DNA of 64,000 nt, from contig JANOVM010000057.1 in assembly GCA_031417395.1 (NCBI GenBank), positions 18,078 to 82,077 on the forward strand. The letters run 5' to 3'. Under the pieces are notes generated by a model that made no database searches, was not told the origin of the DNA, and was given only the letters and a program-made list of their open reading frames with translations. The DNA comes from Bacteroidota bacterium (GTDB lineage: Bacteria > Bacteroidota > Bacteroidia > AKYH767-A > 2013-40CM-41-45). The position numbers were made by a program, and so were the translations under genes. This document shows positions 1-64,000 of the stretch, piece by piece (position 1 is the stretch's first letter; each line of letters starts with the position of its first letter).

Positions 1-166
1 GATATTGAGAACCTATACCGGAACTTATAGTCATAACAGCCCCGTATGGAGTAATGGTAGTAGTTAGAACCGTATATCGGCGGGTATGATTGGGAGATAC
101 TGAAACGATTTGTGCATCTAATGAATAACTACAGGCTAAAAACAAAAAAAGGTAAAATGCTTTCAT
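1..166 (-). CDS. 5' end of a secreted protein gene that runs off the left edge of the window (N-terminus only)
   Basis: Minus-strand ATG at 166..164 opens an ORF reading MKAFYLFLFLACSYSLDAQIVSVSPNHTRRYTVLTTTITPYGAVMTISSG... with a clear signal peptide. It continues beyond position 1. It is absent from the ORF track because it is edge-truncated. Confidence 0.35.
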   Translation of the reverse strand, partial: MKAFYLFLFLACSYSLDAQIVSVSPNHTRRYTVLTTTITPYGAVMTISSGIGSQY

Positions 167-509
167 GGGAAATTTATTAAACGTATGTAAGGACGACTTA
201 ATTCAACTCCTGTAATTTACTTTTTGGTTAAGCTGCTTTATTGAGTTGCAGACCTTCAAAAAACAAGGGTGTATTTTAATTATTTCCTAATCGCCGGACC
301 TCCTTGTGGAAATTAATTTGCTATTATTAACTTCGCCGGCTTTACACTCCGGCCTTGAAGGGATTCACATTTATTCGCATCTACTTTTCCTCCATTAATT
401 AAATAACTTCACCCTTCCTTAAATTAAGTTTACTACATATAAGAGGTTTAGCTTTGCAGTTTCGCGGAAAATCATTTTCTTCACTGTATAATTTTTAATT
501 TAGAAACCG

Positions 510-2081
510 ATGACAAAAATTTTACAACTTCTAATTTTGCTTACATGCAGTAATGTGGCATTAGCGCAACATGTCGCCTGGTTGCAAAGCGACACACTTG
601 GTTACAATTCCAATCCGCAGTTGCCGGTGCACAAGCTGGCAGCTACAAGTCAGGGAGCAGTCGTGGCGAAACTCAGCTCTTCGAATCAGTTGTTTGGCAA
701 TGAAATATTAGGCGATTATGCTCTGGATAATTTAGATAGCACCGGATCTTTGTTGTGGCGAATGATGATATATGGGAAAGTGAAAGTTGCTGCTTTGGCA
801 GTTGACGGTGCAGAGAATATTTATTTGGGCGGCGACTATATGGATACTTTGTTCATTAATAGCTCTGATACGATGCTAAATACTGGTTCCGGCTTTGATA
901 AAAATTATTTTCTGATGAGCTTTTCTCCTCAAGGGGTTTTACGATGGAAGAAAAATTTGTCGCTGACCAACAATAATATTTATGATATCACAACGTTGGC
1001 AAAAGATGCCAATGGATCGGTGTGGTATGTTATGCAGCGCTTAACCTCCTTTGAGCATCAGATTACGAAACTGGATAGCAATGGCAATGAGTTAACAACG
1101 TATACAACATCCGATACTCGCTTATGCAATAGCATCAGTTTTGATGCTAATAATAATTTATACCTGGCCGGATCCACAGAGAATGGAATCATCAGCATTA
1201 ATGGTCTAACGGAATTGGTTCCGGAATCGTATATGATGTTTGTGTCGCGCATCAACAATGCAGGACAAACATCGTGGATAAGATTGGCATTCGATATCAC
1301 TTTTCAAACTCCTCAGGTAGTTGCACTGCCAGCGGGAGATGCTATTCTCGGTGGAAATAATTTTGATTCGACAACTTGGGGCTCGATTAATTTCCCCAAT
1401 AATTTTTTCGGAACCAGTTTTTTCCTGACAAGAGTCGACAGCAATGCTAATTTTTTATGGGGATATGGTTTGCCGTTGAACGACACAGGATATTTCGATG
1501 TAGGAAGTGGACATTTTTTTGATGTTGATGCAGATGAAAATATTTATGTAACAGGAACCATGCAAGGGACCATTCATTTTACACCGTCGTTGGTAGTGAA
1601 CAGCGGTATACCGGCGACGTATAATTTAGGAATCTTGAAATTGACCGGTGGAGGACAAGTGCTGTCATTAAAATTAGGGGGCGGCATGAATTCAAATTAT
1701 CCGCAAGACCTATGGATGAGCGGAGTCGACAAAGGATATGTAGTGGCAACAATACTTGGCGAGGCTATTTTTGACTCGTTAACATCCGGAGTAGCCGGCT
1801 TACAATCTGCTTTAGTTATTCATTTCGATGATGGCAACACAACAACAGGCATATATCCTATGAATGGCAAAGAATGGTCTGTCTATCCCAATCCATTTAC
1901 CGATCGATTGGTATTGCAAGGCATTGATGAAAAAGTAAAAGTTGAATTCCTGAATGTACTTGGAAACGTAGTGAGTGAACAATACACGATGAATGGAGAA
2001 ATTAAATTGCCGTCGCTGGCTAAAGGAATTTATTTTTTACGAGTAGGTAATCAGGTGAAGCGAATGGTGAAGGAGGAGTGA
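510..2081 (+). CDS. secreted protein with T9SS C-terminal sorting domain (Por_Secre_tail-like)
   Basis: N-terminal signal peptide (MTKILQLLILLTCSNVALAQ). The C-terminus VYPNPFTDRLVLQG...GIYFLRVGN matches the type A T9SS CTD pattern. The internal region has propeller-like repeats. Confidence 0.7.
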   Translation: MTKILQLLILLTCSNVALAQHVAWLQSDTLGYNSNPQLPVHKLAATSQGAVVAKLSSSNQLFGNEILGDYALDNLDSTGSLLWRMMIYGKVKVAALAVDGAENIYLGGDYMDTLFINSSDTMLNTGSGFDKNYFLMSFSPQGVLRWKKNLSLTNNNIYDITTLAKDANGSVWYVMQRLTSFEHQITKLDSNGNELTTYTTSDTRLCNSISFDANNNLYLAGSTENGIISINGLTELVPESYMMFVSRINNAGQTSWIRLAFDITFQTPQVVALPAGDAILGGNNFDSTTWGSINFPNNFFGTSFFLTRVDSNANFLWGYGLPLNDTGYFDVGSGHFFDVDADENIYVTGTMQGTIHFTPSLVVNSGIPATYNLGILKLTGGGQVLSLKLGGGMNSNYPQDLWMSGVDKGYVVATILGEAIFDSLTSGVAGLQSALVIHFDDGNTTTGIYPMNGKEWSVYPNPFTDRLVLQGIDEKVKVEFLNVLGNVVSEQYTMNGEIKLPSLAKGIYFLRVGNQVKRMVKEE

Positions 2082-2139
2082 GAATGAAAGACATTTTTAG
2101 TAAACCGTAATCATTGTCGAAATTCGTATATTCGCACCA

Positions 2140-2430
2140 ATGGTTAGCCAACTCACACCCTCACTTTTTTGGGATATCGATAAACAAACGCTTTCTGAAG
2201 TGGATCATGCAGGTTTTATCATCCGGCGCGTGTGCATGTTAGGCACCTGGAACGATTGGCTATTGCTAAAAGAAAAGTATGGTTTAGATAGGATCAAATC
2301 AGAACTTATACTAGCACGTCATCTGGATCACAAAACGCTGAATTATTTTAGTTTGATTTTGAATGTCCCTAAAGAAAAATTTCGATGTTATTCTTTTCAG
2401 CAGTCAGTCCCGAAGCACTGGAATTATTAA
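2140..2430 (+). CDS. small protein overlapping the start of an AbiEii-like gene; putative cognate antitoxin or partner
   Basis: The 96-aa ORF overlaps the downstream nucleotidyltransferase ORF by 46 bp in a different frame, an arrangement that suggests translational coupling. MenT/AbiEii-type toxins are typically preceded by small antitoxin genes. I did not recognise a domain by eye. Confidence 0.4.
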   Translation: MVSQLTPSLFWDIDKQTLSEVDHAGFIIRRVCMLGTWNDWLLLKEKYGLDRIKSELILARHLDHKTLNYFSLILNVPKEKFRCYSFQQSVPKHWNY

Positions 2431-3002
2431 GAGAAGTTCAGGGCCTTCCGATCCTGAATGATTTTTATCTTGTTGGAGGTACGGCACTCGCTTTGCGGTA
2501 TGGGCATCGAATTTCTGTTGATCTGGATTTTTTTACTGAGAAAGAATTTGATACGAGTTCTCTGATTGATACACTCAAAGAGAAGTTTTCTGTTCGTGTT
2601 TTGTCGCAAGCCAAAAACTCATTGACATTGGATCTTCGCTCTGTCAAAACGGATTTCATCAGACATAATTATCCCATATTAAAACCATTCGTAAAAGCAG
2701 ATGAAATTAAAATGGCTTCCGTTGAAGATATAGCAGCCATGAAACTCAATAGTACCATGAACCGCGGTGCCAAAAAGGATTTTTATGATATTTATGAATT
2801 GCTGAATCATTTCACATTACAGGAGCTGATTACTTTTTATAATTCCAAATATGATTTTTCCTCTCAACTGATCGTACTTAAAAGTCTGGTTTATTTCGAC
2901 GACGCTGAACAGGAACCGGACCCTGTTACAGTTAAGCCGGTATCATGGAGTTTGGTAAAGCAAAGGATTTCGGAGGAAGTAGGTTTATTCGCAAGAAATT
3001 AA
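2385..3002 (+). CDS. AbiEii/MenT-like nucleotidyltransferase (toxin of a type IV/VII TA or abortive-infection module)
   Basis: The N-terminal motif LVGGTALALRYGHRISVDLDFF is the GG-TAL...R.S.DLD nucleotidyltransferase signature of the AbiEii/DUF1814 family. The upstream frame is closed by a stop at 2370-2372, so the ATG at 2385 is the start. Confidence 0.65.
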   Translation: MLFFSAVSPEALELLREVQGLPILNDFYLVGGTALALRYGHRISVDLDFFTEKEFDTSSLIDTLKEKFSVRVLSQAKNSLTLDLRSVKTDFIRHNYPILKPFVKADEIKMASVEDIAAMKLNSTMNRGAKKDFYDIYELLNHFTLQELITFYNSKYDFSSQLIVLKSLVYFDDAEQEPDPVTVKPVSWSLVKQRISEEVGLFARN

Positions 3003-6000
3003 TAAAAGACTGTAACAGAACCAAGATAAACATGTGTTTTCCCAAAAACGTCTGTCACCTTTGCTCTCCAAACATAAACATCCTGTTGTACAGGATTGCC
3101 GTTGATGGTTCCATTCCACTGACAAGAAGAGGACATTCCTTCATTGCCATAGGTATCGTAAGGAACATTAGAACCTTCCTCGTGACATGACCAGATTTTC
3201 AATCCCCAACGATCATAAATCCAGAAGTCGTAATTTTTAATACCCATTCCTTTAGCGTAAAAGAGATTGTTTTCGGAATCTCCATTTGGTGTGAATGCAT
3301 TAGGAACAAAGAAGGTGAAGTTTGGATTGATTTCATTAGGTTTAACAATGGTGTCTTTACATCCATACTCTGTGGTTACGATTAGTGTAGTGTAAAATTT
3401 GTAAAAGTCGTTTCCTGATGCTGATGAATAGAAATGCTTTTCAACAGGACCGCCATGTACAATACTTGAACTATCACCAAAATCCCATGTCCAATGAACA
3501 ACATTAGAAGAAGACTGATCCAGGAATGTAAGCGTCGGCGGATAATTTCCGGCTAAATCAGTGCTTATGCTAAAATCTGCAACAGGGTTTGAATAGACTT
3601 TAATAATATTATCAAAATATTTATAAGCGGAACAACCTAAATCGTTAACAACAGTAATCGATGCATCATAATACCCGGGAGTGTTGTAACAGACCTCGTC
3701 GGGATTTTGAGAAAAAGAAATACTCGGACTTCCACCCGGGAAATTCCATCCCCATTGAACAATGGAGCCATCTGCAGAAGTTGAAAGATCAATAAACGTA
3801 TGACAAAAAGGAATACAGCCGGTATCCGGACTATTAATCTGAATTTCGGGAAGCTTATAGACTGTAGCTGTTCCGTTGGAAGTATCTCTACAGCCTTTTT
3901 GTGTCTCTGCAATTAATGTTATTGGGAATGTACCTGTCGTGTCAAAACGGATAATAGGATTTTCTAATTGCGAAGAATCAGGTTGCCCATAAGGAACAGA
4001 CCAATGATAATCTAATCTGGCCCCATTACTAACGGATGATTGATTAACCAGGGTAACGGTACTGTTTTTACAAAGTGTTGGAGAAACAAATGAAGATAAT
4101 GGTAATGGGAAAACATTAAGTGTAAATGCTGCTGTATCAACACAACCTCCGTTAGCACTGGCAATAAGATTAACGGTATAGGACCCGGGAGTAGAAAATG
4201 TAACAACAGGATTTGCTGCAGTAGAGGAAGTCATAGAACCACCGGGAATAATCCATGAATAGGTAATGTTTGCACCGGCAGGTTGAACGGAAGAATTATT
4301 CGAAAAGATTATTTCCGAACCGGCGCATATATCCGGTAAGGAGAAATCAGCATGAGGATTAGCTGAAACAATAACTTGTTTTGCAATCGTGTCAGAACAA
4401 CCGTGGATGGTTGTTGTGATTAACTCCACAAGAGATGTGTCAACAGTTTGAAATGTAATCACCGGATGTGTTTGCGAAGAGGCAGCAGGAACAGCGTTTT
4501 CAAAATTCCATGCATAGGTTGCAAGAGTATCTCCCGGGAAGGCAGTAGATAAATTAGTAATACTATATGGCGTGCCCGCACAGTTTATCGGCGCATTAAA
4601 ATCAGCTTGAGGTAAAGGATAAATGGAAATAACTTTATCAATGGTGTCTTTACATCCGCCTGTTGATGATGCAATTAATTGTATGGTTGAATTACCGGGA
4701 TTCGCATAGCTTACTGCGGGTGTCACCATAGCGGAACTGGAAGGGTTACCGCCGGTAAACGACCAGGAATAAGATAATGGACCTCCGGAAGGAGAAAGTG
4801 TTGATGTATTCGCTAAAGAAAGTTGTTCGCCGAAACAAAAAGATTGAGCCGAGAAGGAGGCAACAGGTGTTTCAAAAATATTTATTGTTTGCTGAACGGT
4901 ATCAGGGCAGCCATTGGCAGTGTTAACAATAAGTGTAATTTGTGACGAGCCGGAATTTGAAAAGGTTACAACCGGATTTATCGCTGAAGAAGCAGCGGGA
5001 TTTCCACCGGCAATATTCCAGGAGTAAGAACTGATTGTATCACCCACGCCAATCGTTGAAGTATTGGTAATGGTCAACGGATAATCTGTACAAACATTTG
5101 GAGCGGTAAAAGAAGCAGCGGGATTCTGCGGCACATTAAAGGTATATTGTATCGTATCGATGCAGCCGGGCGAATAGGTGCCGGAAATTAACGTGACGGA
5201 ATGAGTTCCCGAAGGAAAGATTATTGAATCAGGGTTTGATACATTCGATGTTGCAGGAGAACCGCCGTTGAAATTCCATTGCCAGTATTTAATCGGATCC
5301 TGTGGCGTAGGCGAAATACATTGAGAAGTGAAATCAACATAACCGCAATGCGTTGTATATATATAATTAGCAGACACTGAAAAATGTTGCGGAACATAAC
5401 GTGCCGACCAATTGCATCCGGAAGGTAAAGAAACTTTCACGGTAAACGTATCTCCCGGTTGTGCATAAGAAGTAACGGTTTGTGTAGTGGCAAACGGAAT
5501 CGTATCCTTATTGAGAAACCATTCATAGGAATAACTATTAATTAAATCAGGTGATGAGGGAGCAACCAATGTATCAGGAGCATTTGTATAACAGTTCGGT
5601 TTTAAAATTACTGATGATGATCCGCATGCAAAATCCCAGTAGGAATGAGCAAAATGTCCGCCTAAACGACAATCAGCATTGGTAATAACAACAGTTAAAG
5701 TTTGTCCGATATAGTTAGACAAATTAACGCCTTCAATTGTCCAGGGCTTATAAATAGCAGTGTCGCGCATAAAGCCGCCGCCGCCTCCACCTCCACCGCC
5801 ACCACCAGTACGGGCACGGTTACATGTATATTGACCGGGGAATGATTCACTGGCTATGTAACGCTGATATGCACAGGGAATGGTATCTCCATTCGGATCG
5901 AGAATCATAAACTCAACATAGGGCATGTTATCAATCGTATGTGTTGAATCGCCCGGATTTTCCATCACAAATGCATAAGAGTAGATAAAATTTGTATCAG

Positions 6001-6628
6001 CTGCCCCAACTGTAAAACAATATGTCAATCGCTCTGCACAACCGGCGGCAAATGGATTAATTGGTAAGGAACAACCACCACCCTGTCCATCGGTCATAGG
6101 TTGTCCAAGTTGGATCGAACTCATACCAAAACCGGGAGGTGCAACAAGTGTAATAGGCGGATCTCCCGGTTTCACGCCCGGAGTCAATGGATCTATTCCC
6201 GGGCCGGTGGTAATATTAAATCTGATTGGAGCCGGAACTGCAGATGTCAAAATTAATCCAAGTGAATCATAATTTTTACCTTCTTCAGCCTGCCAAACAT
6301 CCCAACCATTTTCAGCACCCATATTGTAACAAGTACCACATGCAGAGGAGGATGATTGCCTCGAATAAGAGTGTACGGATAATTTTCTGCCTTGCTGAAT
6401 AATTAATTCATTTTGAGTGCGGATTGCATCCAAAGTTGCAGCGGGAATTTTGTTTGATTTGATTTGGTCCGAAACAGATGGCTTTTCTTTGAAAAAGACT
6501 GCTGCGTCTTTTGATTTATCCCGAATGTTTTGTGCGGCAGAATTAAAAGAATAAATGAATAGAAAAGCCATTATGAAAACAGCAATTCGTTTTGAAAATA
6601 AATAATAGGCAATACGTGTGGAATTCAT
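2999..6628 (-). CDS. large cell-surface protein with multiple PKD-like repeats and a gliding-motility-associated C-terminal domain (CHU_C / T9SS type B CTD)
   Basis: Signal/TM at the N-terminus. Repeated ~85-aa units of the type ...FSNNSS...YSW...GG...NPVVTFS..G.YTV.L (PKD-like). An 11-Gly tract. The C-terminus FFVPNAFTPNGDSENNLFYAKGMGIKNYDFWIYDRWGLKIW...YVWRAKVTD matches the CHU_C domain. Confidence 0.8.
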   Translation of the reverse strand: MNSTRIAYYLFSKRIAVFIMAFLFIYSFNSAAQNIRDKSKDAAVFFKEKPSVSDQIKSNKIPAATLDAIRTQNELIIQQGRKLSVHSYSRQSSSSACGTCYNMGAENGWDVWQAEEGKNYDSLGLILTSAVPAPIRFNITTGPGIDPLTPGVKPGDPPITLVAPPGFGMSSIQLGQPMTDGQGGGCSLPINPFAAGCAERLTYCFTVGAADTNFIYSYAFVMENPGDSTHTIDNMPYVEFMILDPNGDTIPCAYQRYIASESFPGQYTCNRARTGGGGGGGGGGGFMRDTAIYKPWTIEGVNLSNYIGQTLTVVITNADCRLGGHFAHSYWDFACGSSSVILKPNCYTNAPDTLVAPSSPDLINSYSYEWFLNKDTIPFATTQTVTSYAQPGDTFTVKVSLPSGCNWSARYVPQHFSVSANYIYTTHCGYVDFTSQCISPTPQDPIKYWQWNFNGGSPATSNVSNPDSIIFPSGTHSVTLISGTYSPGCIDTIQYTFNVPQNPAASFTAPNVCTDYPLTITNTSTIGVGDTISSYSWNIAGGNPAASSAINPVVTFSNSGSSQITLIVNTANGCPDTVQQTINIFETPVASFSAQSFCFGEQLSLANTSTLSPSGGPLSYSWSFTGGNPSSSAMVTPAVSYANPGNSTIQLIASSTGGCKDTIDKVISIYPLPQADFNAPINCAGTPYSITNLSTAFPGDTLATYAWNFENAVPAASSQTHPVITFQTVDTSLVELITTTIHGCSDTIAKQVIVSANPHADFSLPDICAGSEIIFSNNSSVQPAGANITYSWIIPGGSMTSSTAANPVVTFSTPGSYTVNLIASANGGCVDTAAFTLNVFPLPLSSFVSPTLCKNSTVTLVNQSSVSNGARLDYHWSVPYGQPDSSQLENPIIRFDTTGTFPITLIAETQKGCRDTSNGTATVYKLPEIQINSPDTGCIPFCHTFIDLSTSADGSIVQWGWNFPGGSPSISFSQNPDEVCYNTPGYYDASITVVNDLGCSAYKYFDNIIKVYSNPVADFSISTDLAGNYPPTLTFLDQSSSNVVHWTWDFGDSSSIVHGGPVEKHFYSSASGNDFYKFYTTLIVTTEYGCKDTIVKPNEINPNFTFFVPNAFTPNGDSENNLFYAKGMGIKNYDFWIYDRWGLKIWSCHEEGSNVPYDTYGNEGMSSSCQWNGTINGNPVQQDVYVWRAKVTDVFGKTHVYLGSVTVFY

Positions 6629-6796
6629 AAAGGGGATCCAATTTCGTTAATAAATTGCAGAAAAAAAAATAAATCCCTGGATTAGAGCATAAATTCTCGT
6701 TTTTTTATTAATTAAACTTTATTACAAATAGCTATATTCTTTGTTTTTTGATTGAAAAACAAGAATTATTTTTTCGATTTTGCCAATTATATTTAA

Positions 6797-7339
6797 TTAA
6801 ATGGTCTCAAGATATATTCTGTATCCACCATAAGCACCCATTGAATTGTCGTAGGAATACAAACCATGTTTAATGTTAAGATCATTTCCAATTGCAGAAT
6901 GCGTATCCAATACAATATCATTATCTACTGCCAAATTTAATTCATTTAATGGTATCGATCCCTGAGGTTTTGCAGCAAGTAAAATATCAAAATAATATTT
7001 ACTAGTGTTTGGATCGAGCTCCAGAATAGTAGCACATCCATCTATAGGATTCACGTTAGGGACTGTGTGTTCAGGTTGCGGCCACCAAACGGGTTTACAA
7101 AGGCCAAAACCTCTACAGTCCCTGCTGGTCCTTCCCCATTTATCCCAGCTCACAATGACTATTTCTCCTCTGACGGAGTTTGTTATTTCTTTAATTCTAT
7201 CCTTCACTTCGACGAATTTGAGATGCTTAGCAATATTGTCCTGATCAAAGGCAATGACTTTCTGTTCTTTGTAACAAGAACTAAATATTCCTGCGATAAA
7301 GATTGCTGTTCCGAAAATAAGTAGATTTTGTTTTTTCAT
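6797..7339 (-). CDS. hypothetical lipoprotein
   Basis: Signal peptide with lipobox-like ...GIFSSC. I recognised no domain. Confidence 0.5.
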   Translation of the reverse strand: MKKQNLLIFGTAIFIAGIFSSCYKEQKVIAFDQDNIAKHLKFVEVKDRIKEITNSVRGEIVIVSWDKWGRTSRDCRGFGLCKPVWWPQPEHTVPNVNPIDGCATILELDPNTSKYYFDILLAAKPQGSIPLNELNLAVDNDIVLDTHSAIGNDLNIKHGLYSYDNSMGAYGGYRIYLETI

Positions 7340-7648
7340 AATAATGATTTTTAAAAGGTTTATTCTGCAAAGTTGTTGTCAAAAGTCTCAAAATACAACC
7401 CAATGAAAGAAGGATAATTTATGCTGTGTACCTGTGAGCATGTATTAAGCGGGAACTTAAACAGTGACGAATGTGGTAAAAATTTATTTTCTGAAATTTG
7501 TTTTAAATAGGGGAGTGCAAATACGAAGTTTATATCAAGCAGTAAGTAAAATTTCAATAGGAAATAAAATGAAAACGGTTTCCCTTCCGTAAAAAAGAAA
7601 ACCGTTTATTCATTGCTGTATAAAAATGATAGGAACTTATGGCTTTTT

Positions 7649-8263
7649 TTATTTCAATCGAATTCCTACTCCAAATTCTAAAGATAGATTTGCCAGGTTC
7701 CCATCGACGGAATTAATGTCTGAGCTTTTAAAAGGATAAGGGTATAGAGGCAAATACATTCTATAGCTGAAAAAGTACTTCTTCGTTCCAACTTTAATAT
7801 TATACATTAATCCCAAGTCAGGACTAGAAGAACTTACAACTACTGACACTTTTTCAAATTCGGGATTGTTTAATGTTTCTTTGAAGGTATCGTATTTTAT
7901 TCCTGCAATAAGGGAAAATGTGTGAGAAGTGTGTTTCCCGGAAAAAGAAGTTCCAATCCCGAATTTTTGACTTAATGAATAATCGTAGTTTGTTTTAATG
8001 TAATTAAAATCTCTGAGAAAGGCATTGTTGTATGAAAAGGAAGTATGCGAAACAATGCTAAGACGTTTAAGAATATTCCATTGCGTAAGGTTGCTCAAAA
8101 GCAAAGCCGGCATGGGATATAATTTTATCCCGATTCCCATTTCAATTGTTAATTGACGATCCGTGATATTCTTCCTGGAAATTTTAGAAGAATCCAATTG
8201 ACCATAAGCAAATGAAAAATTTAAAAGCAATAAAGTGATAGATAAGGTTTGTATGAGTTTCAT
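7649..8263 (-). CDS. putative outer-membrane beta-barrel protein
   Basis: Signal peptide MKLIQTLSITLLLLNFSFAYGQ. Alternating hydrophobic beta-strand-like segments. The C-terminus has aromatic/hydrophobic residues (GVGIRLK) as in porin-like OMPs. Confidence 0.45.
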   Translation of the reverse strand: MKLIQTLSITLLLLNFSFAYGQLDSSKISRKNITDRQLTIEMGIGIKLYPMPALLLSNLTQWNILKRLSIVSHTSFSYNNAFLRDFNYIKTNYDYSLSQKFGIGTSFSGKHTSHTFSLIAGIKYDTFKETLNNPEFEKVSVVVSSSSPDLGLMYNIKVGTKKYFFSYRMYLPLYPYPFKSSDINSVDGNLANLSLEFGVGIRLK

Positions 8264-8307
8264 AATTATTTATTTTTTTAGAAATATGGATTTGATGTAT
8301 GTTAGAA

Positions 8308-9099
8308 TTATCTGTTTTCGAAATAAAAAGTTAAACCATCAACTATGTTTGGGTTCCGGGATCCCATATGGTCAAGATGTGGTTGGAGGTGACTGGTAAT
8401 TTTAATGTCAGGATAATTGTTTTGTAAACGTTGATGAAATGCTTCATAAGGAGCCGGCATTCTTCCACTATTCTCCAGTCCGCCCAAACCCATGAATACC
8501 AATTGATGATTATTCATGTTGATATTCCTGTTTTCTTTTTCGAATCGAAGCATTATTTCATTGTCATACCATATCGAAGGACTTAACATAAGGTAATTGC
8601 CGAATACATCATTGAAATTTGTAAAGGCGTAAGCAGCAAGCAAACCACCAAATGAATGTCCTAGAATAGTTCTGTTTTTTCGTAACGTGTCAGCCCCAAA
8701 GTCATTCTCTATTTTAGGTATTAATTCGTATTTCACAAACTGCATAAACTTTTCTGCACCTCCGCCGCCTTCACCGGTATTGGAAGGTGTGTAATCTATA
8801 GCTCTGTCATTTCCGTAACCAATACTAACTACCAGAACATTTGAAGTTGAATAATTACTGCAAATCTCTTTGCAATTATTTGTAACAAAGTTGAAATTCT
8901 CCTCCCCATCTAAAACATATACAGTTGCATATTTCTGAATGGAGGAATCGTAATTGTCAGGCAAAGCAATTTTAATTTTATAGTTTGCATTTGTTGAAGT
9001 TGATTGGATTGAAAACTCCTTTATCAGGCCGGGGTTTACATCTTCTTTTTTACAAGAAGTTATTAATATGATTAAAAATATTGGAAGTAGTTTTTTCAT
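8308..9099 (-). CDS. alpha/beta-hydrolase esterase (putative esterase family)
   Basis: Lipoprotein signal (IILITSCKK). GHSFGG nucleophile elbow (GxSxG), with a downstream His (HLDHMGS) and an acidic residue (SPSIWYD) consistent with a Ser-His-Asp triad. Confidence 0.7.
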   Translation of the reverse strand: MKKLLPIFLIILITSCKKEDVNPGLIKEFSIQSTSTNANYKIKIALPDNYDSSIQKYATVYVLDGEENFNFVTNNCKEICSNYSTSNVLVVSIGYGNDRAIDYTPSNTGEGGGGAEKFMQFVKYELIPKIENDFGADTLRKNRTILGHSFGGLLAAYAFTNFNDVFGNYLMLSPSIWYDNEIMLRFEKENRNINMNNHQLVFMGLGGLENSGRMPAPYEAFHQRLQNNYPDIKITSHLQPHLDHMGSRNPNIVDGLTFYFENR

Positions 9100-9145
9100 T
9101 TTTTGTTGTTTTCTTTAGTGGTTAGTGTTTTTTGATTTTGATATG

Positions 9146-9212
9146 ACAAATGTATATCCTTCATCACATGCCATTATTATATTACTTTGGGAAAGGATTA
9201 TAGAATTTTGGG
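9146..9212 (-). promoter_or_regulatory. promoter plus candidate operator upstream of the esterase gene (copy A of a duplicated bipartite element)
   Basis: In gene sense this reads CCCAAAATTCTATAATCCTTTCCCAAAGTAATATAA - 21 nt - ATACATTTGT. The distal 10-mer contains a TAnnTTTG -7 box. The 36-bp block is 34/36 identical to a second copy at 10898-10933, and both copies share the same 21-nt spacing to the 10-mer. Confidence 0.5.
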
Positions 9213-9230
9213 ATACTTGCATTAAGCGTA

Positions 9231-9265
9231 AAAAAAACTCCGTCGGTTGACGAAGTTTTAAAGAA
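9231..9265 (-). terminator. putative intrinsic terminator downstream of the multicopper oxidase gene
   Basis: Minus-strand reading aacttcgtc-aacc-gacggagtt followed by a T7 run. It lies 18 bp after the MCO stop. Confidence 0.45.
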
Positions 9266-9282
9266 AGCAGATAAAATCAATA

Positions 9283-10608
9283 TTAATGGTGATTCGTATG
9301 CATCATTTCTTTTTCTTCGTAGGACAAAGTGGGATCAATGAGGTCAAAGTTTGCCATCATACCGGCAGCGTGGTGTTCAAGAATATGGCAATGATACATC
9401 CAGGTTCCTGTGCGGTTATCCGGCATCCACGCTATTTTTATCTTGCTCCTTGGCGTTAAATTATAGGTGTCTTTCCACGCTCTGAATTCCGGAGCTTTGC
9501 CATTCTCTTCTAATACCTGGAAAAAGAAGCCATGGAGATGAAATGGGTGATCCATCATACTAACGTTTGAAATTTCCCATATCTGTAATTCTTCGATGTT
9601 TACCGGTTTATCATTGACATGCATGTTGTCATTAACCAGGAAATTCATTCCGTTCTTCAGACTGGGTCCGACAGAAAATTTTATCTTTCTTGTAGCAACA
9701 GCATTCTTCGAAGCAAGGGGTTTGATTTTCCTAAGAGTTTCAGGAATGAAGGCTACGGAAGGTTTGTTTTCTCCTACCTGAACCGTTGCAAATTTTTCCC
9801 GTTTTGCTTTGAGAAAAGTTACACGGTTATAGGGAAGAGATTCTATAGCAAAAGTCTCACCTGCTGTAAAGGGACCAACAGTGATATCTATCCGTTCACC
9901 GGGAGTAATCAATACTTCCGTAACAGTACGCGGATGTTCTAAGAGTCCGCCGTCAGTGCCGATTATTTTAAACTCTTTGCCCTCCAGATGTAGAAGAAAA
10001 TAGCGGGCACTTGATGAATTTATGAAACGCCATCTTTCGGTTTGGGAACCATTCACATTGACTATAGTATTTTCTTTTCCATTTAATAGTAGGGTATTGC
10101 CTTGTCGGCCATCGTGCCTTTCTACGACTCTTGGAATAAACCAACCGGGTTTTGTAAATTCATTGACAATGTTGAGTTTCATGTCATCAATCATAAAAAT
10201 TCTTTCGCCATCTGTAACAACATCCGTTTCGTCTTCGACAATCAAAGCGCCATACATACCTCTTTCCATCTGAACGGTTTCATTGGCATGTGAATGGTAC
10301 CAGAATGTACCTGCATCAGGAACAACAAAACGGTATTCAAAGGTTTCGCCGGGAGCAACAGGTTTCTGAACGCCGTCTGTTCCATCCATTGCTGCAGGAA
10401 GGCATATGCCATGCCAGTGAATGGTTGTTGGCTCATTCAGGTTATTCGTTAACCGGACAATAAGTGTATCGCCCACGTTTGCTCTTAATACAGGGCCGGG
10501 AAGCTGTTTGTTAAATCCCCAGGCTTCAACGGTTTTTCCCGGAGCAATTTCCCAATTAAAAGCACTTGCTTCAAAATTGTATTCTACTATTTTTGATTCG
10601 GATTTCAT
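9283..10608 (-). CDS. multicopper oxidase (laccase/CueO/CopA-like)
   Basis: Four copper-binding motifs are present: HWHG, WYHSH, HPFHLHG and HCHILEHHAAGMMANF. It has the three-cupredoxin-domain size of 441 aa. Confidence 0.9.
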   Translation of the reverse strand: MKSESKIVEYNFEASAFNWEIAPGKTVEAWGFNKQLPGPVLRANVGDTLIVRLTNNLNEPTTIHWHGICLPAAMDGTDGVQKPVAPGETFEYRFVVPDAGTFWYHSHANETVQMERGMYGALIVEDETDVVTDGERIFMIDDMKLNIVNEFTKPGWFIPRVVERHDGRQGNTLLLNGKENTIVNVNGSQTERWRFINSSSARYFLLHLEGKEFKIIGTDGGLLEHPRTVTEVLITPGERIDITVGPFTAGETFAIESLPYNRVTFLKAKREKFATVQVGENKPSVAFIPETLRKIKPLASKNAVATRKIKFSVGPSLKNGMNFLVNDNMHVNDKPVNIEELQIWEISNVSMMDHPFHLHGFFFQVLEENGKAPEFRAWKDTYNLTPRSKIKIAWMPDNRTGTWMYHCHILEHHAAGMMANFDLIDPTLSYEEKEMMHTNHH

Positions 10609-10681
10609 GATGATTAATTTTATTTTAGTTTTTATAGATTATTTTTCGTTAAAAAAGTCGCCCGGAGTGGGCGGCTTTGAA

Positions 10682-10798
10682 TTAGCAATTGCAGGAATTA
10701 CTGCAGTTACATTTTTCACATTTGCAAGATGTACCGCAAGTGCAGTTTTCACAGACACAAGGTTGACATGTGCATTTTGAATTGGCAGAATTTTTCAT
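10682..10798 (-). CDS. small cysteine-rich metallothionein-like peptide (38 aa, 12 Cys)
   Basis: Hand translation of the minus strand gives MKNSANSKCTCQPCVCENCTCGTSCKCEKCNCSNSCNC*, six regularly spaced CxC pairs. It lies between the HMA-AraC regulator and the multicopper oxidase on the same strand. It is below the 60-aa cutoff of the ORF track. Confidence 0.5.
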   Translation of the reverse strand: MKNSANSKCTCQPCVCENCTCGTSCKCEKCNCSNSCNC

Positions 10799-10866
10799 AC
10801 TGCTTTGAGCACCTTGGCTCTTTTTTAAGTTTGTTTTCATGACTTTTTTGAATTAAAATTTACACT

Positions 10867-10933
10867 ACAAATGTATGGCAAGCATGCACCGTGAGCGTTA
10901 TATTACTTTGGGAATGAATTATAGAATTTTGGG
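10867..10933 (-). promoter_or_regulatory. promoter plus candidate operator upstream of the Cys-rich peptide / multicopper oxidase unit (copy B)
   Basis: In gene sense this reads CCCAAAATTCTATAATTCATTCCCAAAGTAATATAA - 21 nt - ATACATTTGT (TAnnTTTG -7 box). It is near-identical to copy A at 9146-9212. Confidence 0.5.
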
Positions 10934-11032
10934 TTTCCTTAAAAGGAAGGTTTATTGCCTTTTATAAGCAAAAGCATTCCACCCGGATAATAGGCGAATA
11001 GTTAATAAAAAGGAAACAGACTAAATGAGCGG

Positions 11033-11608
11033 TTATACTTTATCAAGCGCTTTACGCTTTACCGTCCCAACTTTTTTAAAGTAAGAGGGTGTAAGTCCGG
11101 TGATTTTCTTGAATTGACTGGAAAGATGCGCTGTACTGCTATAATCAAGTTCAAAAGCAATTTCAGAGAGAGTCTTTTCTCCATAAATGAGTAACTCTTT
11201 AGCTTTTTCAATTCTTTGTTCAATATAAAAATTTTCTATAGTTCTTCCTTCGACTGATGAGAATAAACTGCTAAGATGTGTGTACTCATAATGCAGTTTT
11301 TCAGAAAGGTAGTTTGAAAGGTTTATTTTTTTTTCTTTAGAATCAACTTCGAACCGGGCTTTCTTAATTGCAAGCTGTTTGATTTTTTCAATCAGTCCGC
11401 TCATATGACTGTCGATTAATTCAAAGCCAATACCATTAAGATTTCTTGAAAGGGCAGTTTTCTGTTTTTCATTTAATTCATCCATTAAATGAATCTCACT
11501 AAAAAGAACTTTTTGAAAAGGGATCTTTTCTCTGTTTAGGATTTCTTCTACGGCCAGAACACAGCGATGACAAACCATATTTTTTACAAGTACAATATGT
11601 GAGGTCAT
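11033..11608 (-). CDS. AraC-family transcriptional regulator with an N-terminal HMA-like metal-binding domain
   Basis: The N-terminus IVLVKNMVCHRCVLAVEEIL has an MxCxxC motif in a beta-alpha-beta-beta-alpha-beta-like segment, as in the heavy-metal-associated fold. The C-terminus ...LSEIAFELDYSSTAHLSSQFKKITGLTPSYFKK is an AraC-type HTH. Confidence 0.7.
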   Translation of the reverse strand: MTSHIVLVKNMVCHRCVLAVEEILNREKIPFQKVLFSEIHLMDELNEKQKTALSRNLNGIGFELIDSHMSGLIEKIKQLAIKKARFEVDSKEKKINLSNYLSEKLHYEYTHLSSLFSSVEGRTIENFYIEQRIEKAKELLIYGEKTLSEIAFELDYSSTAHLSSQFKKITGLTPSYFKKVGTVKRKALDKV

Positions 11609-11956
11609 ATATAAATAGCGTATTATTATTTCTTGAGTATTTTCAGAATATCAACTTTAATATGGAATAATTGATTGTAATACCCAAAAGTAACTTAAAT
11701 AAAGCACATTCATGCCTCATTGGGCTTTGCGAGATTGCTTTATAGTAGATAAAAAAGGATGGAGATAAAAAAGTTTAGGGTACATTACATTATTCAATGT
11801 TATATTCAGCGAATACCCGACTTATTCTTAATCTTGCAGACAATTATCGCCGTTTTGAATAGTACTTTTTCCAAAAACTCTAAAACTGATAAATAATAAG
11901 GCTTGATAGAATTAATTCGGGAAACTTTGAAAAACATTAAACATTAAAGAATCAAT

Positions 11957-12568
11957 ATGAATCAGAAATGGGATGAACGGTATAAGGAGCATGAATTTGC
12001 TTACGGTAAAGAACCTAATGTTTTTTTCAAAGAGTGGATTTCGAAACTTGAACCCGGGGAAATATTAATGCCTGCCGATGGAGAAGGCCGCAATGGGGTA
12101 TTTGCTGCACGGCTTGGGTGGAAAGTAACGTCTTTTGATCTAAGCAAAGAAGGAAAATCAAAAGCTTTACAATTGGCCAAAGAGAATAATGTAACTATCG
12201 AATATATTGTTGGGGATTTAGAACAACTCGAGTTTGAACAAAAAACATTTGATGTCATAGGACTTGTGTATGCGCATTTTTCAGCAGACAAGAAATCTAC
12301 CTTCCACCTGAAATTAAATAGCTTTCTCAAACCCGGAGGGGTAATTATTTTTGAGGCTTTCAGTAAGAAGCAAATACAGTATAAAAAACTCAATCCTCAA
12401 GTAGGTGGCCCCGATGATATTAATATGCTGTACTCCAAAGAAGAAATAATTGCGGATTTTGGTAATTATGAAGTCTTAATGTTAGAAGAAGAAGAAATTC
12501 TTTTAAATGAAGGAAAATATCATAATGGAAAGGGTTCTGTGATAAGATTTGTTGGGAGAAAAAAATAA
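11957..12568 (+). CDS. class I SAM-dependent methyltransferase
   Basis: Motif I ILMPADGEGRNGVFAARLGW (D/ExGxGxG) followed by acidic VTSFDLS. Size 203 aa. Confidence 0.65.
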   Translation: MNQKWDERYKEHEFAYGKEPNVFFKEWISKLEPGEILMPADGEGRNGVFAARLGWKVTSFDLSKEGKSKALQLAKENNVTIEYIVGDLEQLEFEQKTFDVIGLVYAHFSADKKSTFHLKLNSFLKPGGVIIFEAFSKKQIQYKKLNPQVGGPDDINMLYSKEEIIADFGNYEVLMLEEEEILLNEGKYHNGKGSVIRFVGRKK

Positions 12569-13342
12569 AGCACTGCTAACAAAAATAAATTGCAGAAAAA
12601 AAATGATCACCTAAATTTAAGTATAAATCCTTTTTTTTGATCAATTCACCTTAAATACAAAATTGCCAGATTCCCTGGCTGTACGGGGTTTCCTTATAAT
12701 TATTCTACAATCGGTGTGGTTTTGTTATTTCAATTTCAGGTGGGAAAACAACGTACAATATAAATCCTTTGGGCGCATGAGAATAAATACTCTGCCCTTG
12801 GGCTCTTTAAAGTAAAAAGACCAGCATATTTAATCGCCTGTAAACAAGCTTAAGTATGAAAAAAAAGGCTTGCGCCTGTTGTTCGTACGGTTTTCCCTCT
12901 TACCCTGCCGCACATTTCATCATTACCAGCAATAACAATGATGTTTTTAAATAGTCAAAGATTATTTTTCCCTTTCAGCTTAACAATTGCATATAAGCCG
13001 GTTCTTTTATTAAAATAGTTGTCATTGCGAGATAATCTGTATTCACATAACCTGAACCTTTCAAGTTTAAAAAATTAAAATAATACTAATTGTGAAAGAA
13101 AGTATTTTTAAGCTGTTCCGTCGAGCTGGGTCCCAAAAGAAGATCCGGCGACAGCCAGGTACCTGAAGTCTATTACCACATTAGCCGGTTTGATCCAGCA
13201 AGCAAGTTCTATTTATTGTTAGGTCTTAATTATCCCAATCAATCTTTTTTCCATCGTTGGGCGAAGTCATGCGTTTAAGGATGGCATACCACTCTGATTA
13301 TAGATAGACGTTTGTGCAAAAGACTTAGTCAAACAAGAGAGA

Positions 13343-14227
13343 TTAAGAATGAGGCCTTGATGTCTCTCTATAACGATATAAATTTGCTCCGTTATTATTT
13401 ACTCCAACCAAAATTATTTTAATAGTTGAATTTGTGTCCTTTCGGTCTAGACCATAATAATATCGGATGCCCTTGCAATCTGGATCTGAAAAGATCTGTT
13501 CAACTGTATTGTTTCTGCTAAAGTAAGACTCATAATTGGAACAGTTAATATTAAAAATATTTCTGCATTTGAGGTAATCTTTTGATAATGTAATAAGATT
13601 ATTACCTGGATTATTATATATAATATCCTGATTTCCTCCACCATTTATTTTACGATGAGTCACAAGCTTACTAATATATTGATCTAATGTGGTAATATTT
13701 TGAAAACGGTCAAACATATTGTTATTACTCGATTTCTTACAATTTAAAGCTCGTACACCGGGGGTTCCCACACCAGAATTACAGACATCATTGTCTAAAG
13801 CGAGAAAAAAGTTTACTGTCGAATTATCGGAAGGAGGGCAGACTACGGTCCCTTTATCTGAAGTACCACATAAATGAAATTTTATAGCATTATATGATAC
13901 CAAATCAGCCATTTTTAACGTGAAATAATCTATATCCCCATATATAGTTCCACCAAAATATTTTATTTTACCATTAAATTCTATTTGAAAATCCATTATT
14001 AGTTGAGCAGCGTCTTCAGCAGAATATGTATGATCAGGTTCTTTAACTGGGTCGCAATAAATGCATGGATCAGCCACAGTTCCAACCGGTTTATAATTTT
14101 CATTAGAAGAGTCCCGCAGATTGCCAGATGCAGAACTGTCGGTAATATTCCCACTGCTATCGTTAGGTTTTTGATTGCAGCTATAAAAAACAAGAGTAAA
14201 CAATAGTAATCTAAATAAATTTTTCAT
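13343..14227 (-). CDS. secreted/lipoprotein hypothetical protein, Cys-motif family member A
   Basis: Lipoprotein signal (LVFYSC). It has an N-proximal DPCIYCDP motif and a C-terminal DPDCKGIRYYYGLDR...IKIILVGVNNNGANLYRYRETS block. Both are shared with the divergently transcribed paralog at 14537-15358. Confidence 0.55.
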   Translation of the reverse strand: MKNLFRLLLFTLVFYSCNQKPNDSSGNITDSSASGNLRDSSNENYKPVGTVADPCIYCDPVKEPDHTYSAEDAAQLIMDFQIEFNGKIKYFGGTIYGDIDYFTLKMADLVSYNAIKFHLCGTSDKGTVVCPPSDNSTVNFFLALDNDVCNSGVGTPGVRALNCKKSSNNNMFDRFQNITTLDQYISKLVTHRKINGGGNQDIIYNNPGNNLITLSKDYLKCRNIFNINCSNYESYFSRNNTVEQIFSDPDCKGIRYYYGLDRKDTNSTIKIILVGVNNNGANLYRYRETSRPHS

Positions 14228-14536
14228 AATTTTTAAAGTTTAAATTTTGTGTTACAAATAAAGAGACAATGAAACTCAAACAAAAATAATCATATAGTTT
14301 TAAAGTCCAAATGTTTTTACAAATATTTTGAACCTGAATATACTTTTGGCTTTCGTTGACACGTGTTAAAGTAATTGAAGTAAACTTACCACAGAAGGTA
14401 TTTGTGGTAAAAGCATGTTTTAGTATTTAAATCCGATAACTTACTTAAAAAGTTGCCTAATTTGCTTTCAAGATATAATTTCATAAATTTGACAAAGCGT
14501 ATTTTTGAAATTTTATTTTACTAAAACATTTTTTAA

Positions 14537-15358
14537 ATGAGAACTCACAAAAAGCGCTGGTTATTTTTATTAATCGCTTCTGTAATTACAGCAGCTATAT
14601 TTTTTATTGTTATTCCGGATAATCCCTGCGAAGTTTGCGACCCTAATCAAGATCATCATTTTAGTGCAAGCGAATCGGTACCCCTGATTGCTGTCTTTAA
14701 TACCAGGTTTAATATAACTACATATGGCGGAACTATTTTTGGAGTAAAAGACTACTTCGAAAAGGGATTTGATAGCAAGCACCTTCCGCAAGGCGGCTCT
14801 CGTGCATTTAAGTTTCATTTTTGTTCTCCCAAAAGTGGCGCTAGCGATTTTTTTTTAGTTTTTCAAAATGCATATTGTATTAATAACAGACTGATGGATT
14901 TTGAAAATGTTGTACCTTTTTATTTTACCGGAGGAGATTTGACTTTTCCAAAGACAAGGTGCAACTCTTCAAGTTCGGTTGATTGTGTACAAAGAGATGG
15001 CGAAAGCAGACCTTACCCTGATGCAACAAGACCTTTGTCAGATTGGCAGAAAAGCCAAGAATTTAATGGGATTGACCTTCCTGCAGTTAGGGCAGCTTTT
15101 AAGCTGAAAACAATTTTTACCCGGGAATTACAAAAATGCACTGACAATTACGTAGGATATTTTATTTACAATACATCGCTTTTGGATATATTTGGTAATA
15201 AGGATAAGCCAGGTGATCCACCATGTCAGGGAATTCGTTATTATTATGCATATGACAGAGTAAAGAGCACATATAAAATAAGAATAATCTTGGTTGGAGT
15301 AGATGCTAATGGCAGGAATCTTAACACCTGGCGAGAAACGTCTGTACCATTTAATTAA
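14537..15358 (+). CDS. membrane-anchored/secreted hypothetical protein, Cys-motif family member B (paralog of 13343-14227)
   Basis: N-terminal TM anchor. It has NPCEVCDPN and C-terminal PPCQGIRYYYAYDR...IRIILVGVDANGRNLNTWRETS, plus the shared YGGTIFG..DYF and KFHFC blocks. Confidence 0.55.
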   Translation: MRTHKKRWLFLLIASVITAAIFFIVIPDNPCEVCDPNQDHHFSASESVPLIAVFNTRFNITTYGGTIFGVKDYFEKGFDSKHLPQGGSRAFKFHFCSPKSGASDFFLVFQNAYCINNRLMDFENVVPFYFTGGDLTFPKTRCNSSSSVDCVQRDGESRPYPDATRPLSDWQKSQEFNGIDLPAVRAAFKLKTIFTRELQKCTDNYVGYFIYNTSLLDIFGNKDKPGDPPCQGIRYYYAYDRVKSTYKIRIILVGVDANGRNLNTWRETSVPFN

Positions 15359-15478
15359 AAAGGTCAAATATTATTTTCATTTAGTCATAACATAAAATAT
15401 TCTGCTATTTTTGCTGACCATCGGCAGTTTCATTCTTGCATGAATGTTAAACCCCCTTTTATCTATCAGAAAAATTAA

Positions 15479-18400
15479 ATGCAAAAATATTTTAGTCGAC
15501 ATTTTATTGGAATTTATTTTTTATTATTTATTGTTTGTTGTTCTCCTGATCATCAACAATCTTCTGTATACACATCAAAGACAGATTCTATCGTCCCGCC
15601 TGTACGAATTGTCGCCGGAAAACCTGTTGTTATAAAAACCGATACGTGTCCACCTCCTCGTTGTATTGTTATACCGGAAAAACCATTCAATTATCCCACA
15701 AAGATTGCAGGCGTTACCAAATTTATAAAGTTATTACAGCCCATTAAAAAACCTGTTGATTTTTCCATTGCCCTTCAAAATTTTAACACAGACAAAGGCC
15801 TGGCTCTTAGTTCCGTTCTTAGTTCTTGCAAGGATCGTAACGGCAACCTCTGGTTTGGAACCGATGGCGGCGGTGTAAGCAGGTACGATGGTAAATCATT
15901 TACCAATTTTACTTTGGGACATGGACTTGGTCACAATTCTGTTTACTGTATTCATGAAGATAAAAAGGGCAACATCTGGTTCGGTACCAATGGTGGAGGT
16001 TTAAGTAAATATGATGGAAAATCATTTGTCACTTTTACTGTCGCTCAAGGCCTTTCAAGCAATGCTGTTCACTCCTTAATCGAAACGAAAGATAACAGAC
16101 TATGGATTGGTACGGAAAAAGGTGTGAGTATTTATGATGGTAAATCTTTCATTAGGTTTAATGCTTCAACTGAATTGGATAGTTGTGAAGTGGATTGCAT
16201 GACGGAGGATTCAAATGGGACAATTTGGTTTGGCACAAATGAACATGGTGCTTTTAAGTTTACCGGGGATAGTTGTATTCATTTCACCGCCAACAATGGA
16301 CTAGCCGATAATAATGTGAGAAGTATTATTCAGGATAGTTCTATAATCTGGCTGGGTTGCGAATCGGGTCTTGTGAAGTATAAAGATAAATTGTTTTCGA
16401 CTATTACTACAAAGGAAGGATTGAGAGACAATAATATCAATTGTATTCATAAGGATAATCAGCAAAATATCTGGGTAGGCAATTCAGGAGGTATAAACAA
16501 ATATGATGGTCACTCATTCAAAACAATTGCAACTAATGAAAATCTATTGAACAGCGAAGTATACTGCATCACAGAGGATAATTCGGGAAATTTATGGTTT
16601 GGTACGTATGGTGGCGGTTTATTTTTGTATTCCAATTCCGGTTGTACTACCTCAAATAACCTTGCCGGAAATGTTGTCAATAATATTATCGAAGACAAAG
16701 CAGGAAATATATGGTTTGGAACTGACGGAGGCGTAACCAGGAATGACGGAAAAATTTTTACATCATATTCAATCTCTCAAGGGCTTGCAGACAACCGTGT
16801 TTTAAGTATTGCCGAAGACAGTGCAGGCCTTTTGTGGTTTGGCACTTATGGAAGGGGTGTAAGCAGCTATGATGGAAAATGCTTTACTACATTCACTACT
16901 GACAATGGATTAGTGGATAATACTGTGTGGGTTATTACTAAAGATTTGTCAAATAATATCTGGATGGGTACTAACGGGGGTGTCTCGAAGTATAAAAACG
17001 GAGTTTTCACGAATTACAATACAAATACAGGTCTTTCTAACAATAAAATCCGGTGTATTACTCCCGATAATTTTGGAAATATATGGTTTGGAACAGATGG
17101 CGGCGGTGTATGCTATTTTAATGGCAAAACATTTACAAATTTTACTACAAAACAGGGTCTAGCCAATAATTCAATTTACTGCATTACTAAAGATCAAACC
17201 GGAAACTTATGGTTCGGTACTGCAGGAGGTGGCATTAGTATTTTAAGTGTTGACATACTTAATAAGCTTACTTCTTATGAAAATAGAGGTTTAGACAAGT
17301 TTGAGCAAAGGGATCAGATATTTAAAAATTTTACCACTGAAGACGGCCTGGCAAATGATGTCGTATATGATATCGTTGAAAATAAACAGGGTGATGTAAT
17401 TATTGGTACCAATGAAGGCTTTACAGTTCTTAATGGTGGTTATGATTCTATAAAAAAAACAGCTGCAAAAAAAGGGATTACTTACTTGAATCAAAAAACA
17501 GGTTATCCTATAAAAGACATAAATATTAATGCCCTTTATATGGATTCTATAGGAATTATCTGGGCAGGTACCGGTGATAAATTAATACGTTTTGATTTTA
17601 ACTCTATTCTTAAGCCAAATTCAAAGCCTACTGTTGTAATTCAAAACATTAAATTAAATAACCAAAACATCAGCTGGTATGATTTGGAGCGTTCAAAAGG
17701 AAAGAATGAAAGTTTTGAATTGGACAGTTTAACCTTTCCTCCAAATATTACGGAAGAGGCAATTGTTTTTGGCAGCTCTTTAAGTAATGCTAAACGCGAT
17801 TCCATGCGTAAGACATTTGATGGGGTTTTGTTTGATAGTATTAGCCGTTTTTACTATTTACCGATAAATCTGGTTTTACCCTGCATTGATAATAACATTA
17901 CGTTTGATTATGCAGCTATTGAACCTGCCAGACCGTTTCTTGTGAGATATCAGTTCATGCTTGTAGGATTTGATAAAACCTGGAACCCGGTAACGGATAG
18001 AACCCATGCAAGTTTCGGTAATTTGTTTGAAGGTGCTTATACTTTTAAATTAAGAGCCAAAAGTCCCGAAGGGATATGGAGCGATGATATAAGTTATAGT
18101 TTCATTATTCTGCCCCCATGGTATCGTACCTGGTGGGCCTATACAATGTATGTAGTTATATTTTTAGCACTATTTATCGGTTACATAAGATGGCGATTAT
18201 TTGATTTGAAAAGAGAAAAAGAAATACTGGAAGAGAAGGTTGCTCTCCGTACTTCTGAATTAAAGAAGGAAAATGAAAGAGCAGAAAGTCTACTATTAAA
18301 TATTTTACCCCATGAAATAGCCGAAGAACTGAAAGTAACAGGAACTGCATTGCCGAAGGAATTTGAAGAAGTAACAGTATTATTTACTGATTTTAGGAAT

Positions 18401-18910
18401 TTCACTCAGTTGACAGAACAAAGCAATGCGCAGCAATTGGTCAGCCAGATCAATTATTATTACAGCGCATTCGATAGTATAATTTCCAAATATGCAATTG
18501 AAAAAATAAAAACGATTGGAGACAGTTACATGTGTGCCGGCGGACTTCCTGTTGAAAATAAAACCAACCCTCAGGATACAATTATGGCTGCATTGGAAAT
18601 CAGGAATTTTGTTTTAAAAGAAAAGGAAATCAGGCAAAAAACAGGTCAAATATTTTTTGAAATTAGAATTGGCCTTCATACGGGGCCCGTTGTAGCCGGA
18701 ATTGTTGGTGTCAAGAAATATGCTTATGACATTTGGGGCGATACTGTCAACGTAGCTAAACGCATGGAAAGCAGCAGCGAGCCGGGGAAAGTAAATGTTT
18801 CCGGCAGCACATATGAATTGGTAAAAGATAAATTTAAATTTTCTTACCGCGGAAAGGTTCAGATAAAAAACAAAAACGATCTGGACATGTATTTTGTGGA
18901 TAATATGTAA
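15479..18910 (+). CDS. sensor protein: periplasmic two-component-regulator propeller repeats, single TM helix, coiled coil and a class III adenylate/guanylate cyclase domain
   Basis: About 14 repeats of the type GL..N.V..I.EDK.GNIWFGT.GGGLS.YDG.SF (Reg_prop). TM helix WWAYTMYVVIFLALFIGYI. The cyclase motifs VLFTDFRNFT, IKTIGDSYMCAGGLP and YDIWGDTVNVAKRMES are present, including both metal-binding Asp residues. Confidence 0.8.
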   Translation: MQKYFSRHFIGIYFLLFIVCCSPDHQQSSVYTSKTDSIVPPVRIVAGKPVVIKTDTCPPPRCIVIPEKPFNYPTKIAGVTKFIKLLQPIKKPVDFSIALQNFNTDKGLALSSVLSSCKDRNGNLWFGTDGGGVSRYDGKSFTNFTLGHGLGHNSVYCIHEDKKGNIWFGTNGGGLSKYDGKSFVTFTVAQGLSSNAVHSLIETKDNRLWIGTEKGVSIYDGKSFIRFNASTELDSCEVDCMTEDSNGTIWFGTNEHGAFKFTGDSCIHFTANNGLADNNVRSIIQDSSIIWLGCESGLVKYKDKLFSTITTKEGLRDNNINCIHKDNQQNIWVGNSGGINKYDGHSFKTIATNENLLNSEVYCITEDNSGNLWFGTYGGGLFLYSNSGCTTSNNLAGNVVNNIIEDKAGNIWFGTDGGVTRNDGKIFTSYSISQGLADNRVLSIAEDSAGLLWFGTYGRGVSSYDGKCFTTFTTDNGLVDNTVWVITKDLSNNIWMGTNGGVSKYKNGVFTNYNTNTGLSNNKIRCITPDNFGNIWFGTDGGGVCYFNGKTFTNFTTKQGLANNSIYCITKDQTGNLWFGTAGGGISILSVDILNKLTSYENRGLDKFEQRDQIFKNFTTEDGLANDVVYDIVENKQGDVIIGTNEGFTVLNGGYDSIKKTAAKKGITYLNQKTGYPIKDININALYMDSIGIIWAGTGDKLIRFDFNSILKPNSKPTVVIQNIKLNNQNISWYDLERSKGKNESFELDSLTFPPNITEEAIVFGSSLSNAKRDSMRKTFDGVLFDSISRFYYLPINLVLPCIDNNITFDYAAIEPARPFLVRYQFMLVGFDKTWNPVTDRTHASFGNLFEGAYTFKLRAKSPEGIWSDDISYSFIILPPWYRTWWAYTMYVVIFLALFIGYIRWRLFDLKREKEILEEKVALRTSELKKENERAESLLLNILPHEIAEELKVTGTALPKEFEEVTVLFTDFRNFTQLTEQSNAQQLVSQINYYYSAFDSIISKYAIEKIKTIGDSYMCAGGLPVENKTNPQDTIMAALEIRNFVLKEKEIRQKTGQIFFEIRIGLHTGPVVAGIVGVKKYAYDIWGDTVNVAKRMESSSEPGKVNVSGSTYELVKDKFKFSYRGKVQIKNKNDLDMYFVDNM

Positions 18911-19090
18911 ATTTAAATCAATCCTTGATACTTTTACTAATCTTCCAGAGCGTAAGCATTTCCAAAATATAAATATATATGAAACCGCTTTTAACAATTT
19001 ATAACCTGAGCTCTTAGGAAAAATAAATCTGGAAAATATTATTACTATTGAAATAATTTTACTCAAAGCATTGAATTTTCAAATTTTGAA

Positions 19091-19195
19091 AATTATGAAA
19101 TCTTAATGTTAGAAGAAGAGGAAATTCTTTTGAATGAAGGAAAATATCATAATGGGAAGGGTTCTGTGATAAGATTTGTTGGAAGAAAAAAATAG
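19091..19195 (+). pseudogene. orphan duplicate of the 3' end of the methyltransferase gene (matches 12461-12568)
   Basis: About 94% nucleotide identity over ~105 bp to the last 35 codons of the 11957-12568 gene. It encodes ...[35 protein letters not shown] with no upstream gene body. Confidence 0.6.
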
Positions 19196-19256
19196 ATCAC
19201 TCTTAACAGCAATATTATTATATTTTTGTCTAACTTTCTCAAATCAATTTCCGCTT

Positions 19257-21212
19257 ATGCAAAAAAAAAGTAATAGGAATATTTCGCCGAAGAAACCTGT
19301 TGCTTCAAATCAACCGGCAAATAAGGAAGAGAGAAAGAACAATCTGATTCCAATCATTATTCTGGTTTTAGTAACAATTATATGTTTTTCCAATTCCCTG
19401 AACAATGATTTTACCAATTGGGATGATCCCGGATATGTAATCGATAATCCTCTAGTAAAGAGTTTGTCATCCGGCAATATCAAAGAAATGTTTAAAACAC
19501 CGGTACAGGGAAATTATCATCCGCTAACCATATTATCACTGGCGCTAGACTACAAGGTAAATCAGCTAAATCCTTTCGGATATCATTTTTCGAATTTGTT
19601 GTTTCATCTTCTTAATGTAATTCTCGCTTTTGTATTTGTACGGATGTTAACCGGACGAATGCTTATTGCATTTATTGTGGCATTGTTTTTTGGAATCCAT
19701 CCCATGCATGTCGAATCAGTTTCCTGGATCTCTGAGCGAAAGGATGTTTTATACGTATTGTGGTATCTCGCTTCGCTATGTACATGGCTATTCATGTTGA
19801 GAACACAGAGGAATCAGACTATTTATTATTCATTGACAGTTATCTTTTTCATTTTCTCTTTACTTTCAAAGGCACAGGCTGTCACCTTACCATTGGTTTT
19901 ATTATTGATCGATTATTTTAAAGAGAGAAAATTAAGTAAGAAATTAATTTTGGAGAAACTTCCTTTTTTCCTGATAGCCATAGTTATGGGTGTAATAGCT
20001 TTGAAGGCTCAGAAGATGTCGGGCGCTATTGCAGAAATGCCGGCAATTAATCTTTACGAAAGATTTCTGTTTGCCTCATATGCATTTATTATATATGTAT
20101 ATAAATTATTCTTACCGTTTAATTTATCAACGTACTATCCGTATCCCGAAAAAACAGGAAATTCTTTTCCGACAATTTTTTATATAGCTCCAATTTTGTT
20201 ATTGGGTTTAATATTTATTGTAGTTAAGTATTTCAGTAAAAATAAATCGTTTGTTTTTGGATTTGTTTTTTTTATTCTTAATATCATCCTTCTGTTGCAA
20301 ATACTTCCCGTTGGTTCCTCTATACTATCTGAAAGATATACTTACCTGGCATATATAGGGCTCTTCTTTATTATCGGATATTTATTTGACAAAGTTTGGT
20401 ATTCAAAAGTCAAAAACGAATCGAAGTATAAATATTTATTTGCCGGCGGAATATTCCTGTTTGCAATTTTCCTTTCAGTGAATACAGTTGCCAGAAATAA
20501 AGTGTGGAAGAACAGTGAAACCTTGTGGACAGATGTGCTCAACCAATTTCCAAGAGTTGTTATCGCTTTATGCGATCGCGGCAATTATTACAAAGCAAAG
20601 GATAAGGAGGATTTGGCATTTGCAGATTTTGACAGGGCATTACAAATTAATCCCGATCATGTGGAAACACTTATTAATCGTGCAGAGATCTACCGACTTC
20701 GTGGACAACTGGAACTATCTCTAGCCGATTGTAACAGGGCTATTAATGTGAATCCTAAATACAATGGAGCTTATGTAAATCGCGGCATTGTGTATTGCAT
20801 GACTTCCAGGCTTGATGATGCAATGATGGATTTCAACAAAGCAGCTTTACTCGATCCTAATTTTTCAAGTACCTATTGCGATCGCGGTAACTTGTATGAC
20901 ATGAAAGGTATGCTCGACTCCGCTATCATAGACTATACAAAAGCAATTCAATTGAAGCCTGATTATGCCGAAGCATTTTATAATCGGGGCAAGACCTATT
21001 TTAGAAAGCAAGAATTTGATGCTGCATTGAATGATTTCAATGCTGCATTAAAAATTAGGAAGAATTATTTCGGTGTGTATTTTTATCGCTCTAAGGTTTA
21101 TAAAGCCAGGAAAGATTATCAAAATGCACTCAACGACGCTCTATATATTAAAGAAAGCGGACAGCCAATCGATGAAAATTATATTGTTGAATTACGTAAT
21201 TTGTTGCAATAA
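19257..21212 (+). CDS. TMTC/PMT-like GT-C membrane glycosyltransferase fused to C-terminal TPR repeats
   Basis: About 11 TM helices carrying a NWDDPGYVIDNPLV-type motif (DUF1736/TMTC-like). At least six C-terminal TPR units (AFADFDRALQINPDH..., YVNRGIVY..., FYNRGKTY...). The ORF track starts at a TTG at 19176. ATG 19257 (MQKKSNRN...) is the more plausible start. Confidence 0.6.
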   Translation: MQKKSNRNISPKKPVASNQPANKEERKNNLIPIIILVLVTIICFSNSLNNDFTNWDDPGYVIDNPLVKSLSSGNIKEMFKTPVQGNYHPLTILSLALDYKVNQLNPFGYHFSNLLFHLLNVILAFVFVRMLTGRMLIAFIVALFFGIHPMHVESVSWISERKDVLYVLWYLASLCTWLFMLRTQRNQTIYYSLTVIFFIFSLLSKAQAVTLPLVLLLIDYFKERKLSKKLILEKLPFFLIAIVMGVIALKAQKMSGAIAEMPAINLYERFLFASYAFIIYVYKLFLPFNLSTYYPYPEKTGNSFPTIFYIAPILLLGLIFIVVKYFSKNKSFVFGFVFFILNIILLLQILPVGSSILSERYTYLAYIGLFFIIGYLFDKVWYSKVKNESKYKYLFAGGIFLFAIFLSVNTVARNKVWKNSETLWTDVLNQFPRVVIALCDRGNYYKAKDKEDLAFADFDRALQINPDHVETLINRAEIYRLRGQLELSLADCNRAINVNPKYNGAYVNRGIVYCMTSRLDDAMMDFNKAALLDPNFSSTYCDRGNLYDMKGMLDSAIIDYTKAIQLKPDYAEAFYNRGKTYFRKQEFDAALNDFNAALKIRKNYFGVYFYRSKVYKARKDYQNALNDALYIKESGQPIDENYIVELRNLLQ

Positions 21213-21229
21213 ATCAGCTATTAATAAAA

Positions 21230-22057
21230 ATGACTAATAGAATAGAGCAATTTAAAAAGGATGGGTATTTAATTCTTGATGGATTTAATACCGACCGGGA
21301 GTGTGACGATTTAATGAAACAAGCTGCTAAATTAGTAGCCGGCTTTAATTATGACGGTCACCCATCCGTTTTTCAAACAGATGATCAGACAAAAACGTCC
21401 GATGAGTATTTTCTTAACTCCGGTGATCGCATTTCATTCTTTTTTGAAAAGAACGCTTTTGATTCAAAGGGAAATCTTAAGAATGATTTATTCCACTCCC
21501 TTAATAAAATCGGACATGCTTTGCATGATATAGATCCTGTATTTAACCGGTTCTCAAGATCTGTTCAAATGAAAAAATTAGCCTCTGATCTTAACTTAAG
21601 CGATGCAGTAGTTATACAAAGCATGTACATTTTTAAACATGCCGGAATTGGTGGAAAAGTGGACGTACATCAAGATGCAAGTTTTTTATATACTGAACCA
21701 CAATCCTGCATTGGATTTTGGTTTGCTTTAGAAGATGCAACAAGGGAAAATGGCTGTTTGTGGGCTATGCCGGGAGGACATCGGACAGCATTGCGTTCAT
21801 GGTTCCGGAGAAAAGAAGGCGGCGGAACGGAGAATGTTACATTAAATAATGAATCAATATCAATAGAGAATATGAAAGCACTGGAAGTTAAAAAGGGAGC
21901 TTGCATAGTACTTGATGGATTGCTGCCTCATTATAGTTTACCTAATACCGGCAACAAATCAAGACAGGCATATTCAATCCATACTATAAATAAAAATTAC
22001 AATTATCCTTTGGAAAACTGGCTTCATCGGAAGGCCGGTGAGCTTTCAGGTATTTAG
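21230..22057 (+). CDS. phytanoyl-CoA dioxygenase (PhyH) family Fe(II)/2-oxoglutarate oxygenase
   Basis: HQD facial-triad motif (VDVHQDASFLYTEP) and a distal His (WAMPGGHR). The size and motif order are typical of the PhyH family. Confidence 0.7.
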   Translation: MTNRIEQFKKDGYLILDGFNTDRECDDLMKQAAKLVAGFNYDGHPSVFQTDDQTKTSDEYFLNSGDRISFFFEKNAFDSKGNLKNDLFHSLNKIGHALHDIDPVFNRFSRSVQMKKLASDLNLSDAVVIQSMYIFKHAGIGGKVDVHQDASFLYTEPQSCIGFWFALEDATRENGCLWAMPGGHRTALRSWFRRKEGGGTENVTLNNESISIENMKALEVKKGACIVLDGLLPHYSLPNTGNKSRQAYSIHTINKNYNYPLENWLHRKAGELSGI

Positions 22058-22083
22058 CTTAGGAATTTAGTAAAGGCTTATTA

Positions 22084-23628
22084 TTAATTAATGTTACATT
22101 CTTTATCCAGCACTTGTACAGTCCTTATATAAAATTCATGAGCTTCTTCCACTGTTTTGCCAATGCAAACAACTCCTAGTTTTCCATATTGTGACAATGC
22201 ACCAATCATGTGAAACATTACGCCGGTTTGTTTCGAACTATCGTATAGAATGTGATTGCAGATGGCAATGTCGATTAAATCTTGCGGTGTAAGTCCAATA
22301 TATTTTTCATTCACTAAATTATCTGAAGCAAAATAGCAGCGCTTTTCTCCGTTGGACATTTTATAAATTCCTTCCTTCCAGTTAAAATCGCCATCCGTTA
22401 AAAACTTAAGCATAATAAAAGGATGTGTAGTGCCGCCTTTTCGTAAATTAATTTCAATAGCATAATGTTTCCAGCCTACCGGTTGTTTAACCGATAAAAA
22501 GTCAATACTGAACCTGCCTAATACACCTAAGCGTTGCATTTCAAAGGAAATGGCTTGAGCCATCATTGCAATTTCTGTATTATATCTTATGTTGGCCGGA
22601 AAAGTAGCTCCAAGAAAGACTTGTCCGCTTTCGCCGCCCAGCAGTTGATCGTGTGTCGATATAATTTCAGGTTCGCCAAGCGGATTTATCCTGCATTGCA
22701 CGGAAGGTGATTCTTTGTATTCGCCTTCGATAAACTCTTCTACAATGCCACCCATGCTGGTAAACTTTTCAATAAATATCTCATAGCTTAATTGATTTGC
22801 GATAATTAATAAGTTACCGGGTAATTTTTTTAGAATTTCAGCAGCTAAATTATTTTGTGATCCGTCAACGATAGAATAATTAAATATGGCATTTCCTTCT
22901 CCGGAAAATCCGTCATTCATCTTTACAACTGCTTTGCGCAATATTGGATTGTTTATTTTTAATTGTGCCAGGGCAAGAGCGATATCGTTTTCGTTTTGCA
23001 GCGATTCAAAACCGACCGCTAATGGAATGTTTAATCTTTTAAATATTTCACGACTTCCTTTTTTTGTACCCAGATATAAAAGTTTGGGGTCGCACCCAAA
23101 AATTGGAATATTCAAAGCAAGCGAAAGTTGTTTTTCGTATTCAGTAACATTGAAAGAAGCCATGTGAGCCAGTTGGGGAAATTTAATGGCTTGTCTAATT
23201 CTTTTGATTAAGCGCGGACGTTCAAGAATTTTTTCGGTAAGGGATCTGGAAGATGCATCGTAGCAGCTCAAAATCGTTAACCGCTGGCGTGCATGATAAC
23301 CGGTTATGCCGGGCAATAGATGAAGGTAATAATCGATAATGCTGTTGTCTATCGGCACACTGGTAATGTAAATAACCTGCGTTCGAGGCATACGCAATAA
23401 CATAAGCATGCATAGCATTCTTTCTTCATAATGAAAAACACCTTTTATGGATTTTATAATTTCCTGGTCAAGCGTAAGGCTGGGAATAATAACTACTGTT
23501 TTTTCAGCCATGTCATCCAAAAAGATTTCATAGAAATGTTTTTTAAATCTTTCCTGAAGTAAATCAAAAGCTGAATTAGCCTGACTGAAATGATAATGAG
23601 TCATAGGAGTCGTATTAATTGTATCCAT
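22084..23628 (-). CDS. ATP-grasp superfamily protein, PGM1-like peptide ligase architecture (pre-ATP-grasp plus ATP-grasp)
   Basis: The N-terminal region VVIIPSLTLDQEII...HYEER resembles the pre-ATP-grasp domain of PGM1-type ligases. The central Gly-rich ATP-grasp-like stretch is VVKMNDGFSGEGNAIF...IEEFIEGE. Confidence 0.45.
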   Translation of the reverse strand: MDTINTTPMTHYHFSQANSAFDLLQERFKKHFYEIFLDDMAEKTVVIIPSLTLDQEIIKSIKGVFHYEERMLCMLMLLRMPRTQVIYITSVPIDNSIIDYYLHLLPGITGYHARQRLTILSCYDASSRSLTEKILERPRLIKRIRQAIKFPQLAHMASFNVTEYEKQLSLALNIPIFGCDPKLLYLGTKKGSREIFKRLNIPLAVGFESLQNENDIALALAQLKINNPILRKAVVKMNDGFSGEGNAIFNYSIVDGSQNNLAAEILKKLPGNLLIIANQLSYEIFIEKFTSMGGIVEEFIEGEYKESPSVQCRINPLGEPEIISTHDQLLGGESGQVFLGATFPANIRYNTEIAMMAQAISFEMQRLGVLGRFSIDFLSVKQPVGWKHYAIEINLRKGGTTHPFIMLKFLTDGDFNWKEGIYKMSNGEKRCYFASDNLVNEKYIGLTPQDLIDIAICNHILYDSSKQTGVMFHMIGALSQYGKLGVVCIGKTVEEAHEFYIRTVQVLDKECNIN

Positions 23629-23971
23629 AAGATATAATTTAATAAGGAAAGGTAGTATTTTCTCTTGAAATTTTATATTGAATGCATTTTATTTTTTAAT
23701 TTAATTTACCGGCAAACATGGAAAAGTTAGTCAACGCCCGCCTTCCTATATAACTTCGAATTTAGCCGGCTATAGCCATCGGAATCATCCTTTGTGTTGG
23801 GGCTTTGCATATTCATCTGCTTTAAATGTCTAATGCAATTTCAATAGAAAATTTACTTCAATAGCCTAAATTTATTCAAGGATAACAATCGACAAAAATC
23901 GTTAAGCATATTTGAACAACCCAAGAAGTACCTTGAAAAAAGGCAATGAAACATAGGATTAAATAAAGGAA

Positions 23972-24006
23972 GCAAAAAATCCTGCAGACACACTGCAGGA
24001 TTTTAG
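23972..24006 (-). terminator. intrinsic terminator after the His/Gly-rich lipoprotein gene
   Basis: aaaatcctgcag-tgtgtc-ctgcaggatttttt on the minus strand: a perfect 11-bp stem followed by a T-run. Confidence 0.6.
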
Positions 24007-24025
24007 AAAACAGGATAAAGTGATC

Positions 24026-24805
24026 TTACTGTTCACAAATAACAGTTCCGTCATCCGCTAAAAGAACTCTTTTATGTGTTGTTCCATTGAAAAGGTAAAC
24101 TCCATATTGAATTTGTCCGTTTGCCAGAGTGTATTTTTGACTTTTATGTCTGGGTGTATAACCGGGATAATTTGCTGTAATAGTCGCTTGCACTGCAGCC
24201 GGTGTAGTTGAGTATTCAATTCTTGAAGCACTCATGAGATAATTTCCTGCTGCATCAAATATCAATTTAACAGGTTCAACGCCTGTTGTGCGGATAATTA
24301 CTTCAATTATATTGCCTGCTGAACAGGAAGAATCTTTTTCTGCATGTAAAATCTGGTAACCCGGATAGTTAGTTGAAATGTAGCCGGTAACAGTTGAAGA
24401 AAGGGAATCAAGAGGAATTTCATCAAAGTTGCCGTGCTCAAAACCATGACAATGACCTCCGCCGTTTCCATGTCCTCCATGGTGTCCATTACCTCCACCA
24501 TGTCCATGACCACCCTGGTGACCATGACCTAAATGAAAAATCTCGCCTTGTCCAAGATAATTATCACTAGTGTTGAAAGCGAGTTCTTCAGTGGTATTAA
24601 GCGTTACAATTGTTTTTGCTGTATTATTAGTTATTGAAACAGCACTGGCAATAAAAGCATCAGGATAATTGTTCTCTACATAACTAACGATTCTTTCGGG
24701 TACCTGGTTAACTGCTAGGTCCTGTTCGGTTGCAGTACTGTTTTCTTTGCTGCAAGAGCTAATAAATAAGGATAATGCAATAAATGCAATTTTGTGGATT
24801 TTCAT
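24026..24805 (-). CDS. lipoprotein with a His/Gly-rich metal-binding tract and PepSY-like (BLIP-like) repeats
   Basis: Signal plus SSCSK lipobox. The tract HLGHGHQGGHGHGGGNGHHGGHGNGGGHCHGFEHG. Flanking repeats of the form ...FDAAGNYL... are typical of DUF2874/PepSY-like domains. Confidence 0.45.
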   Translation of the reverse strand: MKIHKIAFIALSLFISSCSKENSTATEQDLAVNQVPERIVSYVENNYPDAFIASAVSITNNTAKTIVTLNTTEELAFNTSDNYLGQGEIFHLGHGHQGGHGHGGGNGHHGGHGNGGGHCHGFEHGNFDEIPLDSLSSTVTGYISTNYPGYQILHAEKDSSCSAGNIIEVIIRTTGVEPVKLIFDAAGNYLMSASRIEYSTTPAAVQATITANYPGYTPRHKSQKYTLANGQIQYGVYLFNGTTHKRVLLADDGTVICEQ

Positions 24806-25070
24806 TTCTTTTTGTTTTTTTTAGTTTATTTGAATAAAGAATGGATAATCAATACACTTCAATCGTTGTTTTTAAATTTCATTTACTACGAAACGTGCTT
24901 TGAACTATAAGATAGTATCATGCATTAAAAGGTTGGGTAGAAATATTTAGGTAAATTGCCTGAAAAACCTTACAATTACATATTAGAAGTAGAAAATGGA
25001 GTGTATTATTTAAGGTTTAACAGTACTAAAAAATTCTAACATTTTAATATTTAATAACAATCGATAAATC

Positions 25071-25682
25071 ATGAAGTACCTAATCTCTTTAATTTCATTT
25101 GCATTAATTTCATATACAGTTGATGCCAACATTCATATTGTTACCTGCCAGAATAACCCCGTACATTTTCTACCCGAAACATTTGCCTGCGAGGTTGGAG
25201 ACACCATTCAATGGACATGGGTAGCAGGAAATCATATTGTTGGCCCGATTGATCCCTCTTATATACCCGGCGGTGCGGCAATGTTTATTGCTCCTATTGA
25301 TGTCAACAATCAATCTTTTGAATATGTTGTAACTGTTATAGGGACTTATAATTATGATTGTCATCCAGCTACACCGCATGGTGAAACCGGTAGTTTTATT
25401 GTTTCCTCTGTAGCCGGAATACAAAACGATTTTTCATTAATTAATCTTACATCTGCTTATCCAAACCCTTCCGATGGGAAATTTCAATTTGTAATTGATA
25501 ATTCACTGCTTAATCAAAATTGTAAATTAAGGATTCTTGATTTTCAGGGGAAATTAATCTATCAATCAACAATTTCAAATGCAAAATCGAATATTGAATT
25601 AAGTAATATAATTAAAGGAACTTATTTTCTGGAATTTGATAATGGGGAGACTATTATCAATAAAAAAATAGCTATTCAATAG
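25071..25682 (+). CDS. secreted cupredoxin-like domain protein with T9SS C-terminal domain
   Basis: Signal peptide. IHIVTC...FLPETFACEVGDTIQWTWVAGNHIV plus ...YDCHPATPHGETGSFIV resembles a type-1 copper site (His...Cys..His). The C-terminus YPNPSDGKFQF...GTYFLEF is a T9SS CTD. Confidence 0.5.
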   Translation: MKYLISLISFALISYTVDANIHIVTCQNNPVHFLPETFACEVGDTIQWTWVAGNHIVGPIDPSYIPGGAAMFIAPIDVNNQSFEYVVTVIGTYNYDCHPATPHGETGSFIVSSVAGIQNDFSLINLTSAYPNPSDGKFQFVIDNSLLNQNCKLRILDFQGKLIYQSTISNAKSNIELSNIIKGTYFLEFDNGETIINKKIAIQ

Positions 25683-25760
25683 TATAAGAATATTAAACTA
25701 TTGAAAATCCTCGAATATTTTATTTACTAAAAATAAAATAATAACTTTAGATATCTTCTT

Positions 25761-26123
25761 ATGAAATCAACAATTAAAAAATCAATCTATTCTGGCGTAA
25801 TGGCATTTTCATTGATAATGCTAATTTCATTTACTTCTAAAAATTCTGAAACAATAGTTGTAAAGACTAACATTTATTGCGACCACTGCAAAGTATGCAG
25901 TAGTTGCGGCGGTAAAATTATTAAAGACCTGGGTTTTTCTAAAGGAATACAATTGGTCGAGCTCGATGAAGTAAAGATGACAATTACAATAACTTATAAT
26001 CCAAAGAAAACTTCACCGGAAGCAATCAGGCAAGCAATTTCAATGTATGGATATGATGCAGATTCTGTAAAGGCTGATTCTGCAGCCTATTCCAGGTTGG
26101 ATGAATGTTGTCATAAGAAATAA
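25761..26123 (+). CDS. membrane-anchored HMA-like (heavy-metal-associated fold) domain protein
   Basis: ETIVVKTNIYCDHCKVCSSCGGKI...IQLVELD...MTITITYNPKKTSPEAIRQAISMYGYDA follows the beta-alpha-beta-beta-alpha-beta HMA pattern, with a CxxC cluster and a C-terminal CCH. Confidence 0.45.
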   Translation: MKSTIKKSIYSGVMAFSLIMLISFTSKNSETIVVKTNIYCDHCKVCSSCGGKIIKDLGFSKGIQLVELDEVKMTITITYNPKKTSPEAIRQAISMYGYDADSVKADSAAYSRLDECCHKK

Positions 26124-26377
26124 CTTTTTTTTATTTCAAAGGATGGTTTAATGATTCCAATAGCAATTGGAGTATTAAAGTAATTATTAATTTATTACAT
26201 TTTTTTTTTGTAAATGTTGAGTGCTATCGTCCAAATAGACAAGAATGAAACACAAGGATCAAATCGTTTCTATATTTTTTCGAATCAGATTATAGTTGGA
26301 TTGATAATAACAAAAAGGATGTAATTCTCATAGAAGGTTTTGTGAAATACAAATATAGAAAAGAGGATCCCCAGTTT

Positions 26378-27979
26378 TTAATAGGCAATTGAAATTTTTG
26401 TAACCAGTCTGCTGTTCGATGTTACAATAACTACCTGATAAAGTCCCGGCTTTAGATTTAAATTATACTCGACCTGTCTCAAAGATCCGGGCAAGACATC
26501 TCTGAATTCTTCCTTACCTAAACTATTTAAAACATAGAAATACTTATTGCTTTCTTGATCGGTCGGCCATTTCATGGTTATGTTTCCTGAAGATGGATTT
26601 GGAAAAATCATAAAGCTATTGGTTTTATAATTTTTTATTTCATTAAAGATGCCGGACAAATCATACTTAGCCACGCCGATATTCGAAGTCTCTAAATTAT
26701 TTTCATAATTAAACCTACCGCAAACATAAACGCTGCCATCGACTCCTTCAGTTATCGATTTTCCGTTTTCTCCTAAGAGGTTCAGGGAATCGAAGATATC
26801 ATATCCAAGAAGGTTAAGTGAAGTATCAAAAGCGGCAAAGAATAAATCAGACTTAGGGAAGGATAGAACAAAAAGGCTTCCTGTTGCGCCTATTATTCCA
26901 TTGTCGAGCATGCGGATATCTCCAAGTTCAGAGGTAAAATATGCAGTAAGTTGAAAACTTGAACTGTCAATCAATGCTCCTGATGAATCTAATTTTTCAA
27001 TACTTAAAACATCCAGGCCATTTTGAGGAACCTTAGATCCATAAATGTTCCCATGATTATCGGAGAGTAATCTTAAATAGGACAGAGGTAGAATAGACTT
27101 TTTCCAAAGTAAATTTCCTGTTGTATCCAATTTCATGAGTATACCAACTTGTCCAATGGTATCCATAAGTATGCCGGAGACATAAATATTTTTGTTGACA
27201 TCAATTATCATGTCATTCAAGTCAGCAAAGGATTGAGTAGAATATTGTTTCAATGTCCAATCACGAACACCGTTTGAAGTATAATGAGATACAAAAATAA
27301 AATTTAAAGATGTAGTTGTATCTCTCCCTGATCCTGCAGCAAATAATCCGCCTGATGAATCCGCCAGCAACTTAACGTCATACGAAAACCCAAAGGAAGA
27401 ATCTACTCGTTCCCAAAGGACAGTCCCGGCCGAGTCCATGCATAGCAGCGACAAGCATACAAGTGGGAAGGCATCCCAATGAGATGCAACAACGAAACTT
27501 GAATTACTTAGAATTTCCATATCTAAAACATCGTAACCTGGAAAAGTTGTACTGCTGTCCGGTACATAAAAGTGCCTGACAGCAAAAGTAGTATCAAAAC
27601 GAGCCACAACTATTTTACTTATAGGCAGTGAATCGTTGTAAAGTGTAGCGGCGGCAAAAATATTTCCATGGTTATCTTGCTTAACTTTAACATAGCCCGG
27701 TCCGGGATTGGAAGTATCAATATCGAGAAAAGCTGCTGATTCATCAATGAAAAGCAGTGCATTCTTGTTTCTGCCTGAAACGCTTTGGTAAATACCGCTT
27801 GTAACGGTTTTCCCCGAAGGCAGAACTGTAATGCTCTTCCCCGATGATTCGTAATTCCCGTTTGGGCTATAGGAATAATCCCATGTACGGCTAATCTGTG
27901 AAAAAACATTATTATGCATTAAAATACCTGCTATCAAAATCAGGAATAATAGATAAGTTTTGAAAGAAATTTGTTTCAT
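26378..27979 (-). CDS. secreted protein with T9SS C-terminal sorting domain
   Basis: Signal peptide. C-terminus MIFPNPSSGNITMKW...GLYQVVIVTSN. Confidence 0.6.
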   Translation of the reverse strand: MKQISFKTYLLFLILIAGILMHNNVFSQISRTWDYSYSPNGNYESSGKSITVLPSGKTVTSGIYQSVSGRNKNALLFIDESAAFLDIDTSNPGPGYVKVKQDNHGNIFAAATLYNDSLPISKIVVARFDTTFAVRHFYVPDSSTTFPGYDVLDMEILSNSSFVVASHWDAFPLVCLSLLCMDSAGTVLWERVDSSFGFSYDVKLLADSSGGLFAAGSGRDTTTSLNFIFVSHYTSNGVRDWTLKQYSTQSFADLNDMIIDVNKNIYVSGILMDTIGQVGILMKLDTTGNLLWKKSILPLSYLRLLSDNHGNIYGSKVPQNGLDVLSIEKLDSSGALIDSSSFQLTAYFTSELGDIRMLDNGIIGATGSLFVLSFPKSDLFFAAFDTSLNLLGYDIFDSLNLLGENGKSITEGVDGSVYVCGRFNYENNLETSNIGVAKYDLSGIFNEIKNYKTNSFMIFPNPSSGNITMKWPTDQESNKYFYVLNSLGKEEFRDVLPGSLRQVEYNLNLKPGLYQVVIVTSNSRLVTKISIAY

Positions 27980-28275
27980 AAATTTAAATTAACTGATGGG
28001 AAATAAATCTTACTGTAAATAAAAGCAATTGCCTTCAATGATACGTAAAGCTATTGTTAATTATTTCCGGCGTTTTAAAAAGGGTATTATTTAAATGAAA
28101 TATGCAAAATACACGAATTTAGGTGCCAACACTTTATTAATCTCTTCTGTTTTATTATTACAAGGGTTTAGCCATTGAAATATGGCTTTTCTGGCATTGA
28201 CAATCCAACCGGACTAAGCATAAATTAGTTACATTTGTTGTCCTGCATCTTTGCAACAATGCCCCCTCCATTAAA

Positions 28276-30540
28276 ATGAGAAACTGCAACCTTTTACTGC
28301 TTTGCTTCGCCTTTCCGATGTCAGGATTTTCTCAGCTTGTTATTACAAATAATGCCTCTGCTACATCATTGGCGCAAACCATTGTAGGGAATGGAATCAC
28401 TGTCAGCAATGCTATGATTGACTGTGGAGTTAATTCAACTGCAACATTTACCTATACCGGGTCAAGTCTCGGATTGCCCAATGGAGTTTTATTAACCAGT
28501 GGACTTGCTTCTGATGTTTCAAATCCGGGAACGTATTTCAGCAGTGTTCAAAATGGAAATAATTTAAGCGATCCCAATGTAATTGCTATCAGTTCCCAAG
28601 CACGCTACGATGCCTGTTTCCTGGAGTTTGATTTTATACCTGTTTGTGATACACTTAACATTACCTACGTTTTCGGTTCAGAGGAATATCCACAATACAT
28701 CAATCAATACAACGATGTTTTTGCAATGTTTCTCACCGGTCCGAATCCTGCCGGAGGAAATTATTCTTCTCATAACATAGCGACATTGCCCAATGGAACA
28801 ACACCTGTTTCAATATTTACCATCAATGGCGGCTGGCCCCTTGGCTCCGGAGCTGCTAACCTCGCGTATTATGTAGATAATTATACAAATCCCAATACAG
28901 ACATTGTTTACGATGGTTATACAATTCCAATTACTTCGACAGTAGCTGTAACCCCATGCGTTTCTTATCACCTTAAAATTGCTATTGTAGATGCCTTAAA
29001 TGGAAGATACGATTCAGGTGTTTTTATTCAGGGAAATACTTTTACGTGCAGTACTGCACCAAATCCAACCATAGCTGCAACCGATGCATGCATAAATAAT
29101 GGTACTGCCACTGTATTGGTCTATAATTATTCCGGTCCATCAAACTATTTATGGTTCCCCGGTGGACAAACTTCATCTACCATAACAAATTTAGCGCCCG
29201 GAGATTATTCTTGTTTGATTACCTATCCCGGATTGTGCACTACAGACAGTTTAACTGTTACAGTTAATGATGGTCAACCATCTGTTGTTACAATGCCGTC
29301 AACAACGATTTGCATTGGACAATCGGTTTCATTAACAGCAAATGCTACCGGTGGTGCTTCCGGTTATAATTATTCATGGACAACGGGATCAACTCCCATG
29401 AATGTAAATGTAAGTCCGACAGTAACTACAACATACACCGTAATAGCTTCCGATGCAAATGGATGCAATTCATTGCCGAAATCTGTTACAATCAATGTTA
29501 ATCCGCCGTTGACGGTTCAAACTACGAATGCAATATCGATATGCGAAAATGCATCAACAACACTTTCAGCATTGGCCGGCGGAGGTAATGGAAACTACAG
29601 TTACATGTGGTCTCCTTCATCCGGACTTAGTGATACAACAATTTCTAATCCCATTGCAACTCCCGCAATTAGTACGTCATACATTTTAACGTTGTCAGAT
29701 GATTGCGGCACACCTCCAATTTCAACTGCCATTTCTGTCTCCGTTGAACCACAGCCAACTCCTTTGATTTCTGCAAATGTTTTATCGGGTTGTGTGCCGC
29801 TATGTGTTGCTTTTACAGATACTTCATCGGCAACATGCTCAACAGCGACATGGACTTTTGGTGATGGTGCCGATACAATTTCTTGCAGCAATTTAATACA
29901 TTGTTTTACTAAACCCGGTACATATACTGTTGCCAATACAAAAACAAGCACGGCAGGTTGTATTGGAACGGGAAGGAGAAGCAATTACATCACTGTATTT
30001 TCTAAACCAATTCCTGCATTTTCATATTTGCCCAATCCGGTTTTAATTATTGATCCGGCGGTTGGTTTTACAGATCAATCAACCGATGCTATTTCATGGC
30101 ATTGGTCCTTTGGCGACAATGTTAATAATACGTCACAAGAGAAAAATCCTGTTCATGTTTATGCAGATACAGGATGTTATGATTTGCAGCTTGCCGTCAT
30201 GAATCTCAACGGTTGTGCCGACACAATAAATTCTCAGATATGTGTAGAAATGGAATTGGAATTCTATGCACCGAATGCTTTTACTCCCAATAATGACGGA
30301 ATAAATGAAGTCTTTCTACCCTTGGGAACAGGAATTAACAAAAGCGAATATGAATTTTCAATATTTGATCGATGGGGAAGAGAAATTTTCAAAACCTCAA
30401 GACTTGGTGAAGGCTGGACAGGGAAAGTCTCAAATGGATCAAAGACAGCACCCGAAGACACCTATGTTTGGCTTGTCAAGTTGTATGACTTCCAAAGAAA
30501 TTTTCATCAATTTGTAGGGAAGGTGAGTTTGATAAAATAA
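28276..30540 (+). CDS. surface protein with a choice-of-anchor L-like N-terminal domain, PKD-like repeats and a CHU_C / T9SS type B CTD
   Basis: The N-terminus ITNNASATSLAQTIVGNGITVSNA...GLPNGVLLTSG is choice-of-anchor L-like. The repeated Ig/PKD units have CxxT motifs. The C-terminus FYAPNAFTPNNDGINEVFLPLG...FSIFDRWGREIF...YVWLVKL is CHU_C. Confidence 0.75.
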   Translation: MRNCNLLLLCFAFPMSGFSQLVITNNASATSLAQTIVGNGITVSNAMIDCGVNSTATFTYTGSSLGLPNGVLLTSGLASDVSNPGTYFSSVQNGNNLSDPNVIAISSQARYDACFLEFDFIPVCDTLNITYVFGSEEYPQYINQYNDVFAMFLTGPNPAGGNYSSHNIATLPNGTTPVSIFTINGGWPLGSGAANLAYYVDNYTNPNTDIVYDGYTIPITSTVAVTPCVSYHLKIAIVDALNGRYDSGVFIQGNTFTCSTAPNPTIAATDACINNGTATVLVYNYSGPSNYLWFPGGQTSSTITNLAPGDYSCLITYPGLCTTDSLTVTVNDGQPSVVTMPSTTICIGQSVSLTANATGGASGYNYSWTTGSTPMNVNVSPTVTTTYTVIASDANGCNSLPKSVTINVNPPLTVQTTNAISICENASTTLSALAGGGNGNYSYMWSPSSGLSDTTISNPIATPAISTSYILTLSDDCGTPPISTAISVSVEPQPTPLISANVLSGCVPLCVAFTDTSSATCSTATWTFGDGADTISCSNLIHCFTKPGTYTVANTKTSTAGCIGTGRRSNYITVFSKPIPAFSYLPNPVLIIDPAVGFTDQSTDAISWHWSFGDNVNNTSQEKNPVHVYADTGCYDLQLAVMNLNGCADTINSQICVEMELEFYAPNAFTPNNDGINEVFLPLGTGINKSEYEFSIFDRWGREIFKTSRLGEGWTGKVSNGSKTAPEDTYVWLVKLYDFQRNFHQFVGKVSLIK

Positions 30541-30599
30541 GTTGGAACGGTTAATATTTATTCTTTTTATACTTCAAGTCAAAGAAATTCATTCGAAGA

Positions 30600-30990
30600 C
30601 TAACAAATAGATCAAAGCTCGGCTGAGCGCAGTCGAAGCCAAAATTAAAATTGATCCCGGTCACTGAGCGCAGCCGAAGTGCGGTTATTGAGCACTGACG
30701 AAGTGTGGTTCCTCCCGCTGGTCGAAGTCTTAAGCGGGAGCAGCATAATTATTTTATTGCTCTGCAATCAAATCGAGCGCGTGACTTCGTCCTCTACGAA
30801 GAACGGTAAGTAAAATTCCTTTAAATGATAATAGAGATTAATATTGTTATCATTAATAAATACGTAAAATCATTGATCATTAAATTCGTAAGCACTTTAA
30901 TTGGCATGTCGTGGACGAAGTCACGCGCTCGATTTGGAGGCTAAACTTTTACTAAAGGTTAGTGGTTCGCGCTTAGACTTCGCCCAGCAA
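30600..30990. repeat. GC-rich cluster of short repeats, including a perfect 24-bp inverted repeat (30769-30792 / 30913-30936) around a 120-bp AT-rich spacer
   Basis: CAAATCGAGCGCGTGACTTCGTCC and its exact reverse complement. There are multiple cGAAGTGyGGT / GAGCGCAG-cGAAG direct repeats and small hairpins (cccgct..agcggg). Confidence 0.6.
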
Positions 30991-31090
30991 AGTGCGGTCA
31001 TTAACCAGATTCTATATATATTTATCCAAATCATAAAATCTCTCCCTTTTAATGAATATAATTATTAAATTTAGATATTATTAATCTACC

Positions 31091-31723
31091 ATGATGCAGT
31101 TTTCAGAAGAGGAGAAAAAAGAAATCCTAAAACATTTTGGTAAACCTTTATCCGATTTGGACTACGATGATTTTATAAAACAAAGAAAGCAGTTGTTTTT
31201 AAAGTATCATCCTGATGTGTATCAGAATCTCGGCAATGAAACGGTCAATCAAATGATGAATGAACAATTTCAAAAAATAAACATTCTTTGCGACAAACTT
31301 GAAAATCATTTCACGTCAAAAAAATCTTTGGTAAGCGAAATAAACATACTTAAAGAAAATGCAGCATTCAGTATTGATGGCTTAGAAATTGAATTGCTTA
31401 CCAGCGATAAAGATTTGGTGTATCACTTGTTTGGAACCCAGTATCGATGGTTGCAGCGCGGTGAAAAATTCAAAATTCCCGAAACCAATGCTTTTATAAT
31501 TATTCGGGAAGATCACTTAAATCGGTCTGTAGGTTTTCGTCAGAGTGTTAAAATGTTCTTGACATTTACGGAAAATGATTCTCTGGAAGTTATTGCTGCG
31601 TGGCTTTTTCTAAATATTGAAAAATCGGTGGAGACACTTATAATTAATAAAGAAGTTCAAAAAATGGATTTCGCAAATATTCTTTTAGCGCTTATGAGAA
31701 CTTCACGACGTCTTTTGAATTGA
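31091..31723 (+). CDS. J-domain (DnaJ-like) protein
   Basis: N-terminal ...DYDDFIKQRKQLFLKYHPDVYQN contains the invariant HPD tripeptide in a helix II / helix III context. Confidence 0.6.
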   Translation: MMQFSEEEKKEILKHFGKPLSDLDYDDFIKQRKQLFLKYHPDVYQNLGNETVNQMMNEQFQKINILCDKLENHFTSKKSLVSEINILKENAAFSIDGLEIELLTSDKDLVYHLFGTQYRWLQRGEKFKIPETNAFIIIREDHLNRSVGFRQSVKMFLTFTENDSLEVIAAWLFLNIEKSVETLIINKEVQKMDFANILLALMRTSRRLLN

Positions 31724-32187
31724 CTTTGTCAACACTTTGGTGTTGTTGCTCAACACCAATTTTTAGAAAAATCTTCCTGGTACTTTTATTTATCTATGAT
31801 TACTTATTTTTGTATTTGCTCCGGGCTATTAATAAGCTATTTTTATATTAGTATGTTTAAAATAAGCATATTACTTCAATAAGCGTCGGAGAAAATCACT
31901 GCCGCGCAACCGCCGCGTACCGCCGCTTCGCTGCGGTTGACTCGTCCTAAAAAAAGGTTATTTTTCTCCGACCATAAAAACTGTACCAATATTCAAGATC
32001 TTTTTTCAAAATCATAAGAAGACAGAAAAGGGGGGAGTCATCAAAACTGTCATTATTCTATTACTATCCTGATTGAACCTAAAATATTTTTCAATCCCTT
32101 AAATCCAGAAGACTGTTTACCCCGTATGTTGATTTTGAAAGGTACCCATTCACATCCATATTTATTTACAATTTAAAATTAACTTTT

Positions 32188-34278
32188 ATGAAAAAAATAA
32201 CTAGTATGAAATTTGTAATTTCTGCAGTATTGTTTGGAGGAATTCTCTTTGGATTAATTGCTACAAACATTATTGATTTAACCGCTTCAAGCCATAGGGA
32301 AGCACCACTAATTGCTAATGATCCTTTGGCTGATAATACCGATTTATATGCATTTCGTAATCCCAACGATACCAATAAAATTGTAATTATTGCGAATTAT
32401 GTGCCGGCTGAATTACCACAGGGCGGACCCAATTATTATTCTTTCGGCGAAAATGTAAGGTATGAAGTCCATGTTAAAAATGGTCATTCCAAGAAAATGA
32501 ATGAAGACGACATCGTTTATCGTTTCACTTTCAAGCAGGTAAACGAAGATCCAACCACTTTTTTTAACATTCGATTGGGCAAACAAAACCTGAAGACGAC
32601 CTATACCTGTGAACGGAGTATGAATGGAGGAAAGTCATTTCAAACAATTGCAACCAATGGAATAGTTCCTCCTAATAACATTGGTCCTCGTTCAATTGAC
32701 GGACCTGTTGGTTTAAACACGCCTTATGCTACTTTACGCACCAATGCACTTAAGCAAGCTTCAACGGGAGAACAAATTTTCTGTGGACCTTCTGATGATC
32801 CTTTCTTTGTGGATTTAGGCGGTATATTTGATTTAGGTCAATCAAGAGACGGTGGTACAGGCGTGGATAGTCCACGCGATGCTCTGGCATGTAAAAACGT
32901 TCACTCCATTTGTTTGAATATTCCAATTTCCACCTTGCAAAAGGATGGTAAAAATGTTACCATGGCTCAGAATATTTTGGATAAAGATTATATTATAGGA
33001 GTTTGGGCAAGTGCAAGCAGACAAAAGATCACCATGCTCGACGACAATGGTGGATCCCCAAAAACTTCAGGAAAATGGATTCAGGTATCAAGAATTGGAA
33101 TGCCTTTAACAAATGAAGTTGTTATTCCAATTGGAGACAAAGATTATTGGAATGCACAAACACCATACAATGAAGTCGCTTTTGAAAAATACTTTATGAA
33201 TCCGGAGCTTGCTTTATACATGGACAACAGTCAGTTTGGTGGAGCAGTACCTGCATTTAGTTCATTGAGAATTCAAACCAACTCATTGCAGGCCTTTGAT
33301 TTTAGGAATACTAAAAACGGATTATTCTCATTGTTAGGTTCACCTGCAGTTACAAATACTGCATTGGATCCTTCAATCTTCGGAAATTATTTACTTAGAG
33401 CTAATAATCCGCGTTCGGTAGATATTCTCCCAATTTTTATGATGGGCGTTCCAAACCTTCCTCCATATCAATTGGCCACAGGAAAAAATGGAAATCCTTT
33501 AGCGGCCGGAAAACCTTTTATTAATAATTTTCTTCCTACCAATGGTGACATGTTGCGGTTGAATATGGCCGTACCGGTAACAGACAGAAATGATCCAAAT
33601 TTTAACTCGCTGGGATTAATATATGCAGCTGTTCTTGGACTAACCGATCCAGCTTACAATCAAAATGCAAGTTTGCAATTTATTCCTAACATGGATGGAT
33701 TTCCGAATGGCAGAAGACTTGAAGATGATGTAACGAGAATTGAGCTGCAGGCTGTGAGCGGCGCAGTACTTGCAGCGATTGGATTATGGTATGATGATTA
33801 TACAGCAGGTGGTCCTAACCCTGTTACACCGGCACTTCTGGGAGTATTGGGTTATAAAACCGGTGTGGAAGAAAACGATACAGCGTTTCAAACACAATTT
33901 CCTTACGTACAAACTCCGTGGAATGGTTACAGTGGGTGCAAGTGTGGTCCGACAGGTTATTACAAGATGGCAAGTACTATTGCACCGATGAATCTTGGAT
34001 TAAATTTAGGAACTCCCGTGAGTGTGATGATGAATTATCCTAATCCCGCTTCTGATAAAACAACCTTTAAAGTGAAACTTATGGAAAATGCAAAGGTCTC
34101 CATTAAGATTTATGATATCAATGGACGAATTATTGCTACACCTTTAAATGAAAATAAAACAGAAGGAACATTTGAAGTACCTGTTGACTTGTCAGATTTT
34201 AATGCAGGAGTATATTTTGCAATATTGTCGAACAATGAACAAACTGTACAGACAGTAAAATTTTTAGTATCTAAATAG
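32188..34278 (+). CDS. secreted DUF4331-like protein with T9SS C-terminal domain
   Basis: The mature N-terminus ASSHREAPLIANDPLADNTDLYAFRNPND...IIANYVP.E.P.GGPNYY is the characteristic start of DUF4331-family proteins, as I recall it. The C-terminus NYPNPASDKTTFKV...GVYFAILSNN is a T9SS CTD. Confidence 0.55.
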   Translation: MKKITSMKFVISAVLFGGILFGLIATNIIDLTASSHREAPLIANDPLADNTDLYAFRNPNDTNKIVIIANYVPAELPQGGPNYYSFGENVRYEVHVKNGHSKKMNEDDIVYRFTFKQVNEDPTTFFNIRLGKQNLKTTYTCERSMNGGKSFQTIATNGIVPPNNIGPRSIDGPVGLNTPYATLRTNALKQASTGEQIFCGPSDDPFFVDLGGIFDLGQSRDGGTGVDSPRDALACKNVHSICLNIPISTLQKDGKNVTMAQNILDKDYIIGVWASASRQKITMLDDNGGSPKTSGKWIQVSRIGMPLTNEVVIPIGDKDYWNAQTPYNEVAFEKYFMNPELALYMDNSQFGGAVPAFSSLRIQTNSLQAFDFRNTKNGLFSLLGSPAVTNTALDPSIFGNYLLRANNPRSVDILPIFMMGVPNLPPYQLATGKNGNPLAAGKPFINNFLPTNGDMLRLNMAVPVTDRNDPNFNSLGLIYAAVLGLTDPAYNQNASLQFIPNMDGFPNGRRLEDDVTRIELQAVSGAVLAAIGLWYDDYTAGGPNPVTPALLGVLGYKTGVEENDTAFQTQFPYVQTPWNGYSGCKCGPTGYYKMASTIAPMNLGLNLGTPVSVMMNYPNPASDKTTFKVKLMENAKVSIKIYDINGRIIATPLNENKTEGTFEVPVDLSDFNAGVYFAILSNNEQTVQTVKFLVSK

Positions 34279-34293
34279 TTTATATTGTTGGTA

Positions 34294-34327
34294 AGAGTGC
34301 ATTCGAAAGGGTGCACTCTTTTTTTAT
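34294..34327 (+). terminator. intrinsic terminator
   Basis: agagtgca-ttcgaaaggg-tgcactct followed by a T7 run. It lies 16 bp after the stop of the 32188-34278 gene. Confidence 0.6.
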
Positions 34328-34452
34328 TCAGGTATTAATTCAAAAGTAAAGACTATAAATTCAACATTCACATAATAATAGTTGTAATTGACCAATAATT
34401 TCATGGTAGAAGTTAATAATTCCTAACTTTAATATTATTAACATCAAAAGCC

Positions 34453-35829
34453 ATGAAAAAATATTTTTTTGTTCTATGTTTATTTGTTTTATTACTGCAA
34501 ATTGAAAAGGTGCAAAGTCAATCTTTTAAATTCGCAAATACTATTGATGGTAAATATGCACCTTATGGAATTCGCCGTACAAGCTGGCAATCGGCTACAA
34601 CGGTTTTTAAACTTGATTCGACAGGAAACACTGTGTGGGTTAGAGATTTTTCGGGATATATTGTACCCTCAACATATTCTAACCAATTAATTGGTTCTGC
34701 TTTCGATGGAAAATACTTGTATGTTCTGGAGATACAAGGAGTCGATAATGGTTCGGGTCCTCCTCATACGTATAATCCTGCCATAATTAAATTAGACACA
34801 TTGGGTAATGTGCTTTTTATCGTTAATGCTTCTGTTCAACCGGGCGGAAGTTATAATGTAATTGATATATTTCCTTCACTTACAAATGGCGTTTGGTTAT
34901 TGGATGATTATGCTCCGGGATTTACGCATTATGGAAATGCATTGTATTTTGATAGTTTAGGACAAGCAGGGGTCAATCTTGGATTTTGGTATGGATCTGT
35001 TGCAACGATGAGGGAATTGAAAATTTTACCGGATTCAAATTATATAATATGTGTAAATCATCGACCTTCAGGAGCCGGTATGGGAGATTCATATCCTGCA
35101 TTGACTAAAATTGATGTCCTTGGTACAATTTTATGGCGAAGAGATTTCATCATTACAGGAGCAACTTTTACCGATGGTTTAAGAGAGCTCGTAATGAACA
35201 CTGATAGTTCAGGAAATATTTATTTGATTTGCGATTATTATCAAAACGGAATATCCGGAGTTGCCGGAATTAAAGTTTCTTCTTCAGGCAATTTGTTAGT
35301 TTCAAATCTGTGGACAAATCTTTCCGGAAGTAACGTTAATTCTCTAAAGTTTGAAAACAATGAATTGGTTTGTTCATACAATGGCACGGAAATACATTTT
35401 GATACATTATTAAATAACCCATGCCTTAATGCACAGAATTTACAACTTGCACAGGGCAATCATTTTTTGGGAGGCAGTTATACGCAACAATATTCAAGCA
35501 CTACTTTTTCACCTGTTAATGGAGCACAGCTTACGTATACACCGCAAATATTAACAGATTATTGCAATGCAGCATCTTCTGAGGAGAAAGAGTCGCGCAC
35601 ATCTATTTTAAAAATATTTCCAAACCCGGCTGAAAGTGAAATAAACATCACAACTAATTTTATTGGAACTTGTTTACTGACGATCACTGACCTTCAAGGA
35701 AGAATATGTATTAAAAAGAACAATTGGCCCGGAACTAAAATTGATCTAAATTCTCTAAAGCGGGGAGTTTATTTTATTTCTTTATTTTATGATGACAGAA
35801 GCGAATACAATAAGTTTGTAATAAGGTAA
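34453..35829 (+). CDS. secreted hypothetical protein with T9SS C-terminal domain
   Basis: Signal peptide. C-terminus KIFPNPAESEINITT...GVYFISLFYDD. Confidence 0.6.
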   Translation: MKKYFFVLCLFVLLLQIEKVQSQSFKFANTIDGKYAPYGIRRTSWQSATTVFKLDSTGNTVWVRDFSGYIVPSTYSNQLIGSAFDGKYLYVLEIQGVDNGSGPPHTYNPAIIKLDTLGNVLFIVNASVQPGGSYNVIDIFPSLTNGVWLLDDYAPGFTHYGNALYFDSLGQAGVNLGFWYGSVATMRELKILPDSNYIICVNHRPSGAGMGDSYPALTKIDVLGTILWRRDFIITGATFTDGLRELVMNTDSSGNIYLICDYYQNGISGVAGIKVSSSGNLLVSNLWTNLSGSNVNSLKFENNELVCSYNGTEIHFDTLLNNPCLNAQNLQLAQGNHFLGGSYTQQYSSTTFSPVNGAQLTYTPQILTDYCNAASSEEKESRTSILKIFPNPAESEINITTNFIGTCLLTITDLQGRICIKKNNWPGTKIDLNSLKRGVYFISLFYDDRSEYNKFVIR

Positions 35830-36059
35830 TTTGTATGCAATATTTATCAAGGGTGATATTATTTATGCGAAACTATTAATGATTTTCACCCCAGGTCTGT
35901 TTATCAATACCGTTTTGCAATTTCTAAACTAATTTCGCTATTTTCAGGAATTGAATGAACAATCATTTATATAGGTAAATAATTAATGTAAAAAAAAGTT
36001 AATGGAATGATCCTTTGTTTTTGTGCATTGTAAATTCCCCCTTATGATTTGAATCGTCT

Positions 36060-38135
36060 TTATGAAACAACAAGCCTCCGAACAAACCGTTTATTATTCA
36101 CCGTCACTTCTACCAGGTAAATACCGGGAGTTAAAACAGGCAAAGTATATTCATGGATTCCGGAAGAAAGGTTTTTGTCCGGTATAGTCACTAGGGTTTG
36201 TCCTAAAATATTTTTTACATCTATAATTACAGTACCGTTTTTATTAAGAGCAAAACTTACCGTAGATGTTCCATAGGAAGGATTGGGAAAAAGGGCAAAA
36301 CCGGTTTGCAGTTCATCTGCTTCATCAATTCCGACGATATTGCCGGTAATATTTATATCATCTATGTAGATGTTGTTGCCTCGATCACTGGTATTCTGAA
36401 ATTTGAAACGCACATTTGCTTTGTTCTGCACCGGATTTGTATTTACATTTTCTAATCTCCATTGACCGGCATTGACAGGAGTAAAATTCGAAGTTAATAT
36501 TCCTGAAGTTGACAAGACTGCTCCTGATTTATTAAAACCTGTAGACGACCATGTTTGTCCGCAATTTATAGAATAGTAAAGTCTCAATTCATCAGTTGAT
36601 GAATTGTTCCGTTGTGCATTTGCAACTTTAAATGATACATTTATCGGGTAACTTACATTGCTAAAATCAATGGAAGGAGTTATCCACGAATCAACTTCTC
36701 CTGCAGTATTGTTATAGTTATTTATTTTAATTGAATGATTGCCGCCTGCAGTTGTATTGGCATTGGATACTCTCGTCCATGTTCCGCTTATTGAGTTATC
36801 CGGATTATCTACCCAGCCATCTATGCCGGGAAAAGAAGCAGAGTCTTCGAAATCTTCGGTAAACGGCATTGTTCTCATAGGTGCAGCGGTTATTCGAACG
36901 GTTGAATTCTTAGTAATAGAATCTGTTCCGCCTGCACTCGTAACAACCAGTGTTGCATTATAAATACCGGCGGCTGAATAATAAACCAAAGGAGCACTGT
37001 CAATACTTGTAGCCGGATTTCCACCCGGAAAGCTCCAGTTCCATGAAGTAACCGGAGCATTCCAGCTTTGGTCAATATACTGAATAGGAGAACCGGCACA
37101 ACTGTAAAAATTGGCCACTGTAAAATCAGCAGTAGGAATGCATATAGCTGCTGTTGATCCATCAGTTCCTGTAGCAATAAGATTTGTTGAAGTCCATAAA
37201 TTATTTCTTCCGCCAATTGGTGAATTTAGTGTTGCAAGCATACGTGTTTTTTGCCCTTGGGTAAACATCTTATCGCAATAAGAATATTCCATATAATTCT
37301 GAACATTTTCAACTATTGGTGGATTGCAATAAGCACCTGTAAGGATGCATTGATTCCATCCAATACTAATAGGGGTATCAGAAACATTATCATCGCCGCA
37401 AGCTACACCCGGGGAATTATTACTTCCCCATACATGGGAAAGGTTTAAATAATGACCAACTTCATGAGTAAGTACTCTGGAATGAAAGAGGCTGCTATAG
37501 CCAATACTTCCCACGTAATTTGCAAGAGACATAACTCCGTCAGTAAGGCTCCATCCACCGGGATATTGAGCATACGCTGCAGCTCCTGACAAGCCCAGGC
37601 TATAGGCAGTCCAGATATTCAGGTATTTGTTATTGGGCCAGGGATTTAGTTTAGAATCGTCATCAGCATTGTACGTTTTGTCAGTATAAATTCGTTCTAT
37701 TCCATTCGTACAATTTCCATTTGGATCGATGGTAGCCAGACGAAATTCAATTTCACAATCGGCAGCAATTGATTTGAAAGCGGGAACAATGTCAACCGTG
37801 TCGTCATTCAATTTGCGAAAATCGCGTGTCATAATATTTACAGCATCAATTACCTGAGCATCAGAAATATTTTCCGGTCCGTATTGATGTAGAATATGAA
37901 ACACTACAGGAATAACATAGATTTGTCGTGTTCCTGTATGCTGCACCCGGGCATTATTTTTATATTGGGTGGTAAAATCTTCCAGGTCTGCTAGATTTTT
38001 TTCATATTCCGGATTTTTCAAAATATCCGCTTTGAATTTTTCCGTAGTAAAACAATGGAGAAGCGTTTCCTGTGCAAATGCATTGGAAAAAGTAACTAAG
38101 GCAAACAGGAGAAATAGATTTTTCATTCGTTTCAA
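36060..38135 (-). CDS. secreted zinc metalloprotease (M43 pappalysin/cytophagalysin-like HExxHxxGxxH) with PKD-like domain and T9SS CTD
   Basis: VLTHEVGHYLNLSHVWG carries the HExxHxxxxxH zinc motif. A signal peptide is present. The C-terminus ALFPNPSYGTSTVSF...GIYLVEVTVNN is a T9SS CTD. Confidence 0.7.
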   Translation of the reverse strand: MKRMKNLFLLFALVTFSNAFAQETLLHCFTTEKFKADILKNPEYEKNLADLEDFTTQYKNNARVQHTGTRQIYVIPVVFHILHQYGPENISDAQVIDAVNIMTRDFRKLNDDTVDIVPAFKSIAADCEIEFRLATIDPNGNCTNGIERIYTDKTYNADDDSKLNPWPNNKYLNIWTAYSLGLSGAAAYAQYPGGWSLTDGVMSLANYVGSIGYSSLFHSRVLTHEVGHYLNLSHVWGSNNSPGVACGDDNVSDTPISIGWNQCILTGAYCNPPIVENVQNYMEYSYCDKMFTQGQKTRMLATLNSPIGGRNNLWTSTNLIATGTDGSTAAICIPTADFTVANFYSCAGSPIQYIDQSWNAPVTSWNWSFPGGNPATSIDSAPLVYYSAAGIYNATLVVTSAGGTDSITKNSTVRITAAPMRTMPFTEDFEDSASFPGIDGWVDNPDNSISGTWTRVSNANTTAGGNHSIKINNYNNTAGEVDSWITPSIDFSNVSYPINVSFKVANAQRNNSSTDELRLYYSINCGQTWSSTGFNKSGAVLSTSGILTSNFTPVNAGQWRLENVNTNPVQNKANVRFKFQNTSDRGNNIYIDDINITGNIVGIDEADELQTGFALFPNPSYGTSTVSFALNKNGTVIIDVKNILGQTLVTIPDKNLSSGIHEYTLPVLTPGIYLVEVTVNNKRFVRRLVVS

Positions 38136-38341
38136 TTAAATAGCAGAGGATTGGGAGTATTGATAATTCAAATATAGTTAAAAAATTTCACATGCAGAAA
38201 CTACCGTAAATAGTACTATTTTATAGTATTCTTTAATTGCTGAATGGAAGTCCGCTTACATTAAATATGCATTAAAACAATAATAAATTTTGTTCAAGGT
38301 ATAATATTTATAATATTTGTTAACTCGAAATCCCCAAAGTA

Positions 38342-39979
38342 ATGTTCAAAAAACACCCCAAGGCCTTACCGTATCTTTTCCTTTCTGAAATGTGGGAACG
38401 ATTCGGCTACTACCTGATGCTCGGCATATTTTTTCTTTATATGACCGATACACAAAAGGGTGGTATGGCCATTGATCGAAAGGAAGCATCGGATATATTC
38501 GGAACATTTATCGCTCTTGTTTTTCTTACACCTTTTATCGGCGGATTACTTGCAGACCGTGTACTCGGTTACAGGGTGTCAATTACCATCGGAGGAATTC
38601 TTATGGGAGCCGGTTATTGTACGCTTGCTTTGCCGGGGATGCCTGCGTTTTATATTGCCATGTTGTTAATCATTATTGGCAATGGATTTTTTAAACCGAA
38701 TATTTCAACGCTTCTCGGCAATGTATACAATAGGGAAGAATATAAGACGCATAAGGATTCGGGTTACAATATTTTTTACCTTGGAATTAATCTCGGAGCT
38801 TTTATCTGTAATTTTTTTGGATCGTATCTGAGAAATAATTTTTCATGGGGGCATGCTTTCTTAGCTGCAGGCGTGGGCATGTTTGTTGGCGTAATTATTT
38901 TCTGGCTGGGGAATAGGCACTATAAGGATGCCGATGTGCGTAAACCCGTTCAGGCCGAAGACATGTCCTTGCCAAAAATATTCAGCATTGTTCTTTTACC
39001 TGCAGTAATAGCAGGATATATTGGATGGATAATTCCCGGCAATATCTTTGGCAGTGATTCAACCGATGCTTTTATTTTTGGTGCATTGCCGGTAATAGGA
39101 TTTTATTTCTCCCTTTTTGTGCGTGCGCGTGCTGAAGACAAGCGTCCCATAGCTGCACTCCTGTCTGTTTTTGCAGTAGCAATAATTTTCTGGGCTATCT
39201 TCAAGCAAAACGGTACAGCATTAACTACCTGGGCGGAAAACTATACTGACAGAGAACTTCCGGCCGCTCTTGTAAAGCCGGCAAATGCGCTGGGAATGGT
39301 GCAGGAAGCTAAGATGACAAAGGATTCTGTTCCATTATCTGATGAACAATTCAGAATAACACGCAGTGCAGAAGGGAAAGTATTGCGCACATTCGATCAT
39401 CCCTTGTATTTTAAAAACCTTCCTGAAGAAGGACGACCGGCAGAAGGGGAGTCGTTAAAACTTCTATCCACAGAACTTTTCCAGTCAGTAAATCCTTTTT
39501 GGGTAGTAACGCTTACTCCGCTTGTAGTTGCTTTCTTTTCATTTCTAAAGAGAAGGGGAAAAGAACCATCAACACCGTGGAAGATATTTTACGGACTATT
39601 CATAACGGCATTGTCAACCCTTGTAATGGTTGGAGCAGCAATTTTTTCTGATAATGGAATGGTAAAAAGTTCCATGATGTGGCTGATATCTTCTTATTTT
39701 GTCATTACGATAGGTGAATTGTGTCTCAGTCCTATGGCCCTGTCGCTGGTGTCAAAATTAAGTCCGCCCCGGTTAACAGCCTTGATGATGGGCGGATGGT
39801 TTTTATCTACCTCCATTGGAAATAAATTAAGCGGCGTACTTGCTTCACTTTGGGATGGCTACGAACACAAAGCGAATTTCTTTCTTGTGAATTTTATACT
39901 TGCTCTGATTACATCTGTAATTATTCTCTTAATGGTTCGCTGGCTGAATAAAATTCTGAAAGAGCACGGCTTATTGTAA
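38342..39979 (+). CDS. POT/PTR2 family proton-dependent di-/tripeptide transporter
   Basis: The PTR2 signature SEMWERFGYYLMLGIFFLYM (ExxERFxYY), and about 14 TM segments. Confidence 0.85.
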   Translation: MFKKHPKALPYLFLSEMWERFGYYLMLGIFFLYMTDTQKGGMAIDRKEASDIFGTFIALVFLTPFIGGLLADRVLGYRVSITIGGILMGAGYCTLALPGMPAFYIAMLLIIIGNGFFKPNISTLLGNVYNREEYKTHKDSGYNIFYLGINLGAFICNFFGSYLRNNFSWGHAFLAAGVGMFVGVIIFWLGNRHYKDADVRKPVQAEDMSLPKIFSIVLLPAVIAGYIGWIIPGNIFGSDSTDAFIFGALPVIGFYFSLFVRARAEDKRPIAALLSVFAVAIIFWAIFKQNGTALTTWAENYTDRELPAALVKPANALGMVQEAKMTKDSVPLSDEQFRITRSAEGKVLRTFDHPLYFKNLPEEGRPAEGESLKLLSTELFQSVNPFWVVTLTPLVVAFFSFLKRRGKEPSTPWKIFYGLFITALSTLVMVGAAIFSDNGMVKSSMMWLISSYFVITIGELCLSPMALSLVSKLSPPRLTALMMGGWFLSTSIGNKLSGVLASLWDGYEHKANFFLVNFILALITSVIILLMVRWLNKILKEHGLL

Positions 39980-40000
39980 ATCAACAGTACTGTAAAAAAA

Positions 40001-40453
40001 TTAATTTTCGGCGGAAGGAATATCTAAGGAAAAATTCGACCGAAGAACAGAATCTAACTTTTCATAACTGGATTCTCCTTTGATTACATAACCGATTACT
40101 CCTTTTTTCCTTGCAAGTTCCATTATCCTTTCATTGTCAATGGAGGTAAACATGATAAAATCAGAATATGGACTTATCTCTTTAAGCTTCGTAAGTACTT
40201 CAAGACCGTCTTTGGAAGATGCTACGGTAGAATCTAAAAAGAAATCAAGTAAAATCAGGTTGGGAGTAGCTTTAGAAACGATTATATCCTTAATACATTC
40301 ATCTCCATTGTTAAAACCTTTTACGACAAGATGCGGGTATTTTCCAAAAAAATCAATAAGCATACTGCGCTCAAAAAGGTTGTCTTCAATAATGTAGACA
40401 GTACTAATTTTTTTAGGTTTGGGAACATTAAAAGATAGTTTAATCGGGTCCAT
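40001..40453 (-). CDS. single-domain response regulator (receiver/CheY-like)
   Basis: STVYIIEDNLFERSMLIDFF...PNLILLDFFLDS...GLEVLTKLKE has the receiver acidic pocket and phospho-acceptor Asp. The ORF track extends to 40516. The internal Met (MDPIKL) at 40453 fits the domain start better. Confidence 0.55.
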   Translation of the reverse strand: MDPIKLSFNVPKPKKISTVYIIEDNLFERSMLIDFFGKYPHLVVKGFNNGDECIKDIIVSKATPNLILLDFFLDSTVASSKDGLEVLTKLKEISPYSDFIMFTSIDNERIMELARKKGVIGYVIKGESSYEKLDSVLRSNFSLDIPSAEN

Positions 40454-40920
40454 TTTATTTTGAGAATTTAATAGTCGGGCAAAGATAAAAATTATATGGT
40501 ATGTTAAGTAAGTCAATTCGTTGAATCAAACAAAAGGCCTGCTCAAATAACACTTACATGTAGTGTTGAAAACCTTTTCAAATTTACATTTTAAAGGTAT
40601 TTATTTTTATCCGTAAATCAGGATTTTTGGATTTGCTTAATGTAGAGGGGATAAAAAAGCAATAAAAAATTATTTTCTATTCACCCAAAAATTTTAAAAC
40701 TCTGACAAAAAAAGCGCTTTTTCTTATTTAAAAAGTGCGTTTTTTTGATCCGATAATATTTAACCAATATTTAATGTACTTTTCTGTTGTTATTGATTAA
40801 ATTTAAAAATAGTTAATCTTAAAATATAACAGAATTCGGCTTTAGAAAATATGTTATAGATAACGAGTCCTCACGGTATAGTATCTAAGTTAAATATACA
40901 TAATAAAACCTTAATCCTTC

Positions 40921-43900
40921 ATGATTCGATTTATACAAAGTTTATTAGTTGTCATGTTTTTGTTTCTGTCTTCTTCAGTTGCACAGAACATTAAGATTAA
41001 TGAAATTTGCCCAAGTAATTACATTTCTTTCGAGGATTCCTATGACGAAAGGGGTGACTGGGTAGAATTTTACAATGCAGGAAATTCCAGTATTAATATG
41101 GCCGGAATGTATCTGACGGATAATTTCGCCAATCTCACAAAATTTCAAATTCCTGCTAACAATTCATCCGCTACCACAATAGCTTCTCACGATCATTTAA
41201 TTTTTTGGCTGGATGAAGAACAGTATAAAGGTCCGACACATACCAATTTCAAACTGAGCAATACCGGTGAACGTATTGCACTCGTGGCTTCCGATGGAGT
41301 TACTATAATCGATTCTATTTCCTTTGGTGCAATTACATATGATGTTACCCTTGGACGCACGACGGATGGCAGTTCCTCTTGGAGCTACTTTCCTGTACCT
41401 ACTCCCGACAATAATAATTCAGGCGGGGGTTATTTAGAGATAACAGGTAAAGCGAATTTTGTTCAGTTCGCCGGATTTTATCCTTCAACCATACAGGTTG
41501 AACTTACTTATCCGGATCCGACAGCTTCAATCTACTATTCAATAAATGGAAATGAACCATCACCCACGCGCGGAATATTGTATACCGGTCCCATTACCGT
41601 AAATACAACTACTGCTATGCGAGCGCGTGTATTTAAAGCAAATTATATTCCCGGAGAAGTAACAACAAGTACCTATTTCATCAACAGACCTCACGATCTG
41701 CCCATACTTTCAGTGGTAACTGATTCATTAAATCTATGGGATGAGAATACGGGAATTTATTGTTTTGGTGTAGACGATTACGATCACTCTTATCCTTACA
41801 GCGGGGCTAATTTTTGGGAGGACTGGAAAAAACCTGCACACATTGAATTATTCGAAACATCGGGAGGAGAAGTAATCAGCCAGAATTTAAAACTTTCCAT
41901 TAGCGGCAATACCAGCCGCGCCTATGCACAAAAGTCGCTCAATTTTGAATCAGAGGATGCACTCGGGAAGAAAAATATTTCTTACCAGATTTTTCCTCAG
42001 TTGCCAATTACAGAGTATAAGTCTTTTAAAGTGCGCAACGGAGGATCTGACTGGAGCAGTACAGGTATAAGGGATGCTTTTAACCACACACTTCTCGAAG
42101 GAGCAATGGATGTTGATCACCAGTCTTTCCGGCCCGTTATTCTGTATATTAACGGAGCGTACTGGGGGTTAATTCAAATGACAGAAAAGATCGATGAAGA
42201 TTATCTGAATGCGCATTTTCCGGCTATAGATAAAGACAGTGTGGATTTATTATTCAGTAATGCACAAGTTGCCAATGGTGATGCCAATAGTTACAATGCT
42301 ATGATTAACTACATAGCAAATAATTCCATGACGCAGCAATCAAACTATAACTTCATAAAGAACCAAATAGACATACCGGAATACATCAATTATTATGAAT
42401 CCCGAATTTACTATGCTTCTACAGACTGGCCATATAAAAATCTTTATTTCTGGCGCCCCAAAGACCAGAGCATGAAATGGAGATGGATTATGTGGGATAC
42501 TGACCGGTCAACCTTACTTACAACAAATGCTAATCATCCCTGCAATGTAAACCACAATACTCTTGCCTGGGCAACTACCAGCAGCTCAAACCCCCCATGG
42601 TCTCAGTTCCTAATTAATAATTTACTGCTAAATTCAGAATTCAAATCGCAATTCATTACGCAATTCGCTCATCATATTAATTTTACCTTTTGTCCGAGCC
42701 GAACGGATTCTGTACTGAATGTTTTTAGAAACAGACTCCAGAATGAAATGCCTGCACACATAGCAAGATGGGAGTATTCTAACGATACGCTCGACTATTA
42801 TACTGCAGGTTATTACCATAGTCTTAACCAATGGAATAAGGAAGTTGACACGATTAAATTATTTTATGACAACAGGGCAAATTACATGCGTAAATTCATC
42901 ATGCAACAATTCTCAATCGGAGATACTTCTCATCTATCGTTAGTGAAAAATCCCCCTCAAGGCGGAATTGTTGTTATTGACACATTCAAAGTTCCTTCCA
43001 ATCCTTGCCGTCTGGTTTATTTTGACGGATATCCGGTTACACTAAAAGCAATAGCAAATCCGGGTTATGTTTTTGCAGGATGGACATCAGGCGGAGGAAA
43101 TATTTTACCCTTTAACTGGGTTCCAAACGGAGACACGACTGTAACGGCTTATTTCACTCCCTCATCTGCTACTCAACCCAATCTTGCTTCATCGAATTAT
43201 TCAGCTACAATCACGGGTTGTACAGACATTGATTTAAGCTGGTTTTCCGGAAATGGTTCCTCAAGATTAGTTATAGCCAGAGCAGCTTCGGCTGTTAATG
43301 CTTTACCTCTGGATCTTCAGGGATACGTTGCTGATGCCATTTTTGGTAATGGTTCAAATCTTGGAGGAGGTAACTTTGTAGTTTATTCCGGAAGTGGTAA
43401 TTCCTGTACTGTTACCGGACTTACCGCCGGAGAAACATATTATTTTGCCATAATAGAATTTAATGGAAGCTCCAATACCAGCGATTATTATACTACAAGT
43501 TACCTAACAGGAAATACGATAGCCGCATCTTTTACCGCTTATACAGCAGCTATTTCAAATACAATTTGCCAGGGATCCTCTACAGTAATAACGGCGGGGG
43601 GAGGAGTAACTTACCAATGGTCACCTTCTACCGGTTTATCATCTTTAACAGGAGCTACAGTAACCGCTAGTCCAAACAATACCCTTACCTATACTGTTAT
43701 TGCTACGGATGGCAATGGATGTCAGGCCATATCCAAAATTAAAATCACAGTGAACCCCCGGCCAACAGTTACGCTTAATAATTTTTCAGATGTATGTTTA
43801 TCATCTAATCAGGTTACTTTAACCGGCGGCTCTCCGGCGGGCGGCGTGTATTCTGGAACGAACGTTTCTTCAGGTTCATTTAACATATCAGCTGCAGGTG

Positions 43901-45378
43901 TCGGGAATCATACAATTAAATATCGTTACACAAACACTTATGGCTGCAGCGATTCTGCTTCTGCACAGCTAAAAGTACTCGCACTTCCAAACGTAGCATT
44001 AAGTGCATTTAACAGCGTGTGTTTAAACTCGTCTGCATTTTTATTAAACGGCGGAACACCATCAGGAGGCACATACAGCGGACCGGGAATTAGCGGAGGA
44101 TCATTTAATCCTGCAACTGCCGGTGCAGGGTTACATACAGTCACTTATTCTGTTACAAATAGTTCCGGATGTTCCGGTCAATCTACGTCAACCATTGTAG
44201 TAAATGCTAATCCTAATGTTTCTTTAAATGCATATAGCAATATTTGTCTGGGTGCTTCACCGATTGTATTAAGCGGCGGAACACCATCAGGAGGCACATA
44301 CAGCGGACCGGGAATTAGCGGAGGATCGTTTAATCCTGCAACTGCCGGTGCAGGGTCACATACAGTCACTTATTCTGTTACTAATAGTTCCGGATGTTCC
44401 GGTCAATCTACGTCAACCATTTTAGTAAATGCTAATCCTAATGTTTCTTTAAATGCATTTAGCAATATTTGTCTGAGTGCTTCACCGATTGTATTAAGCG
44501 GCGGAACACCATCAGGAGGCACATACAGCGGACAGGGAATTAGCGGAGGGTCGTTTAATCCTGCAGCTGCCGGTGCAGGGTCACATACAGTCACCTATTC
44601 TGTAACAAATAGTTCCGGATGTTCCGGTCAATCTACCTCAACCATATTGGTAGATGCTATTCCGAATGTTGCATTAAATGCATTTAGCAGTACTTGCCTG
44701 AATGCTTCACCAATTGTATTAAGCGGCGGAACACCATCAGGAGGAAGCTACACAGGACCGGGAGTAAGTTCCGGTTCTTTCGATCCTGCAACAGCAGGAG
44801 TGGGAACACACACTGTCACGTATTCTGTTACGAATAGTTCCGGATGCTCCGGTCAGTCGGCTTCTACTATTTTAGTAAATGTTAATCCAACTATTTCACT
44901 GGGTATTGATACGACGATTTGTGATTTCAATTCCATTCAACTCGATGCGGGAAGCGGATTAAGTTCTTACCTGTGGTCAACAGGTGAAACTTCGCAAAGC
45001 ATAATTGCTGATAGCGCAGGCCATGGATTGGGGACAGTATCCTATAGTGTAACCGGCACCAATGCTTTTGGATGCACAGCGAATGATGACATCAATGTAA
45101 CGTTTGATTTATGTTCTTATATTAATAGCGCACCCCTTCAATCCTCTTTATTAGTATTTCCTAATCCGTTTAGCGATGAAATTACCATTCTGATATCAGA
45201 AAATAATTTCACAATAAATATGTTTGATGTACTGGGCAATATCGTATTCAGCAAGCGGACGAATTCAACAAGTGCCATCATCCAACCTGTTGTTTCGGCA
45301 GGAGTTTATTTCCTCCAGGTTGTGACGGCAAATGGTAGTAAGACGATTAAAGTCGTTAAGACAAATGGAGTAAATTGA
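40921..45378 (+). CDS. giant secreted CotH kinase-like protein with N-terminal lamin-tail domain, chitobiase-C-like domain, tandem SprB-type Ig-like repeats and T9SS CTD
   Basis: The lamin-tail domain is KINEICPSNY...DWVEFYNAG...GMYLTD. CotH-like block: ...VRNGGSDWSSTGIRDAF...ILYINGAYWGLIQMTEKIDEDYL. There are five 75-77-aa repeats (GGTPSGGTYSGPGISGGSFNPATAGAGSHTVTYSVTNSSGCSG). The C-terminus LVFPNPFSDEITILI...GVYFLQVV is a T9SS CTD. Confidence 0.8.
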   Translation: MIRFIQSLLVVMFLFLSSSVAQNIKINEICPSNYISFEDSYDERGDWVEFYNAGNSSINMAGMYLTDNFANLTKFQIPANNSSATTIASHDHLIFWLDEEQYKGPTHTNFKLSNTGERIALVASDGVTIIDSISFGAITYDVTLGRTTDGSSSWSYFPVPTPDNNNSGGGYLEITGKANFVQFAGFYPSTIQVELTYPDPTASIYYSINGNEPSPTRGILYTGPITVNTTTAMRARVFKANYIPGEVTTSTYFINRPHDLPILSVVTDSLNLWDENTGIYCFGVDDYDHSYPYSGANFWEDWKKPAHIELFETSGGEVISQNLKLSISGNTSRAYAQKSLNFESEDALGKKNISYQIFPQLPITEYKSFKVRNGGSDWSSTGIRDAFNHTLLEGAMDVDHQSFRPVILYINGAYWGLIQMTEKIDEDYLNAHFPAIDKDSVDLLFSNAQVANGDANSYNAMINYIANNSMTQQSNYNFIKNQIDIPEYINYYESRIYYASTDWPYKNLYFWRPKDQSMKWRWIMWDTDRSTLLTTNANHPCNVNHNTLAWATTSSSNPPWSQFLINNLLLNSEFKSQFITQFAHHINFTFCPSRTDSVLNVFRNRLQNEMPAHIARWEYSNDTLDYYTAGYYHSLNQWNKEVDTIKLFYDNRANYMRKFIMQQFSIGDTSHLSLVKNPPQGGIVVIDTFKVPSNPCRLVYFDGYPVTLKAIANPGYVFAGWTSGGGNILPFNWVPNGDTTVTAYFTPSSATQPNLASSNYSATITGCTDIDLSWFSGNGSSRLVIARAASAVNALPLDLQGYVADAIFGNGSNLGGGNFVVYSGSGNSCTVTGLTAGETYYFAIIEFNGSSNTSDYYTTSYLTGNTIAASFTAYTAAISNTICQGSSTVITAGGGVTYQWSPSTGLSSLTGATVTASPNNTLTYTVIATDGNGCQAISKIKITVNPRPTVTLNNFSDVCLSSNQVTLTGGSPAGGVYSGTNVSSGSFNISAAGVGNHTIKYRYTNTYGCSDSASAQLKVLALPNVALSAFNSVCLNSSAFLLNGGTPSGGTYSGPGISGGSFNPATAGAGLHTVTYSVTNSSGCSGQSTSTIVVNANPNVSLNAYSNICLGASPIVLSGGTPSGGTYSGPGISGGSFNPATAGAGSHTVTYSVTNSSGCSGQSTSTILVNANPNVSLNAFSNICLSASPIVLSGGTPSGGTYSGQGISGGSFNPAAAGAGSHTVTYSVTNSSGCSGQSTSTILVDAIPNVALNAFSSTCLNASPIVLSGGTPSGGSYTGPGVSSGSFDPATAGVGTHTVTYSVTNSSGCSGQSASTILVNVNPTISLGIDTTICDFNSIQLDAGSGLSSYLWSTGETSQSIIADSAGHGLGTVSYSVTGTNAFGCTANDDINVTFDLCSYINSAPLQSSLLVFPNPFSDEITILISENNFTINMFDVLGNIVFSKRTNSTSAIIQPVVSAGVYFLQVVTANGSKTIKVVKTNGVN
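43753..44883. repeat. five tandem ~225-231-bp coding repeats inside the CotH-like gene (units 3 and 4 roughly 95% identical at DNA level)
   Basis: Unit starts are at 43753, 43984, 44209, 44434 and 44659. Comparing unit 3 with unit 4 by eye shows about 10-12 mismatches per 225 bp. Confidence 0.8.
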
Positions 45379-45732
45379 CTTTAAAAGATTTATTTTTTAA
45401 TATATATAGTTCTATTTTTGCCTTAAATAATCAGCCCTTGCATATTTTAAAGTCAAATAGTTGAATGGTGTGCTTAAATTCTTATATAAGCCCCGGGTCC
45501 GTCATTAATTGGGGCATTTAACTAAGTTTTAACTTCATTTTTTTGTTTTGTTATAAAATTATTTTTCAAATACTTGACAATGATCAAATCATATAGTAAG
45601 TTTGATTAAGAAATTTTTAGTTTAGTATTAATTTAAGAAACCTTCTGTTATTTAATTATGTCGTAATTTGTTTTTACATTTTTAATTACACCAAAGACCA
45701 AAGGTACAAGAGGTCATAAAAAACTAATCACA

Positions 45733-45969
45733 ATGGAAAAGAATCCAATAAAATCATTTGAAAGTTTGAAAGGTCAGGAAGTAGATGGTCAAAATGTAAA
45801 GGGTGGTTTCAGCTTAATTCGCAACGAAGATAATGCCGGCCACTACCATGTAGTTAATTTTGATCGTGCCATGCACAATGCTCTTGATGATGCAAGACAT
45901 CATGGATTTAAGAAGGCAACTTTAACGGATAAAGTTAGCGGCAAATCCACAACATTTATTATTGATTAA
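45733..45969 (+). CDS. double-glycine leader peptide precursor (bacteriocin-like/secreted peptide), copy 1
   Basis: The 25-aa leader MEKNPIKSFESLKGQEVDGQNVKGG ends in GG. A 53-aa Cys-free core follows. A C39-peptidase ABC exporter gene lies downstream. Confidence 0.5.
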   Translation: MEKNPIKSFESLKGQEVDGQNVKGGFSLIRNEDNAGHYHVVNFDRAMHNALDDARHHGFKKATLTDKVSGKSTTFIID

Positions 45970-46294
45970 GTTCCCCCTTAGTAAAAGCCATTCTTACTTC
46001 ATTTTATTTTAAAATATTGATAATCAAACAATTAAAATCATTATTGAACGATTTTATATTGAAATAGTGCATGTTTAAAGAAATTTTAGAAAAACAATAA
46101 TTTCAAAGATGAAACAACAATTTTTTGAAAACACTTGCTAGTTAATAATTTTAATATTAGATTTGATATAAGATTATGGAACACTAACGTTCTTTAATTG
46201 AAAGATTTTATTTTTAATAGTTAAATAGTTAATCAATTTTTTTTCAAAAACCAAGGACTTAAGGTACAAGAGGTCAACAAAAAACAAAACCACA

Positions 46295-46531
46295 ATGGAA
46301 ACAAACCCAAAAAGATCTATCGACAGCTTGAAAGAACAAGAAGTAGATGGCCAAAATGTTAAAGGCGGATTCGTATTAACCAGCGAAAGCAATGGTACCG
46401 GTTATTACACAGCGGATAGCCCGGATGACAAAAATGCAGCTTTAAATGATGCAAAAATGAAGCATTATAAATATGCGGTAATTACTAACAGAACTACCGG
46501 TGTAGCTAAAACGTTTACTATTGCATATTAA
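46295..46531 (+). CDS. double-glycine leader peptide precursor, copy 2 (paralog of 45733-45969)
   Basis: The leader METNPKRSIDSLKEQEVDGQNVKGG is nearly identical to copy 1 and the core is divergent. The 5' UTR motif AAGGTACAAGAGGTCA is shared at the same distance from the ATG. Confidence 0.5.
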   Translation: METNPKRSIDSLKEQEVDGQNVKGGFVLTSESNGTGYYTADSPDDKNAALNDAKMKHYKYAVITNRTTGVAKTFTIAY

Positions 46532-46608
46532 TTCTTAGACCTCATTTTGTAGTTAGATTATTCTATAATAATTGACGCAAATGGAGGTAAAAAACAAATT
46601 TAGTAATT

Positions 46609-46649
46609 AAAGCGGGGTTGGTTCATATAACCAACCCCGCTTTTTTTTT
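46609..46649 (+). terminator. strong intrinsic terminator after the second leader-peptide gene
   Basis: aaagcggggttggtt-catat-aaccaaccccgcttt followed by a T9 run. Confidence 0.7.
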
Positions 46650-46755
46650 AATACTAACTTAAAAGTTGTATTATTGAATTTTAAATACAATTATTCTGAA
46701 ATTTTTTAAAAATAAAAAGCGCATTTTCTTTCCTGCTATTCAGGGGGCTGATGCT

Positions 46756-48930
46756 ATGGATTGTGGTCCGACCAGCCTGCGAATCATTGCCCGTTTCTAT
46801 GGCCGAAATCACTCGTTGGAATCGTTACGAAAGAAAAGTTACACCAATCGTGAAGGCTCCAGTTTGTCACAGTTAGCAGCTGCAGCGGAGTCTATTGGAT
46901 TTCGTTCACTTAGTGCAAAAATTGATTTTAAACAGCTTACGGAAGATGCTCCTCTTCCCTGTATTGTGCATTGGAATCAAAATCACTTTGTAGTAGTATA
47001 CAATGTAAAAAACAATAAGGTTTATGTATCCGACCCGGCTTTGGGATTGGTTTCTTATTCCAAAGAAGAGTTTATTGAACATTGGATAGGAGTCGGTGCA
47101 GGTGTTGACAAAAAGGAAGGTATCGTTTTGATGCTGGAGACAACTGCTGAGTTTTTTACGATGGAAGAGGATAAAGGTCCAAAGAAAAAAGGGCTTTCAA
47201 TAATGCTTCCGTACTTGTTTCCTCATAAACGCTATTTAGTACAAATATTATTAGGCCTGCTTGCCGGAAGTATATTATCACTTATTTTTCCTTTCCTCAC
47301 CCAGGCTGTTGTTGATATCGGTATTCGAAACAATGATCTTAATTTTATTTATCTGGTACTCATCGCCCAGTTATTTCTATTCTTCGGGCGTACTGCCATT
47401 GATGTAATCAGGGGTTGGCTGCTTATTCATTTGAGTACCCGGATTAGCATTTCTCTGGTATCAGATTTTTTCACTAAACTAATGCGTCTCCCAATTTCTT
47501 ATTTCGATTCGAAAATGAGTGGAGATATTTTACAACGTATCTCAGACAATAGACGTATTGAACACTTACTTACGGGAAGCTCTTTAAGTGTTTTATTCTC
47601 CTTGATTAATCTGATCTTTTTTGGTTTTATTCTGGCATTTTATGATATCCGGATTTTCCTCGTTTTTGTAGCAGGCAGCGCAATGTATGTAGGCTGGATT
47701 ACTTTTTTCCTTAAGAGGCGAGCAGTTATGGATTACCGCTCTTTTGACCTGCAATCAAAAAATCAGGACAAGGTTTTGGAATTGGTAAATGGAATGCAGG
47801 AAATAAAACTTAACAATGCTGAGCGGTATAAACGATGGGGCTGGGAGCATTTACAAGCTCGTTTATTCAAATTAAATTTAAAACAATTGGCGCTCAATCA
47901 AAGTCAGACTTATGGAGCCGGTGCCATAAATGAAGTAAAAAACATTCTGATATCATTTTTGTCGGCAAGCCTCGTAATAAAAGGCGAGATTACGGTGGGT
48001 GTAATGATGTCCATATCCTATATCATAGGCCAGCTCAACGGACCGGTTAGTGAGTTGGTTAGCTTTATGCATGACATACAGGATGCCCGTTTGAGTATGG
48101 AGCGTATGGCAGAAATTCATAACAGGGAAGATGAAGAACCCCAGGGAGCGGAAAAGATTAATGAATTACCAAAGGAGGGCTCGTTGTTTCTGGATAAAGT
48201 ATCCTTTCAATATTCAGGTCCTGAATCCAGCTGGGTAATTCGTAATATGAATTTAACAATACCCTACAATAAAATTACAGCCATTGTTGGAAGCAGTGGC
48301 AGTGGTAAAACCACTTTATTGAAGCTTTTGCTGAAATTTTATGAACCCGTAAGAGGAGAAATAAGATTAAATACCTATAATTTAAATAATATTTCACAAT
48401 CTGCATGGCGTGAAAAATGTGGTGTGGTAATGCAGGAAGGTTTTATTTTTAATGACACTATTGCTCACAATATAGCAGTAGGAACAGATAATATTAACCA
48501 GGAAAGACTGCAGGAGGCTGTGGAGATTGCAAACATCAGGGAATTCATTGAAGATTTACCTTTAGGTTACAATACAAAAATTGGACAGAATGGTGTAGGA
48601 ATTTCCGGCGGACAAAAACAAAGAATACTTATTGCACGAGCGGTTTATAAAAACCCTGATTATCTTTTATTCGATGAAGCAACTTCTGCTTTAGATGCGC
48701 GGAATGAAAAAATAATAATGGAAAATTTTTCAAGGTGGTTTCAGGGAAAAACTGTTATCGTTGTGGCTCACCGCTTAAGTACGGTTCGTAATGCAGATAA
48801 AATAGTTGTGTTGGAAAAAGGAAGGGTGTCAGAAGAGGGAACACATGAAGAATTAATTGCAATGAAAGGACTTTATTTTGGTCTTGTAAGAAATCAACTG
48901 GATCTTGATAAACTGGATGAAAAAGAATAG
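46756..48930 (+). CDS. peptidase C39 domain-containing ABC transporter (PCAT; bacteriocin/peptide cleavage-export ATPase)
   Basis: N-terminal C39 catalytic context MDCGPTSL...HWNQNHFVVVY. Six-TM ABC exporter core. Walker A GSSGSGKTT, ABC signature ISGGQKQR and Walker B LLFDEATSALD. Confidence 0.85.
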   Translation: MDCGPTSLRIIARFYGRNHSLESLRKKSYTNREGSSLSQLAAAAESIGFRSLSAKIDFKQLTEDAPLPCIVHWNQNHFVVVYNVKNNKVYVSDPALGLVSYSKEEFIEHWIGVGAGVDKKEGIVLMLETTAEFFTMEEDKGPKKKGLSIMLPYLFPHKRYLVQILLGLLAGSILSLIFPFLTQAVVDIGIRNNDLNFIYLVLIAQLFLFFGRTAIDVIRGWLLIHLSTRISISLVSDFFTKLMRLPISYFDSKMSGDILQRISDNRRIEHLLTGSSLSVLFSLINLIFFGFILAFYDIRIFLVFVAGSAMYVGWITFFLKRRAVMDYRSFDLQSKNQDKVLELVNGMQEIKLNNAERYKRWGWEHLQARLFKLNLKQLALNQSQTYGAGAINEVKNILISFLSASLVIKGEITVGVMMSISYIIGQLNGPVSELVSFMHDIQDARLSMERMAEIHNREDEEPQGAEKINELPKEGSLFLDKVSFQYSGPESSWVIRNMNLTIPYNKITAIVGSSGSGKTTLLKLLLKFYEPVRGEIRLNTYNLNNISQSAWREKCGVVMQEGFIFNDTIAHNIAVGTDNINQERLQEAVEIANIREFIEDLPLGYNTKIGQNGVGISGGQKQRILIARAVYKNPDYLLFDEATSALDARNEKIIMENFSRWFQGKTVIVVAHRLSTVRNADKIVVLEKGRVSEEGTHEELIAMKGLYFGLVRNQLDLDKLDEKE

Positions 48931-48933
48931 CAA

Positions 48934-50232
48934 ATGGCTAAGTTAAAAGAAGATATTGGCATTCGTAGTGAAGAGGTTCAGGACATCATGAGCAGGGTTC
49001 CTAACAGGCTCATCAGTCATGGACTTTCCGGAATTTTTCTTCTGATATTATTTGGCATGTTTTTATCCTGGTTTATTAAATATCCTGAAATAATAAGAGG
49101 AAAATTTATTCTAACCACTACCGTAGAACCGGTCAAGTTAGTTAGCCAGTCGAGCGGTGTTATCTCAAAGTTATATGTAAAGGATGGCGATTTTGCCGAG
49201 GCAGGAAAAGTCCTTGCCGAAATTGAAAACCCTTTATCGGCCGGTGCAGCTAATTACCTTCAGAACTATTTAGTAAAATTAGAAAAAGCTATTGAACGGA
49301 ATGCTGACGAATTACCCTTGCCTGATACTATGTTGGTTTCCTTGGGAGATTTGCAGAGTGTAGTGAATTCATTAATGAAAGAACTGCTTGTTTACAACAT
49401 TTCATCTACGTTAAAAATGGACGATGCGGAGATAAACAGCATAAAGAATAAAATTACGAACCAAAATGAAATGATTGCAGTAAATGAAAGAATAATTTCA
49501 ATTACTAAGAAGGATGTTCAAGATTCGAAATTGAAACTGGAAGCGGATGAAAAACTTTACAAAGAGTCATTTATTTCTAAGATGGAGTTTCTTCAATCGG
49601 AATCTGCCTTTAGGTCGAAAGAGTTGTCCCTGGAACAATTGTATCAAAGCCGGTTAAGTCAAAAGAATGTTTTGGATGCACTTGTATTGCAATTTAAACA
49701 GGCAGAATATAGTAAGTATAATAAAGGAAGAACCAACCTCGATGCTATAAAGGGCCTGAGCAAAGACATACGAACTTATGTTTACGGTTGGCAGCAAAAA
49801 TACAATCTTATTGCAATAAAGGCAGGAAGAGTGAATTTTTTGCAGCGCATCCAGGCCGGAAATTTTCTTAAGGGCGGGGAAGAACTTATGGCAATTACTG
49901 AACCCGGAGGAACGTATATGGGAGTGGCAACCGTTCCTGCCGGTGGATATGGAAAAGTTAAAGTCGGACAGGATGTAAATATTCTCCTTCAGAATTATCC
50001 CTACTATGAATACGGCATACTGAAGGGAAGGGTCAGTAACATTGCGCTATTCCCTAATACAAATGAGTACAGAGTTGAAATTTCAATGCCTAACGGCATG
50101 ATGTCTTCCCAGAAACAATTATTGAACTATACTCCGGAAATGGGTGGAGATGCAGAAATTATCACCGAAGACAGAAGAATTTTAGAGCGATTGTTTGATT
50201 CGATTATTAAAGCATTAAAAAGAAAACAATAA
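48934..50232 (+). CDS. HlyD-family membrane fusion/secretion protein
   Basis: Single N-terminal TM helix. Long coiled-coil region. The C-terminal beta-domain has ...VATVPAGGYGKVKVGQDVNILLQNYP. It is 3 bp downstream of the PCAT gene. Confidence 0.75.
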   Translation: MAKLKEDIGIRSEEVQDIMSRVPNRLISHGLSGIFLLILFGMFLSWFIKYPEIIRGKFILTTTVEPVKLVSQSSGVISKLYVKDGDFAEAGKVLAEIENPLSAGAANYLQNYLVKLEKAIERNADELPLPDTMLVSLGDLQSVVNSLMKELLVYNISSTLKMDDAEINSIKNKITNQNEMIAVNERIISITKKDVQDSKLKLEADEKLYKESFISKMEFLQSESAFRSKELSLEQLYQSRLSQKNVLDALVLQFKQAEYSKYNKGRTNLDAIKGLSKDIRTYVYGWQQKYNLIAIKAGRVNFLQRIQAGNFLKGGEELMAITEPGGTYMGVATVPAGGYGKVKVGQDVNILLQNYPYYEYGILKGRVSNIALFPNTNEYRVEISMPNGMMSSQKQLLNYTPEMGGDAEIITEDRRILERLFDSIIKALKRKQ

Positions 50233-50243
50233 AATTTTATAAA

Positions 50244-51038
50244 ATGCCTATCAGGAAAATAATTTCACTAATAGATTTTACGGGAGTTTCTCAATTGGCA
50301 TTAGAACATACTGCAATAATTGCCCGTCAAAGCATTTGTCTTGTTACGTTACTTCACATAGCCGACGAAAGTAAAAGAAAAGATGAGAAAGAATTAAAAA
50401 ACCAGATTAGAGAGTTTGCCTCTCATCTGGAAGATGAGGGCGTTTCTTTTGCCATTCAAATTGATTATGGTAATTTTTTCGAAATAATAGCGAATAGTAT
50501 AGAAAAACTTGATTGCGATTTAATTGTAATCGGAACCCACGGTATCAAAGGAATAAAGCAAAACTTTGTAAGTTCAAATATTGTTAAATTAATTAGGTTA
50601 ATTTCTACACCGGCATTAATTATTCAGGGTCATAGTCAAACTCCGCAGGAAGGTTATTTAAATATGTTAGTACCCATGCTTGAAACAGCTGATCCAAAAA
50701 TTCTGGAAAAACCTGTTGAACAATTTTCTTCCCTTTTTAAATCAAACCTTCACCTCCTGGGTTTTTATGTAAAGGAAATGGAACAAACTTTTACCCAAAA
50801 AACAAACGATCAGGCTGCAAGGTTCAGGACTATGGGTTTTAATACACATGTTCAAATGGAAGAAACAAGTGTGTATACAAGCAGTTATTCAAGATCAATT
50901 ATTCAGTATGCCGACATTGAAGATATTGAAGTGCTCGTTTTAGTTTTCCATGAATCGGAAGGAATTAAAAACTTTGACAATGCCGACATGGAAAATATTT
51001 TACTGAATAGGTTAGGAAAGCCTGTGCTTTGTATTTAA
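50244..51038 (+). CDS. universal stress protein (tandem UspA-like domains)
   Basis: LIVIGTHGIKGIKQNFVSSNIVKLI matches the Usp G-x2-G-x9-G(S/T) ATP-binding motif. A weaker second domain is present. Confidence 0.55.
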   Translation: MPIRKIISLIDFTGVSQLALEHTAIIARQSICLVTLLHIADESKRKDEKELKNQIREFASHLEDEGVSFAIQIDYGNFFEIIANSIEKLDCDLIVIGTHGIKGIKQNFVSSNIVKLIRLISTPALIIQGHSQTPQEGYLNMLVPMLETADPKILEKPVEQFSSLFKSNLHLLGFYVKEMEQTFTQKTNDQAARFRTMGFNTHVQMEETSVYTSSYSRSIIQYADIEDIEVLVLVFHESEGIKNFDNADMENILLNRLGKPVLCI

Positions 51039-51053
51039 TTCAATTACCGGGAA

Positions 51054-51653
51054 TTATTTTTCTTTCCATTCTACGGAAACAATAATTTCATTTCTTCTTC
51101 CGAAAAGCTGATAGGGAGGATTGTATCCTAAAAAACGATAATGGCCGTAAGGTTTAATATTTTTTTCTTTTAAAAGAAGCATGAGTTTTTCTGAATAGAT
51201 TTTGATATCTTCCTGAGAAGCAAAGCCGCCGAATTGAATGGCCGCGACATATTCTTCTTTCGTTTTTTTAATAATTACTTCGGGATCATTGGGTTTGGGT
51301 AAATTACCTTCATTGTAAGCAGAAGGCATTACAAAGCTCATGGTCGAGACGGAATCATTAATATCCATGTGTACCGGTGCCGTCATGGAAATTTTTACTT
51401 CCGATTCATTTCCTCCAAAGATATACCCGGCCAGTCGGCGAAATCCCGGACCGGATAATTCCTTATAAGTTTTTGCCTTTGAACGAATGGTTGCCATCGT
51501 CGCAGAAGGATAGAAACGGATTTCAAAATCGTTTTCTCTTTGTACTACAGTATAATTTTGCTCTTCTGTTTTATTGGTTGACATAATCGTATATCCTTGA
51601 ACTAATATTATTATTCCGATAAGTATCAGAGTTATTATTAGAATTATTTTCAT
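51054..51653 (-). CDS. SOUL/HBP family heme-binding protein
   Basis: Signal/TM. YE.R.Y.......T....F.RLAGYIFGGN....I.MTAPV pattern typical of SOUL domains. Confidence 0.6.
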   Translation of the reverse strand: MKIILIITLILIGIIILVQGYTIMSTNKTEEQNYTVVQRENDFEIRFYPSATMATIRSKAKTYKELSGPGFRRLAGYIFGGNESEVKISMTAPVHMDINDSVSTMSFVMPSAYNEGNLPKPNDPEVIIKKTKEEYVAAIQFGGFASQEDIKIYSEKLMLLLKEKNIKPYGHYRFLGYNPPYQLFGRRNEIIVSVEWKEK

Positions 51654-51828
51654 GGTAAAATCAATTAGTTTAGAATTCAGCCGTCGGTCCTATAGGGCTT
51701 TAATTATTTATAAAAATTCCGAAAATTATTATGGGAGAAATATTCAGCTATGAAAGTATTTTTTTCTATACTATTAGCAGAGATATTTATTCAGAAGATT
51801 GCACGTATAAAATAAAGCAATCAGATTG

Positions 51829-52332
51829 TTATTTCCCTTTCTTCAAAATGGAATTAGCTTCTTGCAAAAAAGTAAGTTCTTCCTTACCCTGCACAGCTCC
51901 GCGCGGATAACCAAGTGAGCCCAGTGTTGAAAGATTAAAACTCTTATCGTCTTTATTCTTTTTTAGGTAAAGCAGCCATACAGTAGGATAACCCTGAACC
52001 TGAAGTGCCTGTTGCAGGCCTTTATTCTGCTGTGCTAGCTCAGCAGGGAGTTGTTTATTTCTGGGGAAATCAAGCTCGACTAAAACCACACTTTTTTTAG
52101 CCCAATCTATAAAGCTTTGTTTTGAGAAAACATCATTCTGCAATTTATGACACCATCCACACCAGTCGCTGCCGGTAAAGAAGGCAAAAATAGGTTTACC
52201 GGATTTTTTTGAAATCTCATCGGCTTTCATCATATCGGTGTACCAAACCAGACCGCCTTTGGTTTCTTGGGCTACCGTGTAATTACAAATTAATAAAAGA
52301 ACGCATGCAGTAATGAATAGGCTGGCTTTCAT
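51829..52332 (-). CDS. thioredoxin-like protein (periplasmic, WCGWC active site)
   Basis: Signal peptide. FFTGSDWCGWCHKL is a thioredoxin-fold CxxC motif. Confidence 0.65.
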   Translation of the reverse strand: MKASLFITACVLLLICNYTVAQETKGGLVWYTDMMKADEISKKSGKPIFAFFTGSDWCGWCHKLQNDVFSKQSFIDWAKKSVVLVELDFPRNKQLPAELAQQNKGLQQALQVQGYPTVWLLYLKKNKDDKSFNLSTLGSLGYPRGAVQGKEELTFLQEANSILKKGK

Positions 52333-52450
52333 AGGTTGGCTTAATTTTTACAATTTACAAAAGTAAGGATAAATTTTAATTAGAACAACTTGAAAATTAA
52401 AGTCTTCCGATGGGAAAGCTTTTCAGTTAGGGATTTTTACTTTATTCCAT

Positions 52451-54037
52451 TCAGGGATGTGCAACAGTTATCACAAGCTTTGCATTATTTTCCACAAGAC
52501 TGAAATCAGAAGATTCAATAAAACTATCGCCTGTCAAATCAGCGTTTAAGTAGCCTGTAAAGAATACTATTGCTTTCGATGATAAAACGGAAACATCTAT
52601 TGAATCAATAACTCCATTTTGATTTACATCACCGCTATAAAGAGCGAAAACTCCACCACCCATATCTTTTAATTGGTTTTGATATGCTTTTGAGGCCAGA
52701 TTGGTAAATGAATAATTAGCAAAGGCACTGCTTAGCATAACCGGTAATGAGCTCCAGGTTTCTATGGAATTTCTATGCTTGACGACAATGTAATAGCTCC
52801 CGGCCACAATCTGAGGGAATGTGAAATTGCCGGTGCCGGCTGTACTAATCGTGCTTTTAGAACTATAGGCCAATACATGATTTGCACCGGGTAAATGTAA
52901 CTCTACAACAACTGTATCGCAAAGCAAAGGGTAAAGCACGGCATTAATTGAAGGCTTCATTATTCCGGCACCTAAATAAAAACCCTGTAAATACATTTGA
53001 ACATTTAATGTCAATGACAAATAATTTACACAGGATCCCGGAGCTGTAAACGGTTTAAACCACCGCAAACAATCCTGTTGGTAACTGAGCGCTTCTGAAC
53101 TGGAAACATCTCTGCAAAGCCAGGCGCTCACATGGGTGCTATCCGGGCATCTTCTTGAAATGGCAAATCCTTCAATATTTACATTCGTGCCCGAAGGATT
53201 AGAAATTGCATATTCTGCTTTAGTGACGAACTTTTTTATACTTCCGGAAACCGTTGTAGTTGTAAGGTTGGTAACTTCCAGTGAATTGCCTGAAGTATTA
53301 TGAAGTATATAGAGCAATCCGGTGGTTTGATCAAAAGCAAGATCACAACTTTCTGTTTTATTTGTCTGATATTTTCCAACATAGACAAAATCATTGCTCA
53401 CATTTGGATTAAGGTCAAAGACCCATATATACCCCTGATCCTGGTGTGAAATGAAAATCAATCCTCCCATACCTTTTACAGAAGTATAAAGTGCTCCCGT
53501 TGACTGGCTGATAAAACCTATTGCTGACAAAAAACTATCGGGAATAAAGGTAATACCTTCCGGCCCGGTATTTCCGGTGTTTGTCATAGGAGAAGGTGCT
53601 GCAAGTATGTTCCAGGATTTCGCTAATGTCAGAGTGGAAAAATCAGACGGATGGGTATATTTTCTTATTAGATAATTATTCTCATCAATATCATAAAATT
53701 CATTGGCATTCAGATTTGCTTGTGTAATTCCTTCCGGTCCTCCGGAAACAGAATTGGCGGCAATCAATGAAAAACTATTTGTAACTGAATTATACTGCAA
53801 TACTTTTAACTGTCCAATATTTGAAATAGTATAAAGTCTTTTTGTAACATCATTCCAGAATAATCCGCTTAACTCAATTATACCGGAAGGATTCAAAATA
53901 GAAGTAAGATTTACAGCACTACTCCATGACTGAGAAGGCCATGCGGTTTGAGCCGTAATCTTATTGGAATACAAAAGCGAAATAAAGAAAACAATATATC
54001 CAAAGAGTAAAAGTGTTTTCTTTTTTTGATAGAACAT
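52451..54037 (-). CDS. secreted phytase-like/SdiA-regulated-type propeller protein with a C-terminal dockerin-like double Ca-binding repeat
   Basis: Signal peptide. ...ELSGLFWNDVTKRLYTISN...GGPEGIT. The C-terminus GDVNQNGVIDSIDVSVL / ADLTGDSFIESSDFSLV resembles paired dockerin type I repeats. There is no T9SS CTD. Confidence 0.45.
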   Translation of the reverse strand: MFYQKKKTLLLFGYIVFFISLLYSNKITAQTAWPSQSWSSAVNLTSILNPSGIIELSGLFWNDVTKRLYTISNIGQLKVLQYNSVTNSFSLIAANSVSGGPEGITQANLNANEFYDIDENNYLIRKYTHPSDFSTLTLAKSWNILAAPSPMTNTGNTGPEGITFIPDSFLSAIGFISQSTGALYTSVKGMGGLIFISHQDQGYIWVFDLNPNVSNDFVYVGKYQTNKTESCDLAFDQTTGLLYILHNTSGNSLEVTNLTTTTVSGSIKKFVTKAEYAISNPSGTNVNIEGFAISRRCPDSTHVSAWLCRDVSSSEALSYQQDCLRWFKPFTAPGSCVNYLSLTLNVQMYLQGFYLGAGIMKPSINAVLYPLLCDTVVVELHLPGANHVLAYSSKSTISTAGTGNFTFPQIVAGSYYIVVKHRNSIETWSSLPVMLSSAFANYSFTNLASKAYQNQLKDMGGGVFALYSGDVNQNGVIDSIDVSVLSSKAIVFFTGYLNADLTGDSFIESSDFSLVENNAKLVITVAHP

Positions 54038-54175
54038 TTAACCGAAAGTTAGAAAATAAGCTATAACCCTTTGTTAATTGGGCATCGGACCAATTAGTTT
54101 TAATAAACATACTGAATTTTATCGAAAAACCAATCATTATTCTATTTTTGCAAGATTAATCTAAAATTTAACACT

Positions 54176-56359
54176 ATGCGTACTACTACTGCATTACTTT
54201 GCGTCTTATTTTCTCTGCCCGTTATAGGAAGGCCACCAATTACTTCTAAAATAAAAATTGAACAGGCTATCAAAACAGAATCAAACACAGAATCCTTGGT
54301 TGCTCCGGATATAAATCCTGTACAGCAGCCATGGAGCGGCCCCTATGGCGGCATACCACCTTTCGATAAAGTTGAAATTTCTTATTTCAAGCCTGCTCTT
54401 GAAGCAGCGATGAGTGAGAACTTAAAAGAAATCGAAGCAATAGCAACAAATACTGCTCCGCCAACATTTGAAAATACCATTAAAGCAATGGAGCGTTCCG
54501 GTAAAACCATGGATAGGGTTCAAACGCTTTTTGGAATATGGAGTTCTAATATGAATGTTCCGGAATTTCAGGAAATAGAGACAGAGATGTCTCCCAAGCT
54601 TGCGGAATTCTCTGATAAGATAACTCAGAATGAAAAATTATTCAGAAGAATAGAAACAGTTTATAACTCAACCGAAAAGAAAACCTTAAATGACGAGCAA
54701 CAGCGATTAGTTTGGTTATACTATACAAATTTCGTAAGGGCAGGAGCTAAACTCGATGCAACAACAAAAGAGAAACTTTCCGGGATCAATCAGGAACTTG
54801 CCGGGCTTTTTACAAAATTCAGTCAGAACTTAATGTCAGACGAATCAGAATTATATGTTGAGATAAAAACAGAAGCAGAACTTTCCGGATTGCCCCAATC
54901 TTTAAAAGACGCAGCTTCCAATGCTGCTACACAGAGGAAACTCAACGGTTCATGGGTAATAACAAATACACGTTCTTCCGTTGATCCTTTTTTGACCTAT
55001 TCCGATAATAGAAATCTTCGCGAGAAAGTTTGGAAGATGTTTATCAGTCGTGGTGACAATGGGGGAGAACATGATAATAATTCTATTATTACAACCATAC
55101 TTAGACTTCGTGCCGATAGAGCAAAACTTCTCGGCTTTGCAAGCCATGCTCACTGGCGTGTAGAAAACACAATGGCAAAAACTCCGGAAAAAGCCATAGA
55201 ACTTATGGAAAGTGTCTGGCCTCCTGCTATTGAAAGAGTAAAAGAAGAAGTAAAGAGTATGCAGGAAATGGCAAATAAAGAAAAAGCAAATATTACCATT
55301 GAGCCCTGGGATTATCGGTATTATGCAGAGAAAGTAAGAAAAGATCGCTACGATCTTGATCAAAATGAAGTGAAGCAATATTTGCAGCTTGAGAAATTAC
55401 GCGAAGGAATGTTTTGGGTTGCGGGTGAATTATTCAATTTCAGTTTTACCCCTGTTAAAGATGTTACTGTTTATCATCCTGATGTTCGTGTATGGCAGGT
55501 AAAAGATAAAACATCGGGAAAATTAATCGGCCTTTGGTATTTCGATGCTTATGCCAGAAAAGGAAAGCGTTCCGGTGCATGGATGAATGCTTATAGAAAT
55601 CAGCAGCGTGTGGACAATGAAATTACAACGATCGTTTCTAACAATTCAAATTTTATTAAAGGCAAAGAAGGTGAGCCTGTTTTAATTTCCTGGGATGATG
55701 CTACAACATTGTTTCATGAATTTGGACATGCATTACACGGACTTGCTTCCAATGTTGTATATCCTACCCTTTCAGGAACAAATGTGGTAAGAGATTATGT
55801 TGAATTTCCTTCACAGCTTCTAGAACATTGGCTGTCGACACCGGAAGTACTTTCGCAATTTGCTATCCATTATAAGACAGGTCAGGCTATTCCAAAATCA
55901 CTTGTGGAGAGAATCGAAAAGGCATCTAAATTCAATAAAGGTTTTACTACTACGGAATATCTTTCAAGTGCCCTGGTAGATATGAAAATACACTTGTCAA
56001 AAGCTGAAATCATTGATCCGAAAGCGTTCGAGCGCGAAACTCTTGAAAAATTAGGAATGCCCAAAGAGCTTGTCATGCGTCATCGTTTACCTCAGTTCGC
56101 TCATATTTTTAGTTCGGATGATTATTCGGCGGGCTATTACAGTTATTTATGGTCTGATGTATTGACGGCAGATGCTTATGAAGCATTTACAGAAGGCGGT
56201 GGTCCGTATAGCAAAACTGTTGCAGATCGTTTAATTAAATACATTTTTTCAGTCGGGAATACCATTGACCCACAGGATGGATATAAGAAATTCAAAGGAA
56301 GAGATGCAAGCAGCGATGCTTTAATGCGTAAACGTGGTTTTCCTGTAATTAAAAAATAA
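54176..56359 (+). CDS. dcp: M3 family zinc metallopeptidase (peptidyl-dipeptidase Dcp / oligopeptidase A-like)
   Basis: HEFGHALHG HExxH motif in the M3 context. Size 727 aa. N-terminal signal peptide. Confidence 0.8.
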   Translation: MRTTTALLCVLFSLPVIGRPPITSKIKIEQAIKTESNTESLVAPDINPVQQPWSGPYGGIPPFDKVEISYFKPALEAAMSENLKEIEAIATNTAPPTFENTIKAMERSGKTMDRVQTLFGIWSSNMNVPEFQEIETEMSPKLAEFSDKITQNEKLFRRIETVYNSTEKKTLNDEQQRLVWLYYTNFVRAGAKLDATTKEKLSGINQELAGLFTKFSQNLMSDESELYVEIKTEAELSGLPQSLKDAASNAATQRKLNGSWVITNTRSSVDPFLTYSDNRNLREKVWKMFISRGDNGGEHDNNSIITTILRLRADRAKLLGFASHAHWRVENTMAKTPEKAIELMESVWPPAIERVKEEVKSMQEMANKEKANITIEPWDYRYYAEKVRKDRYDLDQNEVKQYLQLEKLREGMFWVAGELFNFSFTPVKDVTVYHPDVRVWQVKDKTSGKLIGLWYFDAYARKGKRSGAWMNAYRNQQRVDNEITTIVSNNSNFIKGKEGEPVLISWDDATTLFHEFGHALHGLASNVVYPTLSGTNVVRDYVEFPSQLLEHWLSTPEVLSQFAIHYKTGQAIPKSLVERIEKASKFNKGFTTTEYLSSALVDMKIHLSKAEIIDPKAFERETLEKLGMPKELVMRHRLPQFAHIFSSDDYSAGYYSYLWSDVLTADAYEAFTEGGGPYSKTVADRLIKYIFSVGNTIDPQDGYKKFKGRDASSDALMRKRGFPVIKK

Positions 56360-56410
56360 AAATAAATTAAAGGGCTCCGCTGAGACGGATATAGGTATTC
56401 CCAATAATAA

Positions 56411-56467
56411 AACCAACGCTGCTAATATTGATTTTAAAATCTTTATTAGCAGCGTTGGTTTTTTATT
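56411..56467 (+). terminator. intrinsic terminator after the M3 peptidase gene
   Basis: aaaccaacgctgctaat...attagcagcgttggttt followed by a T-run. Confidence 0.65.
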
Positions 56468-56625
56468 TAGCAGTTAATAAGAACCAATATCTTAAGCCTG
56501 ATTCTTTAGCTAAAACTAATTAACATTTATGCTCGTTAGACTGCTTATAAGTGAAATAATAAGTAAGCTTGTTGTAATAAACTATATCCTTATATTGTGT
56601 TATTGTTAAAAATTAAAAACGAGCA

Positions 56626-57930
56626 ATGAAATCAGCTAAAGTTGAATTAGACAACAAGATTTATGAAATCCCGGTGATAACCGGAACAGAAAATGAAATG
56701 GCAATTGATATTTCCAATCTGCGCAGTCAGACCGGATACATAACGTTGGATACAGGTTATAAAAATACAGGAGCAACACAGAGTGCCATTACTTTTCTGG
56801 ATGGAGAAAAGGGGATTTTAAGATACAGGGGATATCCTATTGAGCAATTGGCTGATCAATCAACTTTTCTGGAGGTAGCATATCTTCTTATCTATGGTGA
56901 ATTGCCAACGAAAGATGAATTAGAAAAATTCATTACCGGTATAACACACCACAGCCTGATTCATGAAGACATGAAAAAATTTTACGAAGGGTTTCCCGGC
57001 AAGGCACATCCTATGGGTGTACTGGCATCAATGATGTGTGCTTTGTCAACTTTTTATCCTGAAGCTCAAAAGACGGATATGAGTAAACTGGAGATTGATC
57101 TCACCATTCAGCGGTTAATCGCTAAATGTTCTACTATTGCAGCCTGGTCTTATAAAAAATCTCAGGGTTTTCCGACGATGTATCCGAAGAATAAGTTGAG
57201 CTATTGTGAGAATTTTCTTTACATGATGTTTGCTCAGCCTACTGAAGAATTTCCATTAAACGATACAGTAAAGAAAGCGCTAGACATATTACTAATTCTC
57301 CACGCCGACCATGAGCAGAATTGTTCAACCTCTACGGTAAGGCTTGCAGGATCATCTCAGGCCAGTTTATATGCTGCAATATCTTCGGGAATATGTGCAT
57401 TATGGGGGCCTTCTCACGGAGGAGCAAATCAGGCCGTGATAGAAATGCTTGAAATGATTCATCAGGGAGGAAGCAGCGTTGACTCTTGGGTTGAAAAAGC
57501 AAAGGATAAAAACAGCAAATTTCGTCTGATGGGTTTTGGTCACCGCGTTTATAAAAATTTTGATCCGCGGGCAAAAATAATTAAGAAAGCATGCGATGAT
57601 GTTTTAAAAGAGCTGGGCATTCAGGATCCTTTACTTGATATTGCCAAATCGTTGGAGGAAGTTGCTTTAACGGATAATTATTTCATAGAAAAAAAATTGT
57701 ATCCTAACGTTGACTTCTACTCCGGAATCCTGTATCGTGCTATAGGTATTCCTACAGATATGTTCACCGTTATGTTTGCCATGGGAAGAATGCCGGGCTG
57801 GATTGCTCAATGGAAAGAAATGAGAGAAGGTGGGGAGCCAATTGCCAGACCGAGACAAATTTATACGGGATATACTCAGCGACCTTATGTGAAGATTAAT
57901 AACAGGAAGCCGGTTGGTGTAAGCATCTAG
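56626..57930 (+). CDS. gltA: citrate synthase
   Basis: The citrate synthase signature GFGHRVYKNFDPRA. N-terminal ...FLDGEKGILRYRGYPIEQLA parallels E. coli GltA. Confidence 0.9.
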   Translation: MKSAKVELDNKIYEIPVITGTENEMAIDISNLRSQTGYITLDTGYKNTGATQSAITFLDGEKGILRYRGYPIEQLADQSTFLEVAYLLIYGELPTKDELEKFITGITHHSLIHEDMKKFYEGFPGKAHPMGVLASMMCALSTFYPEAQKTDMSKLEIDLTIQRLIAKCSTIAAWSYKKSQGFPTMYPKNKLSYCENFLYMMFAQPTEEFPLNDTVKKALDILLILHADHEQNCSTSTVRLAGSSQASLYAAISSGICALWGPSHGGANQAVIEMLEMIHQGGSSVDSWVEKAKDKNSKFRLMGFGHRVYKNFDPRAKIIKKACDDVLKELGIQDPLLDIAKSLEEVALTDNYFIEKKLYPNVDFYSGILYRAIGIPTDMFTVMFAMGRMPGWIAQWKEMREGGEPIARPRQIYTGYTQRPYVKINNRKPVGVSI

Positions 57931-58066
57931 TTGAGAAAATTATCCATTTTAGGCACGTGAATCTTTTTTCATGAACGTTGTATTCAATATGGTAAATAAA
58001 TATTCCGGTACGAATATTTTTTGAAAATTAATACTCAGCTTTGCATTTATTAATTTAACATCTAAA

Positions 58067-59809
58067 ATGAAATCACTCATGAACATTAAACTCGTTTTTG
58101 TTGTCGCTTCGTTCACGCTTCTTATTTTAGTTTTCGAAAAATCAATGGCACAATCACCGGATTGGCTTTGGGCTAATAAAATAGGTGGTTCAAGCAGCGA
58201 TAAAGGACAAGCAATAGCTACCGATGCTTTTGGAAATGTGTATACTACAGGATCATTCAAAGGACAAGTTGATTTTGATCCGGGCTTAGCCGTAAATTAT
58301 ATTACATCAGGCGGAGACCTGGATATATTCATTTCTAAGTTGGATGCATCAGGTAATTATTTATGGGCAAAAGCATTTGAAGGAATTAATACGGATGAGG
58401 GCTTATCGATAACTGTTGATGCTTCCGGAAATATTTACACTACGGGATATTTTCAAGGCACAGTTGATTTTGATCCTGGTCCGGGAACCTATAATATGAC
58501 TTCTGCGGGAGTGTTTGATGTTTTCATTTCTAAACTGGATGGTTCCGGTAATTTTATTTGGGCAAAACGAATGGGCGGATCCGGTATTGATGAAGGTAAG
58601 TCAATAGCAATCGATTCTTCCGGATATGTTTATGCAGCAGGCTATTTTTCAGCAACTGCAGATTTTAATCCTGATTCAGCAAATAGTTTTAATTTGACTA
58701 CTGCCGGTGGGAAAGACATATTTATTTCCAAACTTGATAATCAGGGAAACTTTGTATGGGCAAAAGCAATGGGTGGAACAGGAGGGGACGAATGTCTTGA
58801 TTTAATACTTGATGCTTCCGGAAATGTTTTTATCTCAGGTTATTTTGTTCAAACTGCTGACTTTGATCCGGGAGCCGGAACGGTTAATCTTACTTCTGCA
58901 GGAGGCAGCGACATATATATTTCCAAATTGGACAACTCAGGAAATTATGTATGGGCAAAATCAATTGGTAAAACAAATCCCGATTGGGGGTATTCAATCG
59001 CCCTTGATAATTTTGGTAATATTTATACAACAGGTTATTACTCAGGAATAGTCGATTTTGACCCGGGGCCCGGCTATTTTGATTTAACTTCTACAGGAAG
59101 CAATTCAATTTTCATTTCCAAATTGGACAGCTCCGGCAATTTTGTTTGGGCTAAGTCAATGGGAGGAAACGGATTTGCAACTGCATATTCAATAGCAATT
59201 GATATTGCAGGTAGCGGAGATGTATACACTACAGGTTATTTCTCAACTACGGTCGACTTTGACCCGGGATCTGGAATTGTAAATATTACTTCTAACGGTA
59301 ACGATGATATTTTTATTTCCAAATTGGATTCTTCCGGCAATTTTGTTTGGGCAAAAGCAATTGGCGGAACAAATGCAGATTACGGTCAGTCGCTTGCTAT
59401 TAGTTCAACCGGAAAAATATATTTGACAGGATGGTTTTCAAGCGCATCTATATCCTTTGGAACATTCTCTGTGGCAAATACAGTTACAACCGGATTTCCG
59501 GAAATTTTAATTGCCAAACTGGATAATTTAATTAATGGAATTGAACCATCTGTAAATGGCAATAGGGTATCTGTTTATCCAAATCCTGCAAGAGATCAAC
59601 TAATTATTGAATTGAATGGAATGCACAGAAATTTGGAAATTTCTTTATATGATCTAACAGGAAAAATCATTCCGGTAAGAATCGATAACTCGGCTGAAAA
59701 TACGTACAGGGTAGGGAATAATGTTCTTGATCAATCTCCCGGAATTTATTTAATGCAAATTAAAACAGATGATTTTATTGAAACAAAAAGAATAGCCATT
59801 ATTAAATAG
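58067..59809 (+). CDS. SBBP-repeat beta-propeller protein with T9SS C-terminal domain
   Basis: About 8 repeats of the type SGN.IWAK..GG...D.G.SIA.D.SGNIYTTGYF.GT.DFDPG. The C-terminus VYPNPARDQLIIELNG is a T9SS CTD. Confidence 0.7.
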   Translation: MKSLMNIKLVFVVASFTLLILVFEKSMAQSPDWLWANKIGGSSSDKGQAIATDAFGNVYTTGSFKGQVDFDPGLAVNYITSGGDLDIFISKLDASGNYLWAKAFEGINTDEGLSITVDASGNIYTTGYFQGTVDFDPGPGTYNMTSAGVFDVFISKLDGSGNFIWAKRMGGSGIDEGKSIAIDSSGYVYAAGYFSATADFNPDSANSFNLTTAGGKDIFISKLDNQGNFVWAKAMGGTGGDECLDLILDASGNVFISGYFVQTADFDPGAGTVNLTSAGGSDIYISKLDNSGNYVWAKSIGKTNPDWGYSIALDNFGNIYTTGYYSGIVDFDPGPGYFDLTSTGSNSIFISKLDSSGNFVWAKSMGGNGFATAYSIAIDIAGSGDVYTTGYFSTTVDFDPGSGIVNITSNGNDDIFISKLDSSGNFVWAKAIGGTNADYGQSLAISSTGKIYLTGWFSSASISFGTFSVANTVTTGFPEILIAKLDNLINGIEPSVNGNRVSVYPNPARDQLIIELNGMHRNLEISLYDLTGKIIPVRIDNSAENTYRVGNNVLDQSPGIYLMQIKTDDFIETKRIAIIK

Positions 59810-59897
59810 GATTTTCCAAAATAGTAATATGCTTGGGATTGATTGGAATATAAATCTTTATGACAGCATCAAACAGAGCCGGTATTAGAAAACATCC

Positions 59898-62417
59898 ATG
59901 ATCCTGAAATACAAAAATTATTTTTATTTTTTATTATTCGCTTTTATTGGTTATGTAATTTATAAATTTCAAATAGAGAAGAGTTTTAATTTACTTTCGA
60001 TTTATTTGCTAAGTATTACTTTTAGCTTTTTCTGTTTTATTTTAAAAATTGACCCGAGAAAAACACTTCCTGTTTTATTTGTAGTATCATTATTTGTAAT
60101 GTATGGCTTAAGTATTGAGGATGGATTGTATCAATTTAAGTTCTACACTTTTGCCATTTTAATTTCCGTTATACTATTGTTATTGGTTGTGCTGTTGGCC
60201 AATTACACACTATTGATTAAAAAAATTATCACAATAGCTATTTCTATAGTATTGGCCGGAATATACATTATCAACCGGGAAGCGTTTTCAGACTATAAGT
60301 ATATACCATTTGTAATTGGTAGTTTATTTATGTTTAGAAGCATTAGCTTTCTTCATGAAATCAAATTTATGAAGCGCGAGATTCCTTTGTTGGACAAGGT
60401 CAATTATTTTCTTTTGCCGCCAAATTTATCAATGCCCTTATTCCCAATTGTTGATTATAAATCTTTTATTTCTTCATACGAAGGGATAACCCCAAACACG
60501 CTAAGAAGAAGTTCATTATTAATTTGCCGTGGTTTGGTGCAGATGATAATTTACCGTTTTATTTATCATAAAATCATAATTCCTTTTGATGAAATCCATA
60601 CTGCTTTGCAGGTATTGACTTTCCTGATAGCAAATTTCCTGATAGTGCTGCGCGTGATCGCTGCTTTTCATATTGCCATTGGTCTGGTTATTCTTACGGG
60701 GTATAATATTCCGGATATTTTTAACAACATCTTTTTTTCTACGGGATTTAGCAATTTGTGGAGAAGAACGAATATGTACTGGCGGAATTTTATGATTAAA
60801 ATATTTTATTACCCGATTTATTTTAAAATAAAAAAAATCGGTATTTATCCGGCATTGTTTATTTCCACATTTATCTGCTTTATTATAACATGGATATTGC
60901 ATACCTATCAATGGTTTTGGTTAAAAGGGACATTCCCTCTTGAATTGAAAGACGCTATCTTTTGGGGTTCTTTTGGAATATTGGTGTCTGTTAACACACT
61001 TTTGCAACAGAGAGATCTGGACCGGTCTGTTACAAAGAAGGAGAATGTTCTTACAATTATTAAGCAGGCGTTTTCCGGTTTGATAGTCCTTTTTGTTATG
61101 TCTGTTTTATGGAGCATTTGGACCTGTAATTCGTTGCTAAATTGGTGGACAATTATTAAAGCATGTACAAATATAGATTACTATCAAGTTAAGCATATCG
61201 TTTTGTTTTCTGTTATTTATATTGGTATCGCTGCTGTATATCATTTTTCAGAAAAGGAAAAAAACAATCGATCCATTGCATTCAAAAAAATCATTTCCGG
61301 GTTTTCATACATAGGTTTTGTTTTATTTTGCCTCTTCCTTCTTGTCACAAGCCAACCGGAACGGAATTATGGCGGTAAATTGTTTAATAAAGCATCTGTT
61401 GCACCATTGTTAAGGGAACATCTTAATCGAGCCGATTTAATTTCAATTGATAATGGCTATTATACGAACCTGATAAGCACTAATAATTATTGCTCTCAGA
61501 TTTGGGCCAATGATTACGATATTTCCGGGAACTGGTCAAAAAATATTACAAAAATGACTACAAGGTCCAGTAATGATTTAATGTTAACGGAAAATATTCC
61601 ATTGGCTTCTGTAAAATACAATGGCATAGTATACACGTTAAATAAAGATGGTTTGCGTGATAAAGAATATTCAAAAATAAAACCCGATTCCTGCTATAGA
61701 ATTATCATTTTAGGAGGTTCCTTTGAGTGTGGAAATGGAATGAACGATGGTGAAGATTTTATTAGTCTCGTTGAAACGGAATTGAATGATAAATATCGCG
61801 CTACGATTAATAATAAACCGATACACATTGAACTAATAAATTTTTCTTCAAACGGGTACAGACTATTTCAGCGTTTATATCAATATAAGGATAAAGCGCG
61901 TTATTGGAATCCTGATGCAGTTTTCGTTTTTATTCATACTAACTATCATCATCGTATTTCCAGTTATGTTAATCGTTTAGTATATCAGGGTTATTCCATT
62001 AACGATCCTTATTTGAAAAACATTATTGAAATGAGAAAAATCACTAAAGAAGATAATGGTGATGTAATAAGAGAGAAGCTCGGAGAATATGCTGATTCAA
62101 TTAATTATTATGCTTTAAGAAACATAAGTGAGATAGCCCACAGAAATAATACCACGCCTGTCGCTGTCTATTTGCCGGCAATAAAGGATAAGAACCTGAA
62201 AAGCGATAGCCTTTTTGTGGAAGATATTTGTAGTAAATATGACATGAAAAAAATCAGCTTAACGGGAGTTTTTGACGGATATGAAAAAAAGGACTTGGTT
62301 TTATCAAATTTGGATTTTCACCCCAATAAGAAGGCAAATGGTTTGATTGCAAATAAACTGCTTGAAAGTATAATTAACCATCAGGACTATTTTAATATTC
62401 AGTTTACTCGGAAATAA
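59898..62417 (+). CDS. MBOAT-family membrane O-acyltransferase fused to a C-terminal extracytoplasmic SGNH/AlgJ-like domain (polysaccharide O-acylation type)
   Basis: Multi-TM N-terminal half with LWRRTNMYWRNF...YYPIYF and, about 40 aa later, WILHTYQWFWL (MBOAT N...H pair). A further TM helix follows, then a soluble domain with IIILGGSFECGNG. Confidence 0.55.
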   Translation: MILKYKNYFYFLLFAFIGYVIYKFQIEKSFNLLSIYLLSITFSFFCFILKIDPRKTLPVLFVVSLFVMYGLSIEDGLYQFKFYTFAILISVILLLLVVLLANYTLLIKKIITIAISIVLAGIYIINREAFSDYKYIPFVIGSLFMFRSISFLHEIKFMKREIPLLDKVNYFLLPPNLSMPLFPIVDYKSFISSYEGITPNTLRRSSLLICRGLVQMIIYRFIYHKIIIPFDEIHTALQVLTFLIANFLIVLRVIAAFHIAIGLVILTGYNIPDIFNNIFFSTGFSNLWRRTNMYWRNFMIKIFYYPIYFKIKKIGIYPALFISTFICFIITWILHTYQWFWLKGTFPLELKDAIFWGSFGILVSVNTLLQQRDLDRSVTKKENVLTIIKQAFSGLIVLFVMSVLWSIWTCNSLLNWWTIIKACTNIDYYQVKHIVLFSVIYIGIAAVYHFSEKEKNNRSIAFKKIISGFSYIGFVLFCLFLLVTSQPERNYGGKLFNKASVAPLLREHLNRADLISIDNGYYTNLISTNNYCSQIWANDYDISGNWSKNITKMTTRSSNDLMLTENIPLASVKYNGIVYTLNKDGLRDKEYSKIKPDSCYRIIILGGSFECGNGMNDGEDFISLVETELNDKYRATINNKPIHIELINFSSNGYRLFQRLYQYKDKARYWNPDAVFVFIHTNYHHRISSYVNRLVYQGYSINDPYLKNIIEMRKITKEDNGDVIREKLGEYADSINYYALRNISEIAHRNNTTPVAVYLPAIKDKNLKSDSLFVEDICSKYDMKKISLTGVFDGYEKKDLVLSNLDFHPNKKANGLIANKLLESIINHQDYFNIQFTRK

Positions 62418-62560
62418 ATTTATTTGCGAAGTTGTTATTTTGGGATGTCATGTGTACGAATAGAATCCATGAACGGATATTCTGACAATTTGAAAAGAAG
62501 AGAATTTAACAATTGAGTCAATTGTCAAAATGCAAATTGTCAAATTATAACAAAAACAAC

Positions 62561-62591
62561 GGACGGATCCCGAAAGCTATCGAGGACCGTC
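62561..62591. terminator. bidirectional intrinsic terminator between convergent genes
   Basis: ggacggatcc-cgaaagctatcga-ggaccgtc hairpin with a U-rich tract on both strands (tgggttttgtttt on +, gttgtttttgtt on -). Confidence 0.5.
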
Positions 62592-62802
62592 TAAGCGTCG
62601 TGGGTTTTGTTTTATTTGATGGATGGAAAGAAACAAAGTGGGGATAAGTAGTCCTTCACAGCTGGACAAGATCGAAACATGAGTATCAATAACTATACTA
62701 CCAATAACATTCATTTTTCCGGAGGAGCACAAAGGCATGATGATCCAACAAGAGTTTGAAGAACCGATTATTTCCCATGATACTGCAAAAGGGATCAACA
62801 AG

Positions 62803-64000
62803 TCATTGTTTCACAAGCTTCGTAGTTTGTGTTTTTCCGGCTGACAATAACTTACAGAAATAAATTCCTTTATTCAATTGAGACAAATCAATTGTGATTT
62901 TATTTTCCCCTAATTTAATATTTTTGACAGCTATGGATTTTACTTCTCTTCCCGTCAAATCAACGATTGAAAGTGAAGCGTTTTTTATTTCTGATAAATA
63001 AAATTCTAAAACAGCTGTAGAAGAAAAGGGATTAGGATAAACCAACAAATTATTTTCATTTGTATAAGTGCTTTCCTTTATTGAAGTAGGTGTAGTACAA
63101 ACACTCAAACTTTTATCCAAACAACTATAACCAACCACACCATTAGGATTAAATATTGCAGCTCCATTGCCCATCGTATTAATCCATATGTTGCCAAACG
63201 TATCCAATGCCATACGACTTACTTGCTTTTCCGGTAATCCTGAATTAGTTGTAGTATACGTTACCCACGAAGTTCCATCGAAGGAAAGTACTCCTTGAGG
63301 AACAGTGGGGAATACAGCGTCTTCGGCATGAATATATAATATACCGTTTGCATCAAAGACCAGCGTACTTACCCAGTCACCAAACATGGGAGTATTGTTG
63401 TGGTCGAATAATGTCCAGCTTGTATTGTCGAATTTATATAAGCCATGTTCTGTGGCAATCCATTTGTTGCCTAAGCTATCAAAAGCAATATCCAGTACAT
63501 TGCCGGCTTGCATAGGCGTATTAAGTGAAGTAAAAAATGTCCAATTGTTTTGGTCGTATTTTGCAAGTCCTGCCATACCACATACCCAGACATTATTGGA
63601 ATCATCTACACGAATGGAAGTGATTTCACCGACACCGCCAATCTGTGAGATGTTAAAATTGTTTGTCCACGAGTTGGTAGCATGACTATATTTTGATACC
63701 GTTGTGGCATATCTGTAACCCACCCAAACATTTCCGGTTTTATCTGCGCAAATCCTGGTGGTAGATCCCATAGGTATTCCGGCAGTAACATTATCCCAAA
63801 CAACCCAGGCTGCCGAATTATGTACATCGCCATTAGGTATTTGAACAACACCTCCCGGTGAGCCATCATAGAGCATCCAGATATCTCCATAACTATCTTC
63901 AGTAACGCCAACACCGGAACCTGTGTAAGTAATAGGCATAGGATAATGATTGCGATTATAGGGACTATAGCTTTCCCAATTCGGACAATCGAACATACTG
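62803..64000 (-). CDS. two-component-regulator-propeller (Reg_prop) repeat protein with T9SS CTD; N-terminus lies beyond the window end
   Basis: Repeats such as NNVWVCGMAGLAKYDQNNWTFF and GNKWIATEHGLYKFDNTSWTLF. The C-terminus LLVYPNPFSSTAVLEFYL...GIYFCKLL is a T9SS CTD. The ORF is open to position 64000. Confidence 0.6.
   Translation of the reverse strand, partial: SMFDCPNWESYSPYNRNHYPMPITYTGSGVGVTEDSYGDIWMLYDGSPGGVVQIPNGDVHNSAAWVVWDNVTAGIPMGSTTRICADKTGNVWVGYRYATTVSKYSHATNSWTNNFNISQIGGVGEITSIRVDDSNNVWVCGMAGLAKYDQNNWTFFTSLNTPMQAGNVLDIAFDSLGNKWIATEHGLYKFDNTSWTLFDHNNTPMFGDWVSTLVFDANGILYIHAEDAVFPTVPQGVLSFDGTSWVTYTTTNSGLPEKQVSRMALDTFGNIWINTMGNGAAIFNPNGVVGYSCLDKSLSVCTTPTSIKESTYTNENNLLVYPNPFSSTAVLEFYLSEIKNASLSIVDLTGREVKSIAVKNIKLGENKITIDLSQLNKGIYFCKLLSAGKTQTTKLVKQ

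Follow-up and report, generated by a model that had tools for sequence, protein, structure and literature searches.

Layout of the locus

As summarized in Table 1, two overlapping genes, ORF1 and ORF2, were located on the forward strand near the start of the window, that is, the whole stretch of 64,000 nucleotides analysed here, and their coordinates, sizes and 46-nt overlap agreed with the preliminary description. The two flanking genes, which had been regarded as T9SS cargo genes, indeed carried Por_Secre_tail in the upstream neighbour (510-2081, + strand) and PKD and CHU_C in the downstream neighbour (2999-6628, - strand), as revealed by Pfam. The latter gene is convergent with ORF2, and no spacer exists 3' of ORF2 because the stop codons of the two genes overlap. 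The GC content of the module (0.38) showed no anomaly relative to the window (0.365), and in a related genome the same module was found behind an orthologue of the upstream gene with 91% identity. The matching GC content, the missing 3' spacer and the same-site copy in the related genome thus speak against a recent arrival of the module here, and the earlier view of an inserted module was accordingly not supported.

Table 1. Features of the two-gene locus, with positions numbered from the first letter of the window
Feature	Position	Strand	Description
Leader	2082-2139	+	58 nt, intergenic, upstream of ORF1; presumed, from its position, to be the promoter/leader of the bicistronic operon
ORF1	2140-2430	+	ATG 2140, TAA 2428-2430; 96 aa; pI 9.0; proposed antitoxin/partner
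Core DUF6922 domain	2155-2307	+	ORF1 residues 6-56; conserved LFWD motif, Gly35, Asp39 and Tyr47-Gly48 (invariant or near-invariant columns)
ORF1 C-terminal tail	2365-2427	+	ORF1 residues 76-96, VPKEKFRCYSFQQSVPKHWNY; extended, aromatic-rich, conserved
Dual-coding overlap	2385-2430	+	46 nt; last 15 codons and stop of ORF1, first 15 codons of ORF2
ORF2	2385-3002	+	ATG 2385, TAA 3000-3002; 205 aa; pI 5.3; proposed toxin
Hairpin	2436-2469	+	8-bp stem, then T-run; directly 3' of the ORF1 stop, inside ORF2; terminator-like match
NTase motifs I and II	2475-2528	+	G31-G32 ... R42-I-S44-V-D46-L-D48
NTase motifs III and IV	2742-2789	+	K120-L-x5-R127 (III); K131-D132-F-Y-D135, fitting +DxxD (IV)

A sigma-70-type scan, whose model does not cover Bacteroidota-type promoters, detected no + strand promoter in the leader, and inverted repeats of at least 6 nt were absent from these 58 nt upstream of the ORF1 ATG. 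Regarding the hairpin, the 40 nt following the ORF1 stop gave a mean folding z of -0.83 relative to shuffled sequence over 69 loci, versus -0.16 for the control region, and z fell below -1.5 in 32% of these loci versus 6% for the control region. The hairpin could conceivably serve as a transcription attenuator or as a translational element.

The nucleotidyltransferase and its DUF6922 partner

Between the stop at 2370-2372 and the catalytic core, which is conserved, the ORF2 frame contained no start codon but the ATG at 2385. The encoded protein matched the Pfam family AbiEii (PF08843, DUF1814) with 71.6 bits (gathering score 22.5, E = 1.2e-19) and 17 PADLOC AbiEii models (E below 1e-2), which bore out its earlier assignment as a DUF1814/AbiEii-type nucleotidyltransferase with the signature GGTALALRYGHRISVDLDFF (residues 31-50, nt 2475-2534). 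Four motifs have been defined in AbiEii, namely hG[GS] (I), R..DhD (II), K-L-x5-R (III) and +DxxD (IV), and mutation of G49, R63, D67, D69, K173, R180 or D192 abolishes its toxicity (PMC3985639). When conservation of the motifs in ORF2 was scored over 29 homologues of 46-83% identity, G32, R42, S44, D46, D48, K120, R127, D132 and D135 were invariant, and G31 and K131 nearly so. All of the toxicity-essential residues of AbiEii were found to have counterparts in ORF2, i.e., the near-invariant G31 and the invariant R42, D46, D48, K120, R127 and D132, the last three of which correspond to K173, R180 and D192. In particular, S44 (nt 2514-2516) aligned with the phosphoacceptors T65 of AbiEii, S78 of MenT3 and T39 of MenT1 (PMC11375011; preprint 10.64898/2026.01.19.700257); S44 and these residues share the spacing R-x-S/T-x-D-x-D, with the first catalytic Asp following two positions later.

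The AF2 model of ORF2 (pLDDT 95.4, pTM 0.89) was compared with the PDB by Foldseek, and the best matches were JHP933 (E = 6.5e-7), MenT1 (1.1e-5) and MenT4 (3e-5), with TM values of 0.53-0.64. According to this model, the fold of ORF2 is that of a Pol-beta-like NTase, like the solved MenT and JHP933 structures. A profile search of the PDB with ORF2 also reached JHP933; single-sequence searches of the PDB with either ORF yielded nothing useful, and neither had a match in NCBIfam. On the grounds of its sequence, ORF2 is a minimal, bona fide DUF1814/AbiEii/MenT-type nucleotidyltransferase with intact active-site residues.

Although the 96-aa product of ORF1 had initially seemed unplaceable in any family, it was revealed to match Pfam DUF6922 (PF21956) with 54.4 bits (cut-off 27, E = 8.8e-15), as did all 71 aligned relatives. 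DUF6922 is a Pfam family without a described function, and no mention of it or of PF21956 was found in the literature searched. It had no fold match in the PDB, a profile search of which with DUF6922 was also empty. The AbiEi models of Pfam and PADLOC did not match ORF1, nor did MazE or any Pfam family other than DUF6922, and a DNA-binding fold could not be recognised in it. Since DUF6922 shows no such fold and the leader holds no operator-like repeat, autoregulation is unsupported at the window locus. Fusions of HTH_3 with DUF6922 do exist, namely P0390, P0391 and WP_032541952.1, the last of which comes from a B. fragilis plasmid, where the next gene downstream encodes an AbiEii of 307 aa. 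These fusions resemble the architecture of autoregulating antitoxins, and their domain composition suggests that regulation in the fused relatives may be carried by the extra HTH_3 domain.

AF2 gave a confident model of ORF1, in which a compact helical core is followed by an extended tail. The tail was modelled with a pLDDT of 79-84 and contained neither a strand nor a helix reaching 4 residues, only a short 3-residue turn at 78-80; its conserved positions were F81, C83, Y84, Q87, S88, W94 and Y96. In the variants L083 and L032, which have no overlap, the tail was kept as a separate coding sequence. Some lineages (L011, L016, L051 and L079) lacked it, and thus it cannot be universally required.

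Dual coding and co-inheritance of the two genes

The reading frame of ORF2 is shifted by -1 (+2) from that of ORF1, and the overlap measured exactly 46 nt in 70 of 82 non-redundant loci. Third codon positions of ORF2 held 0.81 bits of information inside the overlap versus 0.26 outside, and second positions 1.36 versus 1.29 bits. Constraint on the ORF1 frame was also visible within the overlap, and the region coding for ORF1 only gave 0.64, 1.02 and 0.35 bits at codon positions 1, 2 and 3, respectively. This codon-position information within the overlap therefore indicated that both frames are under purifying selection. Where the overlap was absent, both peptides were nevertheless retained, the genes being cleanly separated in L083 and L032. 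At its first residue, ORF2 had a conserved start codon, ATG or GTG, in 84 of 87 loci. Overlaps between toxin and antitoxin genes usually amount to a few nucleotides, and a conserved out-of-frame overlap of 46 nt would thus be unusual, so that its earlier characterization as the classic coupled arrangement seems to need correction. Conserved across phyla, this overlap neatly illustrates that a long stretch of bacterial DNA can naturally encode two proteins out of frame. Some gene callers drop ORF1 or shift the AbiEii start downstream (as at L004 and L091).

The pair proved to be conserved elsewhere. In each of the 80 genome loci seeded with the toxin, the gene immediately preceding it on that strand encoded DUF6922, and in all five look-ups seeded with DUF6922 the next gene downstream encoded AbiEii, indicating that ORF1 is a real gene co-inherited with ORF2. 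Homologues of each protein number hundreds to thousands, and given their number and the recurrence of the two-ORF arrangement in every related locus examined, this arrangement is far beyond chance. A search for short AbiEii proteins returned more than 7,800 protein clusters, with at least 581 genome stretches confirmed. The pair spans at least five phyla, with occurrences in Bacteroidota, Verrucomicrobiota, Fermentibacteria, Desulfobulbus, Chlorobiota and others, and the pairwise divergences of the two proteins were correlated (r = 0.73; Mantel 0/999). An upstream ORF on Aquifex ece1, considered as a possible divergent DUF6922 protein, scored an hhalign probability of 12%.

Across the family as a whole, the distribution was patchy and the genomic contexts were unrelated from locus to locus. 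Many loci lay among housekeeping genes, some genomes had more than one copy (e.g., L048 and the pair L028/L060), and a Hymenobacter plasmid carried the pair next to a Fic/VbhA pair and traN/traM. The module had no match in PHROGs, and the only two matches in a phage collection were unannotated human fecal contigs labelled 'Bacteriophage sp.' A conserved bicistronic pair, a small upstream partner, an overlap, and a patchy and mobile distribution, all of which are generic marks of a toxin-antitoxin (TA) module, were thus found together.

Proposed function, alternatives and related systems

Taken together, it is probable that the pair constitutes a bicistronic TA module of the AbiE/MenAT kind having a previously uncharacterised partner, and the evidence points to DUF6922 as a widespread, undescribed antitoxin family. 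By analogy with MenT1, MenT3, MenT4 and AbiEii, ORF2 would most likely extend tRNAs at their 3'-CCA ends with additional nucleotides, and this modification would block aminoacylation and translation and hence arrest growth. ORF1 would be the cognate antitoxin that binds ORF2 directly and neutralises it, whether by blocking the active site or by inducing auto-phosphorylation of Ser44. Induced auto-phosphorylation of the toxin has precedents in the unrelated antitoxins MenA1, MenA3 and AbiEi. It is not universal in the superfamily, since MenT4 has been reported not to be phosphorylated (10.64898/2026.01.19.700257). Because the toxin gene starts 46 nt before the end of the antitoxin gene, any ribosome translating ORF1 has to cross the toxin initiation site; the overlap probably links production of the toxin to that of the antitoxin and holds it subordinate. 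Toxin would be set free once the partner became depleted, whether through an infecting phage, through stress or because the element is lost. A role in phage defence or addiction may be envisaged. We favour, with modest confidence, the more specific proposal that DUF6922 represents a fourth antitoxin family for DUF1814 toxins, unlike any solved protein, in which the conserved aromatic tail, whose codons share the 46 nt with the toxin N-terminus, would neutralise by either of these routes and the overlap would physically tie toxin translation to that of the antitoxin.

A TA pair would be expected to combine a basic, nucleic-acid-binding toxin with an acidic antitoxin. The charges here are the reverse, with a median pI of 5.3 for the acidic enzyme and 8.4 for the basic DUF6922 partner, and this counts against the TA reading. 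The same pattern would suit a pair that is not toxic but forms an enzyme of two subunits or a regulatory unit, in which the NTase modifies an RNA, a small molecule or a protein physiologically and DUF6922 acts as a recognition, nucleic-acid-binding or activating subunit. The frequent location among housekeeping genes and the absence of a detectable phage association in PHROGs and the phage collection point in the same direction, as does JHP933, the closest structure, which had no demonstrated toxin role among the results obtained; strict 1:1 co-occurrence and correlated divergence would suit any obligate heteromer equally well. However, the characterised bacterial DUF1814 members with an upstream partner are all toxins, and the AbiEii toxicity residues as well as the regulatory Ser are conserved in ORF2. 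The patchy accessory distribution in unrelated contexts, with multiple copies and locations on plasmids or conjugative elements, the likeness of the HTH-DUF6922 fusions to autoregulating antitoxins, and the upstream partner with translational overlap, which is the typical TA order, also speak for a toxin, and we thus regard a non-toxic pair as rather unlikely. Even within the TA reading, DUF6922 might neutralise without binding the toxin, as a type IV-like antagonist at the target or as a pure operon repressor. AbiE was first classed as type IV after no AbiEi-AbiEii interaction had been detected (PMC3985639), and a basic protein such as DUF6922 is compatible with DNA or tRNA binding; AbiEi and AbiEii are now assigned to type VII, as proteins that interact and work through phosphorylation (10.64898/2026.01.19.700257), DUF6922 shows no recognisable DNA-binding fold, the separate HTH_3 domain fused to it in some relatives implies that binding DNA is not the task of DUF6922 itself, and the two proteins diverge in a correlated manner. 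Such a non-binding mechanism therefore appears improbable.

The remaining explanations concern the gene models themselves. The -1 frame of ORF2 relative to ORF1 and an A-rich run, GAAAAATTTCG (2374-2384), just before the overlap would fit a single gene, either a frameshifted pseudogene or one producing a DUF6922-AbiEii fusion through programmed -1 frameshifting. This explanation is largely refuted and very improbable: two ORFs in the same frame relation occur in virtually every one of the 82 loci, the sequence before the ATG varies among loci and shows no conserved X XXY YYZ heptamer, an ORF2-frame stop immediately precedes the ATG in at least 11 loci, and both the retained ORF2 start codon and the cleanly separated genes of L083 and L032 argue for two proteins. 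The preliminary description had also envisaged a single frameshifted gene in relatives, and no single-gene relative was found among the top DUF6922 and AbiEii matches; no fused homologue occurred among the matches listed, in which DUF6922 proteins measured 89-206 aa and AbiEii proteins at most 213 aa. Finally, the omission of ORF1, or displacement of the AbiEii start, by some gene callers might suggest that ORF1 is a spurious chance ORF in the AbiEii leader. Its Pfam match, thousands of homologues, confident AF2 model and codon-position conservation in the ORF1-only region, together with the ORF1-frame constraint in the overlap, refute this and make it next to inconceivable. An AbiE/MenAT-kind TA module thus remains our preferred reading.

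System-level AbiE calls in current annotation tools need both AbiEi and AbiEii genes, and therefore the short AbiEii genes described here would count as orphans. The partner families of AbiEii/MenT toxins named in the cited papers are COG5340 (AbiEi), COG4861 and MenA1. If DUF6922 is an obligate partner, thousands of seemingly orphan AbiEii genes would turn out to be complete two-gene modules; a large, Bacteroidota-centred clade would be added to the MenAT/AbiE superfamily, whose AbiE systems are among the most abundant defence systems (PMC11375011), and a small antitoxin without a recognisable fold would be at hand for testing the generality of partner-induced auto-phosphorylation. The overlap also carries a practical warning, in that gene callers often lose ORF1 or truncate the toxin.

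Among solved structures, JHP933 from Helicobacter pylori (PDB 4O8S and 4OK0) was closest to ORF2 (profile E = 1e-4, fold E = 6.5e-7, TM 0.58-0.64). The alignment revealed the shared elements G-x-T-A-L ... R-x-S-x-D-L-D-F and K-L ... R-x-x-x-R-D-x-F-D, whereas overall identity was merely 17-18%; no TA function of JHP933 turned up among the results obtained. Mycobacterium tuberculosis MenAT1 (MenT1 Rv0078A and MenA1 Rv0078B) resembles the present pair in its short DUF1814 toxin (solved MenT1 chains of 184-195 residues versus 205 aa in ORF2), its small upstream partner without a DNA-binding domain (PMC7450476), and the Ser/Thr two residues before the catalytic DxD (T39 in MenT1, S44 in ORF2). The MenT1 structures 8AN4 and 8AN5 were among the best fold matches of ORF2 (E = 1e-5 to 1e-4), although identity in the structural alignments was merely 16-18%. 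According to PMC11375011 and PMC7450476, MenA1 has 68 aa, is related to MazE, is predicted to be disordered and contacts MenT1 via a single extended helix, and T39 of MenT1 is auto-phosphorylated upon antitoxin binding (PMC11375011). In contrast, the 96-aa DUF6922 protein ORF1 consists of a multi-helix core and a tail and shows no homology to MenA1, and a conserved 46-nt dual-coding overlap is not mentioned for MenAT1 in the passages of these papers that were consulted.

The supposition that toxins of this family are neutralised by small cognate proteins was found to apply to MenA1 but not to MenA3, MenA4 and AbiEi, which are COG5340 proteins, or to MenA2, a COG4861 protein (PMC7450476). The AbiE systems of Streptococcus agalactiae and Lactococcus, as well as MenAT3 and MenAT4, share with the present pair the bicistronic order with an upstream partner and a DUF1814 toxin bearing motifs I-IV. 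In AbiE, the likeness extends to the phosphoacceptor within R-x-T/S-x-D-x-D, where R63, T65, D67 and D69 of AbiEii equal R42, S44, D46 and D48 of ORF2, and to the PADLOC AbiEii models that match ORF2. On the other hand, motifs I and II are spaced by 15 residues in AbiEii versus 13 in ORF2, the MenT4 chain is longer (292 residues), and the COG5340 antitoxins AbiEi, MenA3 and MenA4 combine an N-terminal winged HTH with a C-terminal domain and are much larger than ORF1. Likewise, ORF1, as the stand-alone form of DUF6922 without an HTH, differs from the Xre-HTH type II antitoxins, which join an N-terminal HTH_3 to a C-terminal toxin-binding domain, while its two-domain HTH_3-DUF6922 relatives resemble them.

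Gene pair and its nucleotidyltransferase

The two genes of the module, encoding a 96-aa DUF6922 protein (ORF1) and a 205-aa AbiEii/MenT-type nucleotidyltransferase (ORF2), were found in the sequence exactly as the preliminary description had claimed, including the coordinates and the 46-nt overlap. A stop codon is present in the ORF2 frame at 2370-2372, and since no ATG, GTG, or TTG other than the ATG at 2385 occurs between this stop and the conserved catalytic core, this codon is the sole workable start of ORF2. Both families are represented by one copy each within the window. The stops of ORF2 and of the convergent 1209-aa gene (2999-3001, minus strand) overlap as TTAA at 2999-3002, leaving no intergenic room for a terminator between them. 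The product of the latter gene contains a run of 11 glycines (about 5775-5810, minus strand), the coding DNA of which is an imperfect GGN trinucleotide repeat (ggtggtggcggtggaggtggaggcggcggcggc).

Features of the DUF6922-AbiEii locus (window positions)
Feature	Position	Strand	Remarks
Por_Secre_tail protein	510-2081	+	523 aa; upstream flank
ORF1 (DUF6922)	ATG 2140 to TAA 2428-2430	+	96 aa
ORF1/ORF2 overlap	2385-2430	+	46 nt; ORF2 in -1 frame relative to ORF1
ORF2 (AbiEii)	ATG 2385 to TAA 3000-3002	+	205 aa
Hairpin	2436-2469		8-bp stem, then GATTTTTATC T-run; directly 3' of ORF1 stop, inside ORF2
PKD/CHU_C protein	2999-6628	-	1209 aa; downstream flank, convergent

ORF2 scored 71.6 bits with the Pfam family AbiEii (PF08843; cut-off 22.5; E = 1.2e-19). 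Numerous AbiEii models of PADLOC also matched it; no NCBIfam model was found for it. When 29 homologues with identities as low as 46% were aligned, the invariant residues included G32, T33, G40-H41-R42, S44, D46, and D48, which fall within the signature GGTALALRYGHRISVDLDFF (residues 31-50), as well as D115, K120, R127, G128, K130, D132, and D135. These conserved columns correspond one-to-one to the four motifs defined for AbiEii, the toxicity of which is abolished by mutation of G49, R63, D67, D69, K173, R180, or D192 (PMC3985639), and all of these essential residues have counterparts among them. Furthermore, S44 shows the same R-x-S-x-D-x-D spacing as T65 of AbiEii, S78 of MenT3, and T39 of MenT1, the auto-phosphorylation of which is induced by the cognate antitoxins and switches the toxin off, according to PMC11375011 and preprint 10.64898/2026.01.19.700257. 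A confident AlphaFold2 model of ORF2 (pLDDT 95.4, pTM 0.89) gave JHP933 (E = 6.5e-7) and MenT4 (3e-5) as the best PDB matches, together with MenT1, both by itself and within the MenAT1 complex, at about 1e-5 to 1e-4. Pol-beta nucleotidyltransferases, among them ANT(2'') and CCA-adding enzymes, followed at a greater distance. The family match, conserved motifs, and fold matches thus agree with the proposed DUF1814/AbiEii assignment: ORF2 is a DUF1814 nucleotidyltransferase of minimal size, and it looks competent for catalysis.

The DUF6922 partner and linkage of the pair

Although the 96-aa protein had been regarded as not placeable in a family, residues 6-56 of ORF1 matched Pfam DUF6922 (PF21956; E = 8.8e-15). 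A word-indexed search returned 705 homologous proteins, and an exhaustive search yielded 2,989 representatives of clusters formed at 50% identity, of which 1,069 had E ≤ 1e-10; nearly all are stand-alone proteins of about 90-140 aa. Across 71 members, no second Pfam family recurred, even when E values of up to 5 were allowed. ORF1 had no match in PADLOC, NCBIfam, or PHROGs, and neither "DUF6922" nor "PF21956" was mentioned in the searched literature of 8 million papers. One homologue (P0153), encoded upstream of AbiEii and beside an IS66 transposase, bears the JGI name "phage host-nuclease inhibitor protein Gam", which no result supports. The AlphaFold2 model of ORF1 (pLDDT 88.7, pTM 0.73) consists of a short N-terminal helix, helices 24-34, 37-57, and 64-74, and a C-terminal tail (residues 76-96) that is extended except for a three-residue turn at 78-80.

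The check on conservation of the pair proposed earlier gave a uniform outcome. A toxin-seeded scan with one genome per species confirmed at least 581 relatives, and in all of the best 80, from Bacteroidota, Verrucomicrobiota, Fermentibacteria, Desulfobulbus, Chlorobiota, Kapaibacteria, Pseudomonadota-labelled MAGs, and others, a DUF6922 ORF lay immediately upstream on the same strand; reciprocally, AbiEii followed DUF6922 in five of five look-ups seeded on DUF6922 proteins from the homologue list. The pairwise divergences of ORF1 and ORF2 were correlated (r = 0.73, 73 loci; none of 999 Mantel permutations was as high), which shows that the two are inherited and transferred as one unit. A Hymenobacter plasmid carries the pair with a 46-nt overlap, adjoining a Fic/VbhA toxin-antitoxin pair and traN/traM.

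Outside the source species the flanking genes are unrelated. The view that the module had been inserted at this particular site, however, was not supported: its GC content (0.38) matches that of the window (0.365), the convergent stops overlap, and a related metagenome contig (L096) has the module at the same position, behind an orthologue of the 523-aa gene (91% identical). On this contig, a homologue of the 1209-aa gene downstream of the module (L096:6876-7325; 72% identity over the first 150 residues) is inverted with respect to the window, suggesting an inversion between close relatives. An 87%-identical toxin occupies a different genomic context in L097; over longer timescales, the cassette is mobile.

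Some genomes possess two copies (L048; L028 and L060), and those in L048 (3699-5618; a Chitinophagales MAG) are tandem cassettes, the second AbiEii being cut to about 81 matching residues. In Spirosoma oryzae (L001:4145-4694), a RelE-family gene, the start of which is overlapped by 11 nt by a 73-aa ORF, follows the pair at a distance of about 500 nt, forming a small cluster of toxin-antitoxin modules. On the Aquifex aeolicus plasmid ece1, a short AbiEii gene sharing 40.6% identity with ORF2 is overlapped by 65 nt by an 82-aa hypothetical ORF (L093:1308-1556). The latter had no HMM match to DUF6922 (hhalign probability 12%), and may be either a homologue that has diverged strongly or a further partner family.

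The overlap of the two reading frames

Among 82 non-redundant loci, the overlap was 46 nt in 70, 34 nt in five (a Verrucomicrobiota clade), 13 nt in three, 43 nt in one, and about 0 nt in three, with a constant frame relationship throughout. The third codon positions of ORF2, nearly free outside the overlap (0.26 bits/nucleotide), are constrained inside it (0.81), where they are the second positions of ORF1, while the second positions of ORF2 carried 1.29 and 1.36 bits/nucleotide, respectively. As judged by this codon-position information content, the overlap is shown to be under selection in both frames. Two Verrucomicrobiota loci (L083 and L032) have resolved the overlap, with separate stretches of DNA for the N-terminus of the toxin and for the DUF6922 tail (...HWSR, ...NWSS), and each peptide is therefore kept for its own sake; the tail has been lost in other lineages (FRCCS-stop in L011, L016, and L051; also L079), and thus is not universally needed.

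The possibility raised earlier that the ORFs are one frameshifted gene in relatives, or are joined by a programmed frameshift, was rejected because a toxin-frame stop directly precedes the ATG in at least 11 loci, where the open frame starts at the ATG, no conserved slippery heptamer was found upstream of the toxin ATG across the loci, no DUF6922-AbiEii fusion occurred among the matches listed, and the separated variants exist. Automatic gene calls often skip the DUF6922 ORF or shift the AbiEii start downstream to give 188-aa or 119-aa products (L004, L091, L092, and L088), apparently through avoidance of the 46-nt overlap, so that database annotation of the family is systematically imperfect. 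The hairpin following the ORF1 stop may be an attenuator or due to chance; in a comparison of 69 loci with shuffled sequences, folding at this position was slightly better than in the shuffled set (mean z -0.83 versus -0.16 for a control region), a weak family-wide tendency.

Predicted function and comparison with known systems

We consider it fairly likely that the module is a toxin-antitoxin system with ORF2 as the putative toxin, in which DUF6922 is most likely the antitoxin, because its gene is small, always upstream, and entangled in translation with that of an enzyme from a toxin family, and because the cassette is patchy and also found on plasmids. Its predicted folded core with an extended conserved tail also argues for this role, since protein antitoxins that wrap around their toxins are usually built in this way. 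Furthermore, three two-domain proteins (P0390, P0391, and WP_032541952.1) combine an N-terminal Xre-type HTH_3 domain with a C-terminal DUF6922, and the last of these (L095:974-1498, B. fragilis plasmid NZ_CP054002.1) is encoded immediately 5' of an AbiEii gene with a longer product (307 aa). A DNA-binding domain joined to a toxin-binding domain is the classic antitoxin design, and the separate HTH_3 domain implies that DUF6922 would be the toxin-facing rather than the DNA-binding part. No operator repeats were found in the 58-nt leader upstream of ORF1. The median pI values of the enzyme (5.3, acidic) and its partner (8.4, basic) are the reverse of the pattern expected for a toxin-antitoxin pair, and would also be compatible with an enzyme of two subunits, with DUF6922 serving to recruit a nucleic-acid substrate.

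If DUF6922 is an antitoxin, the leading hypothesis is that it would induce auto-phosphorylation of the invariant active-site S44 and thereby switch the toxin off, because the structurally unrelated MenA1 and MenA3 as well as AbiEi all act in this way on an active-site Ser/Thr, as described in PMC11375011 and preprint 10.64898/2026.01.19.700257; MenT4 was reported not to be phosphorylated (preprint 10.64898/2026.01.19.700257). Alternatively, the aromatic DUF6922 tail might simply occlude the enzyme. Because the toxin start codon lies within the gene of the proposed antitoxin, translation of the toxin would probably depend on that of the antitoxin or be limited by it.

PMC3985639 and PMC7450476 name COG5340 (AbiEi, MenA3, and MenA4), COG4861 (MenA2), and MenA1 as partner families of DUF1814 enzymes, and DUF6922 matched none of them in Pfam, PADLOC, or PDB fold comparison. 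Within its large family, which has already been catalogued as a DUF, the pair in the window is an ordinary case. Apparently undescribed are the obligate pairing of DUF6922 with AbiEii, the partner without a recognisable fold, its HTH-fused variants, and the 46-nt overlap, which is conserved across phyla and under selection in both frames. In toxin family and predicted function, the module is of the AbiE/MenAT type. It differs from AbiE proper in having no AbiEi and from MenAT1 in that its partner is not homologous to MenA1, whereas in overall design, a short toxin with a small non-DNA-binding partner, MenAT1 is its closest analogue.

Follow-up and report, generated by a model that had tools for sequence, protein, structure and literature searches.

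What does a regulator sense when it carries a cysteine pair in front of an AraC-type DNA-binding domain, and which genes does it control? The question is raised by a locus in the 64-kb stretch of DNA analyzed here (the window), where an earlier note had proposed a copper-handling module of four minus-strand genes. All four open reading frames are present at the positions it gave, and each element of its reading that could be tested in silico (HMA fold, operator, targets, esterase copy, and copper context) came out in its favor. Its boundaries were drawn too narrowly: positions 8308 to 11608 do hold the four genes, but the unit continues through a gene for a 204-aa protein and ends at a terminator-like site. 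The observed gene content and the features assigned to it are as follows.

7573–7607, minus strand: terminator-like hairpin closing the esterase/204-aa unit (consensus scan, 16-pair stem)
7649–8263, minus strand: predicted outer-membrane beta-barrel, 204 aa, partner of the esterase (AlphaFold2, Foldseek, synteny)
8308–9099, minus strand: IroE/BesA-like esterase lipoprotein, 263 aa (PF00756 at 8e-20)
9146–9212, minus strand: operator-promoter copy 2, 67 bp (pattern match; weight-matrix score 56.1 bits), with repeat 1 at 9198–9212, repeat 2 at 9177–9191, and the -7 box at 9147–9154
9283–10608, minus strand: three-domain multicopper oxidase, 441 aa (Pfam Cu-oxidase_3, Cu-oxidase, Cu-oxidase_2)
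10650–10673, minus strand: terminator-like hairpin and T run in the gap between the peptide and oxidase genes (consensus scan: CGCCC-ACTCC-GGGCG, then ACTTTTTTAA)
10682–10840, minus strand: metallothionein-like peptide gene, 52 aa, 12 Cys, six CxC pairs (open reading frame)
10867–10933, minus strand: operator-promoter copy 1, 67 bp (pattern match; weight-matrix score 53.8 bits), with repeat 1 at 10919–10933, repeat 2 at 10898–10912, then the spacer and the -7 box TACATTTG at 10868–10875
10978–10998, minus strand: terminator-like hairpin 3' of the regulator gene (consensus scan only)
11033–11608, minus strand: HMA-AraC regulator, 191 aa (open reading frame; contains IVLVKNMVCHRCVLAVEEIL)
11072–11308, minus strand: AraC double helix-turn-helix DNA-binding domain, regulator aa 101–179 (Pfam)
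11411–11608, minus strand: HMA-like sensory domain, regulator aa 1–66 (AlphaFold2, Foldseek, profiles)
11561–11572, minus strand: Cys13 and Cys16 of the regulator (translation of the HMA-like domain)

We think it probable that these genes form a copper-responsive regulon, possibly one open to a wider range of soft metals, run by a one-component sensor in which a CopZ/Atx1-like HMA domain replaces the ligand-binding domain of the AraC family. Most likely, the regulator acts through a two-repeat operator to switch on the Cys-rich peptide, the copper oxidase, and the esterase/outer-membrane pair. The sensor-operator-peptide unit is found repeatedly across the phylum Bacteroidota, and the known kind of system that it represents is the metalloregulator plus metallothionein regulon. 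The gene content, the HMA homology, the invariant motif, the operator's specificity, conservation, and fixed geometry, and the recurrence of the cargo are observed; that the regulator binds metal, is specific for copper, and activates rather than represses is inferred, with no data on expression, binding, or metal affinity.

The DNA-binding half of the regulator matches Pfam HTH_18 (PF12833, 3.8e-18) and HTH_AraC (PF00165, 3.1e-09). In front of it, the earlier note had seen an HMA-type MxCxxC motif. The Pfam HMA model (PF00403) found no match to the single regulator sequence at E ≤ 0.1, so the HMA assignment has to rest on structure and profile evidence. AlphaFold2 predicts a beta-alpha-beta-beta-alpha-beta fold (pLDDT 79.7; strands 4–9, 31–35, 38–41, and 63–65; helices 14–26 and 47–59) with the two cysteines at the beta1-alpha1 junction, and the best Foldseek matches are nearly all CopZ, Atx1, or ATPase metal-binding domains, albeit at modest E-values (5.5e-3 at best). 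Aligned to an HMA alignment by hhalign, the domain scored a probability of 94.9% (E 4.3e-8), and a family profile matched ATP7B (8.2e-12), WLN5-6 (5.7e-7), Bacillus subtilis CopA (3.5e-5), and CopZ (1.2e-4). These predictions and profile matches support a divergent, CopZ-like HMA domain that spans about 66 aa and leads into a conserved linker helix. The motif KNMVCxRC is invariant in close homologues (75/75), MVCxxC is kept in 43/43 distant full-length representatives, and its two cysteines are the only ones in most family members. The architecture had been called unusual, which holds for the literature, where we found nothing on an HMA-AraC family; an HMA domain fused to an AraC DNA-binding domain is apparently a metal-sensor type undescribed in bacteria. 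It does not hold for nature, since one search returned 7890 homologous proteins and there are 545 clusters at 50% identity. The best 120 of these 7890 are mostly 191 aa long (range 181–233) and at least 70% identical.

The CxxC site could instead sense another thiophilic metal or several of them (Cd, Zn, Hg, Ag, Au), with the peptide a Zn/Cd-type metallothionein as in SmtB-SmtA. Systems for Zn, Cd, and Hg use HMA domains too, ZiaA, CadA, and MerP are among the structural matches, and a metallothionein's metal preference cannot be told from sequence alone; moreover, one relative adjoins a "Cu/Zn efflux transporter," and the P-type ATPases in several contexts are labeled merely "heavy metal translocating." Yet the family profile is far more similar to Cu(I) domains than to ZntA (0.42) or ZiaA (0.53), which it matches only weakly. 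Divalent-metal HMA domains have GMDCxxC loops, with an acidic residue ahead of the first Cys, and the regulator lacks such a residue. The cargo is dominated by multicopper oxidase, cupredoxin, four-helix copper-binding protein, and "copper-translocating" ATPases, and the contexts inspected showed no genes of the CzcD, ZntA, or Mer type. A different or broader effector seems unlikely.

The case for copper draws further on the neighborhoods of relatives. Among more distant ones (38–46% identity), 9 of the 11 annotated plasmid contexts are clusters with genes for P1B-ATPase, CopZ-like protein, cupredoxin, multicopper oxidase, four-helix copper-binding protein, or RND/TolC. The same layout of two repeats, spacer, and -7 box also precedes a Mucilaginibacter plasmid ATPase operon and an Aureibacter Cu/Zn efflux gene. 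The one relative that has lost the first Cys, from Runella (FMVSLRC), is also without metal genes in its vicinity. For the close subfamily that includes the window's regulator, neither a copper ATPase nor a Cus-type pump turned up within 6 kb, and there the putative copper link rests on the oxidase, the peptide, and a recurrent neighbor, a periplasmic HMA protein. A cyclase-like protein also recurs, with a weak, sub-threshold match to the YHS domain (E 0.0036).

The duplicated operator described earlier is indeed there. Each copy has two direct repeats of CCCAAA(A/G)T..T.TAA placed 21 bp apart, a fixed 22-nt spacer, and a Bacteroidota -7 box; within a half-site, CCCAAA and T.TAA lie one helical turn apart. 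The two 67-bp elements agree at 50/67 positions: 34/36 within the operator itself, 7/22 across the spacer, and 9/9 over the -7 box. A generic promoter element occurring widely before unrelated genes would have undone the earlier proposal, and this is not what we observe: the 36-nt operator pattern has exactly two matches in the window and none in 100 shuffles, a weight matrix built from 53 homologous sites finds the same two window sites only, and elsewhere the element is linked to the regulator. An operator site lies within 400 nt 3' of the regulator stop codon in 71 of 80 related genome loci, mostly at distance 0; the 98-nt gap after the window's regulator gene is missing from most other genomes, where the operator begins at the stop codon. 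The geometry is fixed as well, with a distance of 37 nt from repeat 2 to the -7 box in 49/53 homologous sites. A metagenome scan starting from the operator gave 65 sites. Of these, 49 lie immediately after a regulator homologue, and among the rest, most of those whose downstream gene could be identified precede the Cys-rich peptide, the esterase, or the oxidase. Extra operator copies stand before the esterase, the oxidase, and other cargo, DJ-1-like lipoprotein genes among it.

A Cys-rich reading frame of 34–59 aa is the first one behind most of the 90 genome and 65 metagenome sites. The six CxC pairs attributed to the window's version are correct, but its length is most likely 52 aa from the first ATG (10840) and not 38, since homologues keep the N-terminal MKTxLKKS and one of them has Arg in place of the internal Met. 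None of the protein and family libraries checked contained the peptide, and it matched no metallothionein family in Pfam, that of SmtA included. That absence, with the terminator-like hairpin directly 3', leaves room for a nonfunctional reading frame, either a leader whose Cys codons control the terminator before the oxidase or a chance occurrence. We find this hardly credible: the amino acids are conserved and the Cys spacing is fixed in Chitinophagaceae, Saprospiraceae, and Flavobacteriaceae while TGT and TGC, both used in the window's gene, interchange; many loci have no detected conserved-cluster gene downstream on the same strand; and the promoter-peptide unit occurs in tandem at five loci.

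The oxidase, which the earlier note called canonical, has three Cu-oxidase domains by Pfam, HWHG, HSH, HPFHLHG, and HCHILEHHAAGM motifs, and 6vow, Tth-MCO 2xu9, and CueO as its closest solved chains. No signal peptide or export signal was found in its translation, which is odd for a cuprous oxidase and counts against copper. No separate promoter box was seen 5' of its gene, from which we infer read-through from the peptide unit. An operator copy stands directly before the oxidase in three other loci. The earlier proposal of peptide and oxidase as the operator's targets is borne out in that both lie downstream of it in many genomes.

The esterase has a lipoprotein signal (...ILITSC) and the nucleophile motif GHSFGG, and its PDB sequence matches are to BES (2qm0, 1.8e-20), IroE-like 3gff (4.7e-19), and siderophore esterases. 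It had been judged a co-regulated, separately transcribed unit and not an obvious member of a copper regulon. The first part stands, as it has its own operator copy in at least eight unrelated contigs; the second does not, the esterase being part of the conserved core, although we know of no established role for it in copper handling. About 20 loci have it clustered with the 204-aa gene. The syntenic order runs esterase, 204-aa gene, oxidase. The 204-aa protein has no Pfam match, and its 348 homologues are all labeled hypothetical; the AlphaFold2 model (pLDDT 78.4) shows a signal helix and about eight long strands forming a barrel, matched by Foldseek to OmpA-TM, Ail, and OmpX (E 3e-6 to 3e-4).

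The esterase family also holds feruloyl esterases (1jjf matches at 3.6e-6), multicopper oxidases can have laccase activity, and several recurrent neighbors would suit electrophile or redox stress just as well, namely a GlxA-type regulator, DJ-1/PfpI proteins, and a quinone-oxidoreductase-like (zinc-type) dehydrogenase. The Cys pair might accordingly be a thiol switch, forming a disulfide or being alkylated by quinones or aldehydes, in a regulon that detoxifies phenolics: the esterase would release them, the laccase-like oxidase and DJ-1/quinone reductases would process them, and the peptide would be a sacrificial thiol. We see only a slight chance of this, as strict CxC/CxxC spacing like that of the peptide is typical of metal-thiolate clusters rather than thiol sinks, the sensor domain is a homologue of metal-binding HMA domains and has its cysteines in the canonical metal loop, and distant relatives sit inside efflux-pump and chaperone clusters.

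Under the copper reading, Cu(I) would be held by Cys13 and Cys16 in the invariant NMVCxRC loop. Metal loading may then pair or re-orient two regulator molecules, an inference made because HMA domains can form metal-bridged dimers (the dimer was not modeled); such Cu-bridged dimers are known for the CopZ/Atx1/HAH1-type fold, for example in 2qif and 1fee, which are among the matches. The double helix-turn-helix domains would fill the two half-sites, of which the promoter-proximal one would abut the place of a -33 element in a promoter with a -7 box only, suggesting a class-II-type activator like AraC at araI1-I2. The AraC family also includes repressors and dual regulators, and no experiment sets the sign of regulation, so a metal-released repressor or dual regulator is conceivable. 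We regard it as improbable: the operator is placed ahead of the core promoter and stops at the -33 position, where site positions 36–38 read C, A, N and not TTG, and direct repeats abutting -35 of a -7-box-only promoter are the classic activator layout, whereas a repressor site would be expected over the -7 box or the transcription start. As an activator, the regulator would drive from copy 1 the 52-aa peptide, buffering metal in the cytoplasm, and, by read-through of a weak terminator, the signal-less oxidase; copy 2 would drive the envelope pair of esterase lipoprotein and small outer-membrane barrel.

Among known systems, the Mycobacterium tuberculosis RicR regulon (RicR; MymT, MmcO, LpqS, SocAB) is likewise copper responsive, repeats one operator sequence before several separate units, and covers a small Cys-rich metallothionein, a multicopper oxidase, and a lipoprotein (PMC3944814). 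RicR, however, belongs to the CsoR family and represses until Cu(I) releases it, whereas the present AraC-type protein with its HMA domain most likely activates; its operator is a palindrome and not a direct repeat, the peptides and regulators are unrelated in sequence, and the present oxidase has no export signal. The domain shares with CopZ/Atx1/HAH1 and P1B-ATPase domains its fold and the M-x-C-x-x-C at the beta1-alpha1 junction; those proteins serve in metal trafficking and are not known to be joined to a DNA-binding domain, whereas the present domain is too divergent for PF00403 on a single sequence and has a family-specific N-M-V-C-x-R-C signature. AraC at araI1-araI2, like other AraC/XylS class-II activators, has the C-terminal double helix-turn-helix and direct-repeat half-sites about 21 bp apart, the proximal one abutting the -35/-33 region, but senses arabinose by a cupin-type N-terminal domain that also dimerizes, and the present promoter is of the Bacteroidota -7 (TAnnTTTG) type. 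Escherichia coli CueR (copA, cueO) is also a cytoplasmic Cu(I) sensor activating multicopper oxidase transcription, and a P1B-ATPase is a target in distant relatives of the HMA-AraC family too. CueR, however, belongs to the MerR family, takes up Cu(I) in a loop near its C-terminus, and activates long-spacer promoters through DNA distortion; it contains neither an HMA nor an AraC domain and is not known to have a metallothionein target. In cyanobacterial SmtB-SmtA, the sensor gene likewise adjoins the metallothionein gene under its control, but SmtB is an ArsR-family repressor released by Zn, and SmtA, a Zn-finger-like metallothionein with His ligands, belongs to a family that the present peptide does not match. 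Yeast Ace1/Cup2 binds DNA through a eukaryotic "copper-fist" domain with a polynuclear Cu cluster, and neither Ace1/Cup2-CUP1 nor the fungal Cu-metallothioneins are homologous to the present regulator or peptide. Nevertheless, a small Cu-thionein is there turned on by a copper-loaded activator, the short form of the peptide ends in C-x-C-x3-C-x-C-x2-C, the spacing of Neurospora crassa Cu-metallothionein, and the tandem promoter-peptide copies in some genomes recall CUP1 amplification.

Five genes of the window, all on the minus strand and in the same orientation, make up the unit analyzed here. The earlier note had proposed four of them as a copper-handling module at 8308-11608, and these four stand; the fifth, a 204-aa gene, had been left out.

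Genes of the unit in the window
11033-11608, minus strand: regulator of 191 aa, with a Pfam AraC-type double helix-turn-helix at residues 101-179 and no match for residues 1-95
10682-10840, minus strand: Cys-rich mini-ORF of 52 aa, with 12 Cys and six CxC pairs
9283-10608, minus strand: multicopper oxidase of 441 aa, with three cupredoxin domains and all four His-rich copper motifs
8308-9099, minus strand: esterase of 263 aa, with PF00756, a lipoprotein signal, and the nucleophile motif GHSFGG
7649-8263, minus strand: 204-aa gene, with no Pfam match

Terminator-like hairpins lie 3' of the regulator, of the mini-ORF, and of the 204-aa gene, and from their positions we predict three transcription units: the regulator alone; a first promoter followed by the peptide and, by read-through, the oxidase; and a second promoter followed by the esterase and the 204-aa gene. 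No metal-linked genes were found flanking the unit, where a PKD/T9SS protein, a cyclase, a TPR protein, a PhyH dioxygenase, and an ATP-grasp protein are encoded. An Rfam scan of positions 7400-12100 returned no RNA families, so the conservation of the intergenic sequence is not explained by a known riboswitch or small RNA.

Residues 101-179 of the regulator satisfy the criterion for an AraC/XylS-type C-terminal domain (PF12833, 3.8e-18, 66 bits against a cut-off of 33.6; PF00165, 3.1e-09). The N-terminal domain is, on the strength of profile comparisons and a predicted fold, a heavy-metal-associated (HMA) domain, which bears out the HMA-type N-terminus that the earlier note had read from the motif. 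In an AlphaFold2 model of residues 1-95 (a predicted, not solved, structure built with a 30-sequence alignment; mean pLDDT 79.7), a strand-helix-strand-strand-helix-strand fold is followed by a linker helix, and M11-V-C13-H-R-C16 falls between strand 4-9 and helix 14-26, which puts an M-x-C-x-x-C motif at the beta1-alpha1 junction. When this model was compared with the PDB by Foldseek, HMA proteins filled roughly the top 20 ranks and most of the top 30, with CopZ, Atx1, HAH1, MerP, and the metal-binding domains of P-type ATPases among the matches (best E value 5.5e-3, probability ~1.0, TM-score on target 0.53 to 0.69). A profile of 37 diverse family members matched the PDB sequences of ATP7B (8.2e-12), WLN5-6 (5.7e-7), and Bacillus subtilis CopA (3.5e-5) and CopZ (1.2e-4), with ZntA and ZiaA reaching only 0.42 and 0.53, and hhalign against a small HMA alignment gave a probability of 94.9% and an E value of 4.3e-8. 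A single regulator sequence had no match to the Pfam HMA family (PF00403) at E ≤ 0.1 and no HMA match in NCBIfam, and its N-terminus found only CopZ among PDB sequences, weakly (1cpz, E = 0.4). A single sequence being too divergent for the Pfam HMA model is probably the reason why this architecture is labelled "AraC family transcriptional regulator" everywhere. That the domain binds metal is itself inferred.

The motif is strongly kept: all 75 close homologues carry K-N-M-V-C-x-R-C and all 43 full-length representatives, at identities down to ~30%, carry M-V-C-x-x-C, and its Cys pair usually provides the only cysteines of the protein. One search returned 7890 regulator homologues, the best 120 of which are mostly 191 aa long (range, 181 to 233) and at least 70% identical; the N-terminal domain alone matches 545 clusters at 50% identity. 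The linker helix, residues 68-84, is likewise conserved. The regulator falls in none of the CsoR/RicR, CueR (MerR), CopY, and ArsR families, the only Pfam and NCBIfam matches being to AraC-type families; the system works like those sensors, and the regulator is not one of them.

The two 67-bp elements of the window, at 10867-10933 and 9146-9212 on the minus strand, agree at 34 of 36 positions in their first part, 7 of 22 in the middle, and 9 of 9 at the end. The first part is a direct repeat, CCCAAAATTCTATAA followed 21 bp on by CCCAAAGTAATATAA, and the end part is TACATTTG, the Bacteroidota −7 promoter box (consensus TAnnTTTG). Because the operator pattern has two matches in the 64-kb window and none among 100 shuffles, the shared duplicated operator described in the earlier note is real and a chance match is excluded. 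A recent local duplication was considered as the source of the repeat and rejected: identity is confined to the operator and the −7 box, the spacer has diverged, and distant genomes show the same pattern. This mosaic conservation favors selection on function.

We fetched 80 genome loci with regulator relatives 62 to 94% identical to that of the window, from Chitinophagaceae, Saprospiraceae, Flavobacteriaceae, and unclassified Bacteroidota, and searched them with a regular expression and then with a weight matrix made from 53 sites (L-numbers below denote fetched loci of relatives, whether genomes, metagenome contigs, or plasmids). An operator lies within 400 nt past the regulator stop codon in 71 of the 80, usually starting at the stop codon itself, and the matrix found 90 sites in 858 kb, nearly all on the regulator strand, with none in shuffled sequence. 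The near-invariant core comprises CCCAAA, T.TAA, CCCAAAGT, and T.TAA; a repeat 2-to-−7 box distance of 37 nt is shared by 49 of 53 sites, and the spacer between operator and −7 box is variable, with ~53% GC. A scan of 241 million metagenome records with the degenerate operator alone gave 65 sites on 62 contigs, 49 of them directly behind a regulator homologue. The other sites with an identifiable downstream gene mostly precede a Cys-rich peptide, an esterase (L085, L086, L138), or an oxidase (L100), and the remainder are a site before a TonB-receptor-like gene (L089), a few without a scorable ORF, and some at contig ends. The earlier note had set down beforehand that the module would be refuted if the motif were a generic promoter element; the two sites per 64 kb of the window, the weight-matrix scan of the genomes, and the metagenome placement rule this out.

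Some local variation in operator placement was seen. Where the operator opens at the regulator stop codon (L003-L080, ~6574-6580), the conserved flank includes its TAA. In the window (10934-11032) and its closest relatives (L001, L085, L095, L120, L132, L142), regulator and operator are separated by ~96 to 102 nt, and in the window this gap contains a terminator-like hairpin. A GC-rich inverted repeat (e.g., CACCC-N5-GGGTG) occupies the promoter spacer of L002, L004, L006-L008, L012, L014, L025, L041, and L073, and in these loci it could also serve to terminate transcription of the regulator gene. A general role in terminating that gene was rejected, the repeat being present in only a subset of loci and overall barely above shuffles.

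At most operator sites, the first ORF, 20 to 40 nt past the −7 box, encodes a peptide of 34 to 59 aa with 7 to 13 Cys and the consensus core C-S-N-P-N-C-T-C-x-N-C-N-C-G-S-x-C-T-C-x-N-C. Both TGT and TGC are used at eight of eight core Cys positions across 75 distinct DNA sequences, which indicates that the cysteines have been retained despite drift in the DNA. The triad of regulator, operator, and peptide is conserved. The window peptide is of a longer subtype common to L001, L085, L095, and L120; the six CxC pairs reported for it previously are present, but its length is 52 rather than 38 aa, since the N-terminus is conserved and L085 has Arg instead of the internal Met, both of which put the start at 10840. 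With 12 Cys in 52 aa (23%) and no F, Y, W, or H, it satisfies the metallothionein criterion that we used (small, 15 to 30% Cys in CxC/CxxC, no aromatics or His). No described metallothionein family was found for it in Pfam or NCBIfam even at E ≤ 10, a word-sharing search of 5.8 billion proteins found no homologue, and an exact look-up in a 15-billion-protein collection failed to find seven of eight peptide sequences, the eighth being present and unnamed. The peptide is a new family without a Pfam or NCBIfam model, for which the formation of a metal-thiolate cluster is inferred. Being missed by gene callers, the family is invisible in proteomes and metagenome annotations.

Two departures from the single intact peptide gene were noted. 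The promoter-plus-peptide unit is duplicated, in tandem or nearby, in L011 (2911/3227), L033 (6576/6902), L037 (6576/8318), L102, and L141, the operator lying directly before the extra peptide genes, which resembles metallothionein gene amplification under metal selection. A good operator is followed by an ORF that is truncated or lacks cysteines but keeps its N-terminus in L015 (~6673-6830), L053 (minus strand; site 4932, reverse-complement coordinates), and L142 (~1210-1300), which suggests frameshifts due to sequencing error or decay.

The signal was judged from genomic context. In the close subfamily, copper is suggested by the oxidase, the peptide, and an HMA neighbor; no copper pump was seen adjoining the regulator in those loci. 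The evidence is stronger for regulator relatives 38 to 46% identical on annotated plasmids of Cytophagia and Sphingobacteriia, of which we inspected 11 contexts; 9 of the 11 are copper or heavy-metal clusters.

Gene content of the plasmid contexts
Hymenobacter (two plasmids): P1B-ATPase, cupredoxin, regulator
Mucilaginibacter robiniae: ATPase, CopZ-like protein, hypothetical protein, regulator, multicopper oxidase, DUF305 protein, four-helix copper-binding protein
Spirosoma: multicopper oxidase, hypothetical protein, regulator
Aureibacter: regulator, then Cu/Zn efflux transporter
Fulvitalea: regulator, then CopZ-like protein, then ATPase
Bernardetia, Adhaeribacter, Fibrella: RND/TolC and copper ATPase

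The pairing of an HMA-AraC regulator with multicopper oxidase genes, remarked on earlier in this window, is found elsewhere in Bacteroidota, on the Spirosoma and M. robiniae plasmids and in the cassettes of close relatives. MVCxxC is kept in six of six translated plasmid proteins (both Hymenobacter, Mucilaginibacter, Spirosoma, Aureibacter, and Bernardetia), a check that left out Fulvitalea, Adhaeribacter, and Fibrella. Two direct repeats 21 bp apart, a spacer of ~22 nt, and TACTTTTG precede the Mucilaginibacter ATPase operon, and the same layout lies 3' of the Aureibacter regulator gene, before the efflux transporter. Given the close-subfamily pointers, the plasmid clusters, and the shared operator layout, copper, possibly with silver, is the most likely effector; its specificity is inferred, and other soft metals come second. 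A third reading would make the protein a thiol or electrophile switch instead of a metal sensor, as the DJ-1, GlxA, and dehydrogenase genes in its neighborhoods might lead one to expect, but neither the metal-type Cys spacing of the peptide nor the presence of the pump clusters sits well with such a switch. Of the two exceptions among the plasmids, one, a Runella rosea relative (L144, 7989-8549), reads FMVSLRC, having lost the first Cys, and no metal genes were found near it; this single case is possibly a natural "sensor-dead" or re-purposed paralogue.

For a copper-responsive regulator, the operator geometry suggests how transcription might be controlled. A −33 TTG is expected ~19 nt upstream of a −7 box. 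At the operator sites, C, A, and N occupy the positions where it would be expected, and the conserved direct repeats stop there, although there are no binding data and the sign of regulation is inferred. Each half-site has two conserved blocks one helical turn apart, as would suit the two helix-turn-helix motifs of a single AraC-type domain, so that two direct half-sites 21 bp apart would seat two regulator molecules side by side, the proximal half-site ending at the place of the missing −33 element. AraC at araI1-I2 and other class-II activators show this arrangement. Repression agrees poorly with such geometry but cannot be ruled out. Under activation, the coupling of metal to DNA occupancy might rest on the pairing of HMA domains, for which one Cu(I) held in common or a small Cu cluster can serve as the bridge; the structural matches of the domain included 2qif and 1fee. 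Cu(I)-bridged pairing, or re-orientation through linker helix 68-84, would be the simplest coupling for a regulator with only two Cys. The mechanism as a whole is inferred, in the absence of binding, dimerization, or expression data.

The oxidase satisfies the criterion for a three-domain multicopper oxidase of the CueO/CopA/laccase type (Pfam Cu-oxidase_3, Cu-oxidase, and Cu-oxidase_2; motifs HWHG, HSH, HPFHLHG, and HCHILEHHAAGM in the translation; PDB matches at 1.9e-59 and below), and its C-terminus is MMHTNHH. Whereas CueO and PcoA are exported with a Tat or Sec signal, no export signal was found in the window oxidase: its N-terminus, MKSESKIVEYNFEAS, is hydrophilic, no upstream extension of the ORF is possible, and the alignment to 6vow, a solved homologue, opens with query residue 9 opposite residue 39. 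Oxidase homologues behind their own operator share the same signal-less start. A signal-less cytoplasmic three-domain multicopper oxidase is unusual, and its substrate and its pairing with a cytoplasmic Cu-thionein are unexplained.

Beyond the peptide, the operator stands directly before the oxidase in L050, L064, and L100, before DJ-1/PfpI-like lipoproteins in L002, L050, and L064, and before a 185-aa lipoprotein in L054, L090, and others. The esterase has its own operator copy in the window and in seven other loci (L001, L033, L062, L084, L085, L086, L138), in keeping with the earlier proposal that it shares the duplicated element. Esterase, 204-aa gene, and oxidase form a recurrent cassette, the usual order being regulator, peptide, esterase, 204-aa gene, and oxidase (~10 loci), with esterase and 204-aa gene adjacent in ~20; in the window the oxidase comes ahead of the other two and the esterase is preceded by a second operator. 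The esterase (PF00756, 8e-20; GHSFGG as the GxSxG nucleophile) satisfies the criterion for an IroE/BesA-like alpha/beta-hydrolase, and its closest solved relatives are Bacillus BES (2qm0, 1.8e-20), an IroE-like hydrolase (3gff, 4.7e-19), and fungal and bacterial siderophore esterases. Its NCBIfam matches are far under their cut-offs, and hydrolysis of catecholate trilactone siderophores is inferred at most. The 204-aa protein, invariably encoded beside the esterase and with 348 homologues that are all labelled hypothetical, models as a small OmpA/OmpX-like outer-membrane barrel from an uncharacterized family of ~350, the predicted structure having a signal peptide and a barrel of about eight long strands that Foldseek matched to OmpA-TM, Ail, and OmpX (E values of 3e-6 to 3e-4). 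Catecholate siderophores reduce Cu(II), and CueO oxidizes catecholate siderophores in Escherichia coli; siderophore chemistry as the link between the esterase/barrel pair and a copper response is speculative.

Bacterial metal sensing is usually told through a few families, namely, ArsR, MerR, CsoR, CopY, Fur, DtxR, NikR, and a few others. We found no description of an HMA-AraC regulator, a Bacteroidota metallothionein, or a copper-responsive AraC protein in the open-access literature, to which our search was restricted, so a prior description elsewhere is not excluded. A survey of copper genes in Bizionia argentinensis (2024) identified no regulator of the MerR or CopY type having a conserved copper site and put forward ArsR-type proteins as fallback candidates, never mentioning AraC, and the word AraC is absent from the available part (300,000 characters) of a 2024 review of bacterial metal sensing. 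The functionally closest system is the RicR regulon of Mycobacterium tuberculosis, in which copies of a single operator precede a metallothionein, a multicopper oxidase, and a lipoprotein (PMC3944814). The nearest parallels are yeast Ace1-CUP1 for a copper-activated metallothionein gene, AraC itself for the DNA-binding logic, and CopZ/Atx1 for the sensor domain. A metalloregulator with a metallothionein/oxidase regulon is thus a known kind of system, and what is new is the sensor architecture and the peptide family.

The broadest reading, which we regard as evenly poised between right and wrong, is that HMA-AraC proteins are an unrecognized, phylum-wide class of one-component metallosensors and the "missing" cytoplasmic copper sensor of Bacteroidota, acting through Cu(I)-bridged chaperone-like domains on a direct-repeat operator, with a new, nearly unannotated family of Cu-metallothioneins as universal first target and the signal-less oxidase and the siderophore-esterase-like envelope pair as further, mechanistically unexplained arms. 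If true, it would represent a new sensor architecture in which a trafficking domain has been recruited as sensor, and it would supply a copper regulator for a major environmental and host-associated phylum. The system is directly testable: operator and geometry are defined, and the unit is carried by the isolates Ferruginibacter paludis CECT 8366 (L026), Flavobacterium soyangense CGMCC 1.13493 (L033), and Confluentibacter lentus HJM-3 (L069). A copper biosensor part for Bacteroidota could be made from the operator and the peptide, and the regulon would aid the reading of metal stress in soil, sludge, and freshwater metagenomes.

Other genes recur around the regulator. Frequent neighbors include a periplasmic HMA protein with a 269-aa partner, DUF6010, DUF2147, a GlxA-type regulator, and a cyclase-like protein. 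The last, of 215 aa, combines a class III cyclase-like domain with a weak, sub-threshold C-terminal match to the YHS domain (E = 0.0036, 17.7 bits against a cut-off of 30.3) and is often encoded directly upstream of the regulator on the same strand, as is the DUF6010 membrane protein with its His-rich motif (L011, L021, L036, L044, L056, L060, L066-L071, L077, L079, and others); both are absent from the window. The L089 operator (minus strand; site 957, reverse-complement coordinates) precedes a TonB-dependent-receptor-like gene whose product has an N-terminus resembling a carboxypeptidase-regulatory domain, and a Chondrinema plasmid relative of the regulator adjoins a TonB receptor. Together with the siderophore-esterase-like gene, these neighbors hint at a link to metallophore traffic. 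Divergent from the regulator in the window is a TehB/TPMT-like class I SAM methyltransferase gene (11957-12568, plus strand), members of the same cluster lie near the regulator in L001 and L029, and methyltransferase genes also adjoin it in the Aureibacter and Spirosoma plasmid clusters, so this neighborhood may be a recurrent association.

Follow-up and report, generated by a model that had tools for sequence, protein, structure and literature searches.

A repeated promoter and operator element conserved across Bacteroidota and its predicted HMA-AraC copper regulator

A bipartite 67-bp element occurs twice in the window, the 64-kb stretch of Bacteroidota DNA analysed here, at 9146–9212 (copy A) and 10867–10933 (copy B). 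Judged from its sequence and its recurrence in related genomes, it is a real regulatory switch that is conserved across Bacteroidota. Through this element, a small copper-sensing AraC-type protein encoded next door most likely turns on copper-defence genes. We consider it probable that the element works as a promoter that depends on activation by a copper-sensing HMA-AraC dimer, and that it is the operator of this 191-aa regulator.

Each copy consists of an identical 10-mer, ACAAATGTAT on the plus strand (9146–9155 and 10867–10876), a 21-nt spacer (9156–9176 and 10877–10897) that is the same in length and unrelated in sequence, and a 36-bp block (9177–9212 and 10898–10933) that is identical at 34 of 36 positions between the copies. 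The two copies, their coordinates, the 21-nt spacing and the block identity all reproduce the original prediction, and a repeat search of the window recovers the same pair. Scanning for the 36-bp block with up to three mismatches gave exactly two matches in the 64 kb and none in 100 dinucleotide-preserving shuffles. In both copies the block is itself an internal direct repeat, with a 21-bp period, of a 15-nt half-site that reads CCCAAAnTnnTATAA in gene sense and TTATAnnAnTTTGGG on the plus strand; this feature had been missed when the element was first noticed.

Both copies precede minus-strand genes and read in gene sense. The copy B operator (10898–10933, minus strand), which scores 36.5 bits with a position weight matrix (PWM), contains the distal half-site CCCAAAATTCTATAA (10933 to 10919), a 6-nt linker and the proximal half-site CCCAAAGTAATATAA (10912 to 10898). 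It is followed by the spacer and promoter (10867–10897, minus strand), in which the spacer (10897 to 10877) leads into ATACATTTGT with the −7 box TACATTTG (10875 to 10868), and the copy lies 27 nt upstream of the ATG (10840) of a Cys-rich ORF. The copy A operator (9177–9212, minus strand; 34.3 bits) has the same distal half-site (9212 to 9198), the linker TCCTTT and the same proximal half-site (9191 to 9177). Its spacer and promoter (9146–9176, minus strand; spacer 9176 to 9156, same 10-mer in gene sense, −7 box 9154 to 9147) end 47 nt upstream of the ATG (9099) of an esterase gene.

Conservation between the copies is limited to the half-sites and the −7 box, and the spacer differs completely while keeping its length. 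A footprint comparison with close relatives gives the same picture, in that the half-sites and −7 box are conserved and the spacer and upstream DNA are not. This pattern bears on the possibility that the pair is merely a recently duplicated promoter cassette or a fragment of a MITE, with no specific regulatory role, which we regard as having a negligible chance of being correct. Two near-identical 36-mers only 1.7 kb apart, and the presence of the HMA-AraC family on plasmids as well, are what such an origin would lead one to expect; against it, no further copy occurs in the 64 kb, the two have no terminal inverted repeats, no similarity extends past the functional blocks, and the spacers are unrelated. 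In addition, copy A has an ortholog in the esterase promoter of another locus (L005), where the regulator is only 64% identical and the site before the esterase ortholog carries the identical TCCTTT linker. The abundant repeat or MITE that the original prediction had named as its refutation is thus not what we find: the relatives of the two copies keep a constant distance to a −7 box and precede metal-resistance genes.

Other candidate sites in the window are far weaker. Using a PWM trained on distant loci alone, copy B scores 28.6 bits and copy A 25.8 bits, and the next best match scores 13.1 bits. The remaining PWM matches of 8–12 bits (at 8228, 14425, 22807, 30481 and 36332) fall far below both copies. 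A lone exact half-site at 32993–33007 was set aside as a chance occurrence, being inside an ORF with no partner 21 bp away. A degenerate half-like match, CCCAAAAGTAACTTAAATAA, had been reported at 11673–11692 in the intergenic region between the regulator and methyltransferase genes; it is really located at 11683–11702 and is unsupported as a third site, since it reaches only 7.0 bits when scored as one half-site, lacks a partner, and does not stand out from the roughly 67 half-sites of at least 8 bits that are present in the window by chance. No full site of at least 8 bits was found in that intergenic region (11609–11956). An Rfam covariance-model scan of 8000–12600 returned nothing relevant, with one sub-threshold S15-leader match at 12429–12472 (E = 0.86).

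For a broader comparison we used 80 genome loci with orthologous regulators (45–73% identity) from Chitinophagales, Flavobacteriales, Bacteroidales, Sphingobacteriales and Cytophagales, scanned over ±8 kb with a site threshold of 15 bits or more. At least one tandem site is present in 69 of the 80 loci, and in 56 of the 80 a site lies no more than 200 nt after the regulator stop codon, which it overlaps in 16 of these 56. The other 11 loci have no site of at least 15 bits within ±8 kb, yet their regulators retain the CxxC motif. In total, 105 sites were found in 1.14 Mb of loci, compared with 1–3 in shuffles; 100 of them are on the strand of the regulator gene, and their consensus also shows the 21-bp period. 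The PWM was trained on the very loci scored, a circularity that is mitigated by three observations: (i) TTTG occurs exactly 25 or 26 nt downstream of the block in 84 of 105 sites, compared with 1.6% at random positions, and this measure is independent of the PWM; (ii) the PWM from distant loci ranks the two copies first and second in the window, as described above; and (iii) an exact-pattern metagenome scan yielded 93 sites, 74 of which have TTTG at offset 25 or 26. The phylum-wide consensus is AAATnnTAYAA-N10-AAAATTnTRTAA-N26-TTTG.

The 10-mer had been proposed to contain a TAnnTTTG −7 box, and in gene sense it does: TACATTTG matches the consensus exactly in both copies. In mapped Flavobacterium promoters the sigma-A box lies at −12 to −5 (PMC9723704; PMC12632263). 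Start sites predicted from this box position (PMC9723704) fall near 10863 for copy B and near 9142 for copy A, the latter about 43 nt before the esterase ATG. Relative to the predicted start, the operator block spans approximately −70 to −35, close to the −30 to −65 estimated originally, with half-sites at about −70 to −56 and −49 to −35. Both copies thus resemble the Bacteroidota sigma-A promoter (−33 TTTG / −7 TAnnTTTG) in their exact −7 consensus, but differ from the standard form in that the −33 TTTG element, expected about 19–21 nt upstream of the −7 box, is absent from both 21-nt spacers and its position is flanked by the proximal half-site. Among the 105 related sites, only four have TTTG at offsets 0–10 after the block, where a −33 TTTG would fall. 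The absence of a −33 element is consistent with dependence on an activator. A scan for E. coli-type sigma-70 promoters, whose consensus is not applicable to this phylum, gave 20 matches compared with 16.3 ± 4.5 in shuffles, i.e., no enrichment.

We infer activation over repression, the basis being position. The same operator and regulator could instead work as a repressor or dual regulator, with apo-protein on the tandem site blocking or looping the promoter until copper frees it, and we judge this unlikely. The evidence from linkage and conservation would fit it equally well. AraC itself both represses and activates, and in five loci (L032, L047, L066, L079 and L173) the regulator gene is preceded by a site of its own, so that autoregulation of either sign occurs within the family. 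The geometry argues the other way: about 22 nt separate the end of the operator from the −7 box downstream of it, the two never overlapping, its orientation and distance are constant within 1 nt in 84 of 105 sites, as is typical of activators that touch RNA polymerase, and the promoters lack a −33 element. By comparison, the operator of the known flavobacterial repressor AusR overlaps the −7 box (PMC7641319).

The presumed cognate regulator of the preferred, activator-dependent reading is encoded at 11033–11608 on the minus strand, 100 bp upstream of copy B. It combines an N-terminal HMA-like domain with a C-terminal AraC/XylS DNA-binding domain containing two helix-turn-helix (HTH) motifs. 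The C-terminal domain is matched by Pfam HTH_18 (3.8e-18) and HTH_AraC (3.1e-09), and by AraC, SoxS, Rob, MarA and YesN-C in PDB profile and Foldseek searches. The N-terminal domain, of about 65 aa, has a β-α-β-β-α-β arrangement and a C13-x-x-C16 motif; in the AF2 model (pLDDT 87.7), strands at 4–9, 31–35 and 38–41 and helices at 14–26 and 47–59 place C13 and C16 at the start of helix 1. Foldseek aligns this domain with CopZ/Atx1 at TM-scores of 0.6–0.7, and PDB profiles match the HMA domains of ZntA and ATP7A/B at E values of about 0.01–0.03, which is weak by sequence. The Pfam HMA model gave no match at E ≤ 0.01 for the single regulator protein. The N-terminus is therefore HMA-like in fold and motif and belongs to a divergent subfamily. 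NMVCxRC is invariant in the alignment, and MVCxRC is present in 77 of 80 orthologs.

The regulator family comprises 237 clusters at 50% identity (E ≤ 1e-30), for which PGAP labels read only 'AraC family' or 'helix-turn-helix'. We found no account of an HMA-AraC copper regulator or of the operator motif in a literature search covering few subscription journals; the sensor family is apparently uncharacterised so far.

Could the tandem repeat be the site of a different DNA-binding protein, with the adjacency of the AraC-type gene being incidental? The 14 of 88 metagenome sites (those with enough upstream sequence) that have no regulator upstream would allow for it, but regulator-less sites are expected for second members of a regulon. 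In the other 74 of the 88, the regulator is directly upstream, and together with the 56 of 80 genome loci this ties the site to one gene family across five orders. The 21-bp direct repeat is moreover a signature of the AraC family, and the DNA-binding domain and the core of the operator motif are both almost invariant. We therefore consider a different binding protein very improbable. A MerR/CueR-type copper operator was also considered and rejected, because the direct repeats lie upstream of the promoter and there is no MerR ORF at 8000–12600.

The half-site arrangement resembles that of AraC at araI1–araI2 of E. coli pBAD, where direct-repeat half-sites of about 15–17 bp are spaced 21 bp centre to centre, as is also seen for RhaS/RhaR, MelR and XylS. 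In both systems the two direct half-sites repeat every 21 bp, keep one fixed orientation and cover about −70 to −35, so that the proximal one abuts or overlaps the −35 position. In both, too, the protein belongs to the AraC/XylS family, its DNA-binding domain contains two HTH motifs, and its N-terminal domain is the part that senses and dimerises in AraC and is predicted to do so here. The 21-bp repeat, the AraC-family neighbour gene and the recurrence of this architecture beside orthologous regulators across Bacteroidota support the AraC-type activator site that had been suggested for the block. The presumed sensor here is a 65-aa HMA-like ferredoxin fold with CxxC, where AraC has a sugar-binding cupin. 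The promoters are built around the Bacteroidota −7 box TAnnTTTG, the half-sites are unrelated to those of AraC in sequence, and a distal O2-like looping site is not in evidence here. The marbox of MarA, SoxS and Rob is likewise bound by an AraC-type domain, is asymmetric (about 20 bp) and obeys strict rules of orientation and distance to the −35 hexamer. However, those proteins act as monomers on one site, and MarA and SoxS have no sensor domain, whereas the conserved tandem sites found here imply two protomers.

In the preferred reading, each 67-bp copy would be a sigma-A promoter with a good −7 box in which the tandem half-sites replace the −33 element and abut its position. Each monomer would read one half-site with its two-HTH AraC domain, and two monomers would bind head to tail on the same face of the helix, the promoter-proximal one touching RNA polymerase in the manner of AraC at araI1–araI2. 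Cu(I) would be sensed by the HMA-like domain at the N-terminus, which has a single CxxC, and copper loading would produce the activating form, possibly by bridging two HMA domains in a dimer or by relieving autoinhibition. In the window, the predicted targets would be a unit in which the Cys-rich peptide is followed, across a leaky terminator, by a CueO-like oxidase, and a second unit consisting of an IroE/BesA-like esterase under its own copy of the operator.

The first gene of the copy B unit (10682–10840, minus strand) encodes a metallothionein-like Cys-rich peptide of 52 aa with 14 Cys, which matches nothing in Pfam or NCBIfam. Homologous Cys-rich ORFs come first after the operator in 63 of the 85 metagenome sites with an ORF, and also in L001–L007. 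The second gene (9283–10608, minus strand) encodes a CueO-like three-domain multicopper oxidase (MCO) of 441 aa, assigned by Pfam and NCBIfam. Between them lies a hairpin with a U-tract (10651–10678, minus strand; five G–C pairs and a T-run; ΔG −11.7 kcal/mol, z −3.1) that may be a terminator or an attenuator, and 10609–10681 contains no −7 box for the oxidase gene itself. Because this terminator-like hairpin separates promoter and oxidase gene, control of the oxidase depends on read-through. The order of peptide and MCO is kept in L082/L103, L086, L090, L166 and L169. After the oxidase gene, an A-tract/hairpin/U-tract terminator (9230–9259, minus strand; centroid −12.7 kcal/mol, z −2.9) separates it from the copy A promoter, which accounts for the esterase having an operator copy of its own. 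No copper ATPase with the site is present in the 64-kb window.

Such ATPases are common among the downstream genes elsewhere. The 102 first downstream genes include 53 for HMA-domain proteins and 36 for E1-E2 ATPases, as well as HMBD, DUF326/Csp-like, CDF and Cys-rich peptide genes. All 36 complete ATPases behind sites carry CPC, YNx4P and MxxSS, which we take to be the Cu(I)/Ag(I) P1B-1 signature in Arguello's classification. The predicted regulon thus comprises CopA-type ATPases, CopZ-like proteins, Cys-rich peptides, multicopper oxidases, Csp-like proteins and a siderophore-type esterase.

These genes also bear on the identity of the signal. The element might operate as described but respond to Ag, Au, Cd, Zn, Hg or thiol oxidation of the CxxC rather than to Cu(I). 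HMA CxxC sites bind several soft metals, and the ZntA and ATP7 domains both match the sensor; a CDF transporter stands behind the site in one locus (L040), and some genomes (L029 and L047) have paralogous regulators. However, the 36 ATPases found behind the site belong without exception to the Cu(I)/Ag(I) P1B-1 type, a CueO-like oxidase is among the window's own targets, and plasmid clusters combine the regulator with genes for a four-helix-bundle protein that binds copper and an MCO, as well as with copA. A signal other than Cu(I) therefore seems distinctly unlikely, and the copper-responsive activator is the reading that we carry forward.

In regulon content, the system matches CueR, the cytoplasmic MerR-family Cu(I) sensor that acts at the copA and cueO promoters of Proteobacteria and switches on a P1B-1 ATPase together with a CueO-type multicopper oxidase. 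CueR acts at a palindrome within an over-long −35/−10 spacer of 19–20 bp by distorting the DNA, whereas here the sites are upstream direct repeats and the protein has an unrelated fold. Two other copper-regulatory systems offer parallels, one working with an HMA-type chaperone fold and the other with a small metal-binding domain joined to the DNA-binding part: CopZ hands Cu to CopY in Enterococcus hirae, and the archaeal CopR/CopT of Sulfolobus fuse a TRASH domain to a DNA-binding domain. CopY, however, is a winged-helix repressor with a C-terminal CxCx4CxC, while here the HMA domain is fused to an AraC-type regulator placed as an activator.

A 2024 survey of Bizionia genomes described MerR and CopY homologues without copper-binding residues and named no AraC candidate (PMC11213822). 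The element supplies a phylum-wide operator, a candidate sensor and a predicted regulon, and makes the question of how the phylum detects copper in its cytoplasm directly testable. Metal-resistance islands and plasmids of Bacteroidota from soil, sea and gut would also be better annotated with it, and because E. coli parts fail in this phylum, a compact cassette of regulator and copper-inducible promoter could be useful as a genetic tool.

A bolder proposal, to which we give somewhat less than even weight, is that the HMA-AraC protein and its tandem operator constitute the principal cytoplasmic Cu(I) sensor of Bacteroidota and a structurally new class of metalloregulator, in which copper bridges the CxxC motifs of two HMA domains, and that in the Chitinophagales-like clade of this window the regulon couples copper defence to the hydrolysis of trilactone siderophores. 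If so, this class would stand outside the MerR, CsoR, CopY, ArsR, TetR and two-component families, a dimer bridged by copper would fill both half-sites, and the link to siderophores would run through the operator-driven IroE/BesA-like esterase beside the CueO-like oxidase.

The esterase (8308–9099, minus strand) is a 263-aa lipoprotein of the IroE/BesA siderophore-esterase type (Pfam Esterase, 8e-20; PDB BesA 2qm0, 1.8e-20; IroE-like 3gff, 4.7e-19) and is no obvious copper gene. Its orthologs directly follow the operator in L005, L089, L090, L091 and L163 and are the second or third gene after it in L112, L159 and L166. As a predicted regulon member, the esterase belongs to the clade of this window.

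The two copies of the 67-bp element, copy A (9146-9212, upstream of the esterase gene) and copy B (10867-10933, upstream of a Cys-rich ORF), each combine the 10-mer ACAAATGTAT (plus-strand coordinates 9146-9155 and 10867-10876) with a 36-bp block (9177-9212 and 10898-10933). In gene sense, which is the minus strand, the order in both is block, 21 nt, ATACATTTGT. The blocks are identical at 34 of 36 positions, and the two 21-nt spacers are dissimilar in sequence. Thus, the window sequence bears out the original prediction of a bipartite element, including its coordinates, spacing and identity. Internally, the block forms a direct repeat (CCCAAAATTCTATAA, 6 nt, CCCAAAGTAATATAA) with a period of 21 bp, i.e., exactly two helical turns. 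With up to three mismatches allowed, it occurs exactly twice in the 64 kb and not once across 100 dinucleotide-preserving shuffles, and a repeat search of the window recovers the same pair. An Rfam search of the region around the copies gave no relevant match, and a sigma-70 consensus scan of the window was uninformative.

Adjacent to copy B is the gene for a 191-aa AraC-type regulator (11033-11608, minus strand), and we compared 80 genome loci encoding its relatives (45-73% identity) in Chitinophagales, Flavobacteriales, Bacteroidales, Sphingobacteriales and Cytophagales. After the regulator stop, nearly all of these loci carry two AAATnnTAYAA-like half-sites 21 bp apart, followed by an unconserved stretch and nnCTTTG. 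A 36-nt position weight matrix (PWM) trained on these post-stop sites and then used to scan all loci detected at least one site of at least 15 bits in 69 of the 80, with a site within 200 nt past the regulator stop codon in 56. The remaining 11 loci have no site within ±8 kb, and their regulators retain CxxC. In 16 of the 56 loci (L008-L014, L021, L035, L038, L039, L048, L058, L059, L071 and L078) the end of the regulator gene, its last codon and stop, overlaps the distal half-site (…GTG TAA ATC TTA CAA). Regulator and target promoter there thus form a single inseparable cassette, which may account for the pair travelling together on plasmids and islands. Over 1.14 Mb the scan found 105 sites, compared with 1-3 in shuffled sequence, and 100 of the 105 lie on the regulator strand.

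Three controls for circularity were applied: (i) TTTG, which lies outside the PWM, is found exactly 25 or 26 nt past the block at 84 of the 105 sites, versus 1.6% at random positions. (ii) A PWM trained only on L008-L080, the loci with regulators at most 56% identical, and excluding CCCAAA-initial sites, ranks the window copies first and second of ~128,000 positions (28.6 and 25.8 bits; next, 13.1). (iii) Scanning metagenome contigs with an exact degenerate pattern yielded 93 sites where essentially zero are expected; the regulator gene is directly upstream in 74, and TTTG is at offset 25 or 26 in 74. Close relatives (72-97% regulator identity) conserve the half-sites, the -7 box and a short leader, but neither the 21-nt spacer nor the DNA upstream of the site. 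This linkage and anatomy contradict both binding of the tandem site by an unrelated factor, which is very improbable, and an origin as a mobile repeat, whose probability is close to negligible. An atypical half-site array was seen on metagenome contig PDWI01026156.1 (L145; minus strand, 743-800), where the 21-nt unit CCCAAAGTGTTGTAATTGACC is repeated three times in tandem; the array lacks both a -7 box at the usual distance and an upstream regulator.

The regulator ends in an AraC/XylS domain (HTH_18, 3.8e-18), and its N-terminal 65 residues include an invariant NMVCxRC motif. The family profile gives weak but consistent matches to the HMA domains of ZntA and ATP7A/B (E 0.01-0.03). In the AlphaFold model (pLDDT 87.7), the N-terminal part adopts a beta-alpha-beta-beta-alpha-beta fold with Cys13 and Cys16, the only cysteines in the protein, at the start of helix 1; in Foldseek comparisons this half matches CopZ and Atx1 (TM 0.6-0.7), and the remaining half matches AraC-type DNA-binding domains. 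The family has more than 7,800 matches in a 90%-identity collection and 237 clusters at 50% identity (E <= 1e-30), nearly all of 180-195 aa and aligned end to end, and MVCxRC is kept in 77 of 80 genome-encoded orthologs. It is also carried by 33 Bacteroidota plasmids, where, as in RefSeq, its annotation is generic only. In some genomes (L029, L047, L066, L079 and L032) paralogous HMA-AraC genes have a full site of their own upstream, suggesting autoregulation or regulatory cascades, possibly with differing metal specificities. No full site precedes the regulator gene in the window genome, and autoregulation, seen in others, is therefore not indicated here.

For the 105 sites, Pfam classification of the first downstream ORF (n=102) gave HMA domains (53), E1-E2 ATPases (36), HMA-MauE fusions (7), HMBD (5), paralogous or autoregulated HMA-AraC genes (4), DUF326 (Csp-like) proteins (3), a cation-diffusion facilitator (1), and about 12 Cys-rich peptides of 37-57 aa without a Pfam match. 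All 36 complete ATPases contain CPC, YNx4P and MxxSS, which we take to mark Cu(I)/Ag(I) P1B-1 pumps in Arguello's classification. On a plasmid of Mucilaginibacter robiniae, a 32.9-bit site that has TTTG at +26 lies upstream of a cluster of genes sharing one strand; these encode a P-type ATPase, an HMA-domain protein, a hypothetical protein, the AraC-family regulator, a multicopper oxidase and three DUF305 proteins, the last of which is preceded by a four-helix-bundle copper-binding protein. Such regulon content disfavors a signal other than copper, which we consider decidedly unlikely.

The sigma-A box TAnnTTTG lies at -12 to -5 in Flavobacterium promoters that have been mapped (PMC9723704). 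Applying this position predicts start sites near 10863 and 9142. Relative to these, the block reaches from about -70 to -35; its distal half-site covers -70 to -56 and its proximal half-site -49 to -35. AraC at araI1-I2 binds a direct repeat of 21-bp period in fixed orientation, with the proximal site abutting -35, and the geometry here is essentially the same. Only 4 of the 105 sites have TTTG within the initial 10 spacer nucleotides, the position of a -33 TTTG, and neither window spacer contains it. None of the operators overlaps the -7 box, whereas that of the characterized flavobacterial repressor AusR does (PMC7641319). On the strength of the araI1-I2-like geometry, the rarity of TTTG at -33 and the lack of -7 overlap, our reading of each copy is a promoter that depends on an activator; that the same protein instead acts at this operator as a repressor, or in both ways, seems unlikely. 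With activation, one regulator monomer would occupy each half-site, the proximal one recruiting RNA polymerase, and the HMA-like domain would act as a Cu(I) sensor. Since each monomer has a single CxxC and HMA proteins such as CopZ, Atx1 and Hah1 form copper-bridged dimers, the most economical proposal is copper-dependent dimerization leading to cooperative filling of the tandem site. Alternatively, the switch could come from released autoinhibition or from copper handed over by a CopZ-type chaperone.

An AraC-family tandem operator before an activator-dependent promoter is a textbook element; the finding is solid and conserved, and the mechanism conventional. The apparent novelty lies in the regulator subfamily, which joins an HMA-like sensor to an AraC DNA-binding domain, and in the phylum-wide copper regulon and motif that go with it. 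Full-text searches of a literature collection with few subscription journals gave no description of an HMA-AraC copper regulator or its motif, and an earlier description is possible. In a flavobacterium whose copper homeostasis was surveyed in 2024, the candidates named are of the MerR, CopY, ArsR and two-component types, with no AraC protein among them (PMC11213822). Operator and regulator together make copper sensing in Bacteroidota directly testable.

At the locus, Pfam and NCBIfam assign three of the four minus-strand genes: the regulator, a CueO-like three-domain multicopper oxidase (9283-10608) and the esterase (PF00756; 8308-9099). The fourth, the Cys-rich ORF downstream of copy B (10682-10840, minus strand), matches neither database; it encodes 52 aa, 14 of them Cys in CxC/CxxC runs. 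A collection of 15 billion proteins lacks its exact sequence, so the ORF was probably overlooked by gene callers. In the clade nearest the window, homologous ORFs of 34-59 aa are the commonest first gene (63 of 85 cases), often followed by the 441-aa oxidase (L082/L103, L086, L090, L166 and L169). These ORFs probably constitute an unannotated Bacteroidota family of copper buffers resembling metallothioneins. The Cys-rich ORF and the oxidase gene are separated by a G+C-rich hairpin with a U-tract (10651-10678, minus strand; dG -11.7 kcal/mol, z -3.1), likely a leaky, attenuating terminator by which the ratio of peptide to oxidase is set. No -7 box was found in 10609-10681, and the oxidase is therefore probably expressed by read-through, below the peptide level.

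A terminator (A-tract, hairpin and U-tract; 9230-9259, minus strand) follows the oxidase gene, which explains why the esterase has its own operator-promoter copy. The esterase carries a lipoprotein signal (…LITSCKK), and the solved structures closest to it are siderophore esterases: BesA (2qm0, 1.8e-20), an IroE-like protein (3gff), PfeE and IroE. Orthologs directly follow a site in L005 (53% identical, full length), L089, L090, L091 and L163 and come second or third in gene order in L112, L159 and L166; the esterase is a recurrent regulon member in the clade. The L005 esterase site and copy A have a common TCCTTT linker, so copy A is not a local accident but an orthologous promoter. A predicted copper-induced trilactone-siderophore esterase beside a CueO-like oxidase resembles the CueO/catecholate link in E. 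coli and suggests copper defense through destruction of Cu(II)-reducing catecholates.

Divergent from the regulator gene, a SAM-dependent methyltransferase (11957-12568, plus strand), also present on an identical Logan contig, has weak similarity to TehB (tellurite resistance) and TPMT. The shared intergenic region contains no operator, so this gene is tied to metal or metalloid stress by position only. The degenerate third half-like site originally predicted in this region is located at 11683-11702 and is not supported as an operator: it is a 7-bit lone half-site without a partner, with ~67 comparable matches in the window. Past the -7 box of copy B, the leader (10841-10866, minus strand; GTAAATTTTAATTCAAAAAA…ATG) is nearly as conserved in close relatives as the operator, and may represent Shine-Dalgarno-less translation-initiation signals or an additional control element.
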